Below are positions 1 through 64,000 of a stretch of 64,000 nt of DNA, in pieces. Position numbers and translations under genes: made by a program. The stretch comes from an uncultured Hellea sp. GTDB taxonomy: Bacteria; Pseudomonadota; Alphaproteobacteria; Caulobacterales; Maricaulaceae. The notes beneath the pieces are model-generated. The model was not told where the DNA came from, made no database searches, and saw only the letters and a program-made list of their open reading frames with translations. The stretch's first letter is position 1; each line of letters opens with the position of its first letter. The stretch is from the NCBI GenBank assembly GCA_964576765.1, contig CAZNWH010000001.1:15451-79450 (forward strand), written 5' to 3'.

Positions 1-929
1 GGCTTATAAGGCTTGAGGCTTTCAATGTTCTTGCCGCCCATTTGCGCCTTAAGGGCTTTGCTGAGCCATTTCACTTGCTTTGTAAGGCCTACAATAGTCA
101 TAGGATCCCCAGCTGAGGCTGCATCGCCAACAATATGGACATCGCTCATTCCATCGGGGCGAAGCCAATCGTCGACTTTTACGCGCCCAAGGTTATCTAG
201 CTCCACGCCACCTAATGTTTGAATGAAATCAGGGGTAGCCCGCGCACCAATGGCAGGGAATATAAAGTCAGCATCAATCGTTGTTCCATTAGGAAGGGAA
301 AGCTGTCCACTATAGGCCTGGTTTGTATGCTTTAGGTTTTCTACCATCGCATCAAAGTGAATATTCACCCCAAGTTCGGTAAGCTGCTTTTCCAGTTTCA
401 GTCCAAGCTTAGCAGGTAGCGCAGGGAACAGGCTGCTATCTGCTGTGATGAGGTCGATGTTTATATCGGGGTAGGCTACTGCAATCTCTCCAGCGAGTTC
501 AATGCCCACAGGCCCTGTCCCCACAATGGCTATTTTCTTTGCTTTCGATATTTTGCCAGCAAGGTCTAAGAGGGTTGCCTTATAGCCAGACACATCGTCA
601 TTTTGGACCTTAAAGGGTGATGCATAATTTGACCCCGTCGCGACGATGACAGTATCGCCAAAGACAGTGTCTCCGTTTTCGAGTGTCACCGTCGAGCCAT
701 TTATTGATTTAGCACGACCCTGAATAACTTCGCCATTTTGCAAGAGTTTATCATAGGGCATGATTGTTTTTTCAAGGAGAGCTACATTTGTTAATGCGCG
801 CATAGAGGCGACATTGTGTACCCATTGAGCACGGGGTTCGATGATCGTTACATATGCATCTTTTTCAAGAGCTTTGCCAAGCGCAATGCCTGCATAGCCG
901 CCCCCGATTATTGTTATTTTATAGGTCAT
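1..929 (-). CDS. FAD/NAD(P)-dependent pyridine nucleotide-disulfide oxidoreductase (AIFM2/NDH-2-like), runs off the left edge
   Basis: Not in ORF track. Manual translation from ATG 929: MTYKITIIGGGYAG..., VIVATGS, second Rossmann motif IVGTGPVGIELAGE, TIGDV. Confidence 0.85.
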   Translation of the reverse strand, partial: MTYKITIIGGGYAGIALGKALEKDAYVTIIEPRAQWVHNVASMRALTNVALLEKTIMPYDKLLQNGEVIQGRAKSINGSTVTLENGDTVFGDTVIVATGSNYASPFKVQNDDVSGYKATLLDLAGKISKAKKIAIVGTGPVGIELAGEIAVAYPDINIDLITADSSLFPALPAKLGLKLEKQLTELGVNIHFDAMVENLKHTNQAYSGQLSLPNGTTIDADFIFPAIGARATPDFIQTLGGVELDNLGRVKVDDWLRPDGMSDVHIVGDAASAGDPMTIVGLTKQVKWLSKALKAQMGGKNIESLKPYK

Positions 930-943
930 ATTAATGCCATATC

Positions 944-2629
944 TTAGTTTTTGTTGAGCTGTTTTCTGAGAACTTTTTTATCTATCTTCCCAACGGCCGT
1001 TAGGGGGATTTCATCAATAAAATATATGACTTTAGGGACCTTATAAGCGGCCATTTTCTTTCTGCAAAACTCTACAATTTCAACTTGAATGGCTGTCTTG
1101 TCTGCCGACGCATAATCTGGGTTAAGCTGTACAAAGAGATTAACGATATCGTTGCCCGGGCGCTTCGTATCAGGGGAACCAATGATTGCAGAAGCGGCGA
1201 TTTGCGGAAGTGCGCTGAGTTTGTCTTCGACCTCAACGGAGAACACTTTAAAGCCTCCGACGATCAACATGTCCTTGGCTCGATCGCATAAAAAGATATA
1301 TCCTTCCTCATCCATATATCCAATATCTCCGGAAAACATCCAACGTTTTCCGTCCAGTTCCCGAAGGGCATTTTCTGTCTCATCAGGCAGATTTAAATAC
1401 CCTTTCATAATCTGAAAGCCACTAGAGCAAATCTCACCGGCTCCGCCAATTGGCATTTCCGTGACCCTGTCATCTACGCTTATTATACGGACATCGGCGC
1501 CCGGTGCAGGAACGCCTACGGAACCTTCCTTGCGCCTTATTTGAGGGTGCATAGTGTAAGCGGGGCCTGTTTCGGTCATGCCAAAGACATCAACCAGTCT
1601 TTGTTCGCCTATATACTCAACCAACCTAGAGGCTGTATCCGACGGCATCGGCGCTCCGCCCGATTTGACGGATTTCAGCCGCGAAAAATCTACTGCCTTG
1701 AATTTTTCATTGGCCATCAGCATTTCAAATAATGCCGGCACAGCGGCCAATATTGTAGGAGGTGTCGCAACCATCATATCGCAGAAGTTATCTGTATCAC
1801 GGGCATTTGGAATCAAAAGAAGATTCATCCCGTCGATAAGTGCTGCGATCATAGATGACAGACCGGCGACATGGAAAAATGGAAAGGCAGTCGCATAAAC
1901 GTCTTTCCCAAATTCGGCCTTGGGGTCAGCGGCGCAGGCTGAAACTGGATTGTGCATAAGATTGCGAATGGAGAGCTGAGCGCCTTTTGGTCTTCCCGTA
2001 GTGCCGCCTGTGTATTGTATCATGAAGGTGTCATTCCATTCTGAGGCTACAGGGGTGAAAGTGCCGGGTTGTCCTTCCATGAAATCTGTAAAGCTGGTTG
2101 TTGGTAGGCTACCAATTGAGGGTAACTTTACCTCGGCCTTCTCAACAAGATAATCTTGAGGAGACGCGACGACAATTGATTGAATGCTAGCCGGGAAAGC
2201 GTCTACAGCTTCTAAGGTTGGCAGAAAAGTCTCTAATGTCAGTAAGAGTTTGACATTCGCATCTTGCATTTGGTGAACAAGTTCACTTGGCGCGAGGAGC
2301 GGAGACATACCCGTACCTATAGCGCCAAGTTTGCTAATGGCTGCAATTGCTATGACATAGGCAGGAATATTGACGAGGTGGAGTCCAATGACATCGCCAG
2401 TGCCAATCCCTGAGTCAGAAAGTGCGTTTGCAAGTTTATTGCTTTCAGCCTCAAGCTCTGAATAAGTCAACAGTTTGTTGAAATAGGTTAGGGCAGGGGA
2501 CTCGCCAATATCATTGGCAAATTTAGCAATTCGTTCCCCAAGTGGCATGTCATTTATTGCAGGGATTTCGATATCAAGTTCTTTATATACGCCGTACCAT
2601 CTTTTGGATTGAAGCTCTAAAAGTTCCAT
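944..2629 (-). CDS. Long-chain fatty acid-CoA ligase (AMP-binding)
   Basis: QYTGGTTGRPKG, FGMTE, SGDIG, GKIDKK motifs; start moved to ATG 2629 behind a GGGGAA RBS. Confidence 0.92.
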   Translation of the reverse strand: MELLELQSKRWYGVYKELDIEIPAINDMPLGERIAKFANDIGESPALTYFNKLLTYSELEAESNKLANALSDSGIGTGDVIGLHLVNIPAYVIAIAAISKLGAIGTGMSPLLAPSELVHQMQDANVKLLLTLETFLPTLEAVDAFPASIQSIVVASPQDYLVEKAEVKLPSIGSLPTTSFTDFMEGQPGTFTPVASEWNDTFMIQYTGGTTGRPKGAQLSIRNLMHNPVSACAADPKAEFGKDVYATAFPFFHVAGLSSMIAALIDGMNLLLIPNARDTDNFCDMMVATPPTILAAVPALFEMLMANEKFKAVDFSRLKSVKSGGAPMPSDTASRLVEYIGEQRLVDVFGMTETGPAYTMHPQIRRKEGSVGVPAPGADVRIISVDDRVTEMPIGGAGEICSSGFQIMKGYLNLPDETENALRELDGKRWMFSGDIGYMDEEGYIFLCDRAKDMLIVGGFKVFSVEVEDKLSALPQIAASAIIGSPDTKRPGNDIVNLFVQLNPDYASADKTAIQVEIVEFCRKKMAAYKVPKVIYFIDEIPLTAVGKIDKKVLRKQLNKN

Positions 2630-2733
2630 TTCATTCCCCGAGAAATATGTTAGCCGAAGTTTTTTAGAAACTTTCTGTTCTAACGTTAGCGATACCTTGG
2701 TGCTAAGATGCACCAAGGTTGATTTTATATGAT

Positions 2734-3978
2734 TTAAATGCGCTCGATAATCATGGCTGGAGCCTGGCCACCAGCGGCACACATTGTGATAAGGCCATAG
2801 CGTCCGCCTGAGCGTTCTAACTCATCCAAAGCTGTACCGATTAGGATGGAACCTGTTGCACCGATTGGATGACCTAAAGCCATAGCGCCGCCATTGATGT
2901 TGACCTTCTCGCGGTCAAGATCAAGGTCACGGATGAACTTTTCAGCGACGACAGCAAAGGCTTCGTTGATTTCCCATACATCGATATCCTCTTTCTTGAG
3001 GCCCGCACGCTCCAATACCTTTTCCGCGGCAGGAACAGGTGCATTTAGCATCAGAGTAGGGCAGTCGCCCATATTCGTTGCCGCAACGACTCGCGCGCGC
3101 GGATTGAGATTGTTTTCTTCTGCGAACTCTTTCGATGTAAGTAGGATTGCGGCCGCACCGTCAACGACGCCAGAACTATTGCCGGCATGATGGACATGAT
3201 TGATAGAGCCTTCGAGTTGCGGATATTTCCGAGTGATCAAGTTTCCATAAGTATTCCCAGTATCATCCACTTCAATGTCCGTGAACATTGAAAAAACGGT
3301 TTTCAGCCCAGCAAGGCTTTCTGCAGTTGTGCCCGGACGCGGAAACTCTTCTTTATCCAAAGCAACAGAGCCATCTTCATTATGAACCGGGATCAGGGAG
3401 CCATCAAAACGACCTTCCTCAATCGCGCGGGCGGCTCTTTGTTGGGAGGTTACGGCCAGCGCGTCCAAATCGTCCCGCGAAATTTCCTCTAAAGTCGCGA
3501 TTGCATCAGCACATACGCCTTGTTGAGATTGAGGATGAATCTTTCGAAGCGCTAGGTTGCCGCCGTCAAGCATGGCCGGTTGCGTTGGGTCCGCAATAGA
3601 GTTTGTGTAACTCATCATTTCGGTTCCACCTGCGACGACACAGTCTTCCAAGCCCGCCATAACCTGACCAGCGGCTAAGCTAACAGATGTAATGCCGGAG
3701 CCGCAAAAACGGTCCATAGTTACGCCGGAGGCTTTTTCGTCATAGCCAGCTAAAAGAGCTGACATCCTGCCAAGGTCAGTGCCTTGTTTGCCGACCTGAG
3801 TTGATGTCGCCCAAACAACGTCATCGACCTTTGACGTGTCGAGGTTGTTTCGCTCTTTGATGGCTTTAAGAACCGTCGCGCCTAGATGCTGTGGATGGAG
3901 ATGAGCGAGTGCACCACGTCCAATTTTTCCTACGCCGCGTGGTGTCCTCACGGCATCAATGATATAAGCTTCACCCAT
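2734..3978 (-). CDS. Acetyl-CoA C-acyltransferase (thiolase)
   Basis: DRFCGSG, NEAF, GHPIGATG, MCAAGG motifs; GGAGA RBS before ATG 3978. Confidence 0.95.
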   Translation of the reverse strand: MGEAYIIDAVRTPRGVGKIGRGALAHLHPQHLGATVLKAIKERNNLDTSKVDDVVWATSTQVGKQGTDLGRMSALLAGYDEKASGVTMDRFCGSGITSVSLAAGQVMAGLEDCVVAGGTEMMSYTNSIADPTQPAMLDGGNLALRKIHPQSQQGVCADAIATLEEISRDDLDALAVTSQQRAARAIEEGRFDGSLIPVHNEDGSVALDKEEFPRPGTTAESLAGLKTVFSMFTDIEVDDTGNTYGNLITRKYPQLEGSINHVHHAGNSSGVVDGAAAILLTSKEFAEENNLNPRARVVAATNMGDCPTLMLNAPVPAAEKVLERAGLKKEDIDVWEINEAFAVVAEKFIRDLDLDREKVNINGGAMALGHPIGATGSILIGTALDELERSGGRYGLITMCAAGGQAPAMIIERI

Positions 3979-4045
3979 TTTAGTCTCCATCGTAATAGTT
4001 TTGTCGAAAGTAAATTTCGATTGGTTAAATGTTCTGTATTTAAAT

Positions 4046-4822
4046 CTATCGCGGCGTCATTCGAATGCCGCCATCCATCCGGATACATTCGCCGTTGATG
4101 TAGTCATTTTCTACTATTTGTTGAGATAGCATGGCAATCTCATCAGGTCTTCCAAGTCGCATCGGGTTTGGAACAGTGGCTTCCAGTGCCTTGAAAACAT
4201 GCTTAGGCAGAGAGTCAAATAGCGGTGTATGGATAAGGCCCGGAACAATTGTATTACAGCGAATGCCTAACTGAGCCAGATCTCTGGCAATTACGATTGT
4301 CATGCCAATAACGCCGCCTTTAGAGGCTGAATAAGCGACTTGACCAATTTGTCCTTCATAGCCCGCAACTGACGCGGTGTTGATGATGACGCCGCGTTGA
4401 CCACAATCCGTAACCGGATCATTTTTTGACATTTTCTGGGCCGCCAGACGTGTCACATTGAAAGTGCCGATAAGATTGACGTCTAGGACCTTTTTAAAAT
4501 TATCCAGACTATGCGGAGCGTCCTTGCGTCCGTCATAAGTTTTTGACGCAGAACCAATGCCGGCAAAATTATTACAAATGTGAATAGCACCGAATTGAGC
4601 TATAGTGCTCTCGATAGCCTTTGTTACTGACTCTTCGTCAGAAACATTTACATTGCAAAATAGAGCATTGCCGCCAAGTTCCGTCACTAAGGCTTCTCCG
4701 CGCTCAGCATTCATATCAAAAATGGCGACTTTTACACCTTGAGAGTGATAGCGGCGCGCTGTCGCTTCGCCCAATCCCGACGCTCCACCTGTGATGACCG
4801 CGACTTTATCTTGTAGTTTCAT
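4046..4822 (-). CDS. SDR, HSD10-type 3-hydroxyacyl-CoA dehydrogenase
   Basis: TGGASGLG, GQIGQVAYSASKGG, IRMDGGIRM. Confidence 0.92.
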   Translation of the reverse strand: MKLQDKVAVITGGASGLGEATARRYHSQGVKVAIFDMNAERGEALVTELGGNALFCNVNVSDEESVTKAIESTIAQFGAIHICNNFAGIGSASKTYDGRKDAPHSLDNFKKVLDVNLIGTFNVTRLAAQKMSKNDPVTDCGQRGVIINTASVAGYEGQIGQVAYSASKGGVIGMTIVIARDLAQLGIRCNTIVPGLIHTPLFDSLPKHVFKALEATVPNPMRLGRPDEIAMLSQQIVENDYINGECIRMDGGIRMTPR

Positions 4823-4850
4823 TGTTTTTCCATTTTGTTGTGAAGTGGGG

Positions 4851-5747
4851 TTATTTTTTCTTACGCGTTTTTTCGAAGAAAGCTGAAATATGTTCTTTGG
4901 CAGACGGGCTGACTGCGAGGTCAGTAAGATACTGACTCTCTAAGGCCATCGCTGTTGCAAAATCGAGAGGCTTGCTTTCCAGGGCGCATTTCAAAATTGT
5001 TGCTGGAGCGGGCCCAGATGTAAACTCACCGGCCTCAATGCGTGTTTCAAACTCTTTTTGGATATCAGATAAGGTGTCTTCTGATGCTGATTGATCGGGC
5101 TTATCCCAAGGTTGAACGGAAGAGGGATTGCTCAAAATCCAAGCTTTGGCTTTAGCAAACATGTCATCATTGTCTTCGGCGATTTCATCGATCATTCCAT
5201 TTGCGAGCGACTCTTCAGGAGAGAACGCTTTGCCTGTAATGAGTATAGGCAGAGCCGCTTCTGTGCCGAGTAATCGCGTTAGGCGGATTACGCCGCCGCC
5301 GCCCGGTAGGAGGCCAAGCGTGACCTCAGGGACGCCTATAATTGTTTTAGGGTTTTTAGCCGCAATTCTATGATGGCATGAAAGGCAAATTTCATAACCG
5401 CCGCCTAGGGCTGCGCCATTGATAGCGGCCACAACAGGGAGGTCTTGAGTCTCGAGCGCTCGTAAGTGCTTTTTGATCAACTGCACTTTTTCAAAATAGA
5501 CGTCGCGAGTTTCATCGGTAATAGCCAGTATTTCTTGAAGGTCGCCGCCAGCAAAAAAAGTACTTTTTGCGGATGTTAAAATAACGCCTTTGTAAAGATC
5601 ACGCTCTTCGGACAGCTTTTGCGTTAAAGCCTTTAGCGCGTCAATAAATGCGCCATTCATAACGTTCACGCGTCCGTCCGCGTCATCCATAGTTGCAGTT
5701 AAGATACCGTCCGAATCGACGTCATATTGCATATAGGCTTTTGTCAT
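4851..5747 (-). CDS. Enoyl-CoA hydratase (stand-alone FadB/FadJ N-terminal domain)
   Basis: FFAGGDL, NGAALGGGYE, PEVTLGLLPGGGG. Confidence 0.9.
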   Translation of the reverse strand: MTKAYMQYDVDSDGILTATMDDADGRVNVMNGAFIDALKALTQKLSEERDLYKGVILTSAKSTFFAGGDLQEILAITDETRDVYFEKVQLIKKHLRALETQDLPVVAAINGAALGGGYEICLSCHHRIAAKNPKTIIGVPEVTLGLLPGGGGVIRLTRLLGTEAALPILITGKAFSPEESLANGMIDEIAEDNDDMFAKAKAWILSNPSSVQPWDKPDQSASEDTLSDIQKEFETRIEAGEFTSGPAPATILKCALESKPLDFATAMALESQYLTDLAVSPSAKEHISAFFEKTRKKK

Positions 5748-5813
5748 GATGCTTTCTTTTCGTTTTACGAATAACAAACTTCGATTTTTAAGTGACAGTG
5801 AAGAAAAAATGAC

Positions 5814-5834
5814 TTACTGGTTAACTAACAAGTT
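5814..5834 (+). promoter_or_regulatory. Degenerate copy of island operator (TTACTGGTTAACTAACAAGTT) in a divergent promoter
   Basis: Resembles the TTGCTTG-N7-ACAAGTA motif at 17180, 17202, 23998 and 28320. Confidence 0.4.
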
Positions 5835-5850
5835 TATAGGGGAATGAAAA

Positions 5851-6633
5851 ATGGATGACAAGAGCGATCTTGCCAAGTTGTTCGATTTGTCGGGTCAGCG
5901 CGCATTGATTTCCGGGGGAGGTACCGGGATAGGTCGACAGACAGCTTTAACATTCGCAGCTTATGGTGCTGAGGTGGTATTAGCTGCGAGGCGGCGCGAA
6001 AAACTCGAGGCAACGGTTGTTGAACTTAAGGCGAGCGGTGCAATAGCCAGTTGTGTGTCCATGGACATCACCAATGCTGACAGTGTCAAAAATGGACTGA
6101 AAGAGGCCACAGAGGGTGGTCCAATCACACTTCTAGTGAATAGTGCAGGTGTGAGTTCTAAAACTTTCCTGCTCGATACGCCTGAAGAAGAATGGGATCA
6201 GGTTCTGGGGACTAATCTCAAAGGCGGCTGGATGTTATGTCAAGCGGTTGCAAGGCAAATGATAGAGGCAGGGGTTGGCGGCAGCATTATCAATATTGCT
6301 TCTATTTTAGGGATAGGTTCTCAAAAAGGCGCAGGGCCTTACATGGCATCAAAGGCCGGTCTGCTTCATTTGACGCGAAATATGGCGCAAGAGTGGGCCC
6401 GTTACGGTATCCGCGCAAATACCGTGGCACCAGGTTACTTTATGACCGATATTTCTGAGCCTTATTTGAAAACCAAGACAGGGCAGGCGATGTTAAAGAA
6501 AATCCCACTTCGGCGCCTGGGTAATCTACCTGATTTGTCGGGTACAATGTTGCTATTGGCCTCTAAAGCTGGCGCATACATGACCGGAGGTGTGATTGTG
6601 GTTGATGGTGGTCATTCTATCACGCAGCTTTAA
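5851..6633 (+). CDS. SDR family oxidoreductase
   Basis: SGGGTGIG, YMASK, VDGG. Confidence 0.92.
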   Translation: MDDKSDLAKLFDLSGQRALISGGGTGIGRQTALTFAAYGAEVVLAARRREKLEATVVELKASGAIASCVSMDITNADSVKNGLKEATEGGPITLLVNSAGVSSKTFLLDTPEEEWDQVLGTNLKGGWMLCQAVARQMIEAGVGGSIINIASILGIGSQKGAGPYMASKAGLLHLTRNMAQEWARYGIRANTVAPGYFMTDISEPYLKTKTGQAMLKKIPLRRLGNLPDLSGTMLLLASKAGAYMTGGVIVVDGGHSITQL

Positions 6634-6647
6634 TAGAAAGTAGTCTT

Positions 6648-8426
6648 ATGAAATTCCATTTAGCACTCACGCTTCCTTTTGTCCTAATCGCGGTCGGGTG
6701 CAGTCCAGAAAGCTCTCAAATAACGGCGGCGTCCGAGGATTCGAATTGCTCTGACTTTAATGAGGCAAACAACCTCTATTGGGGCGATTTGCATGTTCAT
6801 ACGGCTTATTCGATGGATGCGTATATTTTTGGCACCAAAGCATCACCTACCGATACTTTCAACTTTGCTAAGGGGGTCACAGAGCAGCGCATGCCTGACG
6901 GAACACCTGTTAAGCTTGAAAGGCCTCTGGATTTTATGGCCATCACAGATCACGCGGAAACATTTGGTCTCATGCATATATGTACTGAGCCTGATCACGC
7001 GGGGTATCAGACTGATTATTGCCAAGAATTACGTGAGTTAAGCGGTCCCAATGCCAGAGCCTCTATAATGGCCTTTAGAAAACTCTTTGCGCCTATTTCT
7101 CGTGGTAAACAGGCCCCTTTATGTTCTCAAGAGGACTTAGACTGCGAAATAGCCGCTATCGATCGCTGGAATAATGTTCAAAAGGCTGCGAATACTGCTG
7201 ACAAGCCCTGCGGGTTTACCGCTTTTCTTGGGTATGAGTGGTCCGCTACTCCGAATGATGCCCACTGGCATCGCAACATTATTTTTAAAAGTGACGTTGC
7301 GACTGAAGGATTGATCGATTTTTTGAGATATCCGACTCCCGAACGTATGTGGGCCGAATTGGAAAGCCAGTGTAAGCCTGAGAATGGGTGTGACGTACTT
7401 GCCATTCCGCATAACACGAACCTGAGCGAGGGCGGAGGCTTCGATGTTGAGAATTCGTCGACTGTAGAGTTACGCCGCCGTGAAAGATATGAACGCCTGA
7501 TTGAAATAACCCAACATAAGGGAACGAGTGAGTGCTTGAACGAAAATTGGGATGACCGGAATTCTGACTGCGGATTCGAGCAGGCTCTCAGTGGAAGAAT
7601 GGTACAGGCTATTCGGCAAGACCCTTCTATCCGCGAAAAATACAATCGCAGTTTCAGCCGAAACATCTTGGGTAGAGGGCTTGAAAGTTACGCGTCAAAT
7701 GATGAGGGCATCAATCCTCTTCAAATCGGATTTATTGGATCAACAGATAGTCACTCTGCGACTCCCGGGCTCACAGAAGAAGCGTTTTGGAAAGGCGATT
7801 CATTTGGAGGTGGTGATGTTCATCGTCCGCGCTGGCTAGCGGGTCCGGGACCAGACTTTAGTCCGGGCGGACTAGTTGGCGTTTGGGCTAAGCAGAACAC
7901 GCGCGCTGATATCTTTGATGGCCTAAAGAGCCGCCATGCCTATGCAACATCTGGGACTCGTATTGCGCTGAAATTCGCGGTTATATCTTCTAAGAGTGAT
8001 GCGAAGACTTGCGGCGCAAAATTACGCGTGGGCAGCCCTATGGGCTCCACTCTTGTGACAAAGCAGACGGAAGCACCTGAGTTCGTTTTTAAAGCTACTC
8101 AAGATTTAGTACCTCTCGAGCGCGTTCAAATCGTCAAGGGGAGCTTGAAGGACGGGCAAGTTCAAGAAGAGGTCCTCACAATCAAGAGTGTCGACGGCGG
8201 ATTTAATAAGGCTTGTGAAAGCTGGTCTGATCCCAACTTTGACCCTAATGAACCCGCTTATTGGTATATGCGTATTCTCGAAGTCCCGACACCGCGCTGG
8301 TCGAAACTTCTTTGCAAAGAATTGGGCAATTGTGACAAATTCCCGAATGCGGATGTTATGATTAGCGAGCGCGCTTGGAGTTCGCCAATTTGGTATTTGC
8401 CGCCGCGTACGAGCGCTGAAAAATAA
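6648..8426 (+). CDS. DUF3604 domain (PHP-like metallohydrolase) lipoprotein
   Basis: Lipobox AVGC; YWGDLHVHTAYSMDA, AITDHAE, STDSH, ERAWSSPIWY. Confidence 0.88.
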   Translation: MKFHLALTLPFVLIAVGCSPESSQITAASEDSNCSDFNEANNLYWGDLHVHTAYSMDAYIFGTKASPTDTFNFAKGVTEQRMPDGTPVKLERPLDFMAITDHAETFGLMHICTEPDHAGYQTDYCQELRELSGPNARASIMAFRKLFAPISRGKQAPLCSQEDLDCEIAAIDRWNNVQKAANTADKPCGFTAFLGYEWSATPNDAHWHRNIIFKSDVATEGLIDFLRYPTPERMWAELESQCKPENGCDVLAIPHNTNLSEGGGFDVENSSTVELRRRERYERLIEITQHKGTSECLNENWDDRNSDCGFEQALSGRMVQAIRQDPSIREKYNRSFSRNILGRGLESYASNDEGINPLQIGFIGSTDSHSATPGLTEEAFWKGDSFGGGDVHRPRWLAGPGPDFSPGGLVGVWAKQNTRADIFDGLKSRHAYATSGTRIALKFAVISSKSDAKTCGAKLRVGSPMGSTLVTKQTEAPEFVFKATQDLVPLERVQIVKGSLKDGQVQEEVLTIKSVDGGFNKACESWSDPNFDPNEPAYWYMRILEVPTPRWSKLLCKELGNCDKFPNADVMISERAWSSPIWYLPPRTSAEK

Positions 8427-8453
8427 TTAGAATTTATGAAAAGGAGATAGGAA

Positions 8454-9248
8454 ATGTCGCAGGATATTTTAGATCAAGCAGGTAGAGTTTCTCTGGTGAC
8501 AGGGGCGGGACAGGGTGTTGGCCGCCAGATTGCGCTGCACCTGTCAGGGCATAATAGCGGCGGTGTGGCCGTCAATGATTATGTACTCGAGCGCGCTGAA
8601 AGCGTCGCGGATGAAATTAAGGCTGCGGGCGGCAAGGCCATTGCTGTGCAAGCTGATGTCACGGATACAGAATCTGTGAAGGCTATGGTTGCGCGCATTA
8701 ACGATGAACTCGGCCCTGTAGGCACATTGATTAATAACGCGGGAAACATGGGCGCAAATCCAACTGCCGATGTCATGAAGCCGTTTTGGGAGACTGGCCC
8801 AGATGTTTGGTCGCAGTCCATTGATGTCAATCTTTTCGGCGTTATGAATTGCACGGCGGCCGTTATTCCAGGAATGATTGAACGAAAGGCTCCAGCGCGT
8901 GTTGTAACGATTATTTCTGATGCAGCCCGTCACGGTGATGCAGGGTTTGAAGCCTATTCTGCGGCTAAAGCTGGCGCAGCAGGTTTCATGAGAAGCCTTG
9001 CGCGAAGCACGGCGCGGTTTCAAGTTACGGCTAATTGTATTGCTATTTCAGCAACACGGACGCCTGCTATCGCGGCGCAATTGGCGAATGAAGCCCTCAT
9101 GAAAAAAGTATTATCGAATTATATCGTGCGGCGTCCAGGAGAACCCGAAGATGTTGCGAACATGGCCTTGTTTCTAGCCTCAGAGGCCAGTTCTTGGATT
9201 AGCGGTCATACTTATCCCGTCGATGGCGGATTTGTTCCATCCCTTTAG
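8454..9248 (+). CDS. SDR family oxidoreductase
   Basis: TGAGQGVG, NNAG, YSAAK. Confidence 0.92.
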   Translation: MSQDILDQAGRVSLVTGAGQGVGRQIALHLSGHNSGGVAVNDYVLERAESVADEIKAAGGKAIAVQADVTDTESVKAMVARINDELGPVGTLINNAGNMGANPTADVMKPFWETGPDVWSQSIDVNLFGVMNCTAAVIPGMIERKAPARVVTIISDAARHGDAGFEAYSAAKAGAAGFMRSLARSTARFQVTANCIAISATRTPAIAAQLANEALMKKVLSNYIVRRPGEPEDVANMALFLASEASSWISGHTYPVDGGFVPSL

Positions 9249-9257
9249 GGGACGACT

Positions 9258-9908
9258 ATGACGAAATTACTCTTCATCGAATCGAGCCCCCGCAAAGAGA
9301 GCTCTTACTCGTCTACTGTCGCCTATGAATTTCTCGAAAGTTATAAGGCGGCTAATCCCGATCACGAGATCGAGCACTTACCCCTTTTTGAAGCTGACCT
9401 GCCTCCATTCACCGCGCAGGCCGCCAATCAAAAGATGGAAAATATCGTTAGCCTAATGACAGGCAAAGGGCCGATAGATGCAGACGGGGAATGGGCTGGC
9501 GTTTTAAGAGAGATAGAACGTATTAAGAGCGCTGATAAAGTCTTGCTTTCCGCCCCGATGTGGAATTTCTCTATTCCTTACCGCCTAAAGCAATGGATTG
9601 ATCTTGTGGTGCAGGTCGGCGTATCTGTCATGGTGAACCAAAAATTTGAGTATGTTGGCCAAATTACCGATCGTCCTTTGCAAATGGTTTTAGCAAGCGG
9701 CAGCCCCTATGAGGCCAGATTTCCATTGGAGAGCGATGGCGCAAAAATTGATTTCCAATGGGCTTATCTGGATTACATTTTCCGTTTTCTAGGATTCACG
9801 GATATCAGTCTCCTTAAGGTGCAGCCAACGGGCCGGCCCGGACCAGATCTTGACGCCATGATTTCAGATATGAAGGAAAAAGCCAAAGCTGCTGGGGCGG
9901 CTTTTTAG
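9258..9908 (+). CDS. FMN-dependent NADH-azoreductase/quinone reductase (AzoR/AcpD family)
   Basis: IESSPR..SYS, APMWNFSIPYRLKQWID. Confidence 0.88.
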   Translation: MTKLLFIESSPRKESSYSSTVAYEFLESYKAANPDHEIEHLPLFEADLPPFTAQAANQKMENIVSLMTGKGPIDADGEWAGVLREIERIKSADKVLLSAPMWNFSIPYRLKQWIDLVVQVGVSVMVNQKFEYVGQITDRPLQMVLASGSPYEARFPLESDGAKIDFQWAYLDYIFRFLGFTDISLLKVQPTGRPGPDLDAMISDMKEKAKAAGAAF

Positions 9909-9964
9909 CCCCATATCGTCAAAGCTGACCCCATTGCTTTTTAAAATTATGAAGGAAAGACAAA

Positions 9965-10402
9965 ATGACGTCATTTTCATACAGTACTATCATTGAAGCT
10001 CCGATAGAAACCGTATTCGATTATGTGAGTAACATTGATAATCGTATGGAATGGCAAGAGTCTTTGGTAAAGGTTGAGCGTTTAACGCCTTTGCCAGATG
10101 GCGTGGGGGCCCATTGGAAAGAGACATTTCAATATGGCAAAAAAGCCTCAACTGCAGACATGCGATATGCTGCATTTGAGCGTCCTCATATCTTCACAGA
10201 AGATATTACGACCAATAACGCAACAGGGGTTATTGATGTGAAATTTGCTGAAGCGGGAAACTATACCGAGCTTTCCGTTTTCGTCACTATGAAATGGAGA
10301 GGGCGTTTCCGCTTATTAGCGCCACTTGCAAATTCAGTCTTTAAGAAAGCCATTACAAAGGATTTTGGGGACATAAATACAAAACTTAAATCCCGCACAT
10401 AA
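9965..10402 (+). CDS. SRPBCC (START-like) family protein
   Basis: IEAPIETVFDYVSNIDNRMEW pattern, 145 aa. Confidence 0.8.
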   Translation: MTSFSYSTIIEAPIETVFDYVSNIDNRMEWQESLVKVERLTPLPDGVGAHWKETFQYGKKASTADMRYAAFERPHIFTEDITTNNATGVIDVKFAEAGNYTELSVFVTMKWRGRFRLLAPLANSVFKKAITKDFGDINTKLKSRT

Positions 10403-10431
10403 CAATACCCGCTAAAAACGGACATTCGTTT

Positions 10432-11571
10432 TTAGGCTGAGACCTTATGCGGGTTTATGAGGACTTTCTGTCCCGTTTTGATTTTTCCAAACTTTGTAAG
10501 TGCCTCTACGGTTAAAGCGTCCTGCATAGAAATCTCCGCGCTGTAATGGCTCGCAAAAGTCGTTTTTATCTCTGCGATAATACGCTGGCGGAGCTCATGA
10601 ATTCGCTTGGGGTCAACGGTTTGTAGGAAAGGCATTAAAAGCCAGCCATTGATCGAGAAAGTAAAGCCAAAGTTAGGTTTAAGAACAATTGACGAATTAT
10701 CTAAGCGGCCATAGATGTTTATTTTTTTGAGCGTGTTCGACCCATAGCGGTCATATGGCTTACCTGCGGAGGCTGCGCGTTCCATGCAAGTAAGTATCGT
10801 ATTAACGAGCGCCCCCCCGCCGGTGGCATCAAAGGCGATATAGGCACCCGTTTCCTTGATCGCGGCCGTCAGTTCCGCTTCAAAGCTATCTGAGGCCGAA
10901 TTTACAATATATTTTGCGCCTATGTCTCTGAGTAGCTTTTCCTGTTCAGGACTGCGCACAATATTCACAATATCAACATCATCATCAAGACAAACACGGT
11001 TAAGCATTTGCCCAAGATTTGAGGCGGCTGCTGTATGGACGAATGAGTTGGCGCCGTCGCGGCGCACAGCCTCTACAATGGATAACGCTGTCATCGGATT
11101 GACGAAACAAGACCCGACCTGCTTTGGCATAATCTTATCGCCCATAGGGATGACCGTCGCCGCTTTAACGCATCTATATTCGGTGAGCATATTGCCTGCC
11201 GCCATAGACACTGTTTGCCCTATCAGCGATTGCGCTAGGTCTGACGAGCCTGCAGAGACGACTATGCCGGCCCCTTCAATGCCGACGCTCATGGGCTTGC
11301 CTATACGTCCTTGAATGGTCTTTATCTTATCTTTTGGAATATCGATGGAGACCACAGGGTCTTTGGCTGTGCCTGCCGCGCGGGCCGTGGATAGGTCAGC
11401 AGGACCGAGTAATAATGCTAAATCAGAAGGATTAATTGGGGCGGCCTCCACGCGCACAATAATCTCGTCAGCTTTTGGCGCGGGCAGCTCTGTTGTGCCA
11501 ATGGATAAGCGTAGCTGATGATCCTGCGTGATTAAGGACTCTATTCTGCGGGACTGAGAAGGATGTGTCAT
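10432..11571 (-). CDS. MDR superfamily NADH oxidoreductase
   Basis: VEAAPINPSD, FVNPMTAL, HTAAASNLGQML, FDATGGG. Confidence 0.88.
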   Translation of the reverse strand: MTHPSQSRRIESLITQDHQLRLSIGTTELPAPKADEIIVRVEAAPINPSDLALLLGPADLSTARAAGTAKDPVVSIDIPKDKIKTIQGRIGKPMSVGIEGAGIVVSAGSSDLAQSLIGQTVSMAAGNMLTEYRCVKAATVIPMGDKIMPKQVGSCFVNPMTALSIVEAVRRDGANSFVHTAAASNLGQMLNRVCLDDDVDIVNIVRSPEQEKLLRDIGAKYIVNSASDSFEAELTAAIKETGAYIAFDATGGGALVNTILTCMERAASAGKPYDRYGSNTLKKINIYGRLDNSSIVLKPNFGFTFSINGWLLMPFLQTVDPKRIHELRQRIIAEIKTTFASHYSAEISMQDALTVEALTKFGKIKTGQKVLINPHKVSA

Positions 11572-11604
11572 AAGGCGCGTTTCATGAAAAATGTTGAGGG
11601 ATAA

Positions 11605-11970
11605 TCAGAAAATTTCGTGTTCTTGCGTAACAAAAAGACGGCTTTTTGAAAAGTCGATGAAGCGGCTCTCATCCTCTTTCAGGGCTTTGGCGGCGATACG
11701 GCCTGCTTCGCTCGCAAATCCAGCCTCTAGCTCTTGGCGCGAGTTCCACCAGACTTCGGTAATGCCATCATATTGCGACGCGGCGGAACGCGAGGCCCGT
11801 AAGCTGTCATTGAGATCATCCATAATCGTATGGCTCTGAACGTAGCGAACCGCATTAATGGCTTTGGCAAAAGATTTCACCAAAGGCCCGTGGTCTTCAA
11901 GCCATGTACGCCGAAACTCCTCCGCGCTCATGCCCTCTTTTCGGGTAATGCAGTAAACATGTTTTATCAA
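11605..11970 (-). CDS. EthD domain protein
   Basis: RKEGMSAEEFRRTWLEDHGPL, YDGITEVWW, DESRFID. Confidence 0.85.
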   Translation of the reverse strand: MIKHVYCITRKEGMSAEEFRRTWLEDHGPLVKSFAKAINAVRYVQSHTIMDDLNDSLRASRSAASQYDGITEVWWNSRQELEAGFASEAGRIAAKALKEDESRFIDFSKSRLFVTQEHEIF

Positions 11971-12016
11971 CGCTTGGTGCTTTCAATTAATTTTGCTGCA
12001 GGGAGAGAGTTTGGCG

Positions 12017-12673
12017 CTACATAGCCTCACCAGTTGTGGCGCGAAGTTTATAGGCCTGTCTGGCCTTACTGATGAAGCCTGCCGTAAATTCATTTTTCTG
12101 GACGTCGTCCCAATAGGCCGAAAGGTGAGGGTGGTCTTTTAGATAATCATCATCTCTCATGCGCGGCATCAGGTGTGACAGGACGGTTAAGGCAGGAACA
12201 AGTACGCAATCCGCCAGCGTTATGTCTGCATTGAATCTGTATCCTGCCCGTTTCATAGTTTCCTCAACGTCGCCTAGCCCGCGTAATGTCACCTTGAGGC
12301 AATGCTGTGTTAGGCGCGAATTTTTGTGTCCGTCTTTAAGTTCTCCAACGACCGGAAGAAACGCATTTAGTAGATAAAGTTCAGCTAATCGAGCAAGTAG
12401 CCGGATATTGGCGGCGTTTAAGTCTGAGCTGCCAAGCAAAGATCGTCCGGGCTGGCCATCTTCAATAAACTCAGAGATTACCGCTGACTCATAAATTTTT
12501 GTTCCGTCGCCGAGCTCCAGGACAGGAATACGTTGCATGTAATTTACTTTGCCAAACTCTTCCAACCCCAATCCGCCGCTTGGAAATATTAAGTCATATT
12601 CAACGCCTTTGGATTGCAGATGTATCATGTTAATAACTGCATAGGGTGAGAGATAGACGCCATGTAGTTTCAT
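12017..12673 (-). CDS. Glutathione S-transferase family
   Basis: SPY, RIPVLE..IYESAVISEF, ITLADC. Confidence 0.88.
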   Translation of the reverse strand: MKLHGVYLSPYAVINMIHLQSKGVEYDLIFPSGGLGLEEFGKVNYMQRIPVLELGDGTKIYESAVISEFIEDGQPGRSLLGSSDLNAANIRLLARLAELYLLNAFLPVVGELKDGHKNSRLTQHCLKVTLRGLGDVEETMKRAGYRFNADITLADCVLVPALTVLSHLMPRMRDDDYLKDHPHLSAYWDDVQKNEFTAGFISKARQAYKLRATTGEAM

Positions 12674-12690
12674 AAAGTGTGTCCGTTGCT

Positions 12691-14283
12691 TTAAGCGGGA
12701 GTTATGTGTCGCTCAGTTGGTGTTGAAGGTGCGTATTCAGACAAATTGCGTCTTAGTTCCGATATAAGTTTATTTGCATTGTCTCCGCCGCTAAAGATAT
12801 ACCGATCAGGACGAATGAGAACGTTTTGAACGTCATGGGCGGTAAAAAATTCGGTCAATTTTCCATCCGTATCGTTCAGGTTTGAGCCAACTGTAAATAA
12901 TTTGCCGCCCAGCACACTTTCGAACCATGCTGCATCTTCGGAAAGTTCAAAATCGCTTTCGGTGGCTCTTATGATAATAAACCCACTACCGATGGCATCA
13001 TCAAGCAAAAGCCTTTCTCCTTCGGGTGTAGTCACATGTGGCTGTATCATGCGATGCCCCGAAACTTGGTGAGTGCCAATCAGGCCTTTTAAATAGGGTA
13101 CAAGGTGACTTCCTTTGCTAGCTCTCTTCATTGTCCGTTTTGGGAAAAGGCGGGACAGGAAAAACGCGAAATTCCGCTTCATCTGTTTCTTTTTTGACGA
13201 CGTACTTAGCATTATGCCGCCAGTTGAGGCTCGCTGAATAACAAATTTGCAATTCTCCCAACGCTCCTCTTGGTAAGTGTCCAAAATGGCGTCATTCGAA
13301 AGACCCTTAAAGATCAAATCAAGCTTAAACGCGAGATTAGCGGTATCGCGGATTCCCATATTTAGCCCTTGTCCCTGAAAAGGGGACGTCTGATGTGCCG
13401 CATCACCTGCGATGAGGACGCGGCCCTTCCGCCAGTGCTCCGGCATGCCTGCGTAAAAATGGTAGGGCGCGATACGCTGGAACTCAATCGAACTGGGATC
13501 AAAGTAATTCGCGATGAGTTTTTTCGCGTCTTCCTCCCCAAATGTCTCTGCAATTTCGTCAGTGACCTCAAAATCAAATCTTATATGTTTGTGAAATCCT
13601 TTCACATATACGACCGCTGAGTCAGGACGGCACATAAATTCAGATTGCGCGGGAATTGAATTCCACAATTCCTCATCATGGACGAGCACATCCATCACAA
13701 TCCATCGGCGACTATAGTTGAGATCCACACGTTTCGCGCCGATATATTTCCTGCAAAAACTTGCGCCTCCGTCCGCCCCGATAAGGAATTGGCCATTAAA
13801 ATCGAAAATTTCGTCTGTGTCCAAGTTTCGGGCTTTTAGGGTCGCTTTATCTAATTCGCCGTCTATTTCGATAACTTCATAACCAAAAAATGTGTCAACT
13901 TTTCCATCGGGGTTGGAATTTGAATTGAAATCAGCGCGTAGCATGCGTTCCAAAGAAGGTTGATGGAACATCATGCCCATACCCTTGTACCCATAATCAC
14001 CCACATGGTCCTCGAAATTGAGTTCCATTAATGGCTTTCGCTTGGTGTTGACGAGGAAATGTTTAATTGCCGGGCGGGCATCCTTTTCCGCCAGCCTCTC
14101 CATAATGTCCATCTCTTGGTATATTCGGCAACTCTCCGGATCTAACATCATGGCACGTGGGCAGTGAAACACTCCAGTGTCACGGTCAAAAATCGCGACA
14201 GAATACCCTTTTTGACGGAGCTGATTAGCCATCGTCGCCCCAACGGGTCCGCAGCCGACTATAAGAACGTCGTAGTCTTTCAT
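12691..14283 (-). CDS. FAD-dependent aromatic hydroxylase (MhpA/PheA family)
   Basis: GCGPVG, ADGGAS, GDAAHQTSPFQGQGLNMGIRD, C-terminal IRPDRY. Confidence 0.88.
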   Translation of the reverse strand: MKDYDVLIVGCGPVGATMANQLRQKGYSVAIFDRDTGVFHCPRAMMLDPESCRIYQEMDIMERLAEKDARPAIKHFLVNTKRKPLMELNFEDHVGDYGYKGMGMMFHQPSLERMLRADFNSNSNPDGKVDTFFGYEVIEIDGELDKATLKARNLDTDEIFDFNGQFLIGADGGASFCRKYIGAKRVDLNYSRRWIVMDVLVHDEELWNSIPAQSEFMCRPDSAVVYVKGFHKHIRFDFEVTDEIAETFGEEDAKKLIANYFDPSSIEFQRIAPYHFYAGMPEHWRKGRVLIAGDAAHQTSPFQGQGLNMGIRDTANLAFKLDLIFKGLSNDAILDTYQEERWENCKFVIQRASTGGIMLSTSSKKKQMKRNFAFFLSRLFPKRTMKRASKGSHLVPYLKGLIGTHQVSGHRMIQPHVTTPEGERLLLDDAIGSGFIIIRATESDFELSEDAAWFESVLGGKLFTVGSNLNDTDGKLTEFFTAHDVQNVLIRPDRYIFSGGDNANKLISELRRNLSEYAPSTPTERHITPA

Positions 14284-15554
14284 GCCTCTCTTTCATTGGC
14301 AGAGCTATTTTTTACCGTTTTGCCTAGGAGTACCCCAGCACGCCAGAAGTGGAAAACGGCCAAGAGATTGACAAATATGAATGCTGAGAGCGTATATCTT
14401 AGGGCCTCGTCACCAAATTTTGGGGCTAGCGCGTCAGTGCCAATGCCGACGACAAGAGGGCCAAGGCCTAGTCCTATGATGTTCAAAAGGAATAAACTGA
14501 CCGCCGCAGCTACAGTACGCATTGGAATCTTAACTAAATTTTGAATTAAAGCGGCTGATGGTGCCAGATAAAATGAGCCAAAAAATGAAGGGATAGCGTA
14601 AAGTATGAGAGCGATAGATAGCTGATCAATAAAGAAAAACGTCGCTAAAAATGGAAGGGATATGAGTTTGGCGAAACAAATAATCCAAGCGCGCCAGCGT
14701 TCATCATTTTTTGCAAAGTGATCAATAATGCGGCCAGATGCCAACGTCCCAATCACACCTATCACAGCAAAGGCAGCAAGTGTCAGTCCAACCTGTGTCC
14801 CCGTTAGGCCATAGCTTCTATAGAGGAAAGTTGGAACCCATAGGGCAAGTCCATAACCAACAAAGCCGCCAAGAATTTTACCTATCAATACATGACGCAA
14901 CGCCGCCTGTTTGGCCATGAATGAGATTGTTTCGCCAAGGCCTGCAGCATTTGCAGAGGAGTCTTTTGAAATGGCTTTCTTTGGCTCCTTGACGGTTAGG
15001 AAGACAATCAAACCCAGCAATATGCCAGGCAGACCGATTAGAACGAAGGTCATGCGCCAGCCAAATTTGTCGAGCAAAATTCCGCCGCAAAGAAAAGCAA
15101 AGAGGGCGCCTACACTGGCGCCAGCGATGAACACGGCAATCGCTGAGGTTCTGGATTTTTCGTCGAACAGGTCCGATATTATCGAGATGGATGCGGGTGT
15201 TGAACCAGCTTCGCCAAAGGCCACTCCCATACGCGCAAGTGCCATCTGGAAATAGCTTGTGACGGCCCCGCAAACGGCGGTGAGGGCGCTCCACACTACC
15301 ACAGAAAGCGCAATGACATTTTTCCGGTTGGTCCGGTCGGCGATCATAGCGATAGGAATGGCAAAGAAGGTGTAAAATAGCGCGAAATAGATTCCGACGA
15401 GCAATCCCATCTGGGTATCAGATGCACCAAGGTCTTTGGCAATTGGATCGAGTAAAATCGACATGATTTGCCGATCCATCTGACTGCAGGCGTAGACAAG
15501 CGCCAACATAATGACCGTGTACCAGCGTTTTGAGTGAGAATTTTCCACGGTCAC
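14280..15554 (-). CDS. MFS transporter, spinster family
   Basis: DRQIMSILL, ARMGVAFGEAG, multiple TM segments. Confidence 0.9.
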   Translation of the reverse strand: MTVENSHSKRWYTVIMLALVYACSQMDRQIMSILLDPIAKDLGASDTQMGLLVGIYFALFYTFFAIPIAMIADRTNRKNVIALSVVVWSALTAVCGAVTSYFQMALARMGVAFGEAGSTPASISIISDLFDEKSRTSAIAVFIAGASVGALFAFLCGGILLDKFGWRMTFVLIGLPGILLGLIVFLTVKEPKKAISKDSSANAAGLGETISFMAKQAALRHVLIGKILGGFVGYGLALWVPTFLYRSYGLTGTQVGLTLAAFAVIGVIGTLASGRIIDHFAKNDERWRAWIICFAKLISLPFLATFFFIDQLSIALILYAIPSFFGSFYLAPSAALIQNLVKIPMRTVAAAVSLFLLNIIGLGLGPLVVGIGTDALAPKFGDEALRYTLSAFIFVNLLAVFHFWRAGVLLGKTVKNSSANEREA

Positions 15555-15572
15555 AACCTTTGTTTCGGGGTT

Positions 15573-17117
15573 TTAGACTTTACGTTCTTGGTCTTTCCAA
15601 AAAGGTTCTCTTAAGGGCTGTTTGGTGATTTTCCCCATGGAATTGAGGGGTAGCTCATCCACAAATTTATAGCCTTTTGGCCATTTATATTTAGCGAGCT
15701 TGTCCGCTAGAAAATCTTTCATGGTTTGCTCGTCCAAGGGTGCGGCCGACTTTTTGAGCATTATGAAAGCGTAAGGTGTCTCGCCGAAATCACCGTTAGG
15801 TATCCCAATGACAGCGGAATATTCAACATCAGGATGGAGTTGAATGGCATGTTCGATTTCTGCGGGGTAGATATTTACGCCGCCAGCTACGATCATATCT
15901 TTTATGCGGTCAGTAATGAAAAGAAAACCGTCTTCATCTAAGTGTCCGACATCGCCGGTTCTGTAAAATCCGTCCTTAACTAAGCCCTGGGAAGACACGG
16001 AATTGTTAAGGTAACCGGTAAAGACAGCCGGTGTGCTAACGACGATTTCGCCCGTCTCCCCGGCGGGTAATGAATTCCAGTTTTCGTCGATAATTTTAAT
16101 CTCAACATTCGCATAAGGCCTACCACTTGTGCCAGGTTTTTTTAGTTGATATTCGGGGGGCGTGTAAGAAATCATGCCAGCTTCGCTGGCCCCGTAAGCT
16201 TCCCATAAAACAGTGGGGCCAAATTTCTCGATGGCCCACTCTTTCAAAGTCTGAGGTACCGGGGCAGCACCCGTAGACAGGGCTTGCATTGAGCTTAGGT
16301 CATATTGAGCCAATACGTCATCGGGTAAGGCTTGAATTCTGAGCAGCATTGTGGGCACAGCTATCCAGAATTGTACTTTATACTTGTCAATAAGTTCTAT
16401 AGCCTTTTGCGGGTCATACCGAGGCAACAGAACGGCCGTGCCTCCTACTCGTAAACAGGCTGTGGCCTGTGCCGGGCCTGCGCCATGATGAACGGGAAGT
16501 GCCATCAGGTCGACGCTTGCGTCGGGGTGAGGCGGGTTAGCGTCGATAGATGCTCCATAAGCCATTAATCTTTCCATAGTGACACCTTCACGGAAGCCGG
16601 GGGCAACCCCTTTGGGTCTGCCTGTCGTGCCAGAAGTATATAGAATCATGGCTCTGGCCAGGGATCCAAATCTTTCGACTTCCTCCCCTAAGCTTAGTAA
16701 ATCTTCAAAACGTACGCCCGGCGCAGATGATGACTGACCTAGAGTAAATAGCCGTCCAATATCTGCATTTTTCCACGGTGCGACATCTTTATCATCGCAA
16801 GCCAGGCCTATAGCGCCGCTATCGTCTAATATAAAGAGGGCTTCGTCTGGTGTCAGTTTGAAATTTACAGCAACTTGAACAACGCCAATTTTTTGTAATG
16901 CGCGTTGAAATATGAACCACTCAGGACAAAGCTGAAACCGCATGCCAAGCCTATCGCCAGGTTTAAGACCCTGTTTTAAAAGAGCATCCGCAACACAGTT
17001 TGATTGCCGATTCCATTCACCATAGCTTAGCGTTTTGTCACCACATATGACAGCTGGGAAGTCTGGTTTTCGGTTTGCCCAGTCTTCGAGTGAGTTGGTT
17101 TCTGCAGCTTTCAGCAT
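15573..17117 (-). CDS. Acyl-CoA synthetase (AMP-binding)
   Basis: YTSGTTGRPKG, YGASE, TGDVG, GVNIYPAEIE; start moved to ATG 17117. Confidence 0.92.
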   Translation of the reverse strand: MLKAAETNSLEDWANRKPDFPAVICGDKTLSYGEWNRQSNCVADALLKQGLKPGDRLGMRFQLCPEWFIFQRALQKIGVVQVAVNFKLTPDEALFILDDSGAIGLACDDKDVAPWKNADIGRLFTLGQSSSAPGVRFEDLLSLGEEVERFGSLARAMILYTSGTTGRPKGVAPGFREGVTMERLMAYGASIDANPPHPDASVDLMALPVHHGAGPAQATACLRVGGTAVLLPRYDPQKAIELIDKYKVQFWIAVPTMLLRIQALPDDVLAQYDLSSMQALSTGAAPVPQTLKEWAIEKFGPTVLWEAYGASEAGMISYTPPEYQLKKPGTSGRPYANVEIKIIDENWNSLPAGETGEIVVSTPAVFTGYLNNSVSSQGLVKDGFYRTGDVGHLDEDGFLFITDRIKDMIVAGGVNIYPAEIEHAIQLHPDVEYSAVIGIPNGDFGETPYAFIMLKKSAAPLDEQTMKDFLADKLAKYKWPKGYKFVDELPLNSMGKITKQPLREPFWKDQERKV

Positions 17118-17179
17118 ATTTCCCCCGAGTGAAAGTTTGTTTTGTTGCTGTGTTCTTTTTGCAACAATTTGTAAAAATA

Positions 17180-17222
17180 TTGCTTGTTGCATAACAAACA
17201 CTTGCTTGCGGCACAACAAATA
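17180..17222 (+). promoter_or_regulatory. Tandem pair of putative operators (TTGCTTG-N7-ACAA, 22-bp period)
   Basis: TTGCTTGTTGCATAACAAACA (17180-17200) and TTGCTTGCGGCACAACAAATA (17202-17222) in the divergent ligase/TBDR promoter. Confidence 0.65.
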
Positions 17223-17366
17223 ACTTGTGCGGTCATGAAATTGATGTTAGCCATCGTGGTAAGTTGTTTGCCTTATTAGCGTAGGGCCCTTTCGGGGTGA
17301 AAATGCGCAAGGCGAGGGGCCAAAGAAAAATTGATTCGAAAGAATCTGCCATTACAGGGGAAAAAC

Positions 17367-19757
17367 ATGAGGTCTACAAAAGCTAGCCTTTCCATTGCAT
17401 CGGTTCTAATTGCGCTTCAGTGCGGTCAAGCCTATGCGCAAGATAATCGACAATTCGATGAAGTTATCGTTACGGCGCAAAAGCGTGCGCAAAGTCTGCA
17501 GGATGTTCCTATTGCGGTCACTGCCATTAGCGGTGCAGACTTGGAATTGTCAGAAACTAACACGATTAAAGATCTCGCTGAGACCGTTCCTGGTTTCACC
17601 GTTAACGAAGCCAATCGCCCGGCAACGTCCACTGCAATCTCTGTTCGCGGGATCGGGACCGCTGGTAACGATACGGCTCTTGAGGGGTCAGTAGGTGTTT
17701 TCATCAATGGCGTTTTTCGTCCTCGGTCGGGTTTAGCTATAGGTGACTTGGTTGATATCGATAGTCTGGAGATTTTGAGAGGGCCGCAGGGAACGCTGTT
17801 TGGAAAAAACACCTCAGCTGGTGCGGTTGTACTTAAAACAAAGGATCCAGTGATTGGTGAATTTGAAGGCTTTGCTGAGGCGACTTTTGGTAATTTTGAT
17901 CTTCAAAAATATTCTGGGGCGATAAATTTTGGAGGTGAGAATTTTGGGGTTCGGTTTTCTGGGCAGCTTAATGACCGCGGGGGCTATGTTACTGACACTG
18001 TGACGGGTGATGAGTATAATGATCGCGATCGTGCTTACATCATTGGTAAGGCCCTTTGGGAGCCTTCAGATCAGCTTAGCTTGTTACTAACGGCGGACTA
18101 TGCATCTAATGATGACTCATGTTGTCAGAGTGTTCGTTTGAGTAATGCGCCGAATAATCCAGCTGTTGGGCTGTTCGCGGCCTTGGCGGCTGGATCAGGG
18201 GCGGAATATCCCGTAAACCCAGATCCAACCACATATACGACTTCAGTCAATGCGGCGCCTGTAACTGATAATGATGACACTGGTGTGTCCTTAGAAGTTA
18301 ATTATGATTTAAGCGGTATAGATTTAACGTCGATTACGTCGGTTCGCGATTTTAGTAGTTTTACGTTTAACGATGTAGATTTTTCTGGTGCAGACCTCGT
18401 TACGCAAGGTGTTGAGTTTAACGTTAATTCCTTTAGCCAAGAGTTAAGGTTTAATGGAAGTTTTGATGGTTTTGCCGGCGGCGTAGATTGGCTTATTGGT
18501 GGCTTTTACTCGACTGATGATTTCGAGTCTAATTCTGACATTAATATTGGATCCGACTTGGCGCCTTTCTTTGGGGTTGCATTTGGTAGCCAAGCTCTAG
18601 GGGCCCTCTATGCGGAACAAGATGAAGCATTCGGGCAAAGAGTTGATGCAGATGCAGAGGCTTTCGCTCTGTTCACGCACAACATCATTAGTCTATCAGA
18701 CAGATTAGATCTTACGCTCGGTCTGCGATATACTGATGAGACAAAGAATACGGTTACAAATCCATTCTTTAACCACGGTGTAGCTGCCTTTCCTTTCTCG
18801 GGATTGGGCTTGCCGTTTTCACCTTCAAATAGTTTTACTGGGACTTTTGAGGACGATGCCTTCTCGGGTACGGCGTCTCTTGGCTATGCTTGGACGGACG
18901 ACATTCGGACATATGTGAGTTACAATCGCGGATTCAAGTCAGGTGGGCATGCCTTTGATCGGGATGCTGCGGGGCTACAATTCGCACCTGCTGCTGCGCC
19001 GGGTAACGAGGCTTGCGTGTTCGGGGCACAAGTGTTTCCAGGGGCTGCAGTTCCGCCAACGCCGCCGATATTTGCTTGTGTACCCGTTGATCCAACTTTC
19101 GAATCTGAGACCGTTGATTCATATGAAATTGGCTTCCGCTCAAAGCTCCTCGACAGAACGCTTCAGCTTAATGTAACGGCGTTTTTATCTGAGTTTGACA
19201 ACTATCAACTGAATAACTTCGACGGCTTTGCCTTCCGCATCAGCAATGCAGGTTCAGCAACGACACAAGGCGTAGAAGTGGATGCCCTTTGGCTTACACC
19301 GCTTGAAGGTCTAACGCTTCAAGGTGCGGTATCCTATATTGATGCCACCTTTGGCGACGAAGTGGGGTCTTTAGCTGCTGGTGAACCTGTCGTTGGCGGA
19401 GAGCAAATTGGAGATTCTCCGGAATGGAGCGGAACAGTTGGCTTTAATTACGAGGCGTCTCTTGGTGAGAACATTACGGGTAACCTCAATGCGAGCTACT
19501 CCTTCCGGAGTGAGACGTTTGGTAGTACGCGTCTTGCGTCTGATGGGAGTGAGCTTACTGTCCCGTCTCGCGATATGATTATTGCTAGTGCAGGTCTTCA
19601 GTTGCCGCATGGTGTTGGCGTCAGTGTTTTCTGTCGTAATTGTGCGGATGGTGATGAGCCAACCTTTATCTTTAATTCTGTTGCACAAGCCGGAAGTAAA
19701 GATGTCTTTTTAAGGTCCCCACGCGAATATGGCGTCAGTCTTCGGAAGACGTTCTAA
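17367..19757 (+). CDS. TonB-dependent receptor
   Basis: Signal peptide, EVIVTAQKR TonB box, LRGPQGTLFGKN plug, C-terminal Phe. Confidence 0.95.
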   Translation: MRSTKASLSIASVLIALQCGQAYAQDNRQFDEVIVTAQKRAQSLQDVPIAVTAISGADLELSETNTIKDLAETVPGFTVNEANRPATSTAISVRGIGTAGNDTALEGSVGVFINGVFRPRSGLAIGDLVDIDSLEILRGPQGTLFGKNTSAGAVVLKTKDPVIGEFEGFAEATFGNFDLQKYSGAINFGGENFGVRFSGQLNDRGGYVTDTVTGDEYNDRDRAYIIGKALWEPSDQLSLLLTADYASNDDSCCQSVRLSNAPNNPAVGLFAALAAGSGAEYPVNPDPTTYTTSVNAAPVTDNDDTGVSLEVNYDLSGIDLTSITSVRDFSSFTFNDVDFSGADLVTQGVEFNVNSFSQELRFNGSFDGFAGGVDWLIGGFYSTDDFESNSDINIGSDLAPFFGVAFGSQALGALYAEQDEAFGQRVDADAEAFALFTHNIISLSDRLDLTLGLRYTDETKNTVTNPFFNHGVAAFPFSGLGLPFSPSNSFTGTFEDDAFSGTASLGYAWTDDIRTYVSYNRGFKSGGHAFDRDAAGLQFAPAAAPGNEACVFGAQVFPGAAVPPTPPIFACVPVDPTFESETVDSYEIGFRSKLLDRTLQLNVTAFLSEFDNYQLNNFDGFAFRISNAGSATTQGVEVDALWLTPLEGLTLQGAVSYIDATFGDEVGSLAAGEPVVGGEQIGDSPEWSGTVGFNYEASLGENITGNLNASYSFRSETFGSTRLASDGSELTVPSRDMIIASAGLQLPHGVGVSVFCRNCADGDEPTFIFNSVAQAGSKDVFLRSPREYGVSLRKTF

Positions 19758-19886
19758 GAACTTACACTGTATCAGGGCGCATGTTTCCCCGAGCATGGGC
19801 GCAGTTTTTTCTTTTCATTCGTCGCTAATGGCCCTTCATTTGAGGGGTCATAATGCTTAAATTCACTATCAATCTTAGAAAGTCCT

Positions 19887-20654
19887 ATGGCCTATATTAA
19901 AACAGAGACTGTCAATCATACTTTGATTATCACGCTCGACCGATTGGAATCGCGCAACGCCTTTAACAAGGCTATGTCCGAAGAAATGGAAGCCATCATA
20001 GACGCCTATGAGGAAGATAAAAACCTCCGCTGTGCCATTATCAGGTCCGCGGGTCCCACATTCTCTGCAGGCCAAGACCTCAAAGCTGCTATGGTGGGTG
20101 AATTTGCGGTAACAGAAAAACGTGGAGGGTTTGGTATCATGTCTATGCCGCCCACTAAGCCACTCATTGCTGTTGTTGATGGTCAAGCTTTGGCTGGAGG
20201 TATGGAGTTATGTCTGTGCTGCGATATGATTGTCGCTTCAAAAGAGTCAATCTTTGGTCTTGCTGAAGCAAAGCGCGCGCTCGTTGCTCTTGGCGGCGGT
20301 TGTTTTAGGTTGCCACGCCGGGTGCCTTATAATGTGGCAATGGAAATGATTATTACGGCGGAGCCAAAGACGGCTGCCGAGATGCGCAGCTATGGTTTTG
20401 TAAATAAGCTTGCAGAGTCGGGAAACGTCATGGACGAAGCGATGAAATTAGCAAAGCTTATTGAGCGTAACGGACCGTTAGCAGTTAAGATGTCGAAAGC
20501 CATTGGTGCTGAAAGTCATTCGAAAAGCTGGAGTGAAGAAACGTGCTGGAAAGAACAGATGGAAATCGTAAAGCCCTTGTGGGTTTCAAAGGATAGAGAA
20601 GAGGGTATTCGGGCTTTTGTTGAAAAGCGTGAACCCGTTTGGACAGGCGAGTAA
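19887..20654 (+). CDS. Crotonase/enoyl-CoA hydratase
   Basis: FSAGQDLK, ALAGGME, FGLAE, AFVEKREP. Confidence 0.92.
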   Translation: MAYIKTETVNHTLIITLDRLESRNAFNKAMSEEMEAIIDAYEEDKNLRCAIIRSAGPTFSAGQDLKAAMVGEFAVTEKRGGFGIMSMPPTKPLIAVVDGQALAGGMELCLCCDMIVASKESIFGLAEAKRALVALGGGCFRLPRRVPYNVAMEMIITAEPKTAAEMRSYGFVNKLAESGNVMDEAMKLAKLIERNGPLAVKMSKAIGAESHSKSWSEETCWKEQMEIVKPLWVSKDREEGIRAFVEKREPVWTGE

Positions 20655-21578
20655 ATGCTTATAGAGACAAGACTTCAGAGTGATTTGTTAAAAGGACAAG
20701 TCGCTATTGTTACAGGTGGTAGCCGTGGTATCGGCGGTGCAGCGTCTGAAATGCTGGCTGCAAATGGAGCCCATGTTGTGATTGCTGATATTGATCAAGA
20801 CGCTGCGCAAGGTGCGGTAGAACAGATTAATGGTGCTTATGGGGACGACCGCGCAAGTGCGCATGTTGCCGATCTTATAGCGCCTGATGCTTGCGATAAT
20901 TTGGTTGCTGATACGATGAAAGCTCATGGCAGAATTGATATCGTGGTAAACAATGCAGGTTATGCATGGGATGGGGCAATTCATTCCATGACTGACGATC
21001 AGTTTCAGGCCATGCTTGATATTCACCTCATTGTGCCTTTTCGATTAGCCAGAGCCTGCGCGCCAGTGTTTAAAGCTGCGGCTAAGCAGGAAGATGAAAA
21101 TGGCGTTGAGGGTTTCCGTAAATTCCTGATGGTGTCATCCCTTGCGGGTGAGTGGGGGCTGCAAGGAGCGGGTAATTATGCTTCTGCTAAAGCTGGGATG
21201 CTTGGCCTTATGCGGACATTAGCACAGGAATGGGGACGTTTTCGCGTTAATTCCAATGCAGTTGCTTTTGGTCAAATCCAAACGAGATTTGGCATACCGC
21301 AATCAGAGGACATGGTTATTGAAACGGGTGGCCGTAAAATTAAAGTGGGTATGTCTCATAAACAAGCGGCTCGGATGGGCGTAAAGGTCGATCCCAATCA
21401 CAAACCTACTGATGAAGAGATTTACGCAACCAAGCCTCATCCAATGATTACGCTTGGTCGCTCTGGCTCTATTAGAGAAGCGGCTGAGTCGATCTTTTGG
21501 CTGGCCTCGCCGCTTTCGGATTATGTTACAGGGCAAGTTGTTGCTGTCAGTGGTGGTGCACGCGGAGGTATGTCTTAG
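20655..21578 (+). CDS. SDR (3-oxoacyl reductase-like)
   Basis: TGGSRGIG, NNAGYAWD, YASAK. Confidence 0.9.
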   Translation: MLIETRLQSDLLKGQVAIVTGGSRGIGGAASEMLAANGAHVVIADIDQDAAQGAVEQINGAYGDDRASAHVADLIAPDACDNLVADTMKAHGRIDIVVNNAGYAWDGAIHSMTDDQFQAMLDIHLIVPFRLARACAPVFKAAAKQEDENGVEGFRKFLMVSSLAGEWGLQGAGNYASAKAGMLGLMRTLAQEWGRFRVNSNAVAFGQIQTRFGIPQSEDMVIETGGRKIKVGMSHKQAARMGVKVDPNHKPTDEEIYATKPHPMITLGRSGSIREAAESIFWLASPLSDYVTGQVVAVSGGARGGMS

Positions 21579-21620
21579 CTTGAATTAAGATGCCCTTGCT
21601 GTAATTAGTAAGTCAAATCC

Positions 21621-22265
21621 ATGAATGATTCATGGGGAACTAAGGAGAACATTATCGTTGCTGCGCGAAAAGCTCGGACCCAAACTGAACGTCGGGAAGA
21701 AGCCGAGGCCAGTATAATTCTGGCGGCTGCACGTCTTGTAGCGGAAAAAGGGTATGATGGTTTTTCATTAGCGGATGTTGGTGAGAAGGCTGGGTATAGC
21801 CGAGGCCTGCCGGCCCATTATTTCGGAAAAAGAGACGAACTCCTTAAGCGAGTCGCAGAAAAGATTATCGAAGATTTTTACGATGGTTTTTCTCGTATTC
21901 CTGAAACCAAACCCGGGTTACCGAACGTTAATGCGCTTGTCCGTCATTACGCAGCTTCTTCAAAAACTCGCCGGGTAAAGGCGCTGGTGATATTGCTTGC
22001 CAGATCTTTAGTGGATAAGAATTTAAAACCAACAATTCATGAATTAAATGACCTGTCTCTATCACTTCTTGAGCAGAGAATTGCTGCAGGGATAGACGTT
22101 GGGAATATTCGTCCGGACATAGATGTAAACGTCCAGGCACGTCTCATATATTCGTTTCTGAGGGGGCAGCTAGGGTTTGTTACTTTCGACAAAGATTATG
22201 ACATAGTTTCAATCTGTGAATCTTTTCTCGCGATGTTGGAGCAGACGATTGGGCGTAAAGCATAA
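21621..22265 (+). CDS. TetR/AcrR family regulator
   Basis: N-terminal HTH SLADVGEKAGYSRGLPAHYF. Confidence 0.92.
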   Translation: MNDSWGTKENIIVAARKARTQTERREEAEASIILAAARLVAEKGYDGFSLADVGEKAGYSRGLPAHYFGKRDELLKRVAEKIIEDFYDGFSRIPETKPGLPNVNALVRHYAASSKTRRVKALVILLARSLVDKNLKPTIHELNDLSLSLLEQRIAAGIDVGNIRPDIDVNVQARLIYSFLRGQLGFVTFDKDYDIVSICESFLAMLEQTIGRKA

Positions 22266-22278
22266 GGAATGCGATTGA

Positions 22279-23883
22279 GTGAGCGAAGGTAGTTGGGACT
22301 ATATAATTGTCGGCGGCGGGTCTGCCGGGTGTGTTTTGGCTAATCGGTTATCGTCGAATTCAAGTCATAATGTGCTCTTGCTTGATGCTGGGGTGAATGA
22401 TCGGAGTCCGAGTCTTCGTATTCCAGCGGGCATGATGGCGGCGCTCAGTAGTAAAAAACATAATTGGTTATATCCTTCAGCTCCAGACTCAACGCGCAGA
22501 AATGGGCAGGTAGATAAATGGTCAGGTGGAAAAGCTATTGGCGGTAGTAGTGCTATCAACGGCATGTTTTATATTCGCGGTCACGCCAGTGATTATGATA
22601 ATTGGGCGAGCCTAGGCTGCGAGGGCTGGGACTACCAATCAGTTTTACCGTATTTCAAATCAATTGAGAGTTTTGAAGGCGGTTCAGATGAATACAGAAA
22701 CTCAGATGGCCCGCAGTCAGTCATGTTTGAAAGAAACAGGTTCGACGTTGTTGAGAACTTTATGAATGCTGCAAAAGGTTGCGGTCACGAATTTAACCCG
22801 GATTATAATGCTAAGCATCAAACAGGTGTTTCCTACGCACAGCTTAGTCAAAAAAATGGACATCGACACTCAACCGCGCGGGCTTTCCTGGACCCTGTTC
22901 GCTCCCGTAAAAACTTGAAAATCATTATGGGGGCACAGGTCAAGCAGGTCCTCATTCAAGATAACAAAGCCGTCGGTGTCTCTTATCGAAAATCAGGTCG
23001 GGATTACACGGTAAATGCGAACGGCGAGATTATATTAAGTGCAGGCATGGTAGGTACGCCAAAAATATTGATGTATTCTGGCATAGGTCCCGGAGATATT
23101 TTATCCGCTCATGACATCGGCTTAGTTTATGACAGTCCTGAGGTTGGTCAAAATTTAACGGAGCATCCGGCGATTTACCAAAAAGCCAATATTACGGAAA
23201 AGTCTCTAAATTCAAGCGCTCACCCTCTAAGAGCTCCATTTGTCTTGCTGGATTGGCTTTTACGAGGACGAGGGGCCGCAACTGCAGCAGCCGTGGCCGC
23301 ACAAGTTCTATGCCGGACTGACGAAAACCTTCCCGCCCCGGATATACAGATATTCTTCCAGCCCTCTATTTTTTCTTATGACGTAGGGGACAAAACTGTG
23401 GATATGGGACTGCAGGACGGCATCGCTGTTTCTACCGTATTGCTGCATCCGACAAGTAGAGGAGAAGTGAAGATTACGTCACCTGATCCGCTGAGCACGC
23501 CTCAAATCGTGCATAAATTACTAGATACAGATGACGATAAGAGCAGAATGATGCTGGGGATGAGAAAGGTCGCAGATATATTATCAAACCCTGAGTTATC
23601 AAAGATCATTACCTCCTTAGACCAAGAGCTTTATCCATCGTCATCAGACGAAGCCTATGCAGAATTCTTGCGATCAGAAGCTTTTCGTGGAGAGCACGGC
23701 GTTGGAACCTGCCGTATGGGATCTGATGATAAGGCCGTGGTAGATCCTCAGTTAAAAGTAAGAGGTATTGACGGGTTGCGGGTCGTTGACGCGTCCATCA
23801 TGCCAAAAATTGTTAGTGGTAATACAAATGCCCCAACAATCATGATCGGAGAAAAAGCCTCTGCTATGATATTGGGTAGATAA
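22279..23883 (+). CDS. GMC family oxidoreductase
   Basis: GGGSAG, GGSSAING, GTCRMG, GNTNAPTIMIGE. Confidence 0.95.
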   Translation: MSEGSWDYIIVGGGSAGCVLANRLSSNSSHNVLLLDAGVNDRSPSLRIPAGMMAALSSKKHNWLYPSAPDSTRRNGQVDKWSGGKAIGGSSAINGMFYIRGHASDYDNWASLGCEGWDYQSVLPYFKSIESFEGGSDEYRNSDGPQSVMFERNRFDVVENFMNAAKGCGHEFNPDYNAKHQTGVSYAQLSQKNGHRHSTARAFLDPVRSRKNLKIIMGAQVKQVLIQDNKAVGVSYRKSGRDYTVNANGEIILSAGMVGTPKILMYSGIGPGDILSAHDIGLVYDSPEVGQNLTEHPAIYQKANITEKSLNSSAHPLRAPFVLLDWLLRGRGAATAAAVAAQVLCRTDENLPAPDIQIFFQPSIFSYDVGDKTVDMGLQDGIAVSTVLLHPTSRGEVKITSPDPLSTPQIVHKLLDTDDDKSRMMLGMRKVADILSNPELSKIITSLDQELYPSSSDEAYAEFLRSEAFRGEHGVGTCRMGSDDKAVVDPQLKVRGIDGLRVVDASIMPKIVSGNTNAPTIMIGEKASAMILGR

Positions 23884-23997
23884 AACCATTATTCCAGCGG
23901 CGGAAACTTTAATATGGTTCCATTGTCTTTGAGCTACGCTGTGTCCAGTGTTTCGACGGGGTCGGCGTTGGGGCTATTCGTCCCGTGGCTTAGATAA

Positions 23998-24018
23998 TAC
24001 TTGTAATGCAACAAGCAA
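23998..24018 (-). promoter_or_regulatory. Putative operator (TTGCTTGTTGCATTACAAGTA on minus strand)
   Basis: Matches the island motif, upstream of the DUF35/thiolase operon. Confidence 0.65.
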
Positions 24019-24061
24019 GTATGTAGTCATATTTCACTATATATATATGATTGGATTTTAA

Positions 24062-24481
24062 ATGACTGAGAATATCGACCCGCCTCTTTTGTTTGCAGAA
24101 AATGGTACGAAAGACTATCCGGATCACCCCGCATTAAATGGCGGAAGGTGCAAAGATTGTGGTCATGTTTTTTTTCCAATGCAAACGCATGGATGTGAAG
24201 TTTGCGGCTCGCAAAATTTAGAGCCGAAGTTATTGTCTGGGCATGGAGAGCTTATCGCTTCTGCTCAGGTCAATATGCCAGCGGGTAAGCACCGTCCGGC
24301 TCCTTTTACGATCGGCTCAGTAAAAACCGAAGACGGCGCTTTTGTGCGCACAATATTAGATGTTGCGCCTATGACGCCGCTAAAGACGGGTATTTCAGTT
24401 GTTACTGGCTTGGTTGATGAAGCGCGTCCCGACAAAGGTGAAAAAGACCTTCGGTTTAAGCCTGAAGAAGCAGGAGCGTAA
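24062..24481 (+). CDS. DUF35 (Zn-ribbon + OB-fold) protein
   Basis: CKDCG...CEVCG zinc ribbon followed by OB-fold; adjacent to thiolase-like gene. Confidence 0.88.
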   Translation: MTENIDPPLLFAENGTKDYPDHPALNGGRCKDCGHVFFPMQTHGCEVCGSQNLEPKLLSGHGELIASAQVNMPAGKHRPAPFTIGSVKTEDGAFVRTILDVAPMTPLKTGISVVTGLVDEARPDKGEKDLRFKPEEAGA

Positions 24482-24483
24482 TC

Positions 24484-25623
24484 ATGGGAAAGCAACTTAG
24501 CGATCTTCGTCCAGTTTATGTTGTCGGTATTGGGTTTCACCCCTATCAACGGCCAAGCGCTACGCCTTATGTGACTTTAGGCCTTCAAGCGATACGTCAG
24601 GCGCTTAGAGATGCTGGCGCTGAGTGGGGGCAAGTTGAATCCGCTTACGTGGCGCATGCTCTTTTAGGCATGGCTGTCGGACGGCCTATGCTTCGCCATC
24701 TCGGGGCCCTTGGTCAGCCTATTACCCATGTCGAAAATGCTTCGGCATCTGGTTCAGCCGCTTTCCGTCAGGCCTGTATAGAAATTGGCGCTGGGATTAG
24801 TGATATCTCACTTGCCGTGGGCGTGGATAAAATTCCGCCGCACGGATTGTTCCGCTCTCCGACAGGTGTTCCTGATTTGGCGGAAGATGCGATTCTTCCC
24901 TTTACGCATTTTGCACTCCTTGCCGATGAGTACTCGCAAAAACACGGCGCTAAGCCAGAAGATATTGCGCTCGTGGCGGTGAAAAACCATGCAAATGGCG
25001 CCAAAAATATCAATGCGCAACGGCAAAAGGAAAGGTCTCTTGAAGAGGTGCTAAGTCGCCCGATTTCAGGGACTATTTCGGCGCTGCAATGTACGCCTGT
25101 TGGCGAGGGGGCCGCCGCTGTGATTGTTGCGTCTGAAGAGGGTATTAAACGCCTAGGCGTTGATCCTAGTCGGGCCATACGCGTCGCGTCTTCGACAGCG
25201 GGGAGCGAGAGAGCTGGATTCGCGCTCAACCCTGATACGGCGCTGACGGCTGAAATTATTACTAAGTCCATTAATGAGGCGTCCTTAAAGCCGGCGGATT
25301 TGGATATTATTGAACTCCATGATGCCTTTGCCGTTGAAGAGCTACTTTACGCCGAAGCTACGGGCATCTGTAAGCCGGGCGAGTTCATTCCTAAGCTTAA
25401 AGATGGCAATTGGAACATTGGCGGGGAATGCGCCATTAGTCCATCAGGGGGTCTCATTGCTATGGGGCATCCGATTGGACCAACAGGTATTGGCCAAATT
25501 GGCGAAATCACGCGACAACTCCGGGGCGAGGCTGGGGAACGACAGCAGCCCAGCGCTAAGCACGGACTTGCCCATATGGTCGGGCTGGGCGCCGTATGTT
25601 TCGCTCATGTTTTGAGCAAGTAA
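24484..25623 (+). CDS. SCP2-type thiolase-fold protein lacking the nucleophilic Cys
   Basis: ENASASG (vs usual ENACASG), ELHDAF, GHPIGPTG. Confidence 0.88.
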   Translation: MGKQLSDLRPVYVVGIGFHPYQRPSATPYVTLGLQAIRQALRDAGAEWGQVESAYVAHALLGMAVGRPMLRHLGALGQPITHVENASASGSAAFRQACIEIGAGISDISLAVGVDKIPPHGLFRSPTGVPDLAEDAILPFTHFALLADEYSQKHGAKPEDIALVAVKNHANGAKNINAQRQKERSLEEVLSRPISGTISALQCTPVGEGAAAVIVASEEGIKRLGVDPSRAIRVASSTAGSERAGFALNPDTALTAEIITKSINEASLKPADLDIIELHDAFAVEELLYAEATGICKPGEFIPKLKDGNWNIGGECAISPSGGLIAMGHPIGPTGIGQIGEITRQLRGEAGERQQPSAKHGLAHMVGLGAVCFAHVLSK

Positions 25624-25636
25624 CGACTTAGAGTTT

Positions 25637-27031
25637 ATGACGCAACAAGATGACTCAATAGCTTTTAGGACAAAGGTTTCAAGTTTTTGTCAAAGGGCTC
25701 TTGGCGGGTCATCGAAAATTGACAATCTGCGCCGCCTGACGGGCGGTGCCAACATGGAAAGTTGGCTTATCGAGTATAGCGGCACGGCCTTTGTTTTGCG
25801 CCGTATGCCGACAGGAATGTCAGAGCTTGGCGGTATAGGTCTTTCCTCCGAAGCCCGTCTTATAAAAGCGGCGCGCGATGGCAGTGTTAAAGCACCCAAG
25901 GTTTGCGGCATTCTTATAGAGAGCGATGATCTCGGTTCTGGGTTTTTGATGGAAAAAATTGAGGGCGAAACTCTTCCTCATAAAATATTCCGCGACACGT
26001 CTTATTCAGCTGCGGTTCAAAACTTGATGCAAGACTGTGCTATCGAGTTGGCTAAAATTCACGCTATGAATGTGGATGATTTCTCGGACATTTTGGACAC
26101 CAAATCACCTCAGCAAATGATTGATGCCCTATACTCTGACTACCGGGCTAGTCAGTGTCCTATTCCTGTATTTGAGGCCGCGTTTTCTTGGCTTAGAGAA
26201 AACATGCCCAATGATCGTGCGCATACGATATTGCACGGTGATTTTCGCATGGGTAATCTGATGATCGACGAAATGGGGATTAGCGGCGTACTCGATTGGG
26301 AGTTGGCCCATATCGGAGATCCGGCCCAAGATGTGGCTTATCTCTGTACACCGTCTTGGAGATTTGGAAATTACCACAAGACCGTCGGAGGATTTGGCGA
26401 TTTGGACGGGTTCCTCGACGCATATGCGAGACGTGGCGGCCTTTCTATCCCAAGGTCGGATGTTCAATTTTGGATGATTTACTCATCTCTATGGTGGGCG
26501 ACAGTCTGCTTTTCCATGACGAATACCTGGCGCAGTGGAGAGGATCGAGGGCTCGAACGTATTGTTATTGGTCGGCGTGTTTCGGAGTGTGAAGTCGACA
26601 TATTAATCCTGTTGGAAGAAGCGATGAGCCTAACGGCGCCGAGAATAGATTGGAAATTACCGACCGAACCGGCGCATATTGGGCAGCCCGATGGAGCAGA
26701 ACTAATGACCGCCTTAATTGCATGGGACTCTGATGTCGTCATCCCGTCCGCCGAAAGTCGTGATCTTTTTCAGGCGCGCGTGGCCAGAAACGCGCTCGGT
26801 ATCCTCAAACGAGAAGCCCTATATTCTCCGACATTCGAGCAACAACAAAATGCCAGATTGGCTAAGCTTGGTTTGGACAATGTTTCTCTTTGTGCGAAAC
26901 TGGCAACCGGTGACCTGACGCTAGCTAATCCTGATATACTTAGCCACCTTCGACATCAGGCGCTAGAAACCCTTTCGATTGATCAGCCAAAATATGCTGG
27001 CTTGCAAGCAGCCCTTAAAGATTGGACGTAA
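25637..27031 (+). CDS. APH-family phosphotransferase with C-terminal DUF6285-like domain (LvaAB/ACAD10-11 kinase-like)
   Basis: LTGGA, HGDFRMGN, DWELAHIGDP; C-terminal FQARVARNAL...DQPKY. Confidence 0.82.
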   Translation: MTQQDDSIAFRTKVSSFCQRALGGSSKIDNLRRLTGGANMESWLIEYSGTAFVLRRMPTGMSELGGIGLSSEARLIKAARDGSVKAPKVCGILIESDDLGSGFLMEKIEGETLPHKIFRDTSYSAAVQNLMQDCAIELAKIHAMNVDDFSDILDTKSPQQMIDALYSDYRASQCPIPVFEAAFSWLRENMPNDRAHTILHGDFRMGNLMIDEMGISGVLDWELAHIGDPAQDVAYLCTPSWRFGNYHKTVGGFGDLDGFLDAYARRGGLSIPRSDVQFWMIYSSLWWATVCFSMTNTWRSGEDRGLERIVIGRRVSECEVDILILLEEAMSLTAPRIDWKLPTEPAHIGQPDGAELMTALIAWDSDVVIPSAESRDLFQARVARNALGILKREALYSPTFEQQQNARLAKLGLDNVSLCAKLATGDLTLANPDILSHLRHQALETLSIDQPKYAGLQAALKDWT

Positions 27032-27033
27032 TC

Positions 27034-28296
27034 ATGTTCGCTATCCCTAAAGAGATTGAAGATTATTTAACTGTCCTTGACGATTTTATTGAAGCGGAAA
27101 TAAAACCGCTGGAAAATGTAGATGATAATATTCGATTTTTCGATCATCGCCGGGAACATGCTCGGACTGATTGGGATAATAACGGGCTCCCCAGGCAGGA
27201 ATGGGAAAATTTATTGCATACCGCGCGTCAGCGCGCCGACAAGGCAGGACATCTAAGGTATCAGCTTCCGAAAGAATTTGGCGGGCAAGATGGCACGAAT
27301 TTGGGCATGGCCCGTATTCGAGAGCACCTCGCCCATAAAGGATTGGGACTTCACAATGATCTGCAAAATGAGCATTCCATAGTTGGAAACCTTGTGCAGC
27401 CATTGATGGTTCGGGACTTTGGTACCCCGGCGCAAAAAGAAGCGTTTATTCGCCCGATGTGCGATGGTGATGTTATGTGGGCTTTTGGCCTAACAGAAGC
27501 CGCACATGGATCTGATGCAACTCATATGGAGACTACGGCGACTCCGCAATCGCGTGATGGCGTAGACGGATGGCTGATCAATGGTGAAAAAATGTGGGCG
27601 ACGGGACTGCATGTCGCGACACACATAATGTGTTTTGCTCGGCATGCCGGTGACGCAGGTAACCCCAGAGGTATTGGGTGTTTTATTGTCCCGACAGATG
27701 CACCCGGTTTTGAGATCGGTCAGTATATGTGGACCTTCAATATGCCAACAGACCATCCGAAATGTAGCTTTAAAGATGTCTGGATTCCTGGAGACTCTGT
27801 TCTCGGAGATCCGATGAATGGCCTCGCTTGCGCGATGCATTTTGTTCATGAAAATCGAATACGCCAAGCGGCGTCATCCTTAGGGGCTGCGCAATACTGT
27901 ATTGACGAGTCTGTAAAATATGCGCGCGAGAGAAGGCCTTTTGGCAAAGCTCTAGCGGTCAATCAGGGTATCCAATTTCCACTCGTCGAATTGGCGACAG
28001 ATGCGGAAATGCTAAGGCTGCTGATTTATAAAACGGCGTATGAAATGGACCAAATGTCTAAACCTGACGTGGCTAAGAAACTCTCGGACAAAGTTTCAAT
28101 GTGTAACTATCGGGCAAACAGGCTGGTGTGCAAAGCTGCTGATCAAGCTATGCAGGTGCATGGAGGATTGGGCTATTCGCGGCATAAGCCATTTGAGCAT
28201 ATTTACCGTCACCACAGAAGATACCGGATTACAGAAGGGGCCGAAGAGATTCAAATGCGAAAGGTTGGAGGATATTTGTTCGGATTTTTGAAATAG
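27034..28296 (+). CDS. Acyl-CoA dehydrogenase (LvaC/ACAD11-like)
   Basis: FGLTE..HGSDA, QVHGGLG, RITEGAEEI. Confidence 0.92.
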   Translation: MFAIPKEIEDYLTVLDDFIEAEIKPLENVDDNIRFFDHRREHARTDWDNNGLPRQEWENLLHTARQRADKAGHLRYQLPKEFGGQDGTNLGMARIREHLAHKGLGLHNDLQNEHSIVGNLVQPLMVRDFGTPAQKEAFIRPMCDGDVMWAFGLTEAAHGSDATHMETTATPQSRDGVDGWLINGEKMWATGLHVATHIMCFARHAGDAGNPRGIGCFIVPTDAPGFEIGQYMWTFNMPTDHPKCSFKDVWIPGDSVLGDPMNGLACAMHFVHENRIRQAASSLGAAQYCIDESVKYARERRPFGKALAVNQGIQFPLVELATDAEMLRLLIYKTAYEMDQMSKPDVAKKLSDKVSMCNYRANRLVCKAADQAMQVHGGLGYSRHKPFEHIYRHHRRYRITEGAEEIQMRKVGGYLFGFLK

Positions 28297-28319
28297 AATT
28301 TCCTGTACTTCAGTACAAG

Positions 28320-28340
28320 TTGCTTGCTATCCAACAAGTA
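28320..28340 (+). promoter_or_regulatory. Putative operator TTGCTTGCTATCCAACAAGTA
   Basis: Matches the island motif, upstream of the hydrolase-VOC-lyase operon. Confidence 0.65.
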
Positions 28341-28415
28341 TCTTGGTATCTCCTATATGATCGGAACTATGAACGAACCGTGTTTGAGTTTAATCTGAAT
28401 TCATAAGGAAATAGC

Positions 28416-29597
28416 ATGTCAAAGATTCTCTTTCTTCCGTCGAGCACGCCAGAATATGATGTGTTGCCGATTTCCTTGGGGTATCAAGAAAAGGCTGTTT
28501 TCAAAGATACTTATGGCGGCGCTGTCGGCTGGGTCGGTTTGGGCGGCAGGTATTATAAGCCCAAAAAAGAATCTGACACTGTTTTGATCAGCATGCACCC
28601 TATTGGGGGCACTGGCCGGCTTCAGATTATGGGCGAATTTGCGCGGCAGGGTATTCATGTCATTGGCGCGGACAGCCGTTATCGCGGTGTTGATAATGCG
28701 CTAATCATGGAGAAAGTCGCAACTGATCTGGGCGCCGTTGTGCGTCATGCAAAAGAAAACCTTGGATATAAAAAAGTCGTACTCCTTGGTTGGAGCGGTG
28801 GAGGGGCCTTATCATCCTTCTATCAAGCTCAGGCAGAAGCCCCAACAGTGACGACGTCTCCTTGTGGAACAGGGCCGGATTTGACAACGGCGGATCTGAC
28901 GCCCGCCGACACGGTTATTTTTATGGCTGCGCATGTTTCGCGCCATGGAACGCTGACCGAATGGTTGGACCCATCGATAATTGACGAGTCAGATCCTTAT
29001 AAGCGAGACCCAGAGTTGGATATCTATTCGGGTGAACATAAGCCGCCATTCTCTCAGGATTTCCTTGACCGTTACCGCAGCGCTCAAATTGAGAGAAACC
29101 GAAAGATTACGGCTTGGGTCGAAGATAAACTTGATTGGCTCAAATCTTCAGGGCGTGAAAATGAGGAATTTGCCTTCACAACACACGGAACCATGGCCGA
29201 CCCACGTTGGGTTGATCCGGAAGTGGACCCCAATGACCGCACCCCAGGAGTGTGTTACATGGGAGACCCCAAAATTGTAAATATGAGCCCCGTTGGCTTG
29301 GCGCGCGCCTCTACACTTCGAAGCTGGCTTTCTCAGTGGAGTTTCGACCGCGCTAACGCGGATGGCCCGAAATCAGCCGCGTCGATTACCAAGCCTGTTT
29401 TGGTCGTTACCAATACGGCAGATCACGCCTGTACGCCTAGCCATTCCAAGCGGCTATTTGATGGGGTTAAGCATGATAACAAAATGGCTATCGATATAAA
29501 AGGGGCTAAACATTATTATCAAGCTCAGCCAGAGCTCGCACAGCAAGCCGTGTCAGCGGTGAAAGACTGGCTGAATACTCAAGGTTTTGACGTCTAG
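28416..29597 (+). CDS. Alpha/beta hydrolase
   Basis: GWSGGG nucleophile elbow, ADH and GAKH Asp/His candidates. Confidence 0.88.
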   Translation: MSKILFLPSSTPEYDVLPISLGYQEKAVFKDTYGGAVGWVGLGGRYYKPKKESDTVLISMHPIGGTGRLQIMGEFARQGIHVIGADSRYRGVDNALIMEKVATDLGAVVRHAKENLGYKKVVLLGWSGGGALSSFYQAQAEAPTVTTSPCGTGPDLTTADLTPADTVIFMAAHVSRHGTLTEWLDPSIIDESDPYKRDPELDIYSGEHKPPFSQDFLDRYRSAQIERNRKITAWVEDKLDWLKSSGRENEEFAFTTHGTMADPRWVDPEVDPNDRTPGVCYMGDPKIVNMSPVGLARASTLRSWLSQWSFDRANADGPKSAASITKPVLVVTNTADHACTPSHSKRLFDGVKHDNKMAIDIKGAKHYYQAQPELAQQAVSAVKDWLNTQGFDV

Positions 29598-29641
29598 CTG
29601 TATTACTACTGAATTATACTTTCGCAAAAAGGAGACATAAA

Positions 29642-30322
29642 ATGACTCAACCTAACGGAATACATCATCTCGCTATATCGACGGCTAATATGAAAGAGCA
29701 ATTGACGTTCTTTACACAAGTCATGGGCATGGAATTAGTCGCCCTTTATTACATGCACGGCGTAGAGGGCGCTTGGCATGGGTTTTGTAAATTAAATGAT
29801 CACTGTTCTATCGCCTTTGTGTTTACCCCGCAAAATAAAGATGCAAAAACTGTGATTGGTCAAACCCATGCAGGCAATGGTGCTGGCCCATCAGCCCCAG
29901 GTACAATGCAACATTTGTCATTCAATGTAGATACGGATGAAGAGCTTATCGCTATGCGTGACCGTATTCGTTCCCATGGCGTTCCTGTCTTCGGACCTGC
30001 TGATCACGGCATGTGCAAATCAATTTATTTTGCAGGGCCAGAAGGACAGACCCTAGAGGTGGCGACATCTGAAACAGCCATTGATGCGCGTCAGTGGATT
30101 GATCCAGAGGTCGTAGCATTAGCGGGCATTTCGGACGAAGAGCTTGAAGCTATGAAGAACCCACCTGCTGGATCCGATGGACCTGTCAAGCAACCTGCTT
30201 TTGATCCGAGCAGCTATCATATGGAATATCCTGAGGCGCAATATCAGATGATGATGGGCGCACCTGATGAAGTGCTGATGGCGCATATGAGTTATGCTGA
30301 GCCTCCCGTTCCTTTAGCATAA
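29642..30322 (+). CDS. VOC (glyoxalase/extradiol dioxygenase) family protein
   Basis: GIHHLAI, QHLSF, SIYFAGPEGQTLE. Confidence 0.88.
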   Translation: MTQPNGIHHLAISTANMKEQLTFFTQVMGMELVALYYMHGVEGAWHGFCKLNDHCSIAFVFTPQNKDAKTVIGQTHAGNGAGPSAPGTMQHLSFNVDTDEELIAMRDRIRSHGVPVFGPADHGMCKSIYFAGPEGQTLEVATSETAIDARQWIDPEVVALAGISDEELEAMKNPPAGSDGPVKQPAFDPSSYHMEYPEAQYQMMMGAPDEVLMAHMSYAEPPVPLA

Positions 30323-30326
30323 TGGG

Positions 30327-31238
30327 ATGACCCGCTCCGTTGAAATCGTTGAAGTTGGGCCGCGTGATGGCCTGCAGAATGAAAAGAGTCTTGTCTCCAC
30401 AGATGAGAAGGTCGTCTTTATTCATAAAGCGATTGAGGCTGGCGTAAAACGTCTCGAAGTCACAAGTTTCGTACACCCAAAGCGTGTTCCGCAAATGGCC
30501 GATGCCGAGGACGTTGTACGCGAACTGGGTGTTATCGACGGTGTTACACGAATTGGCCTAACGCTTAACAAACGAGGTGCGCTTAGGGCTTTGGAGACCG
30601 GCGTTGAGCAGCTTGGTGCAGTGTGCGTCGCTTCAGATAGCTTTGCTTCCAAAAACCAAAACCAGACGAGTGATCAGACGGTAAAAACGTCAAATGAAAT
30701 TATTAGATTGGCCCAGTCCGAAGGGCGCACGGGCCAGGTAACCATTGCAGCATCTTTTGGCTGTCCCTTTGAGGGCGAGGTACCGGAAGACCGCGTTTTA
30801 GCCATGGTTCGAAAGTTGTTGGATTCTGAACCAGTTGAAATTTCATTGGCGGACACAATTGGCGTTGGCGTGCCGCAGCAAGTCTCTAGCCTCGTGAAAA
30901 AAGTTGTGAAAATGGCAGGTTCCACGCCCGTTAGGGTCCATTTTCATAATACACGTAACACTGGCATTGCAAATGTTTGGGCTGCCGTAGAGGCTGGAGC
31001 CACCATCGTTGACGCCTCGATTGGCGGCATTGGTGGATGTCCATTTGCACCAGCCGCGACAGGTAATGTGGCGACAGAAGATGTGATGTACATGTTTGGC
31101 CGTTCAGGCATTGAGCACGGGCTGGATATGGAAAGAATTATTCCGACAGCGAAATGGCTCGAAACAGTTCTCGGTAAAGATGTGCCCTCAATGCTCGCGA
31201 AAGCAGGCCATTTTCCAAAAACTCAAGAAGAGATTTAA
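30327..31238 (+). CDS. HMG-CoA lyase family protein
   Basis: EVGPRDGLQNE, HFHNT, GGCPFAP. Confidence 0.93.
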   Translation: MTRSVEIVEVGPRDGLQNEKSLVSTDEKVVFIHKAIEAGVKRLEVTSFVHPKRVPQMADAEDVVRELGVIDGVTRIGLTLNKRGALRALETGVEQLGAVCVASDSFASKNQNQTSDQTVKTSNEIIRLAQSEGRTGQVTIAASFGCPFEGEVPEDRVLAMVRKLLDSEPVEISLADTIGVGVPQQVSSLVKKVVKMAGSTPVRVHFHNTRNTGIANVWAAVEAGATIVDASIGGIGGCPFAPAATGNVATEDVMYMFGRSGIEHGLDMERIIPTAKWLETVLGKDVPSMLAKAGHFPKTQEEI

Positions 31239-31239
31239 T

Positions 31240-32433
31240 ATGCAAAATTCAAAAGGTGCTTTGGACGGCATAAAAGTCGTTGAGCTCGGCCAGTTTATAG
31301 CCGGACCTTTTTGCGGCCAGCTCATGGGCGATATGGGCGCGGATGTTATTAAGGTTGAAGCGCCGGGCAAAGGCGACGGCATGAGAGCTTGGGGTAACGG
31401 TGAGCACAAAGTGTGGTGGGAAGTTATTGGCCGTAACAAACGATCCGTGACAGCCAATCTGCGCGAAGAAAAAGGTCAAGATCTTGTCCGAAGTCTTTTA
31501 AAAACTGCCGATATTATGATTGAAAACTTTAAGCCGGGAACTATTGAACGCTGGGGTTTGAGCCCGGAACACTTGCACGCTATTAATCCTGGTCTGATAA
31601 TAGTGCGTATTTCCGGCTATGGACAAACGGGCCCTTATTCAAGCCGTGCCGGATTTGGCGGCGTTGCTGAAGCCATGAGCGGGTTGCGGGCCATTGTTGG
31701 CGAACCTGATCGTCCACCCTCGCGCGTCGGTATTTCCATCGGAGATACATTAGCGGCGTCTTATGGCTGTATGGGAGCGCTTGCGGCGCTTCATTCACGC
31801 GCAAAGACAGGTAAGGGTCAAGTTGTCGATGCTGCGCTTTATGAATCTATCTTGCAGGTTATGGAAAGCCTCATCCCTGAATACGATGTTTCAGGATTTG
31901 TAAGACAGCGTTATGGGTCCATATTGCCTGGGATTGCTCCGTCTAACGTCTATCCATGTTCTGACGGGGATTATATGATTGGCGGAAATGGAGACGCCAT
32001 ATTTGCGCGCCTGGCAAGCGCGATGGGACGTCCAGACATGGTGCAGGACCCACGTTATGCAACCCATATTGCGCGGGGAAAGCATCAAACAGAGCTTGAT
32101 AACATAATCTCCGGATGGACGAAAAGCATGACCGTCGATCAGCTAGAAGCTCTGATGGAAGAAAATAGTGTTCCCGCCGGCAGGATTTATAGAGCAGCGG
32201 ACATGCTCGCCGATCCGCATTTTAAAGCGCGAGAAGCGATAACCAGTATTGATCACCCCGTTCACGGTAAAGTTCATATGCAAAATTGCTTTCCACTATT
32301 ATCGAATACCCCAAGCTCGGTACGCAAAGCTGCGCCCATCGTCCCCGGTGAGGACAATGAAGCAATTTATTCAGACATGCTAAATCTTAGCAAAGCTCAG
32401 ATCGAGCAGCTTGCGAAAGAAGGCATCATATAA
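31240..32433 (+). CDS. Class III CoA-transferase (CaiB/BaiF)
   Basis: IAGPF..GADVIKVE, RNKRS, ENFKPG, ISGYGQTGP; ATG 31240. Confidence 0.93.
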   Translation: MQNSKGALDGIKVVELGQFIAGPFCGQLMGDMGADVIKVEAPGKGDGMRAWGNGEHKVWWEVIGRNKRSVTANLREEKGQDLVRSLLKTADIMIENFKPGTIERWGLSPEHLHAINPGLIIVRISGYGQTGPYSSRAGFGGVAEAMSGLRAIVGEPDRPPSRVGISIGDTLAASYGCMGALAALHSRAKTGKGQVVDAALYESILQVMESLIPEYDVSGFVRQRYGSILPGIAPSNVYPCSDGDYMIGGNGDAIFARLASAMGRPDMVQDPRYATHIARGKHQTELDNIISGWTKSMTVDQLEALMEENSVPAGRIYRAADMLADPHFKAREAITSIDHPVHGKVHMQNCFPLLSNTPSSVRKAAPIVPGEDNEAIYSDMLNLSKAQIEQLAKEGII

Positions 32434-32495
32434 ATCGATAGTTTAGAAATGAAGAATTTTGCAGCCTGGACGGCTTGTCAAAAAAGGAAAATAAA

Positions 32496-33674
32496 ATGAA
32501 CGCAAATACAGTTTTGGATGTACCCAAAGCCGCTTGGAGAGACGACGAAGAGATTATTATGTTCGATGATCTCGTGAAAAAATTCTTTCAAAAAGAATGT
32601 GAACCCTATGTTGATGAGTGGAGTAAGGACGGAATCGTTCCAAAGGATATTTGGCTTAAAGCCGGTGAGCTTGGAATTTTAGGGACCTGTGTTCCTGAGG
32701 AATATGGCGGCATTGGCGGAGATTTCCGGCATGACGCCATTCTGACAGAGCGGGTCACATGGCACAAACTCGACGGTTGGGGCCTAGGTTTGCACAACGC
32801 GATTACTATTCCCTATATTCTGGAATATGGAACAGAAGAGCAGAAAAAGCGCCTTTTACCAAAGTGTATCTCTGGTGAATATGTGACAGCCATTGCGATG
32901 ACTGAGCCCGGGACGGGCTCTGACTTGCAGTCTATAAAAACGACAGCAATTAAAGATGGCAATGAATATGTCCTAAACGGGTCTAAAACATTTATCTCTA
33001 ACGGACAATCTGCAGACCTTATCCTTGTCTGTGCGAAAACAGATCCAAAACTCGGCGGGAAAGGCATTTCTATCATGCTCGTTGAAACGCCTCCGGTTGA
33101 AGGTAAAGGCGGCTTTAAACGGGGTCGTAATCTGGACAAGGTGGGTATCCATATCGCAGATACATCCGAGCTATTTTTTGATAATGTCCGTATCCCAGCA
33201 GATAGTGTTCTGGGCGGCGTTGAAGGGCAGGGTTTTGCTCAGCTTATGGAAAGCCTGCCACAAGAGCGTCATCAAATAGGCGTGACGGCAGTTGCGGCTA
33301 TGGAACTCGCAATCGATTTAACCATCGAATATGTCAAAGACCGCAAAGCCTTTGGAAAGTCAGTTTTAGATTTTCAAAATACTCAGTTCAAACTCGCTGA
33401 AGCAAAAACAACAGCGACTGTGGGAAAAGTTTTTGCTGAGCATTGCACCGAACTGTTGATCAAAGGGGAACTCGATACAGTAACGGCTTCAATGTCAAAA
33501 TATTGGCTTACGGATATGGCCTGTAAAATCATCGACGACTGTGTCCAATTACATGGTGGATATGGGTTTATGAATGAATATCATATTGCCAAAATGTACA
33601 AAGACCAGCGCGTAGCTCGAATCTATGGCGGTACAAACGAAATCATGAAACTCGTTATCGCGCGTTCTCTATAG
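32496..33674 (+). CDS. Acyl-CoA dehydrogenase (long-chain type)
   Basis: AMTEPGTGSDL, LPQER, QLHGGYG, IYGGTNEIMK. Confidence 0.95.
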   Translation: MNANTVLDVPKAAWRDDEEIIMFDDLVKKFFQKECEPYVDEWSKDGIVPKDIWLKAGELGILGTCVPEEYGGIGGDFRHDAILTERVTWHKLDGWGLGLHNAITIPYILEYGTEEQKKRLLPKCISGEYVTAIAMTEPGTGSDLQSIKTTAIKDGNEYVLNGSKTFISNGQSADLILVCAKTDPKLGGKGISIMLVETPPVEGKGGFKRGRNLDKVGIHIADTSELFFDNVRIPADSVLGGVEGQGFAQLMESLPQERHQIGVTAVAAMELAIDLTIEYVKDRKAFGKSVLDFQNTQFKLAEAKTTATVGKVFAEHCTELLIKGELDTVTASMSKYWLTDMACKIIDDCVQLHGGYGFMNEYHIAKMYKDQRVARIYGGTNEIMKLVIARSL

Positions 33675-33683
33675 CTCGTAACA

Positions 33684-35102
33684 ATGACTTCAGGGCCAAA
33701 AACTTTATTTGATAAGATATGGGATCAGCATATGATTGTGCCGGAAACTCCGGAGCATCCTGCAACAATCTATATCGATTTTCATCTCATCAACGAAGTG
33801 ACAAGCCCTCAAGCCTTTTCAATGTTAAGCGAACGAGGTCTGGGGGTGCATCGCCCGGAAAAGGCCATCGCCACAATTGATCATTCAACACCGACCTTGG
33901 TTAATGAGGACGGAAGTCGGCCTTATATTACGCCACAAAGCGAGGTGCAGGTTGAAACTTTGATTGCCAATGCCAAGGCTAACAATATTGAGGTTCACGA
34001 CTGGGAAAGTAATAACCGAGGGATTGTCCACGTTATTGGCCCGGAACTTGGGGCTACGCAGCCCGGTATGACAATTGTTTGCGGTGACAGTCATACCGCA
34101 ACGCACGGAGCGTTTGGGGCGATTGCCTTTGGAATTGGAACGACCCAGATCAGCCATGTATTGGCGTATCAAAGCTTATTGCTGCGTAGACCAAAAACGA
34201 TGGCAATTACCGTAGAAGGAAAACTGGCGGATGGCGTATCGGCTAAGGATGTTATCCTGGCGATTATCGCAAAAATCGGGGTTGGTGGAGGCACGGGATA
34301 TGCGATTGAATATCGCGGAAGTGCTTTTGAATCCATGAGTATGGCCGAGCGTATGACAGTGTGTAATATGTCTATTGAGGCTGGTGCGCGCTACGGATTA
34401 ATCGCACCTGACGACACAACTTTCGAATATCTTCGCGGACGTAGATATACGCCAACTGATTTTGAAGAAGCCTGTAAAACTTGGCGCTCACTCAGGACGG
34501 ATGACGGTGCAGAGTACCATAAAGAAATTTCCCTTAAGGCAGAAGATATCCGCCCTATGGTATCCTATGGAACCCATCCTGGCATGTCAGTCGCGATAGA
34601 TGCGCTTGTACCATCTCCCAAAGACAAGGCGGAAGAAGACGCTTTGACATATATGCAGATTGAAGATGGCGAGGCAATGACGGGACTAAGAGTCGACCGT
34701 GTCTTTATTGGATCTTGCACAAATTCAAGACTGGAAGATCTTCGATCTGCCGCGGCCATTATGCGTGGCGGACAGGTTCCATCAGGGCTTATCGCTATCG
34801 TTGTTCCGGGGTCTGAGCAAGTCAAAAGAGAGGCTGAAAAAGAAGGGCTCGACAAGATATTCATTTCCGCTGGTGCAGAATGGCGGGAGCCGGGGTGCTC
34901 GATGTGCATTGCTATGAATGGTGACATCGCCGCGCCAGGAGAACTCGTCGTCTCGACATCAAATCGAAATTTCTCAGGACGTCAGGGGCCAGGAGCTCGC
35001 ACTATTCTGGCATCCCCGGCAACCGCAGCGGCGACGGCTATAAAAGGTGTATTGACGGATCCGCGCAATGTGCTGGTAGATAGTCTGGAGAATGGGCCTT
35101 AA
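33684..35102 (+). CDS. leuC: 3-isopropylmalate dehydratase-like large subunit
   Basis: EVTSPQAF, CGDSHT, GSCTNSR, GCSMC, STSNRNF. Confidence 0.93.
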   Translation: MTSGPKTLFDKIWDQHMIVPETPEHPATIYIDFHLINEVTSPQAFSMLSERGLGVHRPEKAIATIDHSTPTLVNEDGSRPYITPQSEVQVETLIANAKANNIEVHDWESNNRGIVHVIGPELGATQPGMTIVCGDSHTATHGAFGAIAFGIGTTQISHVLAYQSLLLRRPKTMAITVEGKLADGVSAKDVILAIIAKIGVGGGTGYAIEYRGSAFESMSMAERMTVCNMSIEAGARYGLIAPDDTTFEYLRGRRYTPTDFEEACKTWRSLRTDDGAEYHKEISLKAEDIRPMVSYGTHPGMSVAIDALVPSPKDKAEEDALTYMQIEDGEAMTGLRVDRVFIGSCTNSRLEDLRSAAAIMRGGQVPSGLIAIVVPGSEQVKREAEKEGLDKIFISAGAEWREPGCSMCIAMNGDIAAPGELVVSTSNRNFSGRQGPGARTILASPATAAATAIKGVLTDPRNVLVDSLENGP

Positions 35103-35104
35103 AT

Positions 35105-35686
35105 ATGACGACTATAACAAGTATAACGTCCAAGACTCTGGTGCTAAGCGCAGCAAATATCGATACGGATCAGATCATTCCAGCTCGATATCTAACAGCA
35201 ACGTCTCAAGAGGGATTAGGACAGTATTTATTCTATGACTGGCGCTTTGATGAAAATGGTAAAGCCAATAATCATGTCCTGAACGATGACGCTAGCATAG
35301 AGTGCAAAATCCTTGTTGGAGGTACCAATTTTGGAAGTGGCTCCTCTCGCGAACATGCGCCTTGGGCTCTTATGGATTATGGCTTTCAAGTCATTATTAG
35401 TTCGGAAATTGCCGATATTTTTCGAGGCAATGCGGTCAAAAATGGCTTACTCCCTGTCGTCATTGAAAAAGCGGCGCATGAGTGGCTTTTGGATAATCCG
35501 GGTGAAAAAATCACCGTCGATCTTGCTTTCTGCGAGGTTCGCTTGTCAAAGAATGGTGGAACTTTTCCTTTTGAGATTGATGCCTTCGCGCGCCATTGCC
35601 TTATGCAAGGTTTGGACGAAACAGCTTATCTTGGAAAACAACTGGATGCGATTTTGGAGTTCGAATTGACACACCGAACATTTTAA
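35105..35686 (+). CDS. leuD: 3-isopropylmalate dehydratase-like small subunit
   Basis: NIDTDQIIPARYL, NFGSGSSREHAPWAL. Confidence 0.93.
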   Translation: MTTITSITSKTLVLSAANIDTDQIIPARYLTATSQEGLGQYLFYDWRFDENGKANNHVLNDDASIECKILVGGTNFGSGSSREHAPWALMDYGFQVIISSEIADIFRGNAVKNGLLPVVIEKAAHEWLLDNPGEKITVDLAFCEVRLSKNGGTFPFEIDAFARHCLMQGLDETAYLGKQLDAILEFELTHRTF

Positions 35687-35754
35687 TTCGAACACTTTCA
35701 CCTAATCATTTTCAATCAAACATCTACACCTCAATTGAACAAACGGAATATAAT

Positions 35755-36741
35755 ATGTTTAAAACACGCATTACAGAAAAATTTGGAATTGAAACGCCCA
35801 TAATGATGGGGGGTATGACTGGCGTAGGATATGGGGAGTTGGTCGCTGCGGTTGCAAATGCGGGAGCGCTTGGTTTTATCACAGCGCATATGTTTCCATC
35901 AGGCGAAGCGTTGAAAGAAGAAATCGCCAAAACTCGATCTCTTACCGACAAGCCGTTTGGCGTGAATATGACTTTAATGCCTTCGATCAATCCTATCCCT
36001 TATGATGAGTACCGTAAGGCAATTATCGATAGTGGTGTGAAAATTGTTGAGACTGCGGGCCGAGCGCCGACCGATCACTTGCCTGACTTTGGCGAAGCTG
36101 GTGTCACTGTCATTCATAAATGCACGAGCGTGAGGCATTCAAAATCTGCCGTCAGAAAAGGCGTCAACATGATAAGTATTGATGGGTTTGAAGCCGCTGG
36201 GCACCCGGGCGAAGATGATGTTGGTTTGGTTGTACTACTTCCTGCGACCGTTGATGCTTTGCCCGATACGCCGATTGTTGCGAGTGGCGGCATGGCGGAT
36301 GGACGTAGCCTTGTTGCGGCTTTGTCGCTTGGCGCGGATGCCGTCAATATGGGCACACGTTTTTGCGCAACCCAAGAAGCAAAACTTCATCCGAATTTAA
36401 AACAAAAAATTGTTGAAAACACCGAGCTTGATACGGTATTAGTCGGCCGTAATCTTCGAAATACAACACGGGTGGCACGCAATGCGACATCAGAAAAAGT
36501 TGCTGAAATTCAACGTGATTTCAGCACGACTTTCGATGATGTACGCGATCTCATGTCAGGCGCAAAGGCGCGAGACGCCGTACTGGGCAAAGGTCAAATG
36601 GATGACGGCATTTGGACATCGGGGCAAAGCCAAGCGCTGATACACGAAATTCCAACATGTAAAGAGCTCGTCAGTCAAATCATGGCTGAAGCTGAGTCTA
36701 TCATTAATTCAAGACTCGCGGGAATGGTAAGAACCCATTGA
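35755..36741 (+). CDS. Nitronate monooxygenase/FabK-like flavin oxidoreductase
   Basis: PFGVN, DGFEAAGH, ASGGMADG, MGTRF; ATG 35755. Confidence 0.9.
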   Translation: MFKTRITEKFGIETPIMMGGMTGVGYGELVAAVANAGALGFITAHMFPSGEALKEEIAKTRSLTDKPFGVNMTLMPSINPIPYDEYRKAIIDSGVKIVETAGRAPTDHLPDFGEAGVTVIHKCTSVRHSKSAVRKGVNMISIDGFEAAGHPGEDDVGLVVLLPATVDALPDTPIVASGGMADGRSLVAALSLGADAVNMGTRFCATQEAKLHPNLKQKIVENTELDTVLVGRNLRNTTRVARNATSEKVAEIQRDFSTTFDDVRDLMSGAKARDAVLGKGQMDDGIWTSGQSQALIHEIPTCKELVSQIMAEAESIINSRLAGMVRTH

Positions 36742-37520
36742 AACTTAATATGAGTGCTGAGACTAACTTCGATAAGGCGATAAGACCCGACGAAAAACAG
36801 GACTTGTTGAAAAGCTCGTTTAGGACGACTGATTTGTTTGAGCTTTTGGTGGGTTCAGAGCAACCCGTCACCATAGGTGAAATATCTCAACAGTTAAATA
36901 TTCCGCAATCCAGTTCTTCAAGCCTTGTTAAATCCTTAATGGAGTCAGGCTTTCTACAAAAAGATGAGGCGTCTCGTGGCTATATGCTTTCACCGCGCCT
37001 TCCTTTGTTGGGGCTCAAATATTTGGAGCGATTTCCCACTATCGGTAAGTTAAGAGATCAAGTTGCAGGACTTGCAGAAGCTGTTGATGAAACAACGGTG
37101 TTGGCGATGCGTAATGGGCTATATTCTCAATATATCTACATAAAAAGAAAGAGCCCCCAAATTGTTGATAAGCATGTCAGCTTAGGGTCTCTCCGGCCTT
37201 TGGCGTGCTCGGCCACAGGTTGGGCCATGATGACAGTCTTATCGGAGGAGGAGATTGGGAAGGTTATTCGCGCAACCCATATAAATATCTCGGACAAGCA
37301 TTGGGAGCATAATTTGAAAATTGCTGAGAGCCACATACAGGCCGCCAGAGACAAGGGCTATGCTTTTTCTAGAGCGAGTCAATATTCCAATACTGCAGGA
37401 ATCGCGAAGTTTATTCCCCAATCCGATTCTGGTTCATTTGCAATTTGCATTGCAGGTCCGGAGAAAAGACTCGTGGAAAAAGAGACTGACATCGCAGAGG
37501 CTTTACACGCTTTGACTTAA
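36738..37520 (+). CDS. IclR family regulator
   Basis: N-terminal wHTH (IPQSSSSSLVKSL), RPLACSATG, ARDKGYA. Confidence 0.88.
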   Translation: MKLNMSAETNFDKAIRPDEKQDLLKSSFRTTDLFELLVGSEQPVTIGEISQQLNIPQSSSSSLVKSLMESGFLQKDEASRGYMLSPRLPLLGLKYLERFPTIGKLRDQVAGLAEAVDETTVLAMRNGLYSQYIYIKRKSPQIVDKHVSLGSLRPLACSATGWAMMTVLSEEEIGKVIRATHINISDKHWEHNLKIAESHIQAARDKGYAFSRASQYSNTAGIAKFIPQSDSGSFAICIAGPEKRLVEKETDIAEALHALT

Positions 37521-38875
37521 GCTTCAGGTCTTTTTGCTAATCGGGTGTTGCGCCGTTTTATGGCCGCTCTGATCCGATCCTGCCGTTTACGAGTGAGGCG
37601 CCATCTAAAGATAACAGGAGAAATTGCGAGAAAACCTATTCCCGTCAAAAATCCATAGGTCCAGATTAAAGTCCATGTGCCCTGTGCACCAGTGTCGAGG
37701 ACTTGATATCCCATTAAGCCTGGAAGATTGGTCGCAACTAGTACACCAATCGCGACTGCGCCTTTGTTCACCATGCCCCAAAAGGCAAAGTAAATCCCGG
37801 TTCTGGTCTCACCTGTTCTGGCTTCATCAATATCAATAACATCGGCGGCCATACCATTTGCAAGCACCGTAATAGCCCCGACGGATGTCGCTTTTAGGAG
37901 GGAAAGCGCAAAGAAGATGGCTAACGATCCGCTCGCTAGAACAGGTATCGTCAAACTGATAAAGCCGCCCCAAAGAGCCGCAAAGCCAATCGCCTGATGT
38001 TTGGAATAGCCCTTTGAAAGCCAGAGCCAAAACGGGATTGAGATAACCATAGTCATGATTTCAGAGAGTAGCAGTACGGGAAATAAATCAGGCCTAAAAA
38101 ATATATGTTCAAAGATGAGCGCCTTGAGAGCGCTGGCTCCGAATTCGGACGCGACTAAAACCAGAGAAATAAGAAGCAGGATTTTGAACATGCCATTTCT
38201 CCAGACTTGCCGAATTTTGACAGAAACTGAAACATTCTTCTTTTCAAGGGCAGGTGTCGGCTCTCTGAGCAAGCACATCGATAACGTAAATAATAAGGGC
38301 GTGGCGATGACGGCTATAATGGCCATGATATATAGTTGATCTCCCAAGCCGCCATCTTTAGCCAGGGCGACATAGGAAGCTGCTACAAAACCCAGTAGCA
38401 TGCCAATAAGACCCATGCCTTCGCGCCATCCTGCGATACTGGCCCGTTCATCGTAATAAGGAGACAGTTCAGCGCCCAAGGCTTTGAATGGTAAGTCAAC
38501 CAGAGTGAAGCCAAGATATAAAAGCGCTGACCATATAAAGACATAAGAGAGTCTCACATCATCTGGCGGAACAAAGAGCATCCATACAGCCAGACACATC
38601 AGCGGGAGACCGACAAGGATGACGGGCTTTCTTCGGCCAATGGGCGTTCTCAGTCGATCAGAAATCCAGCCAATCAACGGATCTGTGAATGCGTCCGTAA
38701 CCCGCGTCAGGGCAATCATTAAGCCTATAGCGGCAAGATTAAGACCGCGTTCCGTTTCATAAAATCCGGGAATAAAAGCGATGACTGGGAGCGTTGCGAT
38801 GGAATAGCCGAGATATGGTAGGCCATAGACCATACGCTGCCAAGCTTTTAGCGCTGTATTGGGTTTACGGTTCAT
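37517..38875 (-). CDS. MFS transporter (GPH/MelB-like)
   Basis: DAFTDPLIGWISDRLRTPIGRRKP, ELSPYYDER, ADVIDID. Confidence 0.88.
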   Translation of the reverse strand: MNRKPNTALKAWQRMVYGLPYLGYSIATLPVIAFIPGFYETERGLNLAAIGLMIALTRVTDAFTDPLIGWISDRLRTPIGRRKPVILVGLPLMCLAVWMLFVPPDDVRLSYVFIWSALLYLGFTLVDLPFKALGAELSPYYDERASIAGWREGMGLIGMLLGFVAASYVALAKDGGLGDQLYIMAIIAVIATPLLFTLSMCLLREPTPALEKKNVSVSVKIRQVWRNGMFKILLLISLVLVASEFGASALKALIFEHIFFRPDLFPVLLLSEIMTMVISIPFWLWLSKGYSKHQAIGFAALWGGFISLTIPVLASGSLAIFFALSLLKATSVGAITVLANGMAADVIDIDEARTGETRTGIYFAFWGMVNKGAVAIGVLVATNLPGLMGYQVLDTGAQGTWTLIWTYGFLTGIGFLAISPVIFRWRLTRKRQDRIRAAIKRRNTRLAKRPEA

Positions 38876-39203
38876 ATCGCCCGACCTGTTTAATGCGGTA
38901 ATGGCAATTCTTGGAGGCCGACTCACGCTGTTGAATGTCCAGCGTGGCTTGTGGAAACTCAGATAGCATTACCCCGGTATTAATCGACGTCACTTTCGCG
39001 AAATGTCATGAATATTCCATCATCCAGTTTCCCCTTATTACGTTTCGTTTATCTTGTTTTTGGATTTCACGAACGCATCTTATGCTTATCATTAGGACCT
39101 AAGTCAGTCTATGAATTTAATTTGATGGTAGGCCTAATGTTCGCGTCTTTTTATTGGTTTATTGATCCATGTTCACTTGTTAATTCTTCATTGGTAGGGC
39201 GCA

Positions 39204-39576
39204 TTCCGAAGCACGGCTTCGGAACCGGGCTCTCGTAAACGGAACCCGCGTTCCGCGGTTTCCGCCCGCCGGGCTTTGATCCCTTTCGCTCCTCGCTTTC
39301 GCTGCGGCGGTAAGCGTCGCGCTGCGCGCGCCGGCATTGATGTTGGTTCCCATCCTCGGGGGACGGGGGAGAGCGGTCGGCCAGTCTGCCGAAGGGCAGC
39401 CCGGCCGCAAGCGCTTTGGTGCTAAGTCGTTTTAATATCATAATTGCCGTCCTACCAAACCGCTTGCGCCCGGTCTTCATGACCCTTCGCCTGTCTGGCC
39501 TCCTTGCCGCTCCCCCCCGCCCCCCTGCGGGGGGAACGTGCTCGCGTCTAATTGCTTGGGCGCTGTGCGCCCAATT
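39204..39576 (-). promoter_or_regulatory. GC-rich hairpin cluster upstream of ardA; candidate ssDNA promoter/ssi (Frpo-like)
   Basis: Long imperfect IR 39346-39420 / 39454-39537 plus short hairpins at 39204-39224, 39241-39263, 39557-39575. Confidence 0.6.
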
Positions 39577-39602
39577 CTTGGGGCGGCATTGGAGACAAAC
39601 CG

Positions 39603-40187
39603 ATGACCGAGCACCTAGCCGCAAGTTCTGAATTTATTCCCTTTGGCTATCTGCCAAATTTTCACACCCCCAACCTGTCCACCATCAGAATCTACGTGGC
39701 CTGTCTGGCGGCTTACAATAATGGCTACCTTCACGGACGCTGGATAGACGCCACGCTAGGCGAGTCCCACATTTGGGATGAAACCCGCGCCATGCTGGCC
39801 GCCTCGCCAATTGAAGAGGCCGAGGAATGGGCCATCCATGATTATGAAGGTTTTGAAGGTGCGCCCTTATCCGAGTGGCAGTCTTTTGAAACCGTGGCCG
39901 ATATGGCCGAATTTATCGAAGAGCACGAGGCGTTAGGCGGCAAGTTGATTGAGCATTACGGCGGTGACCTAGGGGACGCCAAGACAGCCCTTGAACATTA
40001 CCACGGCGAATATGAGTCCCTAGAGGATTACGCTAGGCAACATGTTGAGGATTGCGGCCCACAAATACACGACAGCCTTGCGGCCTATATCGACTATAAA
40101 AGCATGGCCCGTGATTGGGAAATGTCAGGCGACATATTTACCATCGAAACCGCTTTCGATGAAGTCCACATTTTCGGGGCGTGGTAA
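39603..40187 (+). CDS. ardA: Antirestriction protein ArdA
   Basis: IYVACLAAYNNGYLHGRWID, EEWAIHDYEGF, YIDYKSMARD; acidic; GGAGA RBS. Confidence 0.95.
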   Translation: MTEHLAASSEFIPFGYLPNFHTPNLSTIRIYVACLAAYNNGYLHGRWIDATLGESHIWDETRAMLAASPIEEAEEWAIHDYEGFEGAPLSEWQSFETVADMAEFIEEHEALGGKLIEHYGGDLGDAKTALEHYHGEYESLEDYARQHVEDCGPQIHDSLAAYIDYKSMARDWEMSGDIFTIETAFDEVHIFGAW

Positions 40188-40387
40188 TGTCCCGCTATCA
40201 GGTCAGACCCCGAGAAGATGGACGCGGCCCCTATCGTTGGTGTCATGTTGTCAGAGCGCGAAACGGAAAAGGACTCCGTCAGGGCAATATTTATCGAACG
40301 CTTGGCGATGACCTGAACGTCAATGAAGTCAGCCGCCTCATCGGGCTTTGCGACAAAGCGGGTTTTGAGTTGCGGAGGGTGGCATGA
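40187..40387 (+). CDS. Hypothetical 66-aa basic protein
   Basis: TAATG overlap with ardA and ATGA overlap with the next gene. Confidence 0.65.
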   Translation: MSRYQVRPREDGRGPYRWCHVVRARNGKGLRQGNIYRTLGDDLNVNEVSRLIGLCDKAGFELRRVA

Positions 40388-40854
40388 CCTTCACGCAAAA
40401 ATTTGATAGCTATGTCTGCCTTGGCGATAGCATTTCCTGCGAGGTCGGAGCCTATACTGTCACGGCCCGTATTACCCATGACGACACACCCGACGCGCCC
40501 GATGAACGTCAAGACGGATTTTGGCCGAGCCTGTATAAAGATGATGCGGGATTTATTGGCGCGGGAAACGGGTGGCGGGAACGTTATGAGCGTCAACAGG
40601 CCAAGGCCGAAGCCATCATGGCTGCTTGGAAAAATGACGAGTGGTTTTATTGCGGCGTCATATTGTCAGTCAAAATTGAATCCCATGAACTTACCGACCA
40701 CGCCGCAAGCCTGTGGGGGATTGAGGCAAATTATCCCGATAGCCAAAATGACTATCTGACCGAGGTCGCGAACGATTTGCTTGGCGATGCCATTGAAGCG
40801 GCTAACGCGGAACAGGCGCGGCAATTGAAAATTCTATCGCGAGTTAATCCATGA
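40384..40854 (+). CDS. Hypothetical acidic protein (leading region)
   Basis: GGAGG RBS, ATGA coupling at both ends; AWKNDEWFYCGV, SLWGIE. Confidence 0.8.
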   Translation: MTFTQKFDSYVCLGDSISCEVGAYTVTARITHDDTPDAPDERQDGFWPSLYKDDAGFIGAGNGWRERYERQQAKAEAIMAAWKNDEWFYCGVILSVKIESHELTDHAASLWGIEANYPDSQNDYLTEVANDLLGDAIEAANAEQARQLKILSRVNP

Positions 40855-41099
40855 CCCGCAATTCTGAAATCACCGACGTCGGCGAACAGACCCTGATTGA
40901 TGAGGTTCGTCCCGTGACACTTGGTGAAAAACTGACCGCCCGAACAACGCATCCCCATTCGTTTTTGGCGGTTCCGAAAAAGAACCCGAATGCCATCCAG
41001 AAATCTTGCGATATTGGCCTTTTTGATGAGGTAGGCCGTGCGCAGATTGACCTTTGTGACCTCATCGCAAAATTGGAGACTTCCAAATGCCAAAAGTAA
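40851..41099 (+). CDS. Hypothetical 82-aa protein
   Basis: ATGA coupled; overlaps the parB start. Confidence 0.6.
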   Translation: MTRNSEITDVGEQTLIDEVRPVTLGEKLTARTTHPHSFLAVPKKNPNAIQKSCDIGLFDEVGRAQIDLCDLIAKLETSKCQK

Positions 41100-42913
41100 A
41101 AAATAAAGTAGTGAAAACCAGAAAGCGGATTCAGACACAGATAGCGCCCAAACCAATCGCAAGTGCGGTAAAAATGCTTCCCGTTGCCGATATGCATGTG
41201 AGTAAACTCAATATGCGGCACAGCAAGAAAGCCCCCAATATTGACGATATTTATCCAAGCATTTTAGCGGCAGGTGTCAATCAGTCCCTGCTTGTGCGCA
41301 AAGAGGGCAAAGGGTGGGGCGTGATTGCGGGACGCCGCCGACTATTTGCGCTAAAAAAGAAAGCGAACGAGACGGGCACACCCCAAAAAGCACCTTGCGT
41401 GATTATGGAAAGCGGCAATGTTAAAGCGGCCCGTGAGGCGTCCTTGCTTGAGAATGTGGCGCGGGTTCCCGCAACACAGCTTGAACAATTTGCGGCTTAT
41501 AAGGCTCTTGCAGATGCGGGCAAAGATGCCGCCGAGATCGGAATTGTCTTTGCCATCCCCGAAAAATCGGTGAAACGGGTCTTAGCCCTCGCTAATCTGC
41601 TCCCTGAAATCCTGTCCCTTTATGAAGCCGAGAAAATCAGAACGGGAACGGTTCAAGCCCTGACAATGGCCACCACCGAGCAACAGGGAAAATGGCTCGA
41701 GCTTTATCATAGTGATGATTACGCGCCGACAGATTATCACTTGAAAAACTGGCTCACAGGCGATGCGCAGATTGAAACCAAAGATGCGCTTTTTGATATG
41801 GCTGATTTTGACGGGGCTATCATCACAGACCTATTTGGCGATACCGAGTATTTTGCAGACCCCGACCAATTCTGGCCGCTCCAAAATACGGCGATTGCCG
41901 AGGCCGTGTCCGAATGGAAAGAACAGGGCTGGACTGATGTTATCGTGCTTGAACGCGGTTCGCGCTTTGACCGTTACGAGCACGGTAAGCGAGAGCGCGA
42001 AAATGGCGGTAAGATATATATCGAGGTTGGCCATGACGGAACGGTTACGCCTTATATTGGCTATCTGCCAAAGTCCGACATCAAGAAGATTGATAACATT
42101 CTTGGCCTGAATACGGACGGCAAACCCAAGGCCAAATCTTCAAAACCTGAAATGTCAGGCCCTATGGGACAATATATTGCTTTGCATCGTCACTCTGCCA
42201 TTCGTTCCGAATTGCTTGGCCATCCAAAGGTCGCGCTTCGATTGACTGTTGCCCATATGTTTGCAGGGTCACATCTGTGGAGCGTAGCACCGCAACCGAC
42301 CAAATCCCGAAAGGAGTCGACAACCGAATCTATTGCGGCAAGTAAAGGTGCTGATATTTTTGAAACCGAGCGCAAGGCGGTTTATGAGTTATTGGGGATA
42401 ACACCTTTTGACCACCCCTACAGCCCGTCCAAGCATTTAGCGGAGCAATCTATCCCGCAGATATTTGCACGGCTTTTGGAACTTGACGATGCCGTAGTGA
42501 TGCGGGCGATGACTTTGGCAATGTGCGAAAGTCTGACCCTAGATGCCGATGTTATCGAGGCAATTACCTATGCCGTCCCTGTGGACATGAGCAGCCTATG
42601 GGAACCCGATGATGCTTTCTTTGAAATCCTGCGCGATAAAGCCGTTATCAATGCAATGGTCAAAGACATTGCGGGTAAGTCTGTTGCGGACGGAGCTTTG
42701 ACCGAGACGGGCAAAAAACAAAAAGACATCATCCGCAACCGCATGGCGGGGCACGGGGTTAAAGAGGCTCGTCCCGATTGGCGTCCAAAGTGGATGCAGA
42801 TACCTGCGACCCCTTATCTTGATAAAGACACATGCCCACCCGCAAAGGCAGACGCCGCCGTATCGAAAGTGATGATGGCGAACCAGAAAAAGGATGCGGA
42901 TATTGCCGCCTAA
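41087..42913 (+). CDS. ParB/Spo0J N-terminal domain protein (long, leading-region type)
   Basis: GVNQSLLVR, VIAGRRRLFAL, ASLLENVAR, HTH; GGAGA RBS. Confidence 0.9.
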   Translation: MPKVKNKVVKTRKRIQTQIAPKPIASAVKMLPVADMHVSKLNMRHSKKAPNIDDIYPSILAAGVNQSLLVRKEGKGWGVIAGRRRLFALKKKANETGTPQKAPCVIMESGNVKAAREASLLENVARVPATQLEQFAAYKALADAGKDAAEIGIVFAIPEKSVKRVLALANLLPEILSLYEAEKIRTGTVQALTMATTEQQGKWLELYHSDDYAPTDYHLKNWLTGDAQIETKDALFDMADFDGAIITDLFGDTEYFADPDQFWPLQNTAIAEAVSEWKEQGWTDVIVLERGSRFDRYEHGKRERENGGKIYIEVGHDGTVTPYIGYLPKSDIKKIDNILGLNTDGKPKAKSSKPEMSGPMGQYIALHRHSAIRSELLGHPKVALRLTVAHMFAGSHLWSVAPQPTKSRKESTTESIAASKGADIFETERKAVYELLGITPFDHPYSPSKHLAEQSIPQIFARLLELDDAVVMRAMTLAMCESLTLDADVIEAITYAVPVDMSSLWEPDDAFFEILRDKAVINAMVKDIAGKSVADGALTETGKKQKDIIRNRMAGHGVKEARPDWRPKWMQIPATPYLDKDTCPPAKADAAVSKVMMANQKKDADIAA

Positions 42914-42961
42914 AGCCTAATGCGCTTGGCGCAATAGTCTCCAAACTTGCCAAGTGTAAGG

Positions 42962-42993
42962 GTCGCCGTGCTTCTGGCGCGGCGGCTTTTTTA
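42962..42993 (+). terminator. Intrinsic terminator after parB-like gene
   Basis: GTCGCCGTGC-TTCTG-GCGCGGCGGC followed by a T run. Confidence 0.75.
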
Positions 42994-43281
42994 TTGAGAC
43001 GAGTTCCGTTTTTTGATGGCGTCGTTAATCATGCCGACGCCCGTTTCAAAATGTTCAAGAATATCTTCAAGTTCCGTTTCAGTTTCTTCATCTGGTTGAG
43101 TAACGATACTGGTGGCTAAAATTCGCAGGAGTTCTTGAACTGAAATGGGGTCGAGTTCGATTTCAGGATCAAGTTCTTGAGGCTCAAAACTACCGTCTTG
43201 AATCACGGTTTCAAGCGCGAGATTGCCATTAGGCAACAGCATTAAATGTATTTTTTTCGTGTAGCCGCGTGGGTCTGCCAT
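42991..43281 (-). CDS. Hypothetical 96-aa acidic protein
   Basis: ATG 43281 with AAAGGGA RBS; 20 D/E vs 7 K/R. Confidence 0.65.
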   Translation of the reverse strand: MADPRGYTKKIHLMLLPNGNLALETVIQDGSFEPQELDPEIELDPISVQELLRILATSIVTQPDEETETELEDILEHFETGVGMINDAIKKRNSSQ

Positions 43282-43793
43282 ACGAATTATCCCTTTCAGG
43301 TAATGTTGGCCGTAAAGTGATAAACCTTGATTTTCAAAAAATAGCAAGAGCGCCAAATCTTAGGCTCTGGCATTGGCAGAGGTTTGATTGTCCAATTTAC
43401 CCAATTACATATGGCTTTCAGACAGGTTGTTACCTCTAAAATAATTTTGAAATAATGCTTGTTTACGTCCCTTATCGTCCTGGTTTCAATCACATCATCC
43501 GAAAGCCGGATGCTGCTAAGATAGAGAACCGTAGGACTCTATGCGCGCCGTTTGGGCCAGAGCCTTGGACATTAAACACGCCATCCGGCCAGAGCCGAAT
43601 GTGCATTGCTGTCCTAAGACGCGCCCTCGACAGGCCGTCTACGGTTTTCAAAGGGGCTTAGCAGTCCCCACGTTTTGATTTTGCAAAACGCAAATAAGAG
43701 ATAGGGCAGTTTGATAGGCCGCGCAACAAATCTTGGCCTTAATAAACCCGCCCAATATCTCTATCAGGCGGGCCTTTTTGAAGCGGGTTTCGC

Positions 43794-44123
43794 TTAGGGG
43801 CGGGGGTTCCAGACCATAGCGAATTTCTTCTCTTTTGTGTCTTTGACACGGCCCAGATTGGCATAGACCTTACGGTCAGAAATATTGGGGTGTTCAAAGG
43901 TCGAGGCAAATATAAGGTTTCCCGGAAGTTTCGCCCGCGCGGTTCCAGCCCGCGCCGACTTCCGCCAGACGTACGCCGAAGAAACGAAGTCAGGCTCCTG
44001 TGCCTTCATTAGTTTCGGAACACATTGGTGAGAACTCTTAAGGCGATCACTAACGCCCATCGCTAACATACCTTCGAAATTTCCGTTGTCAGTTCGCGTA
44101 ATATATCCAATCACATTGGTCAT
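43794..44123 (-). pseudogene. Inverted, internally frameshifted copy of the DUF736 gene (likely a structural pairing arm)
   Basis: N- and C-termini match 44426-44752; five single-base indels scramble the middle; spacing upstream of the ATG altered. Confidence 0.8.
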
Positions 44124-44425
44124 CGGGTTTTAATCGTCGGTTCCATTCGTTTGTCACATCCGGGCCAATTCCCTGCTACCCACCCTTAAATGAGCAGACA
44201 GATAAAAACCCTCCAACCCGTCAGGCCAACTATTTTCCTAGGCCGCAGAGCGACCTTATCGCGAAACAAAATAGTTTTCCTTCACAGGTGCAAACGCTAA
44301 TGGCGTTTGGCCTCCTTTATTTTTTGATTTTTATGGAAGGCGTTCTGGGCTTTTCTCTGCCCGCTTTCATTTGGGTGTCAGCAAGGGGATTGGCCCCGAC
44401 GCGACAAACAAATGGAGACTGAACC

Positions 44426-44752
44426 ATGTCCAAAGCAATTGGATATATTACACAAACTGACAACGGAAATTTCGAAGGCATGTTAGCGATGGGCGTCAAT
44501 GAACGCATCAAAGTTATCGCCAATGAGTCCAAAACTCCGAAGTCACAAGAGCCTGACTTTCGCATCTTCGGCGAACGTCTGGCGGAAGTGGGCGCAGGCT
44601 GGAACCGCACGGGCGAAACATCAGGGAAAGCCTATATCTCCCTGACCTTTGAACACCCCAATATTTCTGACCGTAAGGTCTATGCCAATCTGGGCCGTGT
44701 CAAAGGCACAAAAGAGAAGAAATTCGCCATGGTCTGGAACCCCCGCACCTAA
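44426..44752 (+). CDS. DUF736 family protein
   Basis: IGY..FEG, PDFRIF...EVGAGW...SGKAYISLTFEHP...YANL...MVWNP; GGAGA RBS. Confidence 0.88.
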   Translation: MSKAIGYITQTDNGNFEGMLAMGVNERIKVIANESKTPKSQEPDFRIFGERLAEVGAGWNRTGETSGKAYISLTFEHPNISDRKVYANLGRVKGTKEKKFAMVWNPRT

Positions 44753-44772
44753 GCGAAACCTCTTCAAGACGG

Positions 44773-44803
44773 CCCGCCTGATAGAAATATCGGGCGGGTT
44801 TTT
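44773..44803 (+). terminator. Intrinsic terminator of the DUF736 gene
   Basis: CCCGCCTGATA-GAAA-TATCGGGCGGG-TTTTT. Confidence 0.85.
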
Positions 44804-44857
44804 ATGCCAAAACCTATCTAAATAGTTGCAATTTTGCATAGCACGTTTCAAGCAAAA

Positions 44858-45667
44858 ATGGTAGTCAAAACCATGTCGGTAAAAGTGATTCAAAATATCT
44901 CTCCTTGGCATACCTATCCGTCTTGTACATGGGAGGTTTTGCGGCGAATAGAGTCCTATAAAAACCTCTATAAAAGCCTAGATTTACAGGGTTTTGAGAC
45001 GATCTCATTGGGAAGGAGTGCGAGCTGTATAGTCAGCCATAATTACTATCCTGAATTCGAAAAATACGGTCTATTATTCCCTGCAGACCCGGAGCTTTCA
45101 GCAGTAAATGCGCCGGTATTTTGGCACCCAAACCGCTTCCAAAATGTGGTCAGATTCCTTGTTATTCCAGAGGATAAAATAGACCCAAATGGCCTTACTA
45201 TTAATATCTCTGAATTTCCGGCACACCGCACCCATTTTAAAGCGCCTGACGGGGCGCATCATATACGGTTTTTAGGCGAAAAATTCTGGTTTCAACTCAG
45301 GTGTGCTGACCTGAATTTGGTCGACGAAAATGTGCATATTGGAATAGAAATAGACCGCGTAAATGATCTCGAAAAACGGCTCAAAACAGTGTCACAAATC
45401 GCAGGTATTTATGACGGCTCTATTGATATTTCAGCGCCGTTGCACACGCCTAAACGTCCTGATTTACACGAAAGTTCCACGCGTGTTTACGATATTCGAG
45501 CCGCTGGCGGAACATGGAAGGACGCAATTAATGCGCACTTCGGAGAAGATTATTTAAAAAATGATCCGGATGAATTTCAGTCCGCACGAACGACAGTGAG
45601 AAATAATTATACCCGCGTAGAATCCTATATTTACGGGAAATTTTTGAAGATTTTAGATCAAACATGA
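44858..45667 (+). CDS. FseA-like transcriptional activator (DUF6499 + DUF2285), single frame
   Basis: WEVLRR (cf. AWEFLRR), YGLLFPADP..APVFWHP, C-terminal HTH-like VYDIRAAGGTWKD; lies before rdfS-like gene; start uncertain. Confidence 0.75.
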   Translation: MVVKTMSVKVIQNISPWHTYPSCTWEVLRRIESYKNLYKSLDLQGFETISLGRSASCIVSHNYYPEFEKYGLLFPADPELSAVNAPVFWHPNRFQNVVRFLVIPEDKIDPNGLTINISEFPAHRTHFKAPDGAHHIRFLGEKFWFQLRCADLNLVDENVHIGIEIDRVNDLEKRLKTVSQIAGIYDGSIDISAPLHTPKRPDLHESSTRVYDIRAAGGTWKDAINAHFGEDYLKNDPDEFQSARTTVRNNYTRVESYIYGKFLKILDQT

Positions 45668-45810
45668 CCGTCAAAATTATTGAAACAGTCAATGAAATCA
45701 GAGGGGTGCTAAATCTAACAGTGTAATTTTAACCATTCACAACACCTCAAAAATATGCACCGATTCGCAATGTGGGAAGATAGATACACTGTCAACCACG
45801 TGAAAAGTGA

Positions 45811-46050
45811 ATGGATTTTATCGTGGGACGCGACTTGGAATGCCCTTTTGTTGATGTTGAGGAAGCCGCAAAGTTTCTCCATCTGGAGCCAAAGACATTA
45901 CAGAATATGCGATGGAATGGTATGGGGCCAAAATACCGAAAACATGGCCGAAAAGTTGTGTATCACAAAGACGATCTGTTCTCTTGGTCACTCGGAAATG
46001 AAATAAGCCAATCTGTAGGCCGCACTGAAAAGACCCCGCAACGTGTGTGA
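45811..46050 (+). CDS. RdfS/AlpA-like HTH excisionase (recombination directionality factor)
   Basis: EAAKFLHLEPKTLQNMRWNGMGPKYRKHGRKVVYHKDDL. Confidence 0.85.
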   Translation: MDFIVGRDLECPFVDVEEAAKFLHLEPKTLQNMRWNGMGPKYRKHGRKVVYHKDDLFSWSLGNEISQSVGRTEKTPQRV

Positions 46051-46489
46051 GAATTATACAATTGTCACTGAGCACATTGTTCGGGGTCTATGTAATCACC
46101 GACTTAGATTTGGCGTTAGCCAATCCGTAATCAATCGCCCAAACGGCATTACGCTCCACGCATTTGAGCCGCGCCAAACATTTGGCATGGTACGCTGGAA
46201 ACGCAATGACTTTGGCACAATTCTTTGGAATTTATACATATGTGAGGCCGCGGGATCGGGGCGCATAACGGAAATTCCGGGCGTGATTCCCGGTGCCCAT
46301 TTACTCTTTCGATCACGAGGGACGAAGGCTACGCGGCGCTTACTTGCTCGCCTGACAAGGCTTGAGAAAAGGATTGGCGGCGATCTTTCCGTCATTCCGG
46401 CAAATTACTGGCGCAAATACAATGATACTGAATTTAGGCGTGAAAAAGCACCAGTCGTAAATCCAATTCTTGAGTGTTCCGATGCTTAG
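46043..46489 (+). CDS. DUF2840 domain protein
   Basis: NHRLRFG, FGMVRWKRNDFGT, IPGVIPGA; conserved position before traF. Confidence 0.82.
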   Translation: MCENYTIVTEHIVRGLCNHRLRFGVSQSVINRPNGITLHAFEPRQTFGMVRWKRNDFGTILWNLYICEAAGSGRITEIPGVIPGAHLLFRSRGTKATRRLLARLTRLEKRIGGDLSVIPANYWRKYNDTEFRREKAPVVNPILECSDA

Positions 46490-47027
46490 AAACGCGGTTA
46501 TTGCCATGATAATGACCGGCGCGGTTATCGCCACGGCGAGCGATATGGTATTTCCGCCTAAACCGATATTGATTTACAATCCAAGCGCCAGTGCGCCTAT
46601 CGGATTTTACCGCTTAAAGAAAAATACTCTTCCCAAATTAGAGTCTCAGGTCGCCGCCTATGCGCCGGATTGGGCCCGAAAAATGGCGGATGAACGCGGA
46701 TATTTACCCTATGACTACCCTCTGATTAAGACGGTATGGGCGGTAGAGGGGGACGAGGTTTGTTACAATAATCATTCGGTTAGCGTCCCAAGACATCCTG
46801 TTATCTCTGTGCAGGCGCAGGATGGTTTGGGGCGCGATATGCCGGTCAGGTCGGGGTGTGCAACCCTTAAAGCCGGTGAATATTTTCTGGTGTCCCCGGA
46901 TGTGCAGACCGGATTTGATAGTCGATATTTTGGACCTGTCGGCGTTGAAAATATCATTGGAACTGTAGAGTTTTTGGGAAATTCAGATTCCGCCAATTCG
47001 GTTAAAACGGGAGAATTAGGGGGGTGA
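46482..47027 (+). CDS. traF: S26 family conjugal transfer peptidase TraF
   Basis: YNPSASAPIGFY, LIKTV, FDSRYFGPV. Confidence 0.9.
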   Translation: MLRNAVIAMIMTGAVIATASDMVFPPKPILIYNPSASAPIGFYRLKKNTLPKLESQVAAYAPDWARKMADERGYLPYDYPLIKTVWAVEGDEVCYNNHSVSVPRHPVISVQAQDGLGRDMPVRSGCATLKAGEYFLVSPDVQTGFDSRYFGPVGVENIIGTVEFLGNSDSANSVKTGELGG

Positions 47028-47039
47028 GTGTGGATTGGC

Positions 47040-47195
47040 GGAATATGCAAGATAAAAGGGCTGGGCCTGTCAGCCCTAAGCCATTGTCTGCACATCGTTT
47101 TTTCCGGGCCACCTCTTTGGAGGGTGGCCCAAGGTATTCTTCGCAAACCCCCATGGGAGTGGGGCCAGAGGGCGGGCCACCTGCGAGAATGCTAG
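47040..47195 (-). other. Predicted oriT with MOBP-type nic site (TATCTTG^C, nick between 47048 and 47047 on minus strand)
   Basis: One mismatch from the RP4 TATCCTG^C nic core; adjacent IR GGGCTG..CAGCCC (47058-47077) on its 5' side; more IRs to 47192; directly upstream of relaxase. Confidence 0.7.
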
Positions 47196-47217
47196 GTTTT
47201 TGCGGGGTTTTAGGATT

Positions 47218-49143
47218 ATGAGCGGTCGCGGCGAAAATCCATTCAATGTGAAACTCGGTAAGATATTTGCGCCCAGCGGGACAGGGCAGTTCTTGAGTCT
47301 GGCAGGCCGGGTTAAGCAAGCTGCGCGCGCGGGGTCAAAAAGAAAATCCGGCGGGGGGCGTTCGCGGTTCACACCGCAGGCAGAAGATATGTTTGTGCGC
47401 CGGGTTGTTGTGAAAGTCAGTCTTGTGCGTTTGGGAACGAAAGAGCTGGGCTATATGAAGCAGCACTTGGGCTATATTGAACGCGAGGGCGCGGGCCGTG
47501 AGGACGGCAAAGGTGTTTTGTATGATGATAATGGCATTGCGCCGGATCGATCCGAGTTTGAAGAGAGTTTCAAAGAAGACCGTCATTACTTCAAAATCAT
47601 CGTCTCTCCCGAAGATAGTAAAGACATGTCAAACCTCACCGGGTTTACGCGCGATTTTATGCGGCACATGGAGCGTGATCTTGAAACGAAATTAGAATGG
47701 GTGGCTGCCGATCATTATGATACGGCTGTGCCGCATACCCATATTGTTCTGCGAGGTAAAAAGGATGACGGTAAAGACCTTGTCATTCCCCGAAAATATA
47801 TCGCCCATGGCATGCGCGATCTGGCAGAAGAGCTCGTGACAAAAGAATTGGGCTATGTTCGGCAAATGGATGCGGCCATGAAGCTCGCCGCAATGGTTCC
47901 CCAGCAAAGATATACATTGCTGGATCGTAGCTTCGTCAATCAAGCCAAAGATAATATCCTCGATTTAACGGCGGGACCGCAGGCCGGGTCTGAAGCCATA
48001 TGGCGCATGGATATGGGCCGGCTTAAAAAACTTGGCCAAATGGGACTTGCCCAGAAAACAGGACGGCGCATCTGGAAACTTGATGAAGCGTTTGAGCGTA
48101 CCTTGCGCCGTATGGGCGAGCGCGGCGATATGATTAGAACCTATCAGCGCGCGATGAGCGAGGCCAAATTATCACGCCCAGTCTACAACGATGAGATTTA
48201 CGACCCGTTTGATGCTAAAGCCGCGCCTGTTGTTGGGCAGGTCATAAAAGCCGGCATCCGTGATGATGTGAATGATCGAAGTTATTTGGTTCTCGATACA
48301 ATAAATGGGGAAGCCCTTTATTTGGATGCAGGGGCGTCGTCCAATATCGAAGATGTTAAGCGCGGCATGATTGTTGAGGTTCGTCCAAAATCGATCACGC
48401 CTCGGCCTTCGGATTACACGATTGACAATATCGCGCATAAGCGCGGGGGACATTACAGCGCTAGCGCTCATATGGATGAAGATAGCGGAGCAAGACCACA
48501 GTTCATTGAAGCCCATATCAGGCGGCTTGAAGCCATGCGCCGCGCGGGTCATGCCGACCGTAATAGTGACGGAACGTGGAAGGTACCCGGGGACTATCTG
48601 AAACGCGCGACCCGTTTTGAAAAATCAAAGGCGTTTTCTAATCCAGTGGACATTCGTATTGTGTCCAATGGGCCGCTCAAGACACTCGCAAAAACAATGG
48701 GCCGAACATGGCTTGATGAACAGCTCCAACTTCCGGGTTCGGGAGAGGCGCCGGAAGGGTTTGGAGAGGATGTTGAAAGTGCCAAAGTCTTGCGCCGAAA
48801 GTTCCTGCTTGATGAAGCGATCATAGAAAAACTTGATGAGCGTCTGACCGCGGAGCATTTACAGACATTGGAAGCGCGAGACATCGCAGATGCAGCCGGA
48901 GATATTTCTGACGAGCTGGGTAAACCATATAGTCACACACCTTTACGCGGTAAAATAAGCGGGAAGTATCTCAAGGCAATTGACCGTCCTAGCGGGCGAT
49001 ACGGAATTATTGAGAGGTCAAAAGATTTTACGCTGGTGCCGTGGAGAGAGACATTAGAACGAAATAAAGGCCGGACGGTCACCGGCGATATTAGCGGGCG
49101 TTCAATTTCTTGGACGCTCACTAACGGCAGAGACCTTTCTTAG
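47218..49143 (+). CDS. VirD2-like/RlxS relaxase with DUF3363 domain (MOBP)
   Basis: RRVVVK, HLGYIEREG, FKIIVSPED, ADHYDTAVPHTHIVLRG (HUH), FTLVPW. Confidence 0.93.
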   Translation: MSGRGENPFNVKLGKIFAPSGTGQFLSLAGRVKQAARAGSKRKSGGGRSRFTPQAEDMFVRRVVVKVSLVRLGTKELGYMKQHLGYIEREGAGREDGKGVLYDDNGIAPDRSEFEESFKEDRHYFKIIVSPEDSKDMSNLTGFTRDFMRHMERDLETKLEWVAADHYDTAVPHTHIVLRGKKDDGKDLVIPRKYIAHGMRDLAEELVTKELGYVRQMDAAMKLAAMVPQQRYTLLDRSFVNQAKDNILDLTAGPQAGSEAIWRMDMGRLKKLGQMGLAQKTGRRIWKLDEAFERTLRRMGERGDMIRTYQRAMSEAKLSRPVYNDEIYDPFDAKAAPVVGQVIKAGIRDDVNDRSYLVLDTINGEALYLDAGASSNIEDVKRGMIVEVRPKSITPRPSDYTIDNIAHKRGGHYSASAHMDEDSGARPQFIEAHIRRLEAMRRAGHADRNSDGTWKVPGDYLKRATRFEKSKAFSNPVDIRIVSNGPLKTLAKTMGRTWLDEQLQLPGSGEAPEGFGEDVESAKVLRRKFLLDEAIIEKLDERLTAEHLQTLEARDIADAAGDISDELGKPYSHTPLRGKISGKYLKAIDRPSGRYGIIERSKDFTLVPWRETLERNKGRTVTGDISGRSISWTLTNGRDLS

Positions 49144-49165
49144 TTCCAATAATGAGGAAAGAAAA

Positions 49166-49243
49166 ATGAAAATACATGAAGCAATGGGATTGGGTGTTCT
49201 CGCCGCTTTAATAGCGTCATGCGGTGCATCACTTGGAAACTAG
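49166..49243 (+). CDS. 25-aa ORF consisting of a lipoprotein signal peptide (mini-lipoprotein or remnant)
   Basis: GAGGA RBS; MKIHEAMGLGVLAALIASCGASLGN*. Confidence 0.45.
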   Translation: MKIHEAMGLGVLAALIASCGASLGN

Positions 49244-49252
49244 GTAATTATT

Positions 49253-50032
49253 ATGAGTGATGAGGAAATTCAGATTAAAAGTGCGATCGTCCAAATCAGG
49301 GGACATGCCGTCATACTTGCAAATGACCTTGCTCGTTTTTTTGATACGACGGTCAGCCTCATAAATCTTTACCGCAAGCGTAATGGGGAAAAATTTACAT
49401 CTGACTATGCTTTTCAGTTAGCGTCTGAGGAGTGGAAAATCTTGAAATTGCAAAATGCTATTTCAAGTGAGGGGCATGGAGGTTCCCGTCATTTACCCTG
49501 GGCTTATACCGAGCATGGTGTCGCGATGATGTCCATGGGCATGAAATCTGACAATGCGGTCAGACTTTCCAAGGTAATTATTGATACCTTTGTGGATTAC
49601 CGGCGCGGCACACTTCCATCTAAGCCATTCATCACCGGCCCCAATGCAGTCAAACACCGCCGTTCCTTGCAGGAGAAACTTGTCGTGCAGATGGAGCGGT
49701 TGCTCGACGTCGAATTACCCTCATCAGAGGGGCAGACGGTACGCGACGAGCTTGGAACAATCGCGACGAAGTCGCTGGCGCATATTAAAGCGGTTTTGGA
49801 CGGACCGGTGAAAACCAACGAAAAGATTACGGCGGAAGTCTCGATGATATTGGCTGAAGCCGAAAAGCTCTATGCTGAAACACGCAAGCTAAACGCCGAA
49901 ACGGACAATTTGGTATTACAGAACTATCAATTGCGGCTGGACGTTATCCGCGATCTTCGCGAAATGGCACAGCAGCTTGAGAGGGATGATTGGATAGAAG
50001 TGTTCGATGATGGGTTTGGTAAAATTGAATAA
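49253..50032 (+). CDS. ORF6N domain DNA-binding protein
   Basis: IRGHAVILANDLA, KRNGEKF..YAFQL, GGSRHLPWAYTEHGVAM. Confidence 0.88.
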   Translation: MSDEEIQIKSAIVQIRGHAVILANDLARFFDTTVSLINLYRKRNGEKFTSDYAFQLASEEWKILKLQNAISSEGHGGSRHLPWAYTEHGVAMMSMGMKSDNAVRLSKVIIDTFVDYRRGTLPSKPFITGPNAVKHRRSLQEKLVVQMERLLDVELPSSEGQTVRDELGTIATKSLAHIKAVLDGPVKTNEKITAEVSMILAEAEKLYAETRKLNAETDNLVLQNYQLRLDVIRDLREMAQQLERDDWIEVFDDGFGKIE

Positions 50033-50150
50033 TATTTACTATGAGCGCTTTTGATGGGATGCGTACTGAGGGGGCAAAGCGGACGTCAGCGTAGTCAAAT
50101 CTATGCTCTCCACTTTTCTGAATTTAGCCGGGCACTGATAGCAATGGTGC

Positions 50151-50899
50151 TTACTCGGTTTCTATGTTCGGCAATTCCTGCGCAATTACATCATTTTGTA
50201 AAAAGGGATAGATCACTGATGCCCAGACGGCATATCCCTCCGCATTTAAATGCAATCCATCCCATGTAAATAAACCTTCGTTAGGTTTACCGTTATCTGA
50301 CAACAATTGGGAGGTTGTGTCGATAAACGTCACATAGTTATGCTCGGATGCAAATTTCGAAACTAATTGATTGGCAGCGTGGCCCTCGGGCCAAACCTTC
50401 CAGCGAGCCTTTGTGGGAGAAATTGAGATATAATATATTGGAATGTCGGGAAGGTCGTTATGAATGGCTGTGATTAGGTCCTTGGTCCTTTTAAACACGT
50501 CTTTTCCGGTTTTACTGTTCCCAGCTACGCCGTTGATGTCATTGGTGCCGACAAACAGCACGACCGCTCTGGGTTGAAAGGGCGTAATCAGGCGATCGAC
50601 ATAATATGTAACGTCTGCAATTTTTGAACCGCCAAAGCCGTGATTTACGACGGGGTAAGGCGCCATATCTTTGTCGAGCGTCTCCCATTTCCGAATGCTG
50701 GAGCTTCCCGTAAAGACTATTACGTCTTTCGGGAGTTCGCTCTCATATCTTGCCTCGATAGCGGCAATGTCAGCGCTCCAAAATTCTGGATTCTCGTTCT
50801 TGCTAAAGCTCTGAAATTTAGAATACCGAATGCCAGAAAACCAGCGAGCAAGGTAAAGGTTACTAATACAGACCAAAAAATCCATTTTTTCAGATTCAT
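50151..50899 (-). pseudogene. SGNH/GDSL esterase, frameshifted near 50800
   Basis: GSSS, NHGFGGS, GTND, DGLH motifs; RBS-bearing signal-anchor start (ATG 50899) is out of frame with the catalytic domain. Confidence 0.7.
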
Positions 50900-50910
50900 T
50901 TTGATTATCC

Positions 50911-52473
50911 TTAATCGAGAGATTGACTGTATTTTTTACGGCCCGACCGACGCCCAAGCCAAAAAAACAAGAGACCAAACAAAACGAATAAAAATGCCAA
51001 GATCAAGAATACTGCTTTCGCCGCAGCGCCCAACAGGATCATCATTGGGGCCTCTATCTTTAGTTCGGCGTCTGTCAATGATGGCGGCACGTCGCCGATA
51101 CGCGTTTCGAAATTCGTGAGTTCAGCCCGGAGTCTTTTAACCTGCTCCGGGTGCTTGCCTGCCAAATTACGGGTCTCGCCAGGATCTTCGTCCAGATTAA
51201 AAAGCAATGTACTATGGGACTTTAAACCGACTTCACCCTTTAAAAAGAAGCGGACAGGCGCCGGGATAGGGATTGTATCCGAATCGTAGGGCTGTTTTAA
51301 TTTCCATGGGCCTTTTCTAATGGCTTCCAACTTTCCGTGAGAATAAAAAGCGATTGTCCGATCCTTAACAGGCAGCGTATCCCCGCGCCAAAGCGGAGCC
51401 AAATCCTGTCCGTCAATTTTGCTGGCAGGAGGCGTTTCGGCACCCGCCATAGCTGATAGAGTCGGAAACCAGTCAACCATGCTTGCGGGCGTCTCAATAA
51501 CCAATCCCGGCGCGATGGTTCCGGGCAGCCGGGCAAGCAAAGGCGTACGTACGCCGCCTTCAAATGTGGTGCCTTTTCCGTTGCGTAAAGGTCCGGCAGA
51601 GCCGCCATCCTTGCCCATAAAAAGCCAAGGCCCGTTGTCACTGGAAAAGACAACAAGTGTGTTATTGGTAAGGTCATTGTCTTCCAGCGCAGCCAACACC
51701 TCGCCGACACTCCAATCAAGCTCCTGAATGACATCTCCATACGCGCCTCGGTCGCTGACGTTTTCAAAGGCCTCGGATCGGAAAAGAGGCACATGTGGCA
51801 TTGGATGAGCGAGGTAAAGGAAGAAAGGTTGGCCGGATTTGGCATTGATGAAATTGACAGCCTCTTGGGTCAGTCGCTTTGTTAATCGGGTTTGGTCAAT
51901 ATGCGGTTCAATGTAATCGTTGCCGCGCATCATCGGCAAAGGCGACATGTCATTGCTGTATGGAATGCCAAAAAACTCATCGAATCCCTGATTGAGGGGC
52001 AGATATTTTTCATGGTGTCCAAGGTGCCATTTGCCGATAATTCCGGTAGCATACCCGGCCGGTTTAAGGTGTTCAGCAAGCGTCAACTCATTTTCCGGCA
52101 TCCCAGTATAAGAGCTTTGAAAAAAGACGTGATGGATGCCCATACGTATAGGATATCGGCCCGTGAGCAATCCCGCGCGGGCGGGCGTACACACAGGGGC
52201 AACATTGTAAAATTGCGTGAATTTTGCGCCATCTATTGCCAAAGAATCGATATGGGGCGTCTTGATGTCATCAGCTCCAAAAGCGCCGATATCTCCATAT
52301 CCGAGATCGTCAGTGTAAATAAAAACAATATTTGGACGCTTAACATCCGTCGGCGTGGTTACTGTTTCAGAGGGGCCAGACGCAAGGTCCGGTAATTGAG
52401 CCCAACTTAGCGATGGATAAAGCATCCATCCAATACAGATTAAAACAATGGCAAATCTATTGAGCATGGTCAT
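50911..52473 (-). CDS. Arylsulfatase (formylglycine-dependent) with C-terminal membrane anchor
   Basis: PNIVFIYTDDLG, CTPARAGLLTGRY, GKWHLG, SDNG. Confidence 0.95.
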   Translation of the reverse strand: MTMLNRFAIVLICIGWMLYPSLSWAQLPDLASGPSETVTTPTDVKRPNIVFIYTDDLGYGDIGAFGADDIKTPHIDSLAIDGAKFTQFYNVAPVCTPARAGLLTGRYPIRMGIHHVFFQSSYTGMPENELTLAEHLKPAGYATGIIGKWHLGHHEKYLPLNQGFDEFFGIPYSNDMSPLPMMRGNDYIEPHIDQTRLTKRLTQEAVNFINAKSGQPFFLYLAHPMPHVPLFRSEAFENVSDRGAYGDVIQELDWSVGEVLAALEDNDLTNNTLVVFSSDNGPWLFMGKDGGSAGPLRNGKGTTFEGGVRTPLLARLPGTIAPGLVIETPASMVDWFPTLSAMAGAETPPASKIDGQDLAPLWRGDTLPVKDRTIAFYSHGKLEAIRKGPWKLKQPYDSDTIPIPAPVRFFLKGEVGLKSHSTLLFNLDEDPGETRNLAGKHPEQVKRLRAELTNFETRIGDVPPSLTDAELKIEAPMMILLGAAAKAVFLILAFLFVLFGLLFFWLGRRSGRKKYSQSLD

Positions 52474-54439
52474 AGGTCAATCCGTGTCCATATTTATAAA
52501 GAGGATCTTTAGAATCATAAGGCATATCTTCCATCTGATTGCGAACAGCCTCCATTGAGGAGGGGAGTTCCAAAGGAAGTTTGCCTGTTGGCGAAAATTC
52601 ACCAAAGACTGCCCCTAGGAGTACATCGTCCGAGGCATTAAAATCAGCGATAAGAGCCTCACTCCCAGCCGCGATTTCGGGGATGACAGCCGCCCTTTCC
52701 AGATGGATGGAAAATATCGTTGGAACCCTTTCAGTTATAGAGAGCAAGTGTCTTTTTTCTTCTCCCCTAAAGTCAAGATAACCGGCTTTTAATATCTGTT
52801 CGAAAACGCCCTTTCTGGGCTCAAAAGGTGTGTGTATGCGCACAATCGCAAAGTCAGCCTCTTCGGGGGCGTCAACAACCTCCCCGTATTTTGCGGCCGC
52901 CGCAGGGTCGATATTTTCAACATATATCTTGGGCTTTCCGGTCAAGGGCAAAATGGGTTGGTCCGCCGTGCCATTTTTAAGAAGAACCAGTGATCGTTTT
53001 TGAGCTTCGATTCCCGCGGCCATAAACGCGTCCGACCCGACGATGTTCAGAGCCGCCTCAGCGTCCACATATGGATTGTCGAATAGGCCGAGCCTGAACT
53101 TATCCCGCAATAAACGCCGTACAGAAATGTCTAGCCGGGCTTCAGAAATTTTACCCTCCTGGACTAATTTAACCAACATTTGCGGAATATGTTCTCCGCC
53201 AAATTGATCATTTCCCGCTTCGATTATTTTAATCATACGCTGTTCTTTGGTCAGACCTTCGACGCCATGGGAACGGGACTTCAAAATGGTGAATATCCCC
53301 AAGAGTTTAGAGTCTGAAATCAAGCCCCAATCCGTACAAACTACGCCGTCATATTTGTAGTGATTGCGAAGCAGGTCGGTGATAATTTCTTTGTTAAACG
53401 CAAAGCCAACATCTTCGCTGGTTTGTCCCATAGGGATACCGTAATAGGGCATGATTTGCGCTGCACCTGCCGGAAAAGCCCCTTCCTCAAATGGAATGAG
53501 GTGATAGTCAAAATTTTCGCCGGGATAGACCTGTTCTTTCCCATAATGAAAATGAGCGTCTTCGCCGTCCATTTGAGGACCGCCGCCGGAGAAATGTTTG
53601 ACCATTGTCGCGACGCCGTTCGGGTCTAGGCTCTCGCCCTGCATCCCGGTGACATAGGCCTTCACTAATTCCGCAGAGAGGTGGGCATCTTCTCCAAATG
53701 TGCCGCTGATCCGGGCCCAGCGGGGTTCTGTCGCAAGGTCAGCTACGGGATGGAGGGCGACATGAATACCGACGGCGCGGTATTCTTGGCGGGCGATATC
53801 GGCGAATTGACGAGTCAGTTCTGGATCGCGAGCAGCCGCAAGGCCCAGCGCATCTGGCCAAATTGAAAACTGGCCAGCTGGCATACCGACGGATGCACCG
53901 ATTTCTGGGCCGTGCCTTGGATCGCTGGCAAACGACATAGGAATGCCAAGGCGAGTCCGTTCGGAAATTTTCTGAACCGCATTTGCCCAGTTAGCAAACG
54001 CGGCCGTGTCGTCAACGGCGTCCATAAGGCTCGCATGGTTCATGAGATTGGCAGCAACCAATTCAGAATTAGGAACGGTTATGAGCGTTTCTAGCCGTGT
54101 AAATTTCGGGATATTGCTAAGCTTGCCATTCTCCCCAACGGAGGTGAATTCGATAAACATCACGCCGGCTTTTTCCTCAAGGGTCATTTGCGAGAGAATG
54201 TCATTGACGCGCGCATCGATGGGCGCGCGGCTATTTTCATAGACGTCGAGTTTACCGTTCTTATTCAAATCTCTGAAAGTCGTCCCATTCTCGCTTAGTG
54301 TCGGGGCCTCAGGGCCAAGAGACCTCATTTGAGAACTTGCACTCCACCACCAAGAAATTTTAAAGAGTAGGATGATAAGAATGAGAAGAAGCAGGATTGC
54401 AATAAATCCCTTCCCAATGAATTTCGCGAACCGTGCCAT
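52457..54439 (-). CDS. GH3 beta-glucosidase-like glycoside hydrolase
   Basis: RLGIP..ASDPRH, EPRWARISGTFGED, KHFSGGG, VCTDWG. Confidence 0.93.
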   Translation of the reverse strand: MARFAKFIGKGFIAILLLLILIILLFKISWWWSASSQMRSLGPEAPTLSENGTTFRDLNKNGKLDVYENSRAPIDARVNDILSQMTLEEKAGVMFIEFTSVGENGKLSNIPKFTRLETLITVPNSELVAANLMNHASLMDAVDDTAAFANWANAVQKISERTRLGIPMSFASDPRHGPEIGASVGMPAGQFSIWPDALGLAAARDPELTRQFADIARQEYRAVGIHVALHPVADLATEPRWARISGTFGEDAHLSAELVKAYVTGMQGESLDPNGVATMVKHFSGGGPQMDGEDAHFHYGKEQVYPGENFDYHLIPFEEGAFPAGAAQIMPYYGIPMGQTSEDVGFAFNKEIITDLLRNHYKYDGVVCTDWGLISDSKLLGIFTILKSRSHGVEGLTKEQRMIKIIEAGNDQFGGEHIPQMLVKLVQEGKISEARLDISVRRLLRDKFRLGLFDNPYVDAEAALNIVGSDAFMAAGIEAQKRSLVLLKNGTADQPILPLTGKPKIYVENIDPAAAAKYGEVVDAPEEADFAIVRIHTPFEPRKGVFEQILKAGYLDFRGEEKRHLLSITERVPTIFSIHLERAAVIPEIAAGSEALIADFNASDDVLLGAVFGEFSPTGKLPLELPSSMEAVRNQMEDMPYDSKDPLYKYGHGLTYDHAQ

Positions 54440-54498
54440 CTATATTCCCCTTACACCACCATTTTTCTTAACGCTAACGAGCTTGCACTGGTTTTGAA

Positions 54499-54523
54499 AT
54501 GGACGGGCCGATAAAAACATGGA
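54499..54523 (-). promoter_or_regulatory. AraC-type binding site (TCCATGTTTTT-N8-GTCCAT) for the GH3 operon
   Basis: Same 25-mer pattern as 55824-55848; 22 nt upstream of -10-like TAGCGT. Confidence 0.65.
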
Positions 54524-54564
54524 CATTTGTCCTAGCGCGCAATTTTATACACCTCAAAATCAGA

Positions 54565-55725
54565 TTAGCTTTCTATTGGCGGTTTTAGAGAAATGTCGTG
54601 TTTTTTACGATATCCGCGCGGATCAATTCCAATCGTTTTTCGAAATTTACGTGAAAAATAGAGCGGGTCGCTAAATCCGATTTCATCCGCAATGGCTGAA
54701 ATTGAGTGATCTGTGTGAAGGAGCTGCTGCACGGCCAAAGCCATGCGTCGTTCATTTGTCCATTTCGACAATGAGCGCCCTGTTGATTGTTTAAACAAAG
54801 CCGATAATTGAGATCTAGACAGCTTAACGTGCCGCGCCACATCCTCGACAGACGGGTTTTCTCTAAGATGCTCTAAGATGTAGGCTTGCGCATCATTAGA
54901 TCGACTGTCCCGAAACCCCGCGTGAGCTGTTTTTACAAATCGTTGGGCGCGAATGAGTATTTGCTCAATATAATTTAAAAACAGGGCATTATCATTGCTA
55001 TTGGACGCCATATCCAAATCATGTGTGGTTAAGAAAACGCTTTCAAATGATGAAACTTCAGAGTCAGGTAATCTCACGTGAAAAATGCCGGGACCCAATT
55101 CCGGCCAATTAATCCATTCTAACAACCGGGTGCGGGGTTGAAAATAAATCCAGTGATGAATCCAGCTTTCAGTTTCTTGATTCCTGACGTAATTATAAGG
55201 TGCATCCGGAGCCAGCAATATGAGATCTCCCGGGCGAGAGGCGAATTGTTGCCGTACACATTCATATCGTCCAGACCCTTGCGTCGTGAGGTGTAAGCTC
55301 CAGCCGCTATGGGAACCAGCAGGCCGTTTGACGACTACACCGGGAAAACTCAGGGGGCCGAGTGATTGCGTTCCCGTCAAATCTGCATCCGCCAACACGG
55401 ATTGTACATTGCTACCAATCAACGAGGCAATGACGCTTAAATAGGCTATTTTTTCTTCCGGCTTTAGGGGATGATTAAGAAGAAAACGCGGGCGCCATTC
55501 CTTCTTGAATAGTTGCGCTTTGCGGCTACTAAAGGTCTTTTTTATCAGGCTAGACATTGCAGCATCATCAAACAGTTTAGTGGCCGAGCGGCTTCGATTG
55601 GCTGTGGCCTTAAAGGAGGCCATCAATGAGTCCCATTCTTCAGGTGATATTTTTTGATTATTCATGAGGTGCCAGGTTAATCTGCAGACGTCCTCATCAC
55701 TTGGCGCTTTAACCGAATGTTCCAT
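54565..55725 (-). CDS. AraC family regulator (AraC sugar-binding domain plus N-terminal extension)
   Basis: WIHHWIYFQPR..WINWP, FSDPLYFSRKFRK. Confidence 0.92.
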   Translation of the reverse strand: MEHSVKAPSDEDVCRLTWHLMNNQKISPEEWDSLMASFKATANRSRSATKLFDDAAMSSLIKKTFSSRKAQLFKKEWRPRFLLNHPLKPEEKIAYLSVIASLIGSNVQSVLADADLTGTQSLGPLSFPGVVVKRPAGSHSGWSLHLTTQGSGRYECVRQQFASRPGDLILLAPDAPYNYVRNQETESWIHHWIYFQPRTRLLEWINWPELGPGIFHVRLPDSEVSSFESVFLTTHDLDMASNSNDNALFLNYIEQILIRAQRFVKTAHAGFRDSRSNDAQAYILEHLRENPSVEDVARHVKLSRSQLSALFKQSTGRSLSKWTNERRMALAVQQLLHTDHSISAIADEIGFSDPLYFSRKFRKTIGIDPRGYRKKHDISLKPPIES

Positions 55726-55823
55726 TCTTTCCCCGTGTGTTTACCGATTTTCGCTGTTCTGAATTCCTAACAATTGTTAACAGTGACAAGTACTGGGCTC
55801 TGAAGTTGGCTTCAAGACAAAAA

Positions 55824-55848
55824 TCCATGTTTTTGGTATTCTGTCCAT
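55824..55848 (+). promoter_or_regulatory. AraC-type binding site for the GH2 gene
   Basis: TCCATGTTTTTGGTATTCTGTCCAT; 22 nt upstream of -10-like TACATC. Confidence 0.65.
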
Positions 55849-56152
55849 AGCCCTTACAAACAATGTTTCGTACATCAAAACAATATCAGGGGCTTAAGCG
55901 GGGCGTTTCTCGGCACCGGAACCGCATTATGGCATACGATACCGCGCAACGCGCAAAGATATTTCGGCGCGAAAGCCAAGGTGAACTTCTAACGAACATC
56001 TTTGGTTTCTGGCGACAGTCTACGATCGTGCCGGAATACTATTAAACAAGTTTGAGGGTGATGTAACAGATTGCTCTATATGAACTTTTGGGATAAATAA
56101 ATTTAATTGCCTAAATTGAAAAGCACAAATGCGAATAAGAGAGGAAATTATC

Positions 56153-58354
56153 ATGAACTTATTGCGTTGGATCGATTTAATACGGTCAGTTCTTTTCATT
56201 GGTGTCATGTGTGCACTTATGGGCTGCGCGCCGCAAAGCGACGTGCCCGTAAATGAAAGCGCAACAGTCAAACAAGAGCCCGCAGCCGAAAAAACCTACG
56301 CTGATGAAACCGGAGGAGCCATAGTGGATGCCTATGAGCGCAAAGATGAAGCCAGAGACCCAGAAAGTGCATCCATTGTCGATGCTTTTCAGCACAAGGC
56401 TGCCCCTCTGGCTGAACCGCATTCCCTTATCACGAATGTATCCGGACGGAGCAAAGTCTCACTGAACGGCAAATGGAATATTATTGTCGATGAATATGGC
56501 GCGGGCAGTCGGCCGTTTTTAGGCGGGCCGTATTACCGACTCGCGCCGCCTGTAGGTGATTTTGAACTGCGTGAATATAGTTTAGACAGCCGCCGGCAGC
56601 TTGATGTGCCTGGGGACTGGAATACTCAGGATGATCGTTTGTTCCGCTATCGCGGCAATGTCTGGTATGCCCGCAATGTTGATCTGTCAAAAAAAGAGGG
56701 AGAGCGCTATTTCCTTCATTTTGATGGATCCAATTATGATACGTCTGTCTGGGTCAATGGAAAGCCGTTAGGCCAACATGTCGGCGGCTATACAGCGTTC
56801 AACTTTGATGCCACAGAGCATATGCAAGACGGGGACAACTTTGTAGCTGTCAGGGTCAATGCCAAGCTGGATGACACAACCATTCCAACCCAAACGACAT
56901 CTGACTTTTTTAAATATGGCGGGATCACCCGTGACGTCAGTCTTGTCACGACACCGGCAACATTTGTCCGAAACTATTCTTTGCCGCTCAAAGACAGAGC
57001 AAATGGAATCGTGTCAGGCTGGGTTCAACTCGACGGACCTGGAGCCGCAAACGCAACTGTTTCAGTGAAAATTCCTGAGGCCGGCGTCAATGCCACGGCG
57101 CAAACCAACCAGGCAGGTCTGGCGCAGATTTCGTTTAACGCCAACCTTGATCTTTGGTCACCTGACAATCCCAAACTCTATAATGTGGAGATTGGGAGCG
57201 GGTCATCAGTCGTTTCTGATTCTATCGGTTTTCGGACCATTGAAACTGATGAGCTTGATATCGTGCTCAATGGCGAAAAGGTCTTCTTGCGCGGCATTTC
57301 CATGCATGACGAAAGCTATCTTAAGGGCGGCGTTGCGTTTGACGAAGCCGATGCACGTGCGCAGCTTGGCCTTATTAAAGAAATGAACGGTAATTTTGTC
57401 CGTCTCGCACACTATCCGCATAATGAATATGCCGTGCGTATGGCCGATGAACTTGGCCTTATGGTCTGGAGCGAAATCCCGATTGTATCCATTATTGACT
57501 GGGACAACCCGGTTTCGCTCAATGTCGCTAAGAACCAAATCCGCGACAACATCCGCCGTGACCGTAATCGCGCCTCTGTCGTCATGTGGTCCATCGGTAA
57601 CGAAACCATGCCTCAGTCAAATGAACGGCTAGAGTTCCTCCGCGCTTTGGCTGAAACAGTCCGTGAAGAAGACGGCGATAATCGCCTGATTGCGGCGGCG
57701 CTCGTTGGGGATATCACCAAAGAGTTTTTCGAAGTCGCAAAACGACTAGCCGCAGACATGGTTCTTTCAGAGCAAGTTGACGAATCTGTGAAGCCCATAC
57801 TGACTGGAATGCTGTCAAAAATGGGCGTAACTGATCCGGCCTCCGTTCAAAATCATGAAGTGGAAGTCATGCTTGAAGACAAGCTCGGAGACATAGTTGA
57901 TATCATCGGATATAATGAATATTTCGGGTGGTATTACTCGTCCTTCCTTGGCAGCCAGTTCCCTGTCGATGAAGGCACGGTTCGCGATTTCATGTTCCCC
58001 CTTATGAAAGATATCCGTTTTCGTAATGCATTTGGAAAGCCGATTATAATTTCCGAATTTGGCGGTGGGGCTAAATATGGAAAACGCTCGGATCGCGGTG
58101 TAATCTGGTCGGAAGAATATCAAGCCAAAATTTATGAGTACCAGGTCGATATGCTAGCGCGCAGCGAATATGTGCAGGGTATGAGTCCTTGGATATTAAA
58201 AGATTTCCGGTCTTCATTGCGTAATCTAAACGGTATTCAAGATATTTATAACCGCAAAGGTCTGGTCAGCGAAAAAGGCGAGAAGAAGCTTGCCTATAAA
58301 GTTTTACAAGATCATTATGCGGCGCGCGAAAAGGCTGAAGCGAATAACGAATGA
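56153..58354 (+). CDS. GH2 beta-glucuronidase-like lipoprotein
   Basis: Lipobox LMGC; RLAHYPH, WSIGNE, ISEFG, NRKGL (NxKG motif). Confidence 0.92.
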   Translation: MNLLRWIDLIRSVLFIGVMCALMGCAPQSDVPVNESATVKQEPAAEKTYADETGGAIVDAYERKDEARDPESASIVDAFQHKAAPLAEPHSLITNVSGRSKVSLNGKWNIIVDEYGAGSRPFLGGPYYRLAPPVGDFELREYSLDSRRQLDVPGDWNTQDDRLFRYRGNVWYARNVDLSKKEGERYFLHFDGSNYDTSVWVNGKPLGQHVGGYTAFNFDATEHMQDGDNFVAVRVNAKLDDTTIPTQTTSDFFKYGGITRDVSLVTTPATFVRNYSLPLKDRANGIVSGWVQLDGPGAANATVSVKIPEAGVNATAQTNQAGLAQISFNANLDLWSPDNPKLYNVEIGSGSSVVSDSIGFRTIETDELDIVLNGEKVFLRGISMHDESYLKGGVAFDEADARAQLGLIKEMNGNFVRLAHYPHNEYAVRMADELGLMVWSEIPIVSIIDWDNPVSLNVAKNQIRDNIRRDRNRASVVMWSIGNETMPQSNERLEFLRALAETVREEDGDNRLIAAALVGDITKEFFEVAKRLAADMVLSEQVDESVKPILTGMLSKMGVTDPASVQNHEVEVMLEDKLGDIVDIIGYNEYFGWYYSSFLGSQFPVDEGTVRDFMFPLMKDIRFRNAFGKPIIISEFGGGAKYGKRSDRGVIWSEEYQAKIYEYQVDMLARSEYVQGMSPWILKDFRSSLRNLNGIQDIYNRKGLVSEKGEKKLAYKVLQDHYAAREKAEANNE

Positions 58355-58560
58355 ACACACCACCGTCTCTTCATTCTGATCGGTTTCCCCGGTTCATGAG
58401 GACAGCCTCAATCTTGCTCACGACGGTCAAAGATTGCCCAATCATCTCGCCGCATGGCCATACTGATCTTGAATGGTTTACCTCAAACCGCAATTTTTTA
58501 AATGCAACGGAATTGCTACTGGTTCACGACCGATATGTTTTGCGGCTCCTTTGCCAGCCT
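58351..58560 (+). pseudogene. uxaC: Truncated glucuronate isomerase (N-terminal fragment)
   Basis: PIISPHGHTD..WF...ELLLVHDRYVLRLL matches the UxaC N-terminus; cut off by a convergent gene. Confidence 0.8.
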
Positions 58561-59040
58561 CTATTCGAGCAGGTGTTGAATGAAAATCGTCGCATCGGGC
58601 ACGTCGAAAACCATTGATCCGAAGTAAAACACCAAGGAGAGAATCGCCCAAATGCCATAAGCTGATGGCAGTGTAATCTCGTTTCGACAACGTAACAAGG
58701 CGATCATGCCAGGCGTCCAGAAAATTATATGGAAAAGTGATACCTGTCCGGCCAGAATAGGTGTTCCGGTTTTCCAAAATCCAACCATCACCAGTAAATG
58801 GCTGATAACAAATCCGCCAAATACCCAACGCGCAGCGACATGGTTTTTCAAAAATCCGATAGCTGCAATATTGGTGAGCATCATCAGGCCAAGCCAGATT
58901 TTTACCTGCATAGGAAGCGCCTGCCTAGCTGCATTGTCCCAGACATCGAGCGCCGAAATCGCAAAGGCTTGCGTCGCCGAAGCTATAAACATGGCTGCGG
59001 CAATAGCGATAATTGTACATATCCTGATCTTGATACTCAT
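58561..59040 (-). CDS. Hypothetical membrane protein
   Basis: Signal peptide plus several hydrophobic segments. Confidence 0.75.
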   Translation of the reverse strand: MSIKIRICTIIAIAAAMFIASATQAFAISALDVWDNAARQALPMQVKIWLGLMMLTNIAAIGFLKNHVAARWVFGGFVISHLLVMVGFWKTGTPILAGQVSLFHIIFWTPGMIALLRCRNEITLPSAYGIWAILSLVFYFGSMVFDVPDATIFIQHLLE

Positions 59041-59066
59041 TGCGTTTCCTCGTCTTGTGTGGGCTC

Positions 59067-59843
59067 TTAAGCAGTTTCCGGCGCACTGGAAAGGCTGGAA
59101 GTCTCAGCTCGATAAAGCTCCGGCAGCAGGTCAGCCAAATACCCCATTTCCTCTACCGCATGGGTGATCAAATCAACGCCATCCGATTTCCCGATTGCAA
59201 GTCGTCGCGCAAGATACGTATTGGCGAGCAGCGCTTCGAATGAAAACACCGCTTCATTGCCCTCGCGCTTGCTCACAAGCCCAAGCCAGAATCGGCTGCG
59301 CATTTCAGCGCCATAATCAGTACTGCGAATAACATGGCACATTTTCCCACTATAATAAGGCTTTTCCAGAAGGCCGGGATGCGCGCAGATGGCGACATCG
59401 TCTGGCCCGAGGGCGTTGGGCTGACCTAAAATGTTTTCAGGAGATACGAATTGAATGCGTAGCTTGAACAAATCCTTGCCAATATATTCATGTACGAGGC
59501 CGCTCGCGCCGATATGGTCTCCGGGAACCTTATTCTCCCAATCATACCAGATATGATCCGTGGGATGCCAACGCTTATATTGCTCGGTTGTTTCCAGATA
59601 GTCTCCAAACCACCAGCGCACCATTTCTGGCGTAACGTTCGGCATTCGCGTCAAGGCCGAAACTTCGAGCACCCCGTTGGAATGTCGTCTCACACCCGTT
59701 TCGAAGTCTGAATACTTATCCGCCCGCAGAAAATCTCCACTGGCCCCGCCCGTAAAGGGTGGCCAGCCAAAGATCGCGATAATCAGAACCGCAAGGAGCA
59801 AAACACCCATGGCAATGAGTGGGTGGTTTGCCGCCCATATCAT
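59067..59843 (-). CDS. DAPG hydrolase (PhlG) family protein
   Basis: MPNVTPEMVRWWF, YKRWHPTDH, HEYIG, EMRSRFWLG, HAVEEM..L...LPELY. Confidence 0.85.
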   Translation of the reverse strand: MIWAANHPLIAMGVLLLAVLIIAIFGWPPFTGGASGDFLRADKYSDFETGVRRHSNGVLEVSALTRMPNVTPEMVRWWFGDYLETTEQYKRWHPTDHIWYDWENKVPGDHIGASGLVHEYIGKDLFKLRIQFVSPENILGQPNALGPDDVAICAHPGLLEKPYYSGKMCHVIRSTDYGAEMRSRFWLGLVSKREGNEAVFSFEALLANTYLARRLAIGKSDGVDLITHAVEEMGYLADLLPELYRAETSSLSSAPETA

Positions 59844-60075
59844 TCTGTGTTTTGCTGTGTTAGGTTTGTCTCAGCAGCATAAAGTTCCGGTAGAAACTCT
59901 GCGAGAATGCCCATTTCCTGCGTGGCATGATTCATCAAATCTGTGGCGTCGGATTTTGGAACGCGGAGTTTTCGAGCAAGGTAAGTGTTGCCCTCAAGTT
60001 TGGTCATTCTGGAATTCTAGGCAAAATATTCTAATGAAATTCCCCCGGAGGACGATTCCACACAGCCACGGGATT

Positions 60076-60426
60076 TTAACTCCGATACATGACTATCTTT
60101 TTCCGGAGTCGTTCGCGCATTTTATCTATGTCGGCGATTTTCTTATCAAGCTCATCCAGCTTATCGGAAAATGCTGACACTATTTGCTCAAGTGACAAAC
60201 TGTCTTCTAAAAACAAATCCATGTATGGTTTGATTTCGTTAAGTGTGAAACCTAGCTCTTTAGACGCCGCGATATAATCCAGTCGGTCCAAGTCTTTTTC
60301 ATGGAAGTCATAATACTCACGGCTGCCAGCTTGTAGTTCCCCAAGGTTTAATAAGCCTAAGTCAACGTAATGGCGAATGGAGTCATTGGCTACTCCCGCC
60401 TTTTTAGAAAGTTCACTTATTAGCAT
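60076..60426 (-). CDS. MerR family regulator
   Basis: MLISELSKKAGV..IRHYVDLGLL, ELGFTLNEIK. Confidence 0.92.
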   Translation of the reverse strand: MLISELSKKAGVANDSIRHYVDLGLLNLGELQAGSREYYDFHEKDLDRLDYIAASKELGFTLNEIKPYMDLFLEDSLSLEQIVSAFSDKLDELDKKIADIDKMRERLRKKIVMYRS

Positions 60427-60448
60427 CGGTCTTTTTCCCAAATATAGC

Positions 60449-60480
60449 TTGACTGTGGAGTATGTCTATTAGTGTATGAG
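60449..60480 (+). promoter_or_regulatory. MerR-type extended-spacer promoter for iorAB
   Basis: TTGACT, 19-20 bp spacer with imperfect dyad, TATGAG; divergent from merR. Confidence 0.5.
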
Positions 60481-60512
60481 GCTTCAACGCATGAATCTAT
60501 TGGGAGGTAATA

Positions 60513-60974
60513 TTGAAATTCTCAGTCAATGGTCAAACTTATGAAGCTGATGTCGAAGAGGACATGCCTCTTTTATGGGTGCTCCGCGATGAGCTCAGGA
60601 TAACAGGCCCGAAATATGGTTGCGGTATTGCTCAATGTGGAGCTTGTACCGTGCATCTGGACGGAATGGCCGTACGGTCATGTTCTATCACAGCCGAGCA
60701 AGCCTCAGATGGTGATATTACGACGATTGAAGGATTAGGTATGCCTGGAAGCCTGCATGCCGTGCAGGAAGCCTGGGTCGATCATCAAGTTGCGCAGTGC
60801 GGTTATTGCCAACCGGGACAGATCATGTCTGCGGTTTCGCTTCTCTCTCTTAATCCGGATCCGTCGGATGAGGAAATAGATCAGGCTATGTCAGCCAATC
60901 TCTGTCGATGCGGTACATATCCGCGTATCCGCGCTGCAGTCAAAGATGCCGCTGCAAAGATGGGAGGCACGTAA
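60513..60974 (+). CDS. (2Fe-2S)-binding subunit of isoquinoline/aldehyde oxidoreductase (IorA-like)
   Basis: [27 protein letters not shown]. Confidence 0.95.
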
Positions 60975-63214
60975 TGGGAAAAGTCGTCAAATATACCCGC
61001 CGTGCTTTTCTGATTGGGGCGTCCGCTGTAGCCGGCGGCGTCGCATTTGGTTATTACAAATTCAAGACGCCTTATCCCAACCCGCTTGAAGCAGATTTGA
61101 ATGACGGTGAAGCTGCGCTAACACCCTATGTGTTGATCAAGTCTGACGGGGTGACAATCATTACGCCACGTGGAGAGATGGGTCAGGGTGTCCAGACGAC
61201 ACTTGCTGCCCTAGTCGCGGAAGAACTCGATATTTCTTGGGACAGTATTAAAATTGCTCATGGCCCAGCTGCCAAAGCCTATTACAATGCAGCCGTCATG
61301 GAAGAAGGCTTGCCTATCTCGTCACTCGATGAGAGCGGCTCAGCCAAGTTTATGCGAAAGAAAATCGTTCCAGTCGTTGCCAAAGCCATGGCCATGCAAA
61401 TCACGGGAGGATCAAGTGCCTCAGCTGACGCCTATGTCAAAATGCGGGTCGCTGGAGCAACAGCCCGGGAAGGGTTGAAGTCCGCAGCAGCGAAGCGAAT
61501 AGGTGTTAAGGCGCAAGAACTGAAGACCCAAGACGGACATGTCATTGCACCAAACGGGACAAAAATTGCATATACGGACTTGGCCATGGATGCGGCGAAG
61601 GTGAAATTACCCAAGTCGGTAACTTTACGCCCAGCATCAGAATGGAAATATGTCGGAAAATCCATGCCTCGCCTTGATATGGTAGATAAGGTTTCCGGCA
61701 CAGCGACTTTTGCGCCGGACTTGCGTTTTGAAGGCATGAAATTCGGGACTGTCAAAATGAACCCGCATCTGGGCGGCACGATGACATCCTATAATGCCGA
61801 TAAAGCCCTTAAAATGAAAGGCGTCGAAAAGATCGTTCCCCTAAGTAACGGTGTTATCATTATTGCAGACAATACATGGACAGCCTTCCAAGCCGCTGAC
61901 CTCATTGAGTGCGAATGGACCAAGGCGCCCTATCCAGACACCATGGAAGAGCATTACGCAGCATGTGCGGACGCTTTTGACACGAAACCGGACAGCCGGC
62001 TCCTTGATGATGGTGACGTGAACGCCGCTTTTGACGGTGCAGATATCGTATCTGGTGAATATCGAGTGCCTTATCTTGCCCATGCCTGTATGGAACCTGT
62101 CAATGCGACAGCACTATATCAAGATGGGCGACTAGATATATGGGCAGGAAATCAGGCACCTCTGGACATACAAAAATTCGCGGCAAAGGCGTCCAATTTA
62201 AAACCCGAAGACGTTCATATACATACGCAATATATGGGCGGTGGATTTGGCCGAAAAGGTGAAACTGATTTTACCGATTATGCCGTTCATGCGGCCATCG
62301 CAATGGAAGGCACGCCCGTACAGATCATGTGGCCACGTGAAGAAGATATGACACATGACTTCTACCGTCCGATTGCCATGGGCAGGTTCAGGGCGAGTGT
62401 CAAAGACGGAAAACCGGACGCGTTTGAGCTGAAAGTTTCATGTCCGTCCATCCTGTCATCAGTCGCCTCTCGCGGCGGGCCGAATATCCCCGGCAGTGAT
62501 ATTACGAATGCTATGACCATTTGGGATCAGCCCTATGATATTCCTAACTACCAGTCTTCGGCGTACCGTGCACGGCCGCTATTACCTGTGGGCTCATGGC
62601 GCTCGGTTGGGGGGACACAAAACGCCTTTTTCCAAGAAAGTGCGATGGATGAAATGGCGCATCTTGGCGGACTCGATCCCATGGAAATGCGCCTGCAGAT
62701 GATGAATAATGATGTCTGCAGAAAGGTACTGGAAAAAGTTGCTGACATGTCAAGCTGGGGCGGCACGCTCCCCGATGGACATGCTAGGGGCGTTTCGTTT
62801 GTTCATGCCTTTGCCGTCCCGACCGCAGAAGTTATTGAAATCAAGCAAACGCAGCGCGGAATCAAAGTCGTCAAAGCGTGGGTCGTTGTTGATGTCGGTG
62901 TGGCCCTTGATCCGCGAAATATAGAGGCTCAAGTCTTTGGCGGGCTGAACTTCGGTCTGGCGGCCGCAATCAATGGTGAAATTACGGTTGAGGATGGGAA
63001 AATTTCGCAGACCAATTTTCACGACTATGCTGCGCTACGTATGTATCAGGCCCCTAAGGTTGACGTCGCAATCTTCGAAAATGGCGCACATGTTCGTGGC
63101 ATCGGCGAACCGGGTACGCCGCCTGCTGCTCCGGCATTGGCAAATGCAGTGTTCTCGTTAACGGGTCAGCGCATACGCGAATTGCCGCTCGGTCGGCATA
63201 TCATGTTTGCATAG
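60974..63214 (+). CDS. Molybdopterin-binding subunit (IorB-like), Tat signal
   Basis: TRRAFL, EMGQG, GGGFGR, WRSVG, GIGEPG. Confidence 0.93.
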   Translation: MGKVVKYTRRAFLIGASAVAGGVAFGYYKFKTPYPNPLEADLNDGEAALTPYVLIKSDGVTIITPRGEMGQGVQTTLAALVAEELDISWDSIKIAHGPAAKAYYNAAVMEEGLPISSLDESGSAKFMRKKIVPVVAKAMAMQITGGSSASADAYVKMRVAGATAREGLKSAAAKRIGVKAQELKTQDGHVIAPNGTKIAYTDLAMDAAKVKLPKSVTLRPASEWKYVGKSMPRLDMVDKVSGTATFAPDLRFEGMKFGTVKMNPHLGGTMTSYNADKALKMKGVEKIVPLSNGVIIIADNTWTAFQAADLIECEWTKAPYPDTMEEHYAACADAFDTKPDSRLLDDGDVNAAFDGADIVSGEYRVPYLAHACMEPVNATALYQDGRLDIWAGNQAPLDIQKFAAKASNLKPEDVHIHTQYMGGGFGRKGETDFTDYAVHAAIAMEGTPVQIMWPREEDMTHDFYRPIAMGRFRASVKDGKPDAFELKVSCPSILSSVASRGGPNIPGSDITNAMTIWDQPYDIPNYQSSAYRARPLLPVGSWRSVGGTQNAFFQESAMDEMAHLGGLDPMEMRLQMMNNDVCRKVLEKVADMSSWGGTLPDGHARGVSFVHAFAVPTAEVIEIKQTQRGIKVVKAWVVVDVGVALDPRNIEAQVFGGLNFGLAAAINGEITVEDGKISQTNFHDYAALRMYQAPKVDVAIFENGAHVRGIGEPGTPPAAPALANAVFSLTGQRIRELPLGRHIMFA

Positions 63215-63222
63215 GGGCTATC

Positions 63223-63876
63223 ATGAAGAAACTTATTCTAAGTATATCAGTCCTTGTAGTCGGTACCATGGCTTATGCGGCCGACAAAACAGCAAAACCG
63301 ATTGCGGATATTAACCCGCCCACTGTGGCCACCGAGGCCGAAGGCCTCGCTGCCTTTCAACGTATCTATGAAGTGGCAAGCCATCCCCGCTGCGCCAACT
63401 GCCATGTTGGTGATGACAATATTCCTCGCTGGTCAGGACCAAGCTATGCGCCATTTCCGCCGGGGCAGGATTGGAAGTATCACGGCATGAATATAAACGC
63501 CGATGTTAGCCGGATTGGCGTTGAAACGTTGCCCTGCTCAACCTGTCATCAAACGACCCCTGATCTCAAAAGCGAGTCCCATGCTCCCCCTCACTTTGGA
63601 ATAGACTGGCAGCTTGCACCGGTCGAATTTGAGTGGTTCGGAAAATCGGCAAGTTTCATATGTAACCAGTTAAAAGATCCTGATCGGAATGGCGGACGCG
63701 ATTGGATGGGACTGGCACATCATCTGGTGGACGATGCCGGACACAGAGGTCCGGTTCTATGGGGATGGAAACCGAGCGGCAACCGCGAACCCGCGCCCTA
63801 TAGTTTGCAGCAACATGTTGATGATATGGTGGTTTGGGGTGTTGCAGGACAACCTTGCCCAAGTGAGGAGGAATAG
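63223..63876 (+). CDS. Exported c-type cytochrome associated with IorAB
   Basis: Signal peptide; CANCH and CSTCH heme motifs. Confidence 0.8.
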   Translation: MKKLILSISVLVVGTMAYAADKTAKPIADINPPTVATEAEGLAAFQRIYEVASHPRCANCHVGDDNIPRWSGPSYAPFPPGQDWKYHGMNINADVSRIGVETLPCSTCHQTTPDLKSESHAPPHFGIDWQLAPVEFEWFGKSASFICNQLKDPDRNGGRDWMGLAHHLVDDAGHRGPVLWGWKPSGNREPAPYSLQQHVDDMVVWGVAGQPCPSEEE

Positions 63877-63879
63877 CTC

Positions 63880-64000
63880 ATGAAACTCCAGTTGATTGTC
63901 GGGTTAGTTACAGGCTTTTTGTTTGGTCTTTTGCAGAGTGAGTCAATTCTTGGCATGATCCTATTTGCCGTGGTTGGGTTACTAGCTGGATATCTTGCAG
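63880..64000 (+). CDS. Partial hydrophobic ORF running off the right edge
   Basis: MKLQLIVGLVTGFLFGLL... open to the window end. Confidence 0.5.
   Translation, partial: MKLQLIVGLVTGFLFGLLQSESILGMILFAVVGLLAGYLA

Follow-up and report, generated by a model that had tools for sequence, protein, structure and literature searches.

The window (the whole 64,000-nt stretch of DNA from an uncultured Hellea sp. that was analyzed) carries, all on the plus strand, ardA (39603-40187), a ParB-like gene (41087-42913), a DUF736 gene (44426-44752), an HTH_17 gene in the rdfS position (45811-46050), a DUF2840 gene followed by a TraF-like S26 peptidase gene (46043-47027), and an RlxS-like relaxase gene (47200-49143). 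The leading genes ardA and parB, like the HTH_17, DUF2840, and traF genes, were identified by profile matches, and the 108-aa DUF736 product matched Pfam PF05284 with an E value of 2e-19. The relaxase was assigned to DUF3363 and matched NF041267 (E value of 4e-186), with a score of 620 that falls below the curated cut-off of 850 bits. With this qualification, the rdfS-traF-oriT-rlxS core is present together with DUF2840 and DUF736. The same order of rdfS-like gene, DUF2840, traF, oriT, and rlxS-like gene is described for ICEMlSymR7A/Tn4371-like elements (PMC8627217, PMC11963761). DUF736, which is msi110, is reported on all ICEMlSym/Tn4371-like elements, "often in duplicate" (PMC8627217, PMC11963761; Colombi 2021).

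The window's contig terminates 288 nt beyond the window, and a traG-trb-DUF736-HTH_17-integrase block was found on a separate contig of the same genome (C60, L247:291-14027). A third DUF736-HTH_17 pair adjoins hipA-hipB on contig C25 (L248:41-2370). Among the best-scoring matches listed, the closest named relatives were marine Caulobacterales. A 277-aa open reading frame between DUF736 and the rdfS-like gene (44834-45667) had no Pfam or NCBIfam match and occupies the place of the DUF2285/FseA activator of related elements, while the interval from the ParB-like gene to the copy described below contains an AT-rich minus-strand frame of 121 aa (42991-43356) with no family. Right behind the relaxase gene is an ORF6N-domain gene (49253-50032), after which comes cargo for the degradation of sugars and sulfate esters (sulfatase, GH3, GH2, and AraC).

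A predicted oriT (47040-47080, minus strand) is located between traF and the relaxase gene. It consists of a 7-bp inverted repeat (AGGGCTG/CAGCCCT) and an adjoining minus-strand nic-like motif, TTTATCTTG^C (47048/47047), which has one mismatch to the MOBP nic consensus YATCCTGY (PMC3772185). Of 79 loci with a relaxase, 65 have the nic-like motif on the DUF736 template (minus) strand and 4 have it on the plus strand; restricting it to 450 nt gave 40 and 7, respectively. Relaxase genes are usually the last to enter the recipient (PMC11541004). Given the strand of the motif and this order of entry, the minus strand, which is the template for DUF736, is likely nicked and transferred first, as the original prediction had proposed. 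DUF736 would then have a leading-region position, with the nic-like motif on its template strand and the relaxase gene on the far side of the predicted nick.

DUF736 is preceded by an inverted copy of itself. In the computed alignment, the right arm (44347-44810, plus strand) starts with 79 nt upstream of the DUF736 CDS and continues through the gene and its terminator, and the left arm (43733-44211, minus strand, aligned as 44211-43733) is a non-coding inverted copy of the same three parts. The arms are separated by 135 nt and align with 407 matches, 31 transitions, 22 transversions, and 23 gap columns. Their identity is thus 88.5% without gaps and 84% with gaps, in line with the duplicate of about 88% identity some 135 bp to the left that was originally described; the 16 transversions and five single-base indels noted within the CDS were also reproduced. 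Identity is patchy, being 97% over 117 nt and 86% elsewhere. The gene ends in an intrinsic terminator-like hairpin with a GAAA loop and a T tract (44771-44804, plus strand), which was detected by RNA folding and missed by a pattern scan, and the copy ends in one with a GAGA loop and a T-rich tail (43744-43775, minus strand; RNA fold z score of -3.9). In the 2.47-Mb genome, the DUF736 arms form the sole inverted repeat of at least 80 nt with arms no more than 5 kb apart. If the minus strand folds back, the left arm is predicted to be the non-template strand and the minus strand of the right arm to be the template.

An assembly artifact was rejected as the source of the arms. A contig from sequencing run X9 spans 43873-44673 (the inner arms and the loop) with one difference, and a 62-nt tract identical in both arms had double depth. 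Since X9 belongs to the same study as a possible source sample, stronger support comes from complete arms in genomes that consist of a single contig (L032, L039, L045, and L047-L050).

A protein-coding copy was rejected as well. Stop codons interrupt the start frame in 51 of 57 copies, and the window copy is one of the six exceptions. There, the five CDS indels reopen the frame, a point missed originally, to give 109 codons (43794-44123, minus strand) whose middle third is out of frame and which score 17 bits against DUF736, below the cut-off. In view of the stops in the related copies, this open frame looks like a product of chance.

Distribution of the arm among DUF736 loci

DUF736 was found in 48 of 151 genomes of the family, and 20 of the lower-scoring matches were taken with their flanks. 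Further loci came from the best 80 of 281 and the best 80 of 304 matches in genome and metagenome contigs and from wider samples. Matches scoring below 100 bits were set aside, as were identical genes and the copies, which left 155 loci.

The arm was present upstream of DUF736 in all 20 fetched leading-region loci of the family (scores of 143 to 720). The downstream control scored at most 66 in every locus, and an arm was never found there. Under lenient scoring, 57 of the 155 loci had a long arm, with an excess of wobble-type differences (see below) in 53 and the reverse in 3. A stricter test treated five parts separately in the 129 leading-region loci with sufficient flank. Adjacent inverted copies, which the original prediction had proposed to look for in related elements, were common by this measure: the promoter region was paired in 94 loci, 28 of which paired all five parts, from the promoter through the whole gene to the terminator. 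Another 30 loci paired nothing beyond the promoter, and no pairing was detectable in 26. Thus, the long arm is either dispensable or decaying.

DUF736 paralogs in other contexts lacked the arm: none of the 23 genes behind trbI and none of the 7 located behind traF had one (scores of 20 to 40, equal to background), nor did eight additional control loci. The usual duplicate in ICEMlSym/Tn4371-like elements is such an intact, armless second paralog behind trbI, and it differs from the shadow copy. The arm was also absent at the tested paralogs of the window's own genome on C60 and C25, the latter sequence being without an upstream flank.

Outside the trbI and traF contexts, 28 of 52 DUF736 genes from distant clades scored at least 55, including those of plasmids from Mesorhizobium (L213) and Agrobacterium (pAt, L214) and of two genomes outside the class (L260 and L261). 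A different hairpin of about 250 nt, which has a side loop and whose tip is A/T rich, is common to L213, L214, and Sinorhizobium pSymA (L212), where it precedes DUF736; faint gene-long arms were also seen in L213 and L214. Across 95 long loci, no other leading gene had a gene-long shadow, the one exception being a second DUF736 gene in L112, where a tandem pair (5461-6954) has an upstream arm for each member (scores of 650 and 140). L281 contains two near-complete, divergent DUF736 genes about 600 nt apart; these lack a wobble bias and may represent another kind of arrangement. A search of viral contigs returned one weak fragment.

Strand bias and divergence of the copy

Within the CDS in the window, the transitions from gene to copy comprised nine C>T, eight A>G, two G>A, and no T>C. 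The original prediction had pointed out that 17 of these 19 would form G-T wobble pairs only if the minus strand folds on itself, and the computed alignment returned the identical count (p=7e-4). Its extension of the bias to the flanks also held, with 26 of 31 transitions over the whole arm being of the wobble type (p=2e-4). In 16 cluster representatives, C>T exceeded G>A 2.5-fold (p=1e-7) and A>G exceeded T>C 1.7-fold (p=0.013) in clean columns, and a wobble excess was found in 15 of the 16. Comparison of folding energies, also proposed originally, favored the same strand: DNA folding of 43680-44860 gave -474.6 kcal/mol for the minus strand and -439.1 kcal/mol for the plus strand, a difference of 35 kcal/mol. 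The minus strand was the better predicted fold in 15 of the 16 representatives; in control loci it also folded better, by 0 to 8 kcal/mol.

Because single-strand deamination produces the same classes of change, neighboring genes were checked. Their four-fold sites had skews of 0.78 to 1.2 (parB, traF, relaxase, and DUF2840) and, over the 281 sites of ardA, 1.8; deamination would require a skew of about 4. This low skew, together with the lack of bias on the gene arm, disfavors element-wide deamination of single-stranded DNA. When changes were polarized by relatives, the wobble excess was confined to the copy side (261:133) and was missing from the gene side (21:32, p=0.17). As it arises in the copy only, the bias is weaker proof than the original prediction took it to be: it argues against strand-wide mutation, and it could equally result if the copy is transcribed and mutates in the process. 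Transversions were mixed, with G.G in excess of C.C (108 versus 50), which favors the minus strand, and C.T in excess of G.A (124 versus 66). We regard the wobble bias as supporting rather than decisive evidence. As for the suggestion that it always follows the nic strand, the nic-like motif lies mostly on the template strand; with one layout in all loci, following the nic strand is inseparable from following the template strand. Four-fold sites of DUF736 are C-rich (0.52 versus 0.38 in parB for the 16 representatives), making the template arm G-rich, as tolerance of pairing would favor; codon bias is an alternative.

The copy tracks its own gene. It was nearest to that gene in all 16 cluster representatives and in 43 of 57 loci; when two genes are 40% different, most of the differing sites in a copy agree with its own gene (e.g., 91 of 127). 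Copies had diverged less than the four-fold sites of parB in every one of 17 pairs, and the four-fold sites of DUF736 had also done so in 15 of the 17, in a comparison for which some traF and relaxase values may be in the wrong frame. Gene conversion alone, or codon constraint, could contribute to this slow divergence. L031 and L057, both assembled from metagenomes, have perfect tracts of 258 and 210 nt between their arms, which may reflect recent conversion or assembly collapse. Together with the patchy identity, the perfect tracts suggest episodic gene-to-copy conversion. They leave unsupported the earlier proposal that scattered mismatches serve to limit cruciform formation, and selection against perfect arms likewise finds no support.

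These patterns bear on an alternative in which only the first ~100 bp matter, as an ordinary Frpo-like promoter, and the long arm arises as a side effect of repeated template switching, or of gene conversion spreading outward from the hairpin, and then decays. It would account for the 30 loci pairing the promoter alone, for patchy identity and perfect tracts, and for the absence of a wobble excess in gene-side changes. Its difficulty is the consistency of the arm, which was found in each of the 20 family loci mentioned above, in most of the top loci ends 55 to 105 nt past the stop codon, immediately beyond the terminator, and keeps its position between DUF736 genes only 53 to 60% alike. Moreover, the proportion shared between relatives is higher for wobble states than for A.C states (153 versus 52 shared, 217 versus 101 unshared). 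We consider this alternative unlikely; that the long arm has a selected role is, taken overall, probable.

A split promoter-like box and the conserved core

The copy carries a predicted -35-like hexamer, TTGGAG (44211-44216, minus strand), and, 18 nt from it, a predicted -10-like hexamer, CATTTA (44187-44192, minus strand), which was assigned by position and conservation and has the family form TAGGTC. On the gene side, the facing sequence is GTTCTG-N20-CATTTG (44342-44373). In the family, the copy strand has GGTT, 16 to 18 nt, and TAGGTC at twenty-odd nucleotides out from the core, while the gene side reads ACGGTC with a spacer 1 to 4 nt longer. These boxes were chosen by score, so that the comparison is partly circular. 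Independent anchoring used the common GGT[CT], which 33 of 59 non-redundant loci have on the copy as well as on the gene side; TA preceded it in 29 of the 33 copies and in none of the 33 genes. The TA of the box comprises the two bases that nucleate promoter opening. A mismatch kept exactly there while the rest of the arm is homogenized is what a hairpin promoter predicts.

Our data thus support a promoter-like box that is split and becomes complete only in the hairpin: the -35 and -10 elements are rebuilt in the predicted stem and absent in intact form from the gene side. The case is weaker in the window's subgroup, whose TTGGAG-N18-CATTTA includes a weak -10 match. Promoters without -7T are usual in Alphaproteobacteria (PMC8407463). 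The best promoter score of unpaired sequence did not separate the arms (24 versus 25, with a threefold search range on the gene side), and a scan for Escherichia coli-type signals recovered neither the proposed boxes nor the terminator.

The predicted promoter is directed into the gene, 44 to 56 nt before the ATG, with a conserved GGAG site. This placement weighs against a hairpin that serves the DNA itself, as a priming site for the second strand or as a shield for incoming single-stranded DNA. Frpo is described as also priming replication, and the conserved branched core could bind a protein; a duplex track, however, should displace RNA and so disfavor priming. Such a service is highly improbable.

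At the hairpin tip is a conserved core (44228-44276) composed of an A/T stem, AACTATTTT/AAAATAGTT, around CC..TCGCG. Immediately upstream of the -35 box, the template arm is predicted to loop out a side branch (44291-44346), which consists of a 7-bp hairpin (44291-44309) and a T-rich stretch. The core (A/T stem, CC..TCGCG..CAAAA) had a single orientation in 100 of 153 loci and was reversed in none. This asymmetry weighs against a gene-pseudogene switch operated by programmed inversion, as Milman et al. 2023 (PMC9881135) predicted for DUF736 loci. Their predicted gene-altering inversions likewise involve a gene and an inverted pseudogene-like repeat, and DUF736 appears in their enrichment table with an odds ratio of 7.3; one supplementary file of that study contained no DUF736 text. 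Recombination between arms could also explain their homogenization. On the other hand, the copies are broken by stops, no flipped allele was seen in the 153 loci, no recombinase was found among 31 scanned proteins of the window, and contigs of four runs, which drop rare variants, contained no strand-changing joint. The wobble bias and the split promoter point to fold-back instead, and we hold an inversion switch to be extremely improbable.

C(GNA)G triloops have an unusual stability in DNA that they do not show in RNA. In 86 core regions, they occurred 36 times on the minus strand versus twice on the plus strand, compared with 7 versus 10 in a coding control; the window's own core contains none. 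GNRA tetraloops, which do not discriminate between DNA and RNA, were minus biased as well (20 versus 0), and cUUCGg loops were not (1 versus 2). A second minus-strand hairpin lies upstream of ardA (39280-39610; z scores of -8.2 for the minus and -4.4 for the plus strand). It stops at the ardA start, carries C(GCA)G triloops, and is a likely candidate for a second, short single-strand promoter. Further small palindromes are found at 39200-39280.

The loop types also help to judge whether the copy is an ordinary double-stranded unit producing a leftward non-coding RNA, with the wobble excess being transcription-associated mutation on its non-template strand. The promoter-like box and terminator hairpin are intact on the copy, the bias is limited to the copy side, and a preprint (bioRxiv 10.64898/2026.10.21.760802) lists a covarying motif directly upstream of DUF736 (cluster #378,112) as a candidate ncRNA. 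Left unexplained would be the upstream region of the gene, which is complementary to the copy promoter in 94 of 129 loci, and the excess of DNA-type triloops without one of cUUCGg loops. In addition, an RNA from the copy would have the same sense as the mRNA, its antisense pairing being the disfavored plus-strand one, and Rfam covariance models gave no match up to an E value of 1 over 38900-50200. We judge a non-coding RNA very unlikely. Cluster #378,112 is probably the core or the promoter stem seen here; the preprint interprets it as a candidate ncRNA, and the available main text does not contain the terms "ssDNA," "single-stranded," "conjugative," "Frpo," "plasmid," or "oriT."

Proposed fold-back of the incoming strand

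The arms, their conserved layout, the split promoter-like box, and the strand biases would all be explained if the minus strand folded DUF736 and its inverted copy into a hairpin of about 0.5 kb, acting as an Frpo-like single-strand promoter with a gene-long stem. On sequence evidence, we consider this reading probable as a whole and its promoter component very probable. The strand, the orientation, and the fold-back proposed in the original prediction agree with an arm found only upstream, a nic-like motif on the template strand, and the split box, from which transcription is predicted.

The strand would enter leftwards from 47047, delivering the terminator, the gene template, and the core first and the copy afterward. 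On arrival, the copy would zip outward from the core and provide the non-template strand carrying the -35 and -10 boxes, and the hairpin would keep the gene and terminator double stranded in the recipient. RNA polymerase would likely elongate along the gene-long duplex, release mRNA, and terminate rather than stall in an RNA-DNA hybrid. After second-strand synthesis, the gene would be silent from the hairpin promoter, because the gene side lacks the boxes. Occasional copying from gene to copy may keep the arms matched. We lean, by a small measure, toward this full scheme, in which a complete duplex transcription unit forms on entry, gives repeated released mRNA, switches itself off, retains its shadow by conversion, and is widespread.

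The benefit of a gene-long arm may lie in elongation. According to a paper on an archaeal enzyme that cites bacterial work, bacterial polymerase on a single-stranded template makes only RNase H-sensitive, hybrid-trapped products of ~20 nt, and RNA release is driven by rewinding of the non-template strand (PMC2241882). We infer that a gene-long partner would lift this barrier. Necessity of the long arm does not follow, since leading genes of F and IncI1 are expressed from short hairpins (PMC9849209, PMC12672017) and 30 loci of the present family pair the promoter alone.

The locus resembles Frpo1 and Frpo2 of F and ssi1-3, or class 2-3 single-stranded DNA promoters, of IncI1 in its leading-region position and in having the template on the transferred strand (PMC9849209, PMC12672017, PMC11541004). 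As described for these systems, a long stem-loop is predicted from a single strand, rebuilds the -35 and -10 boxes, and lies upstream of establishment genes, here with ardA and the ParB-like gene nearby. It differs in that Frpo and ssi elements are intergenic (searched for as regions of 50 to 350 bp or windows of 300 nt), whereas the DUF736 stem spans the CDS and terminator and is not confined to a non-coding segment. The DUF736 system also requires a gene-long non-coding copy that coevolves with its gene, has alphaproteobacterial boxes (TAGGTC), and belongs to RlxS/MOBP-type elements. With a different host class and different boxes, sequence homology to Frpo of F or ssi of ColIb is unlikely. 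The available text of the ICEMlSym/Tn4371-like accounts (PMC8627217, PMC11963761) mentions neither an inverted copy nor a single-stranded DNA structure. We found no account of a whole-gene fold-back in the literature covered, which did not extend to subscription journals.

DUF736 itself is predicted to be a small eight-stranded beta barrel (structure model pLDDT of 90). No solved relative was found by sequence or by Foldseek. With VIA, the model matched generic beta barrels without a telling match (best Z of 7.0, rmsd of 4.1), and in the Atlas, DUF736 matches DUF736 only. One of 22 DUF736 members had a single weak match to a single-stranded DNA-binding family in PHROGs (E value of 0.022).

The inverted DUF736 copy is real and widespread, and its predicted promoter role would make it a variant of single-stranded DNA promoters in many conjugative elements of Alphaproteobacteria. 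The range of such promoters would thereby widen beyond enterobacterial plasmids to include RlxS-type elements, which are related to the symbiosis islands of rhizobia, with a sequence signature for locating further examples. Two published computational signals at DUF736, a predicted inversion and an ncRNA motif, would be reinterpreted. Promoter-only hairpins leave polymerase elongation and mRNA release on incoming single-stranded DNA unexplained; since the family holds natural long-arm, promoter-only, and no-arm versions of one gene, this question is directly testable. If the proposed scheme is true, the gene-long stem would be a second solution, besides short Frpo hairpins, for expressing genes from single-stranded DNA, and DUF736, a core gene, would be singled out as needed immediately after transfer and marked as an establishment factor of the first minutes.
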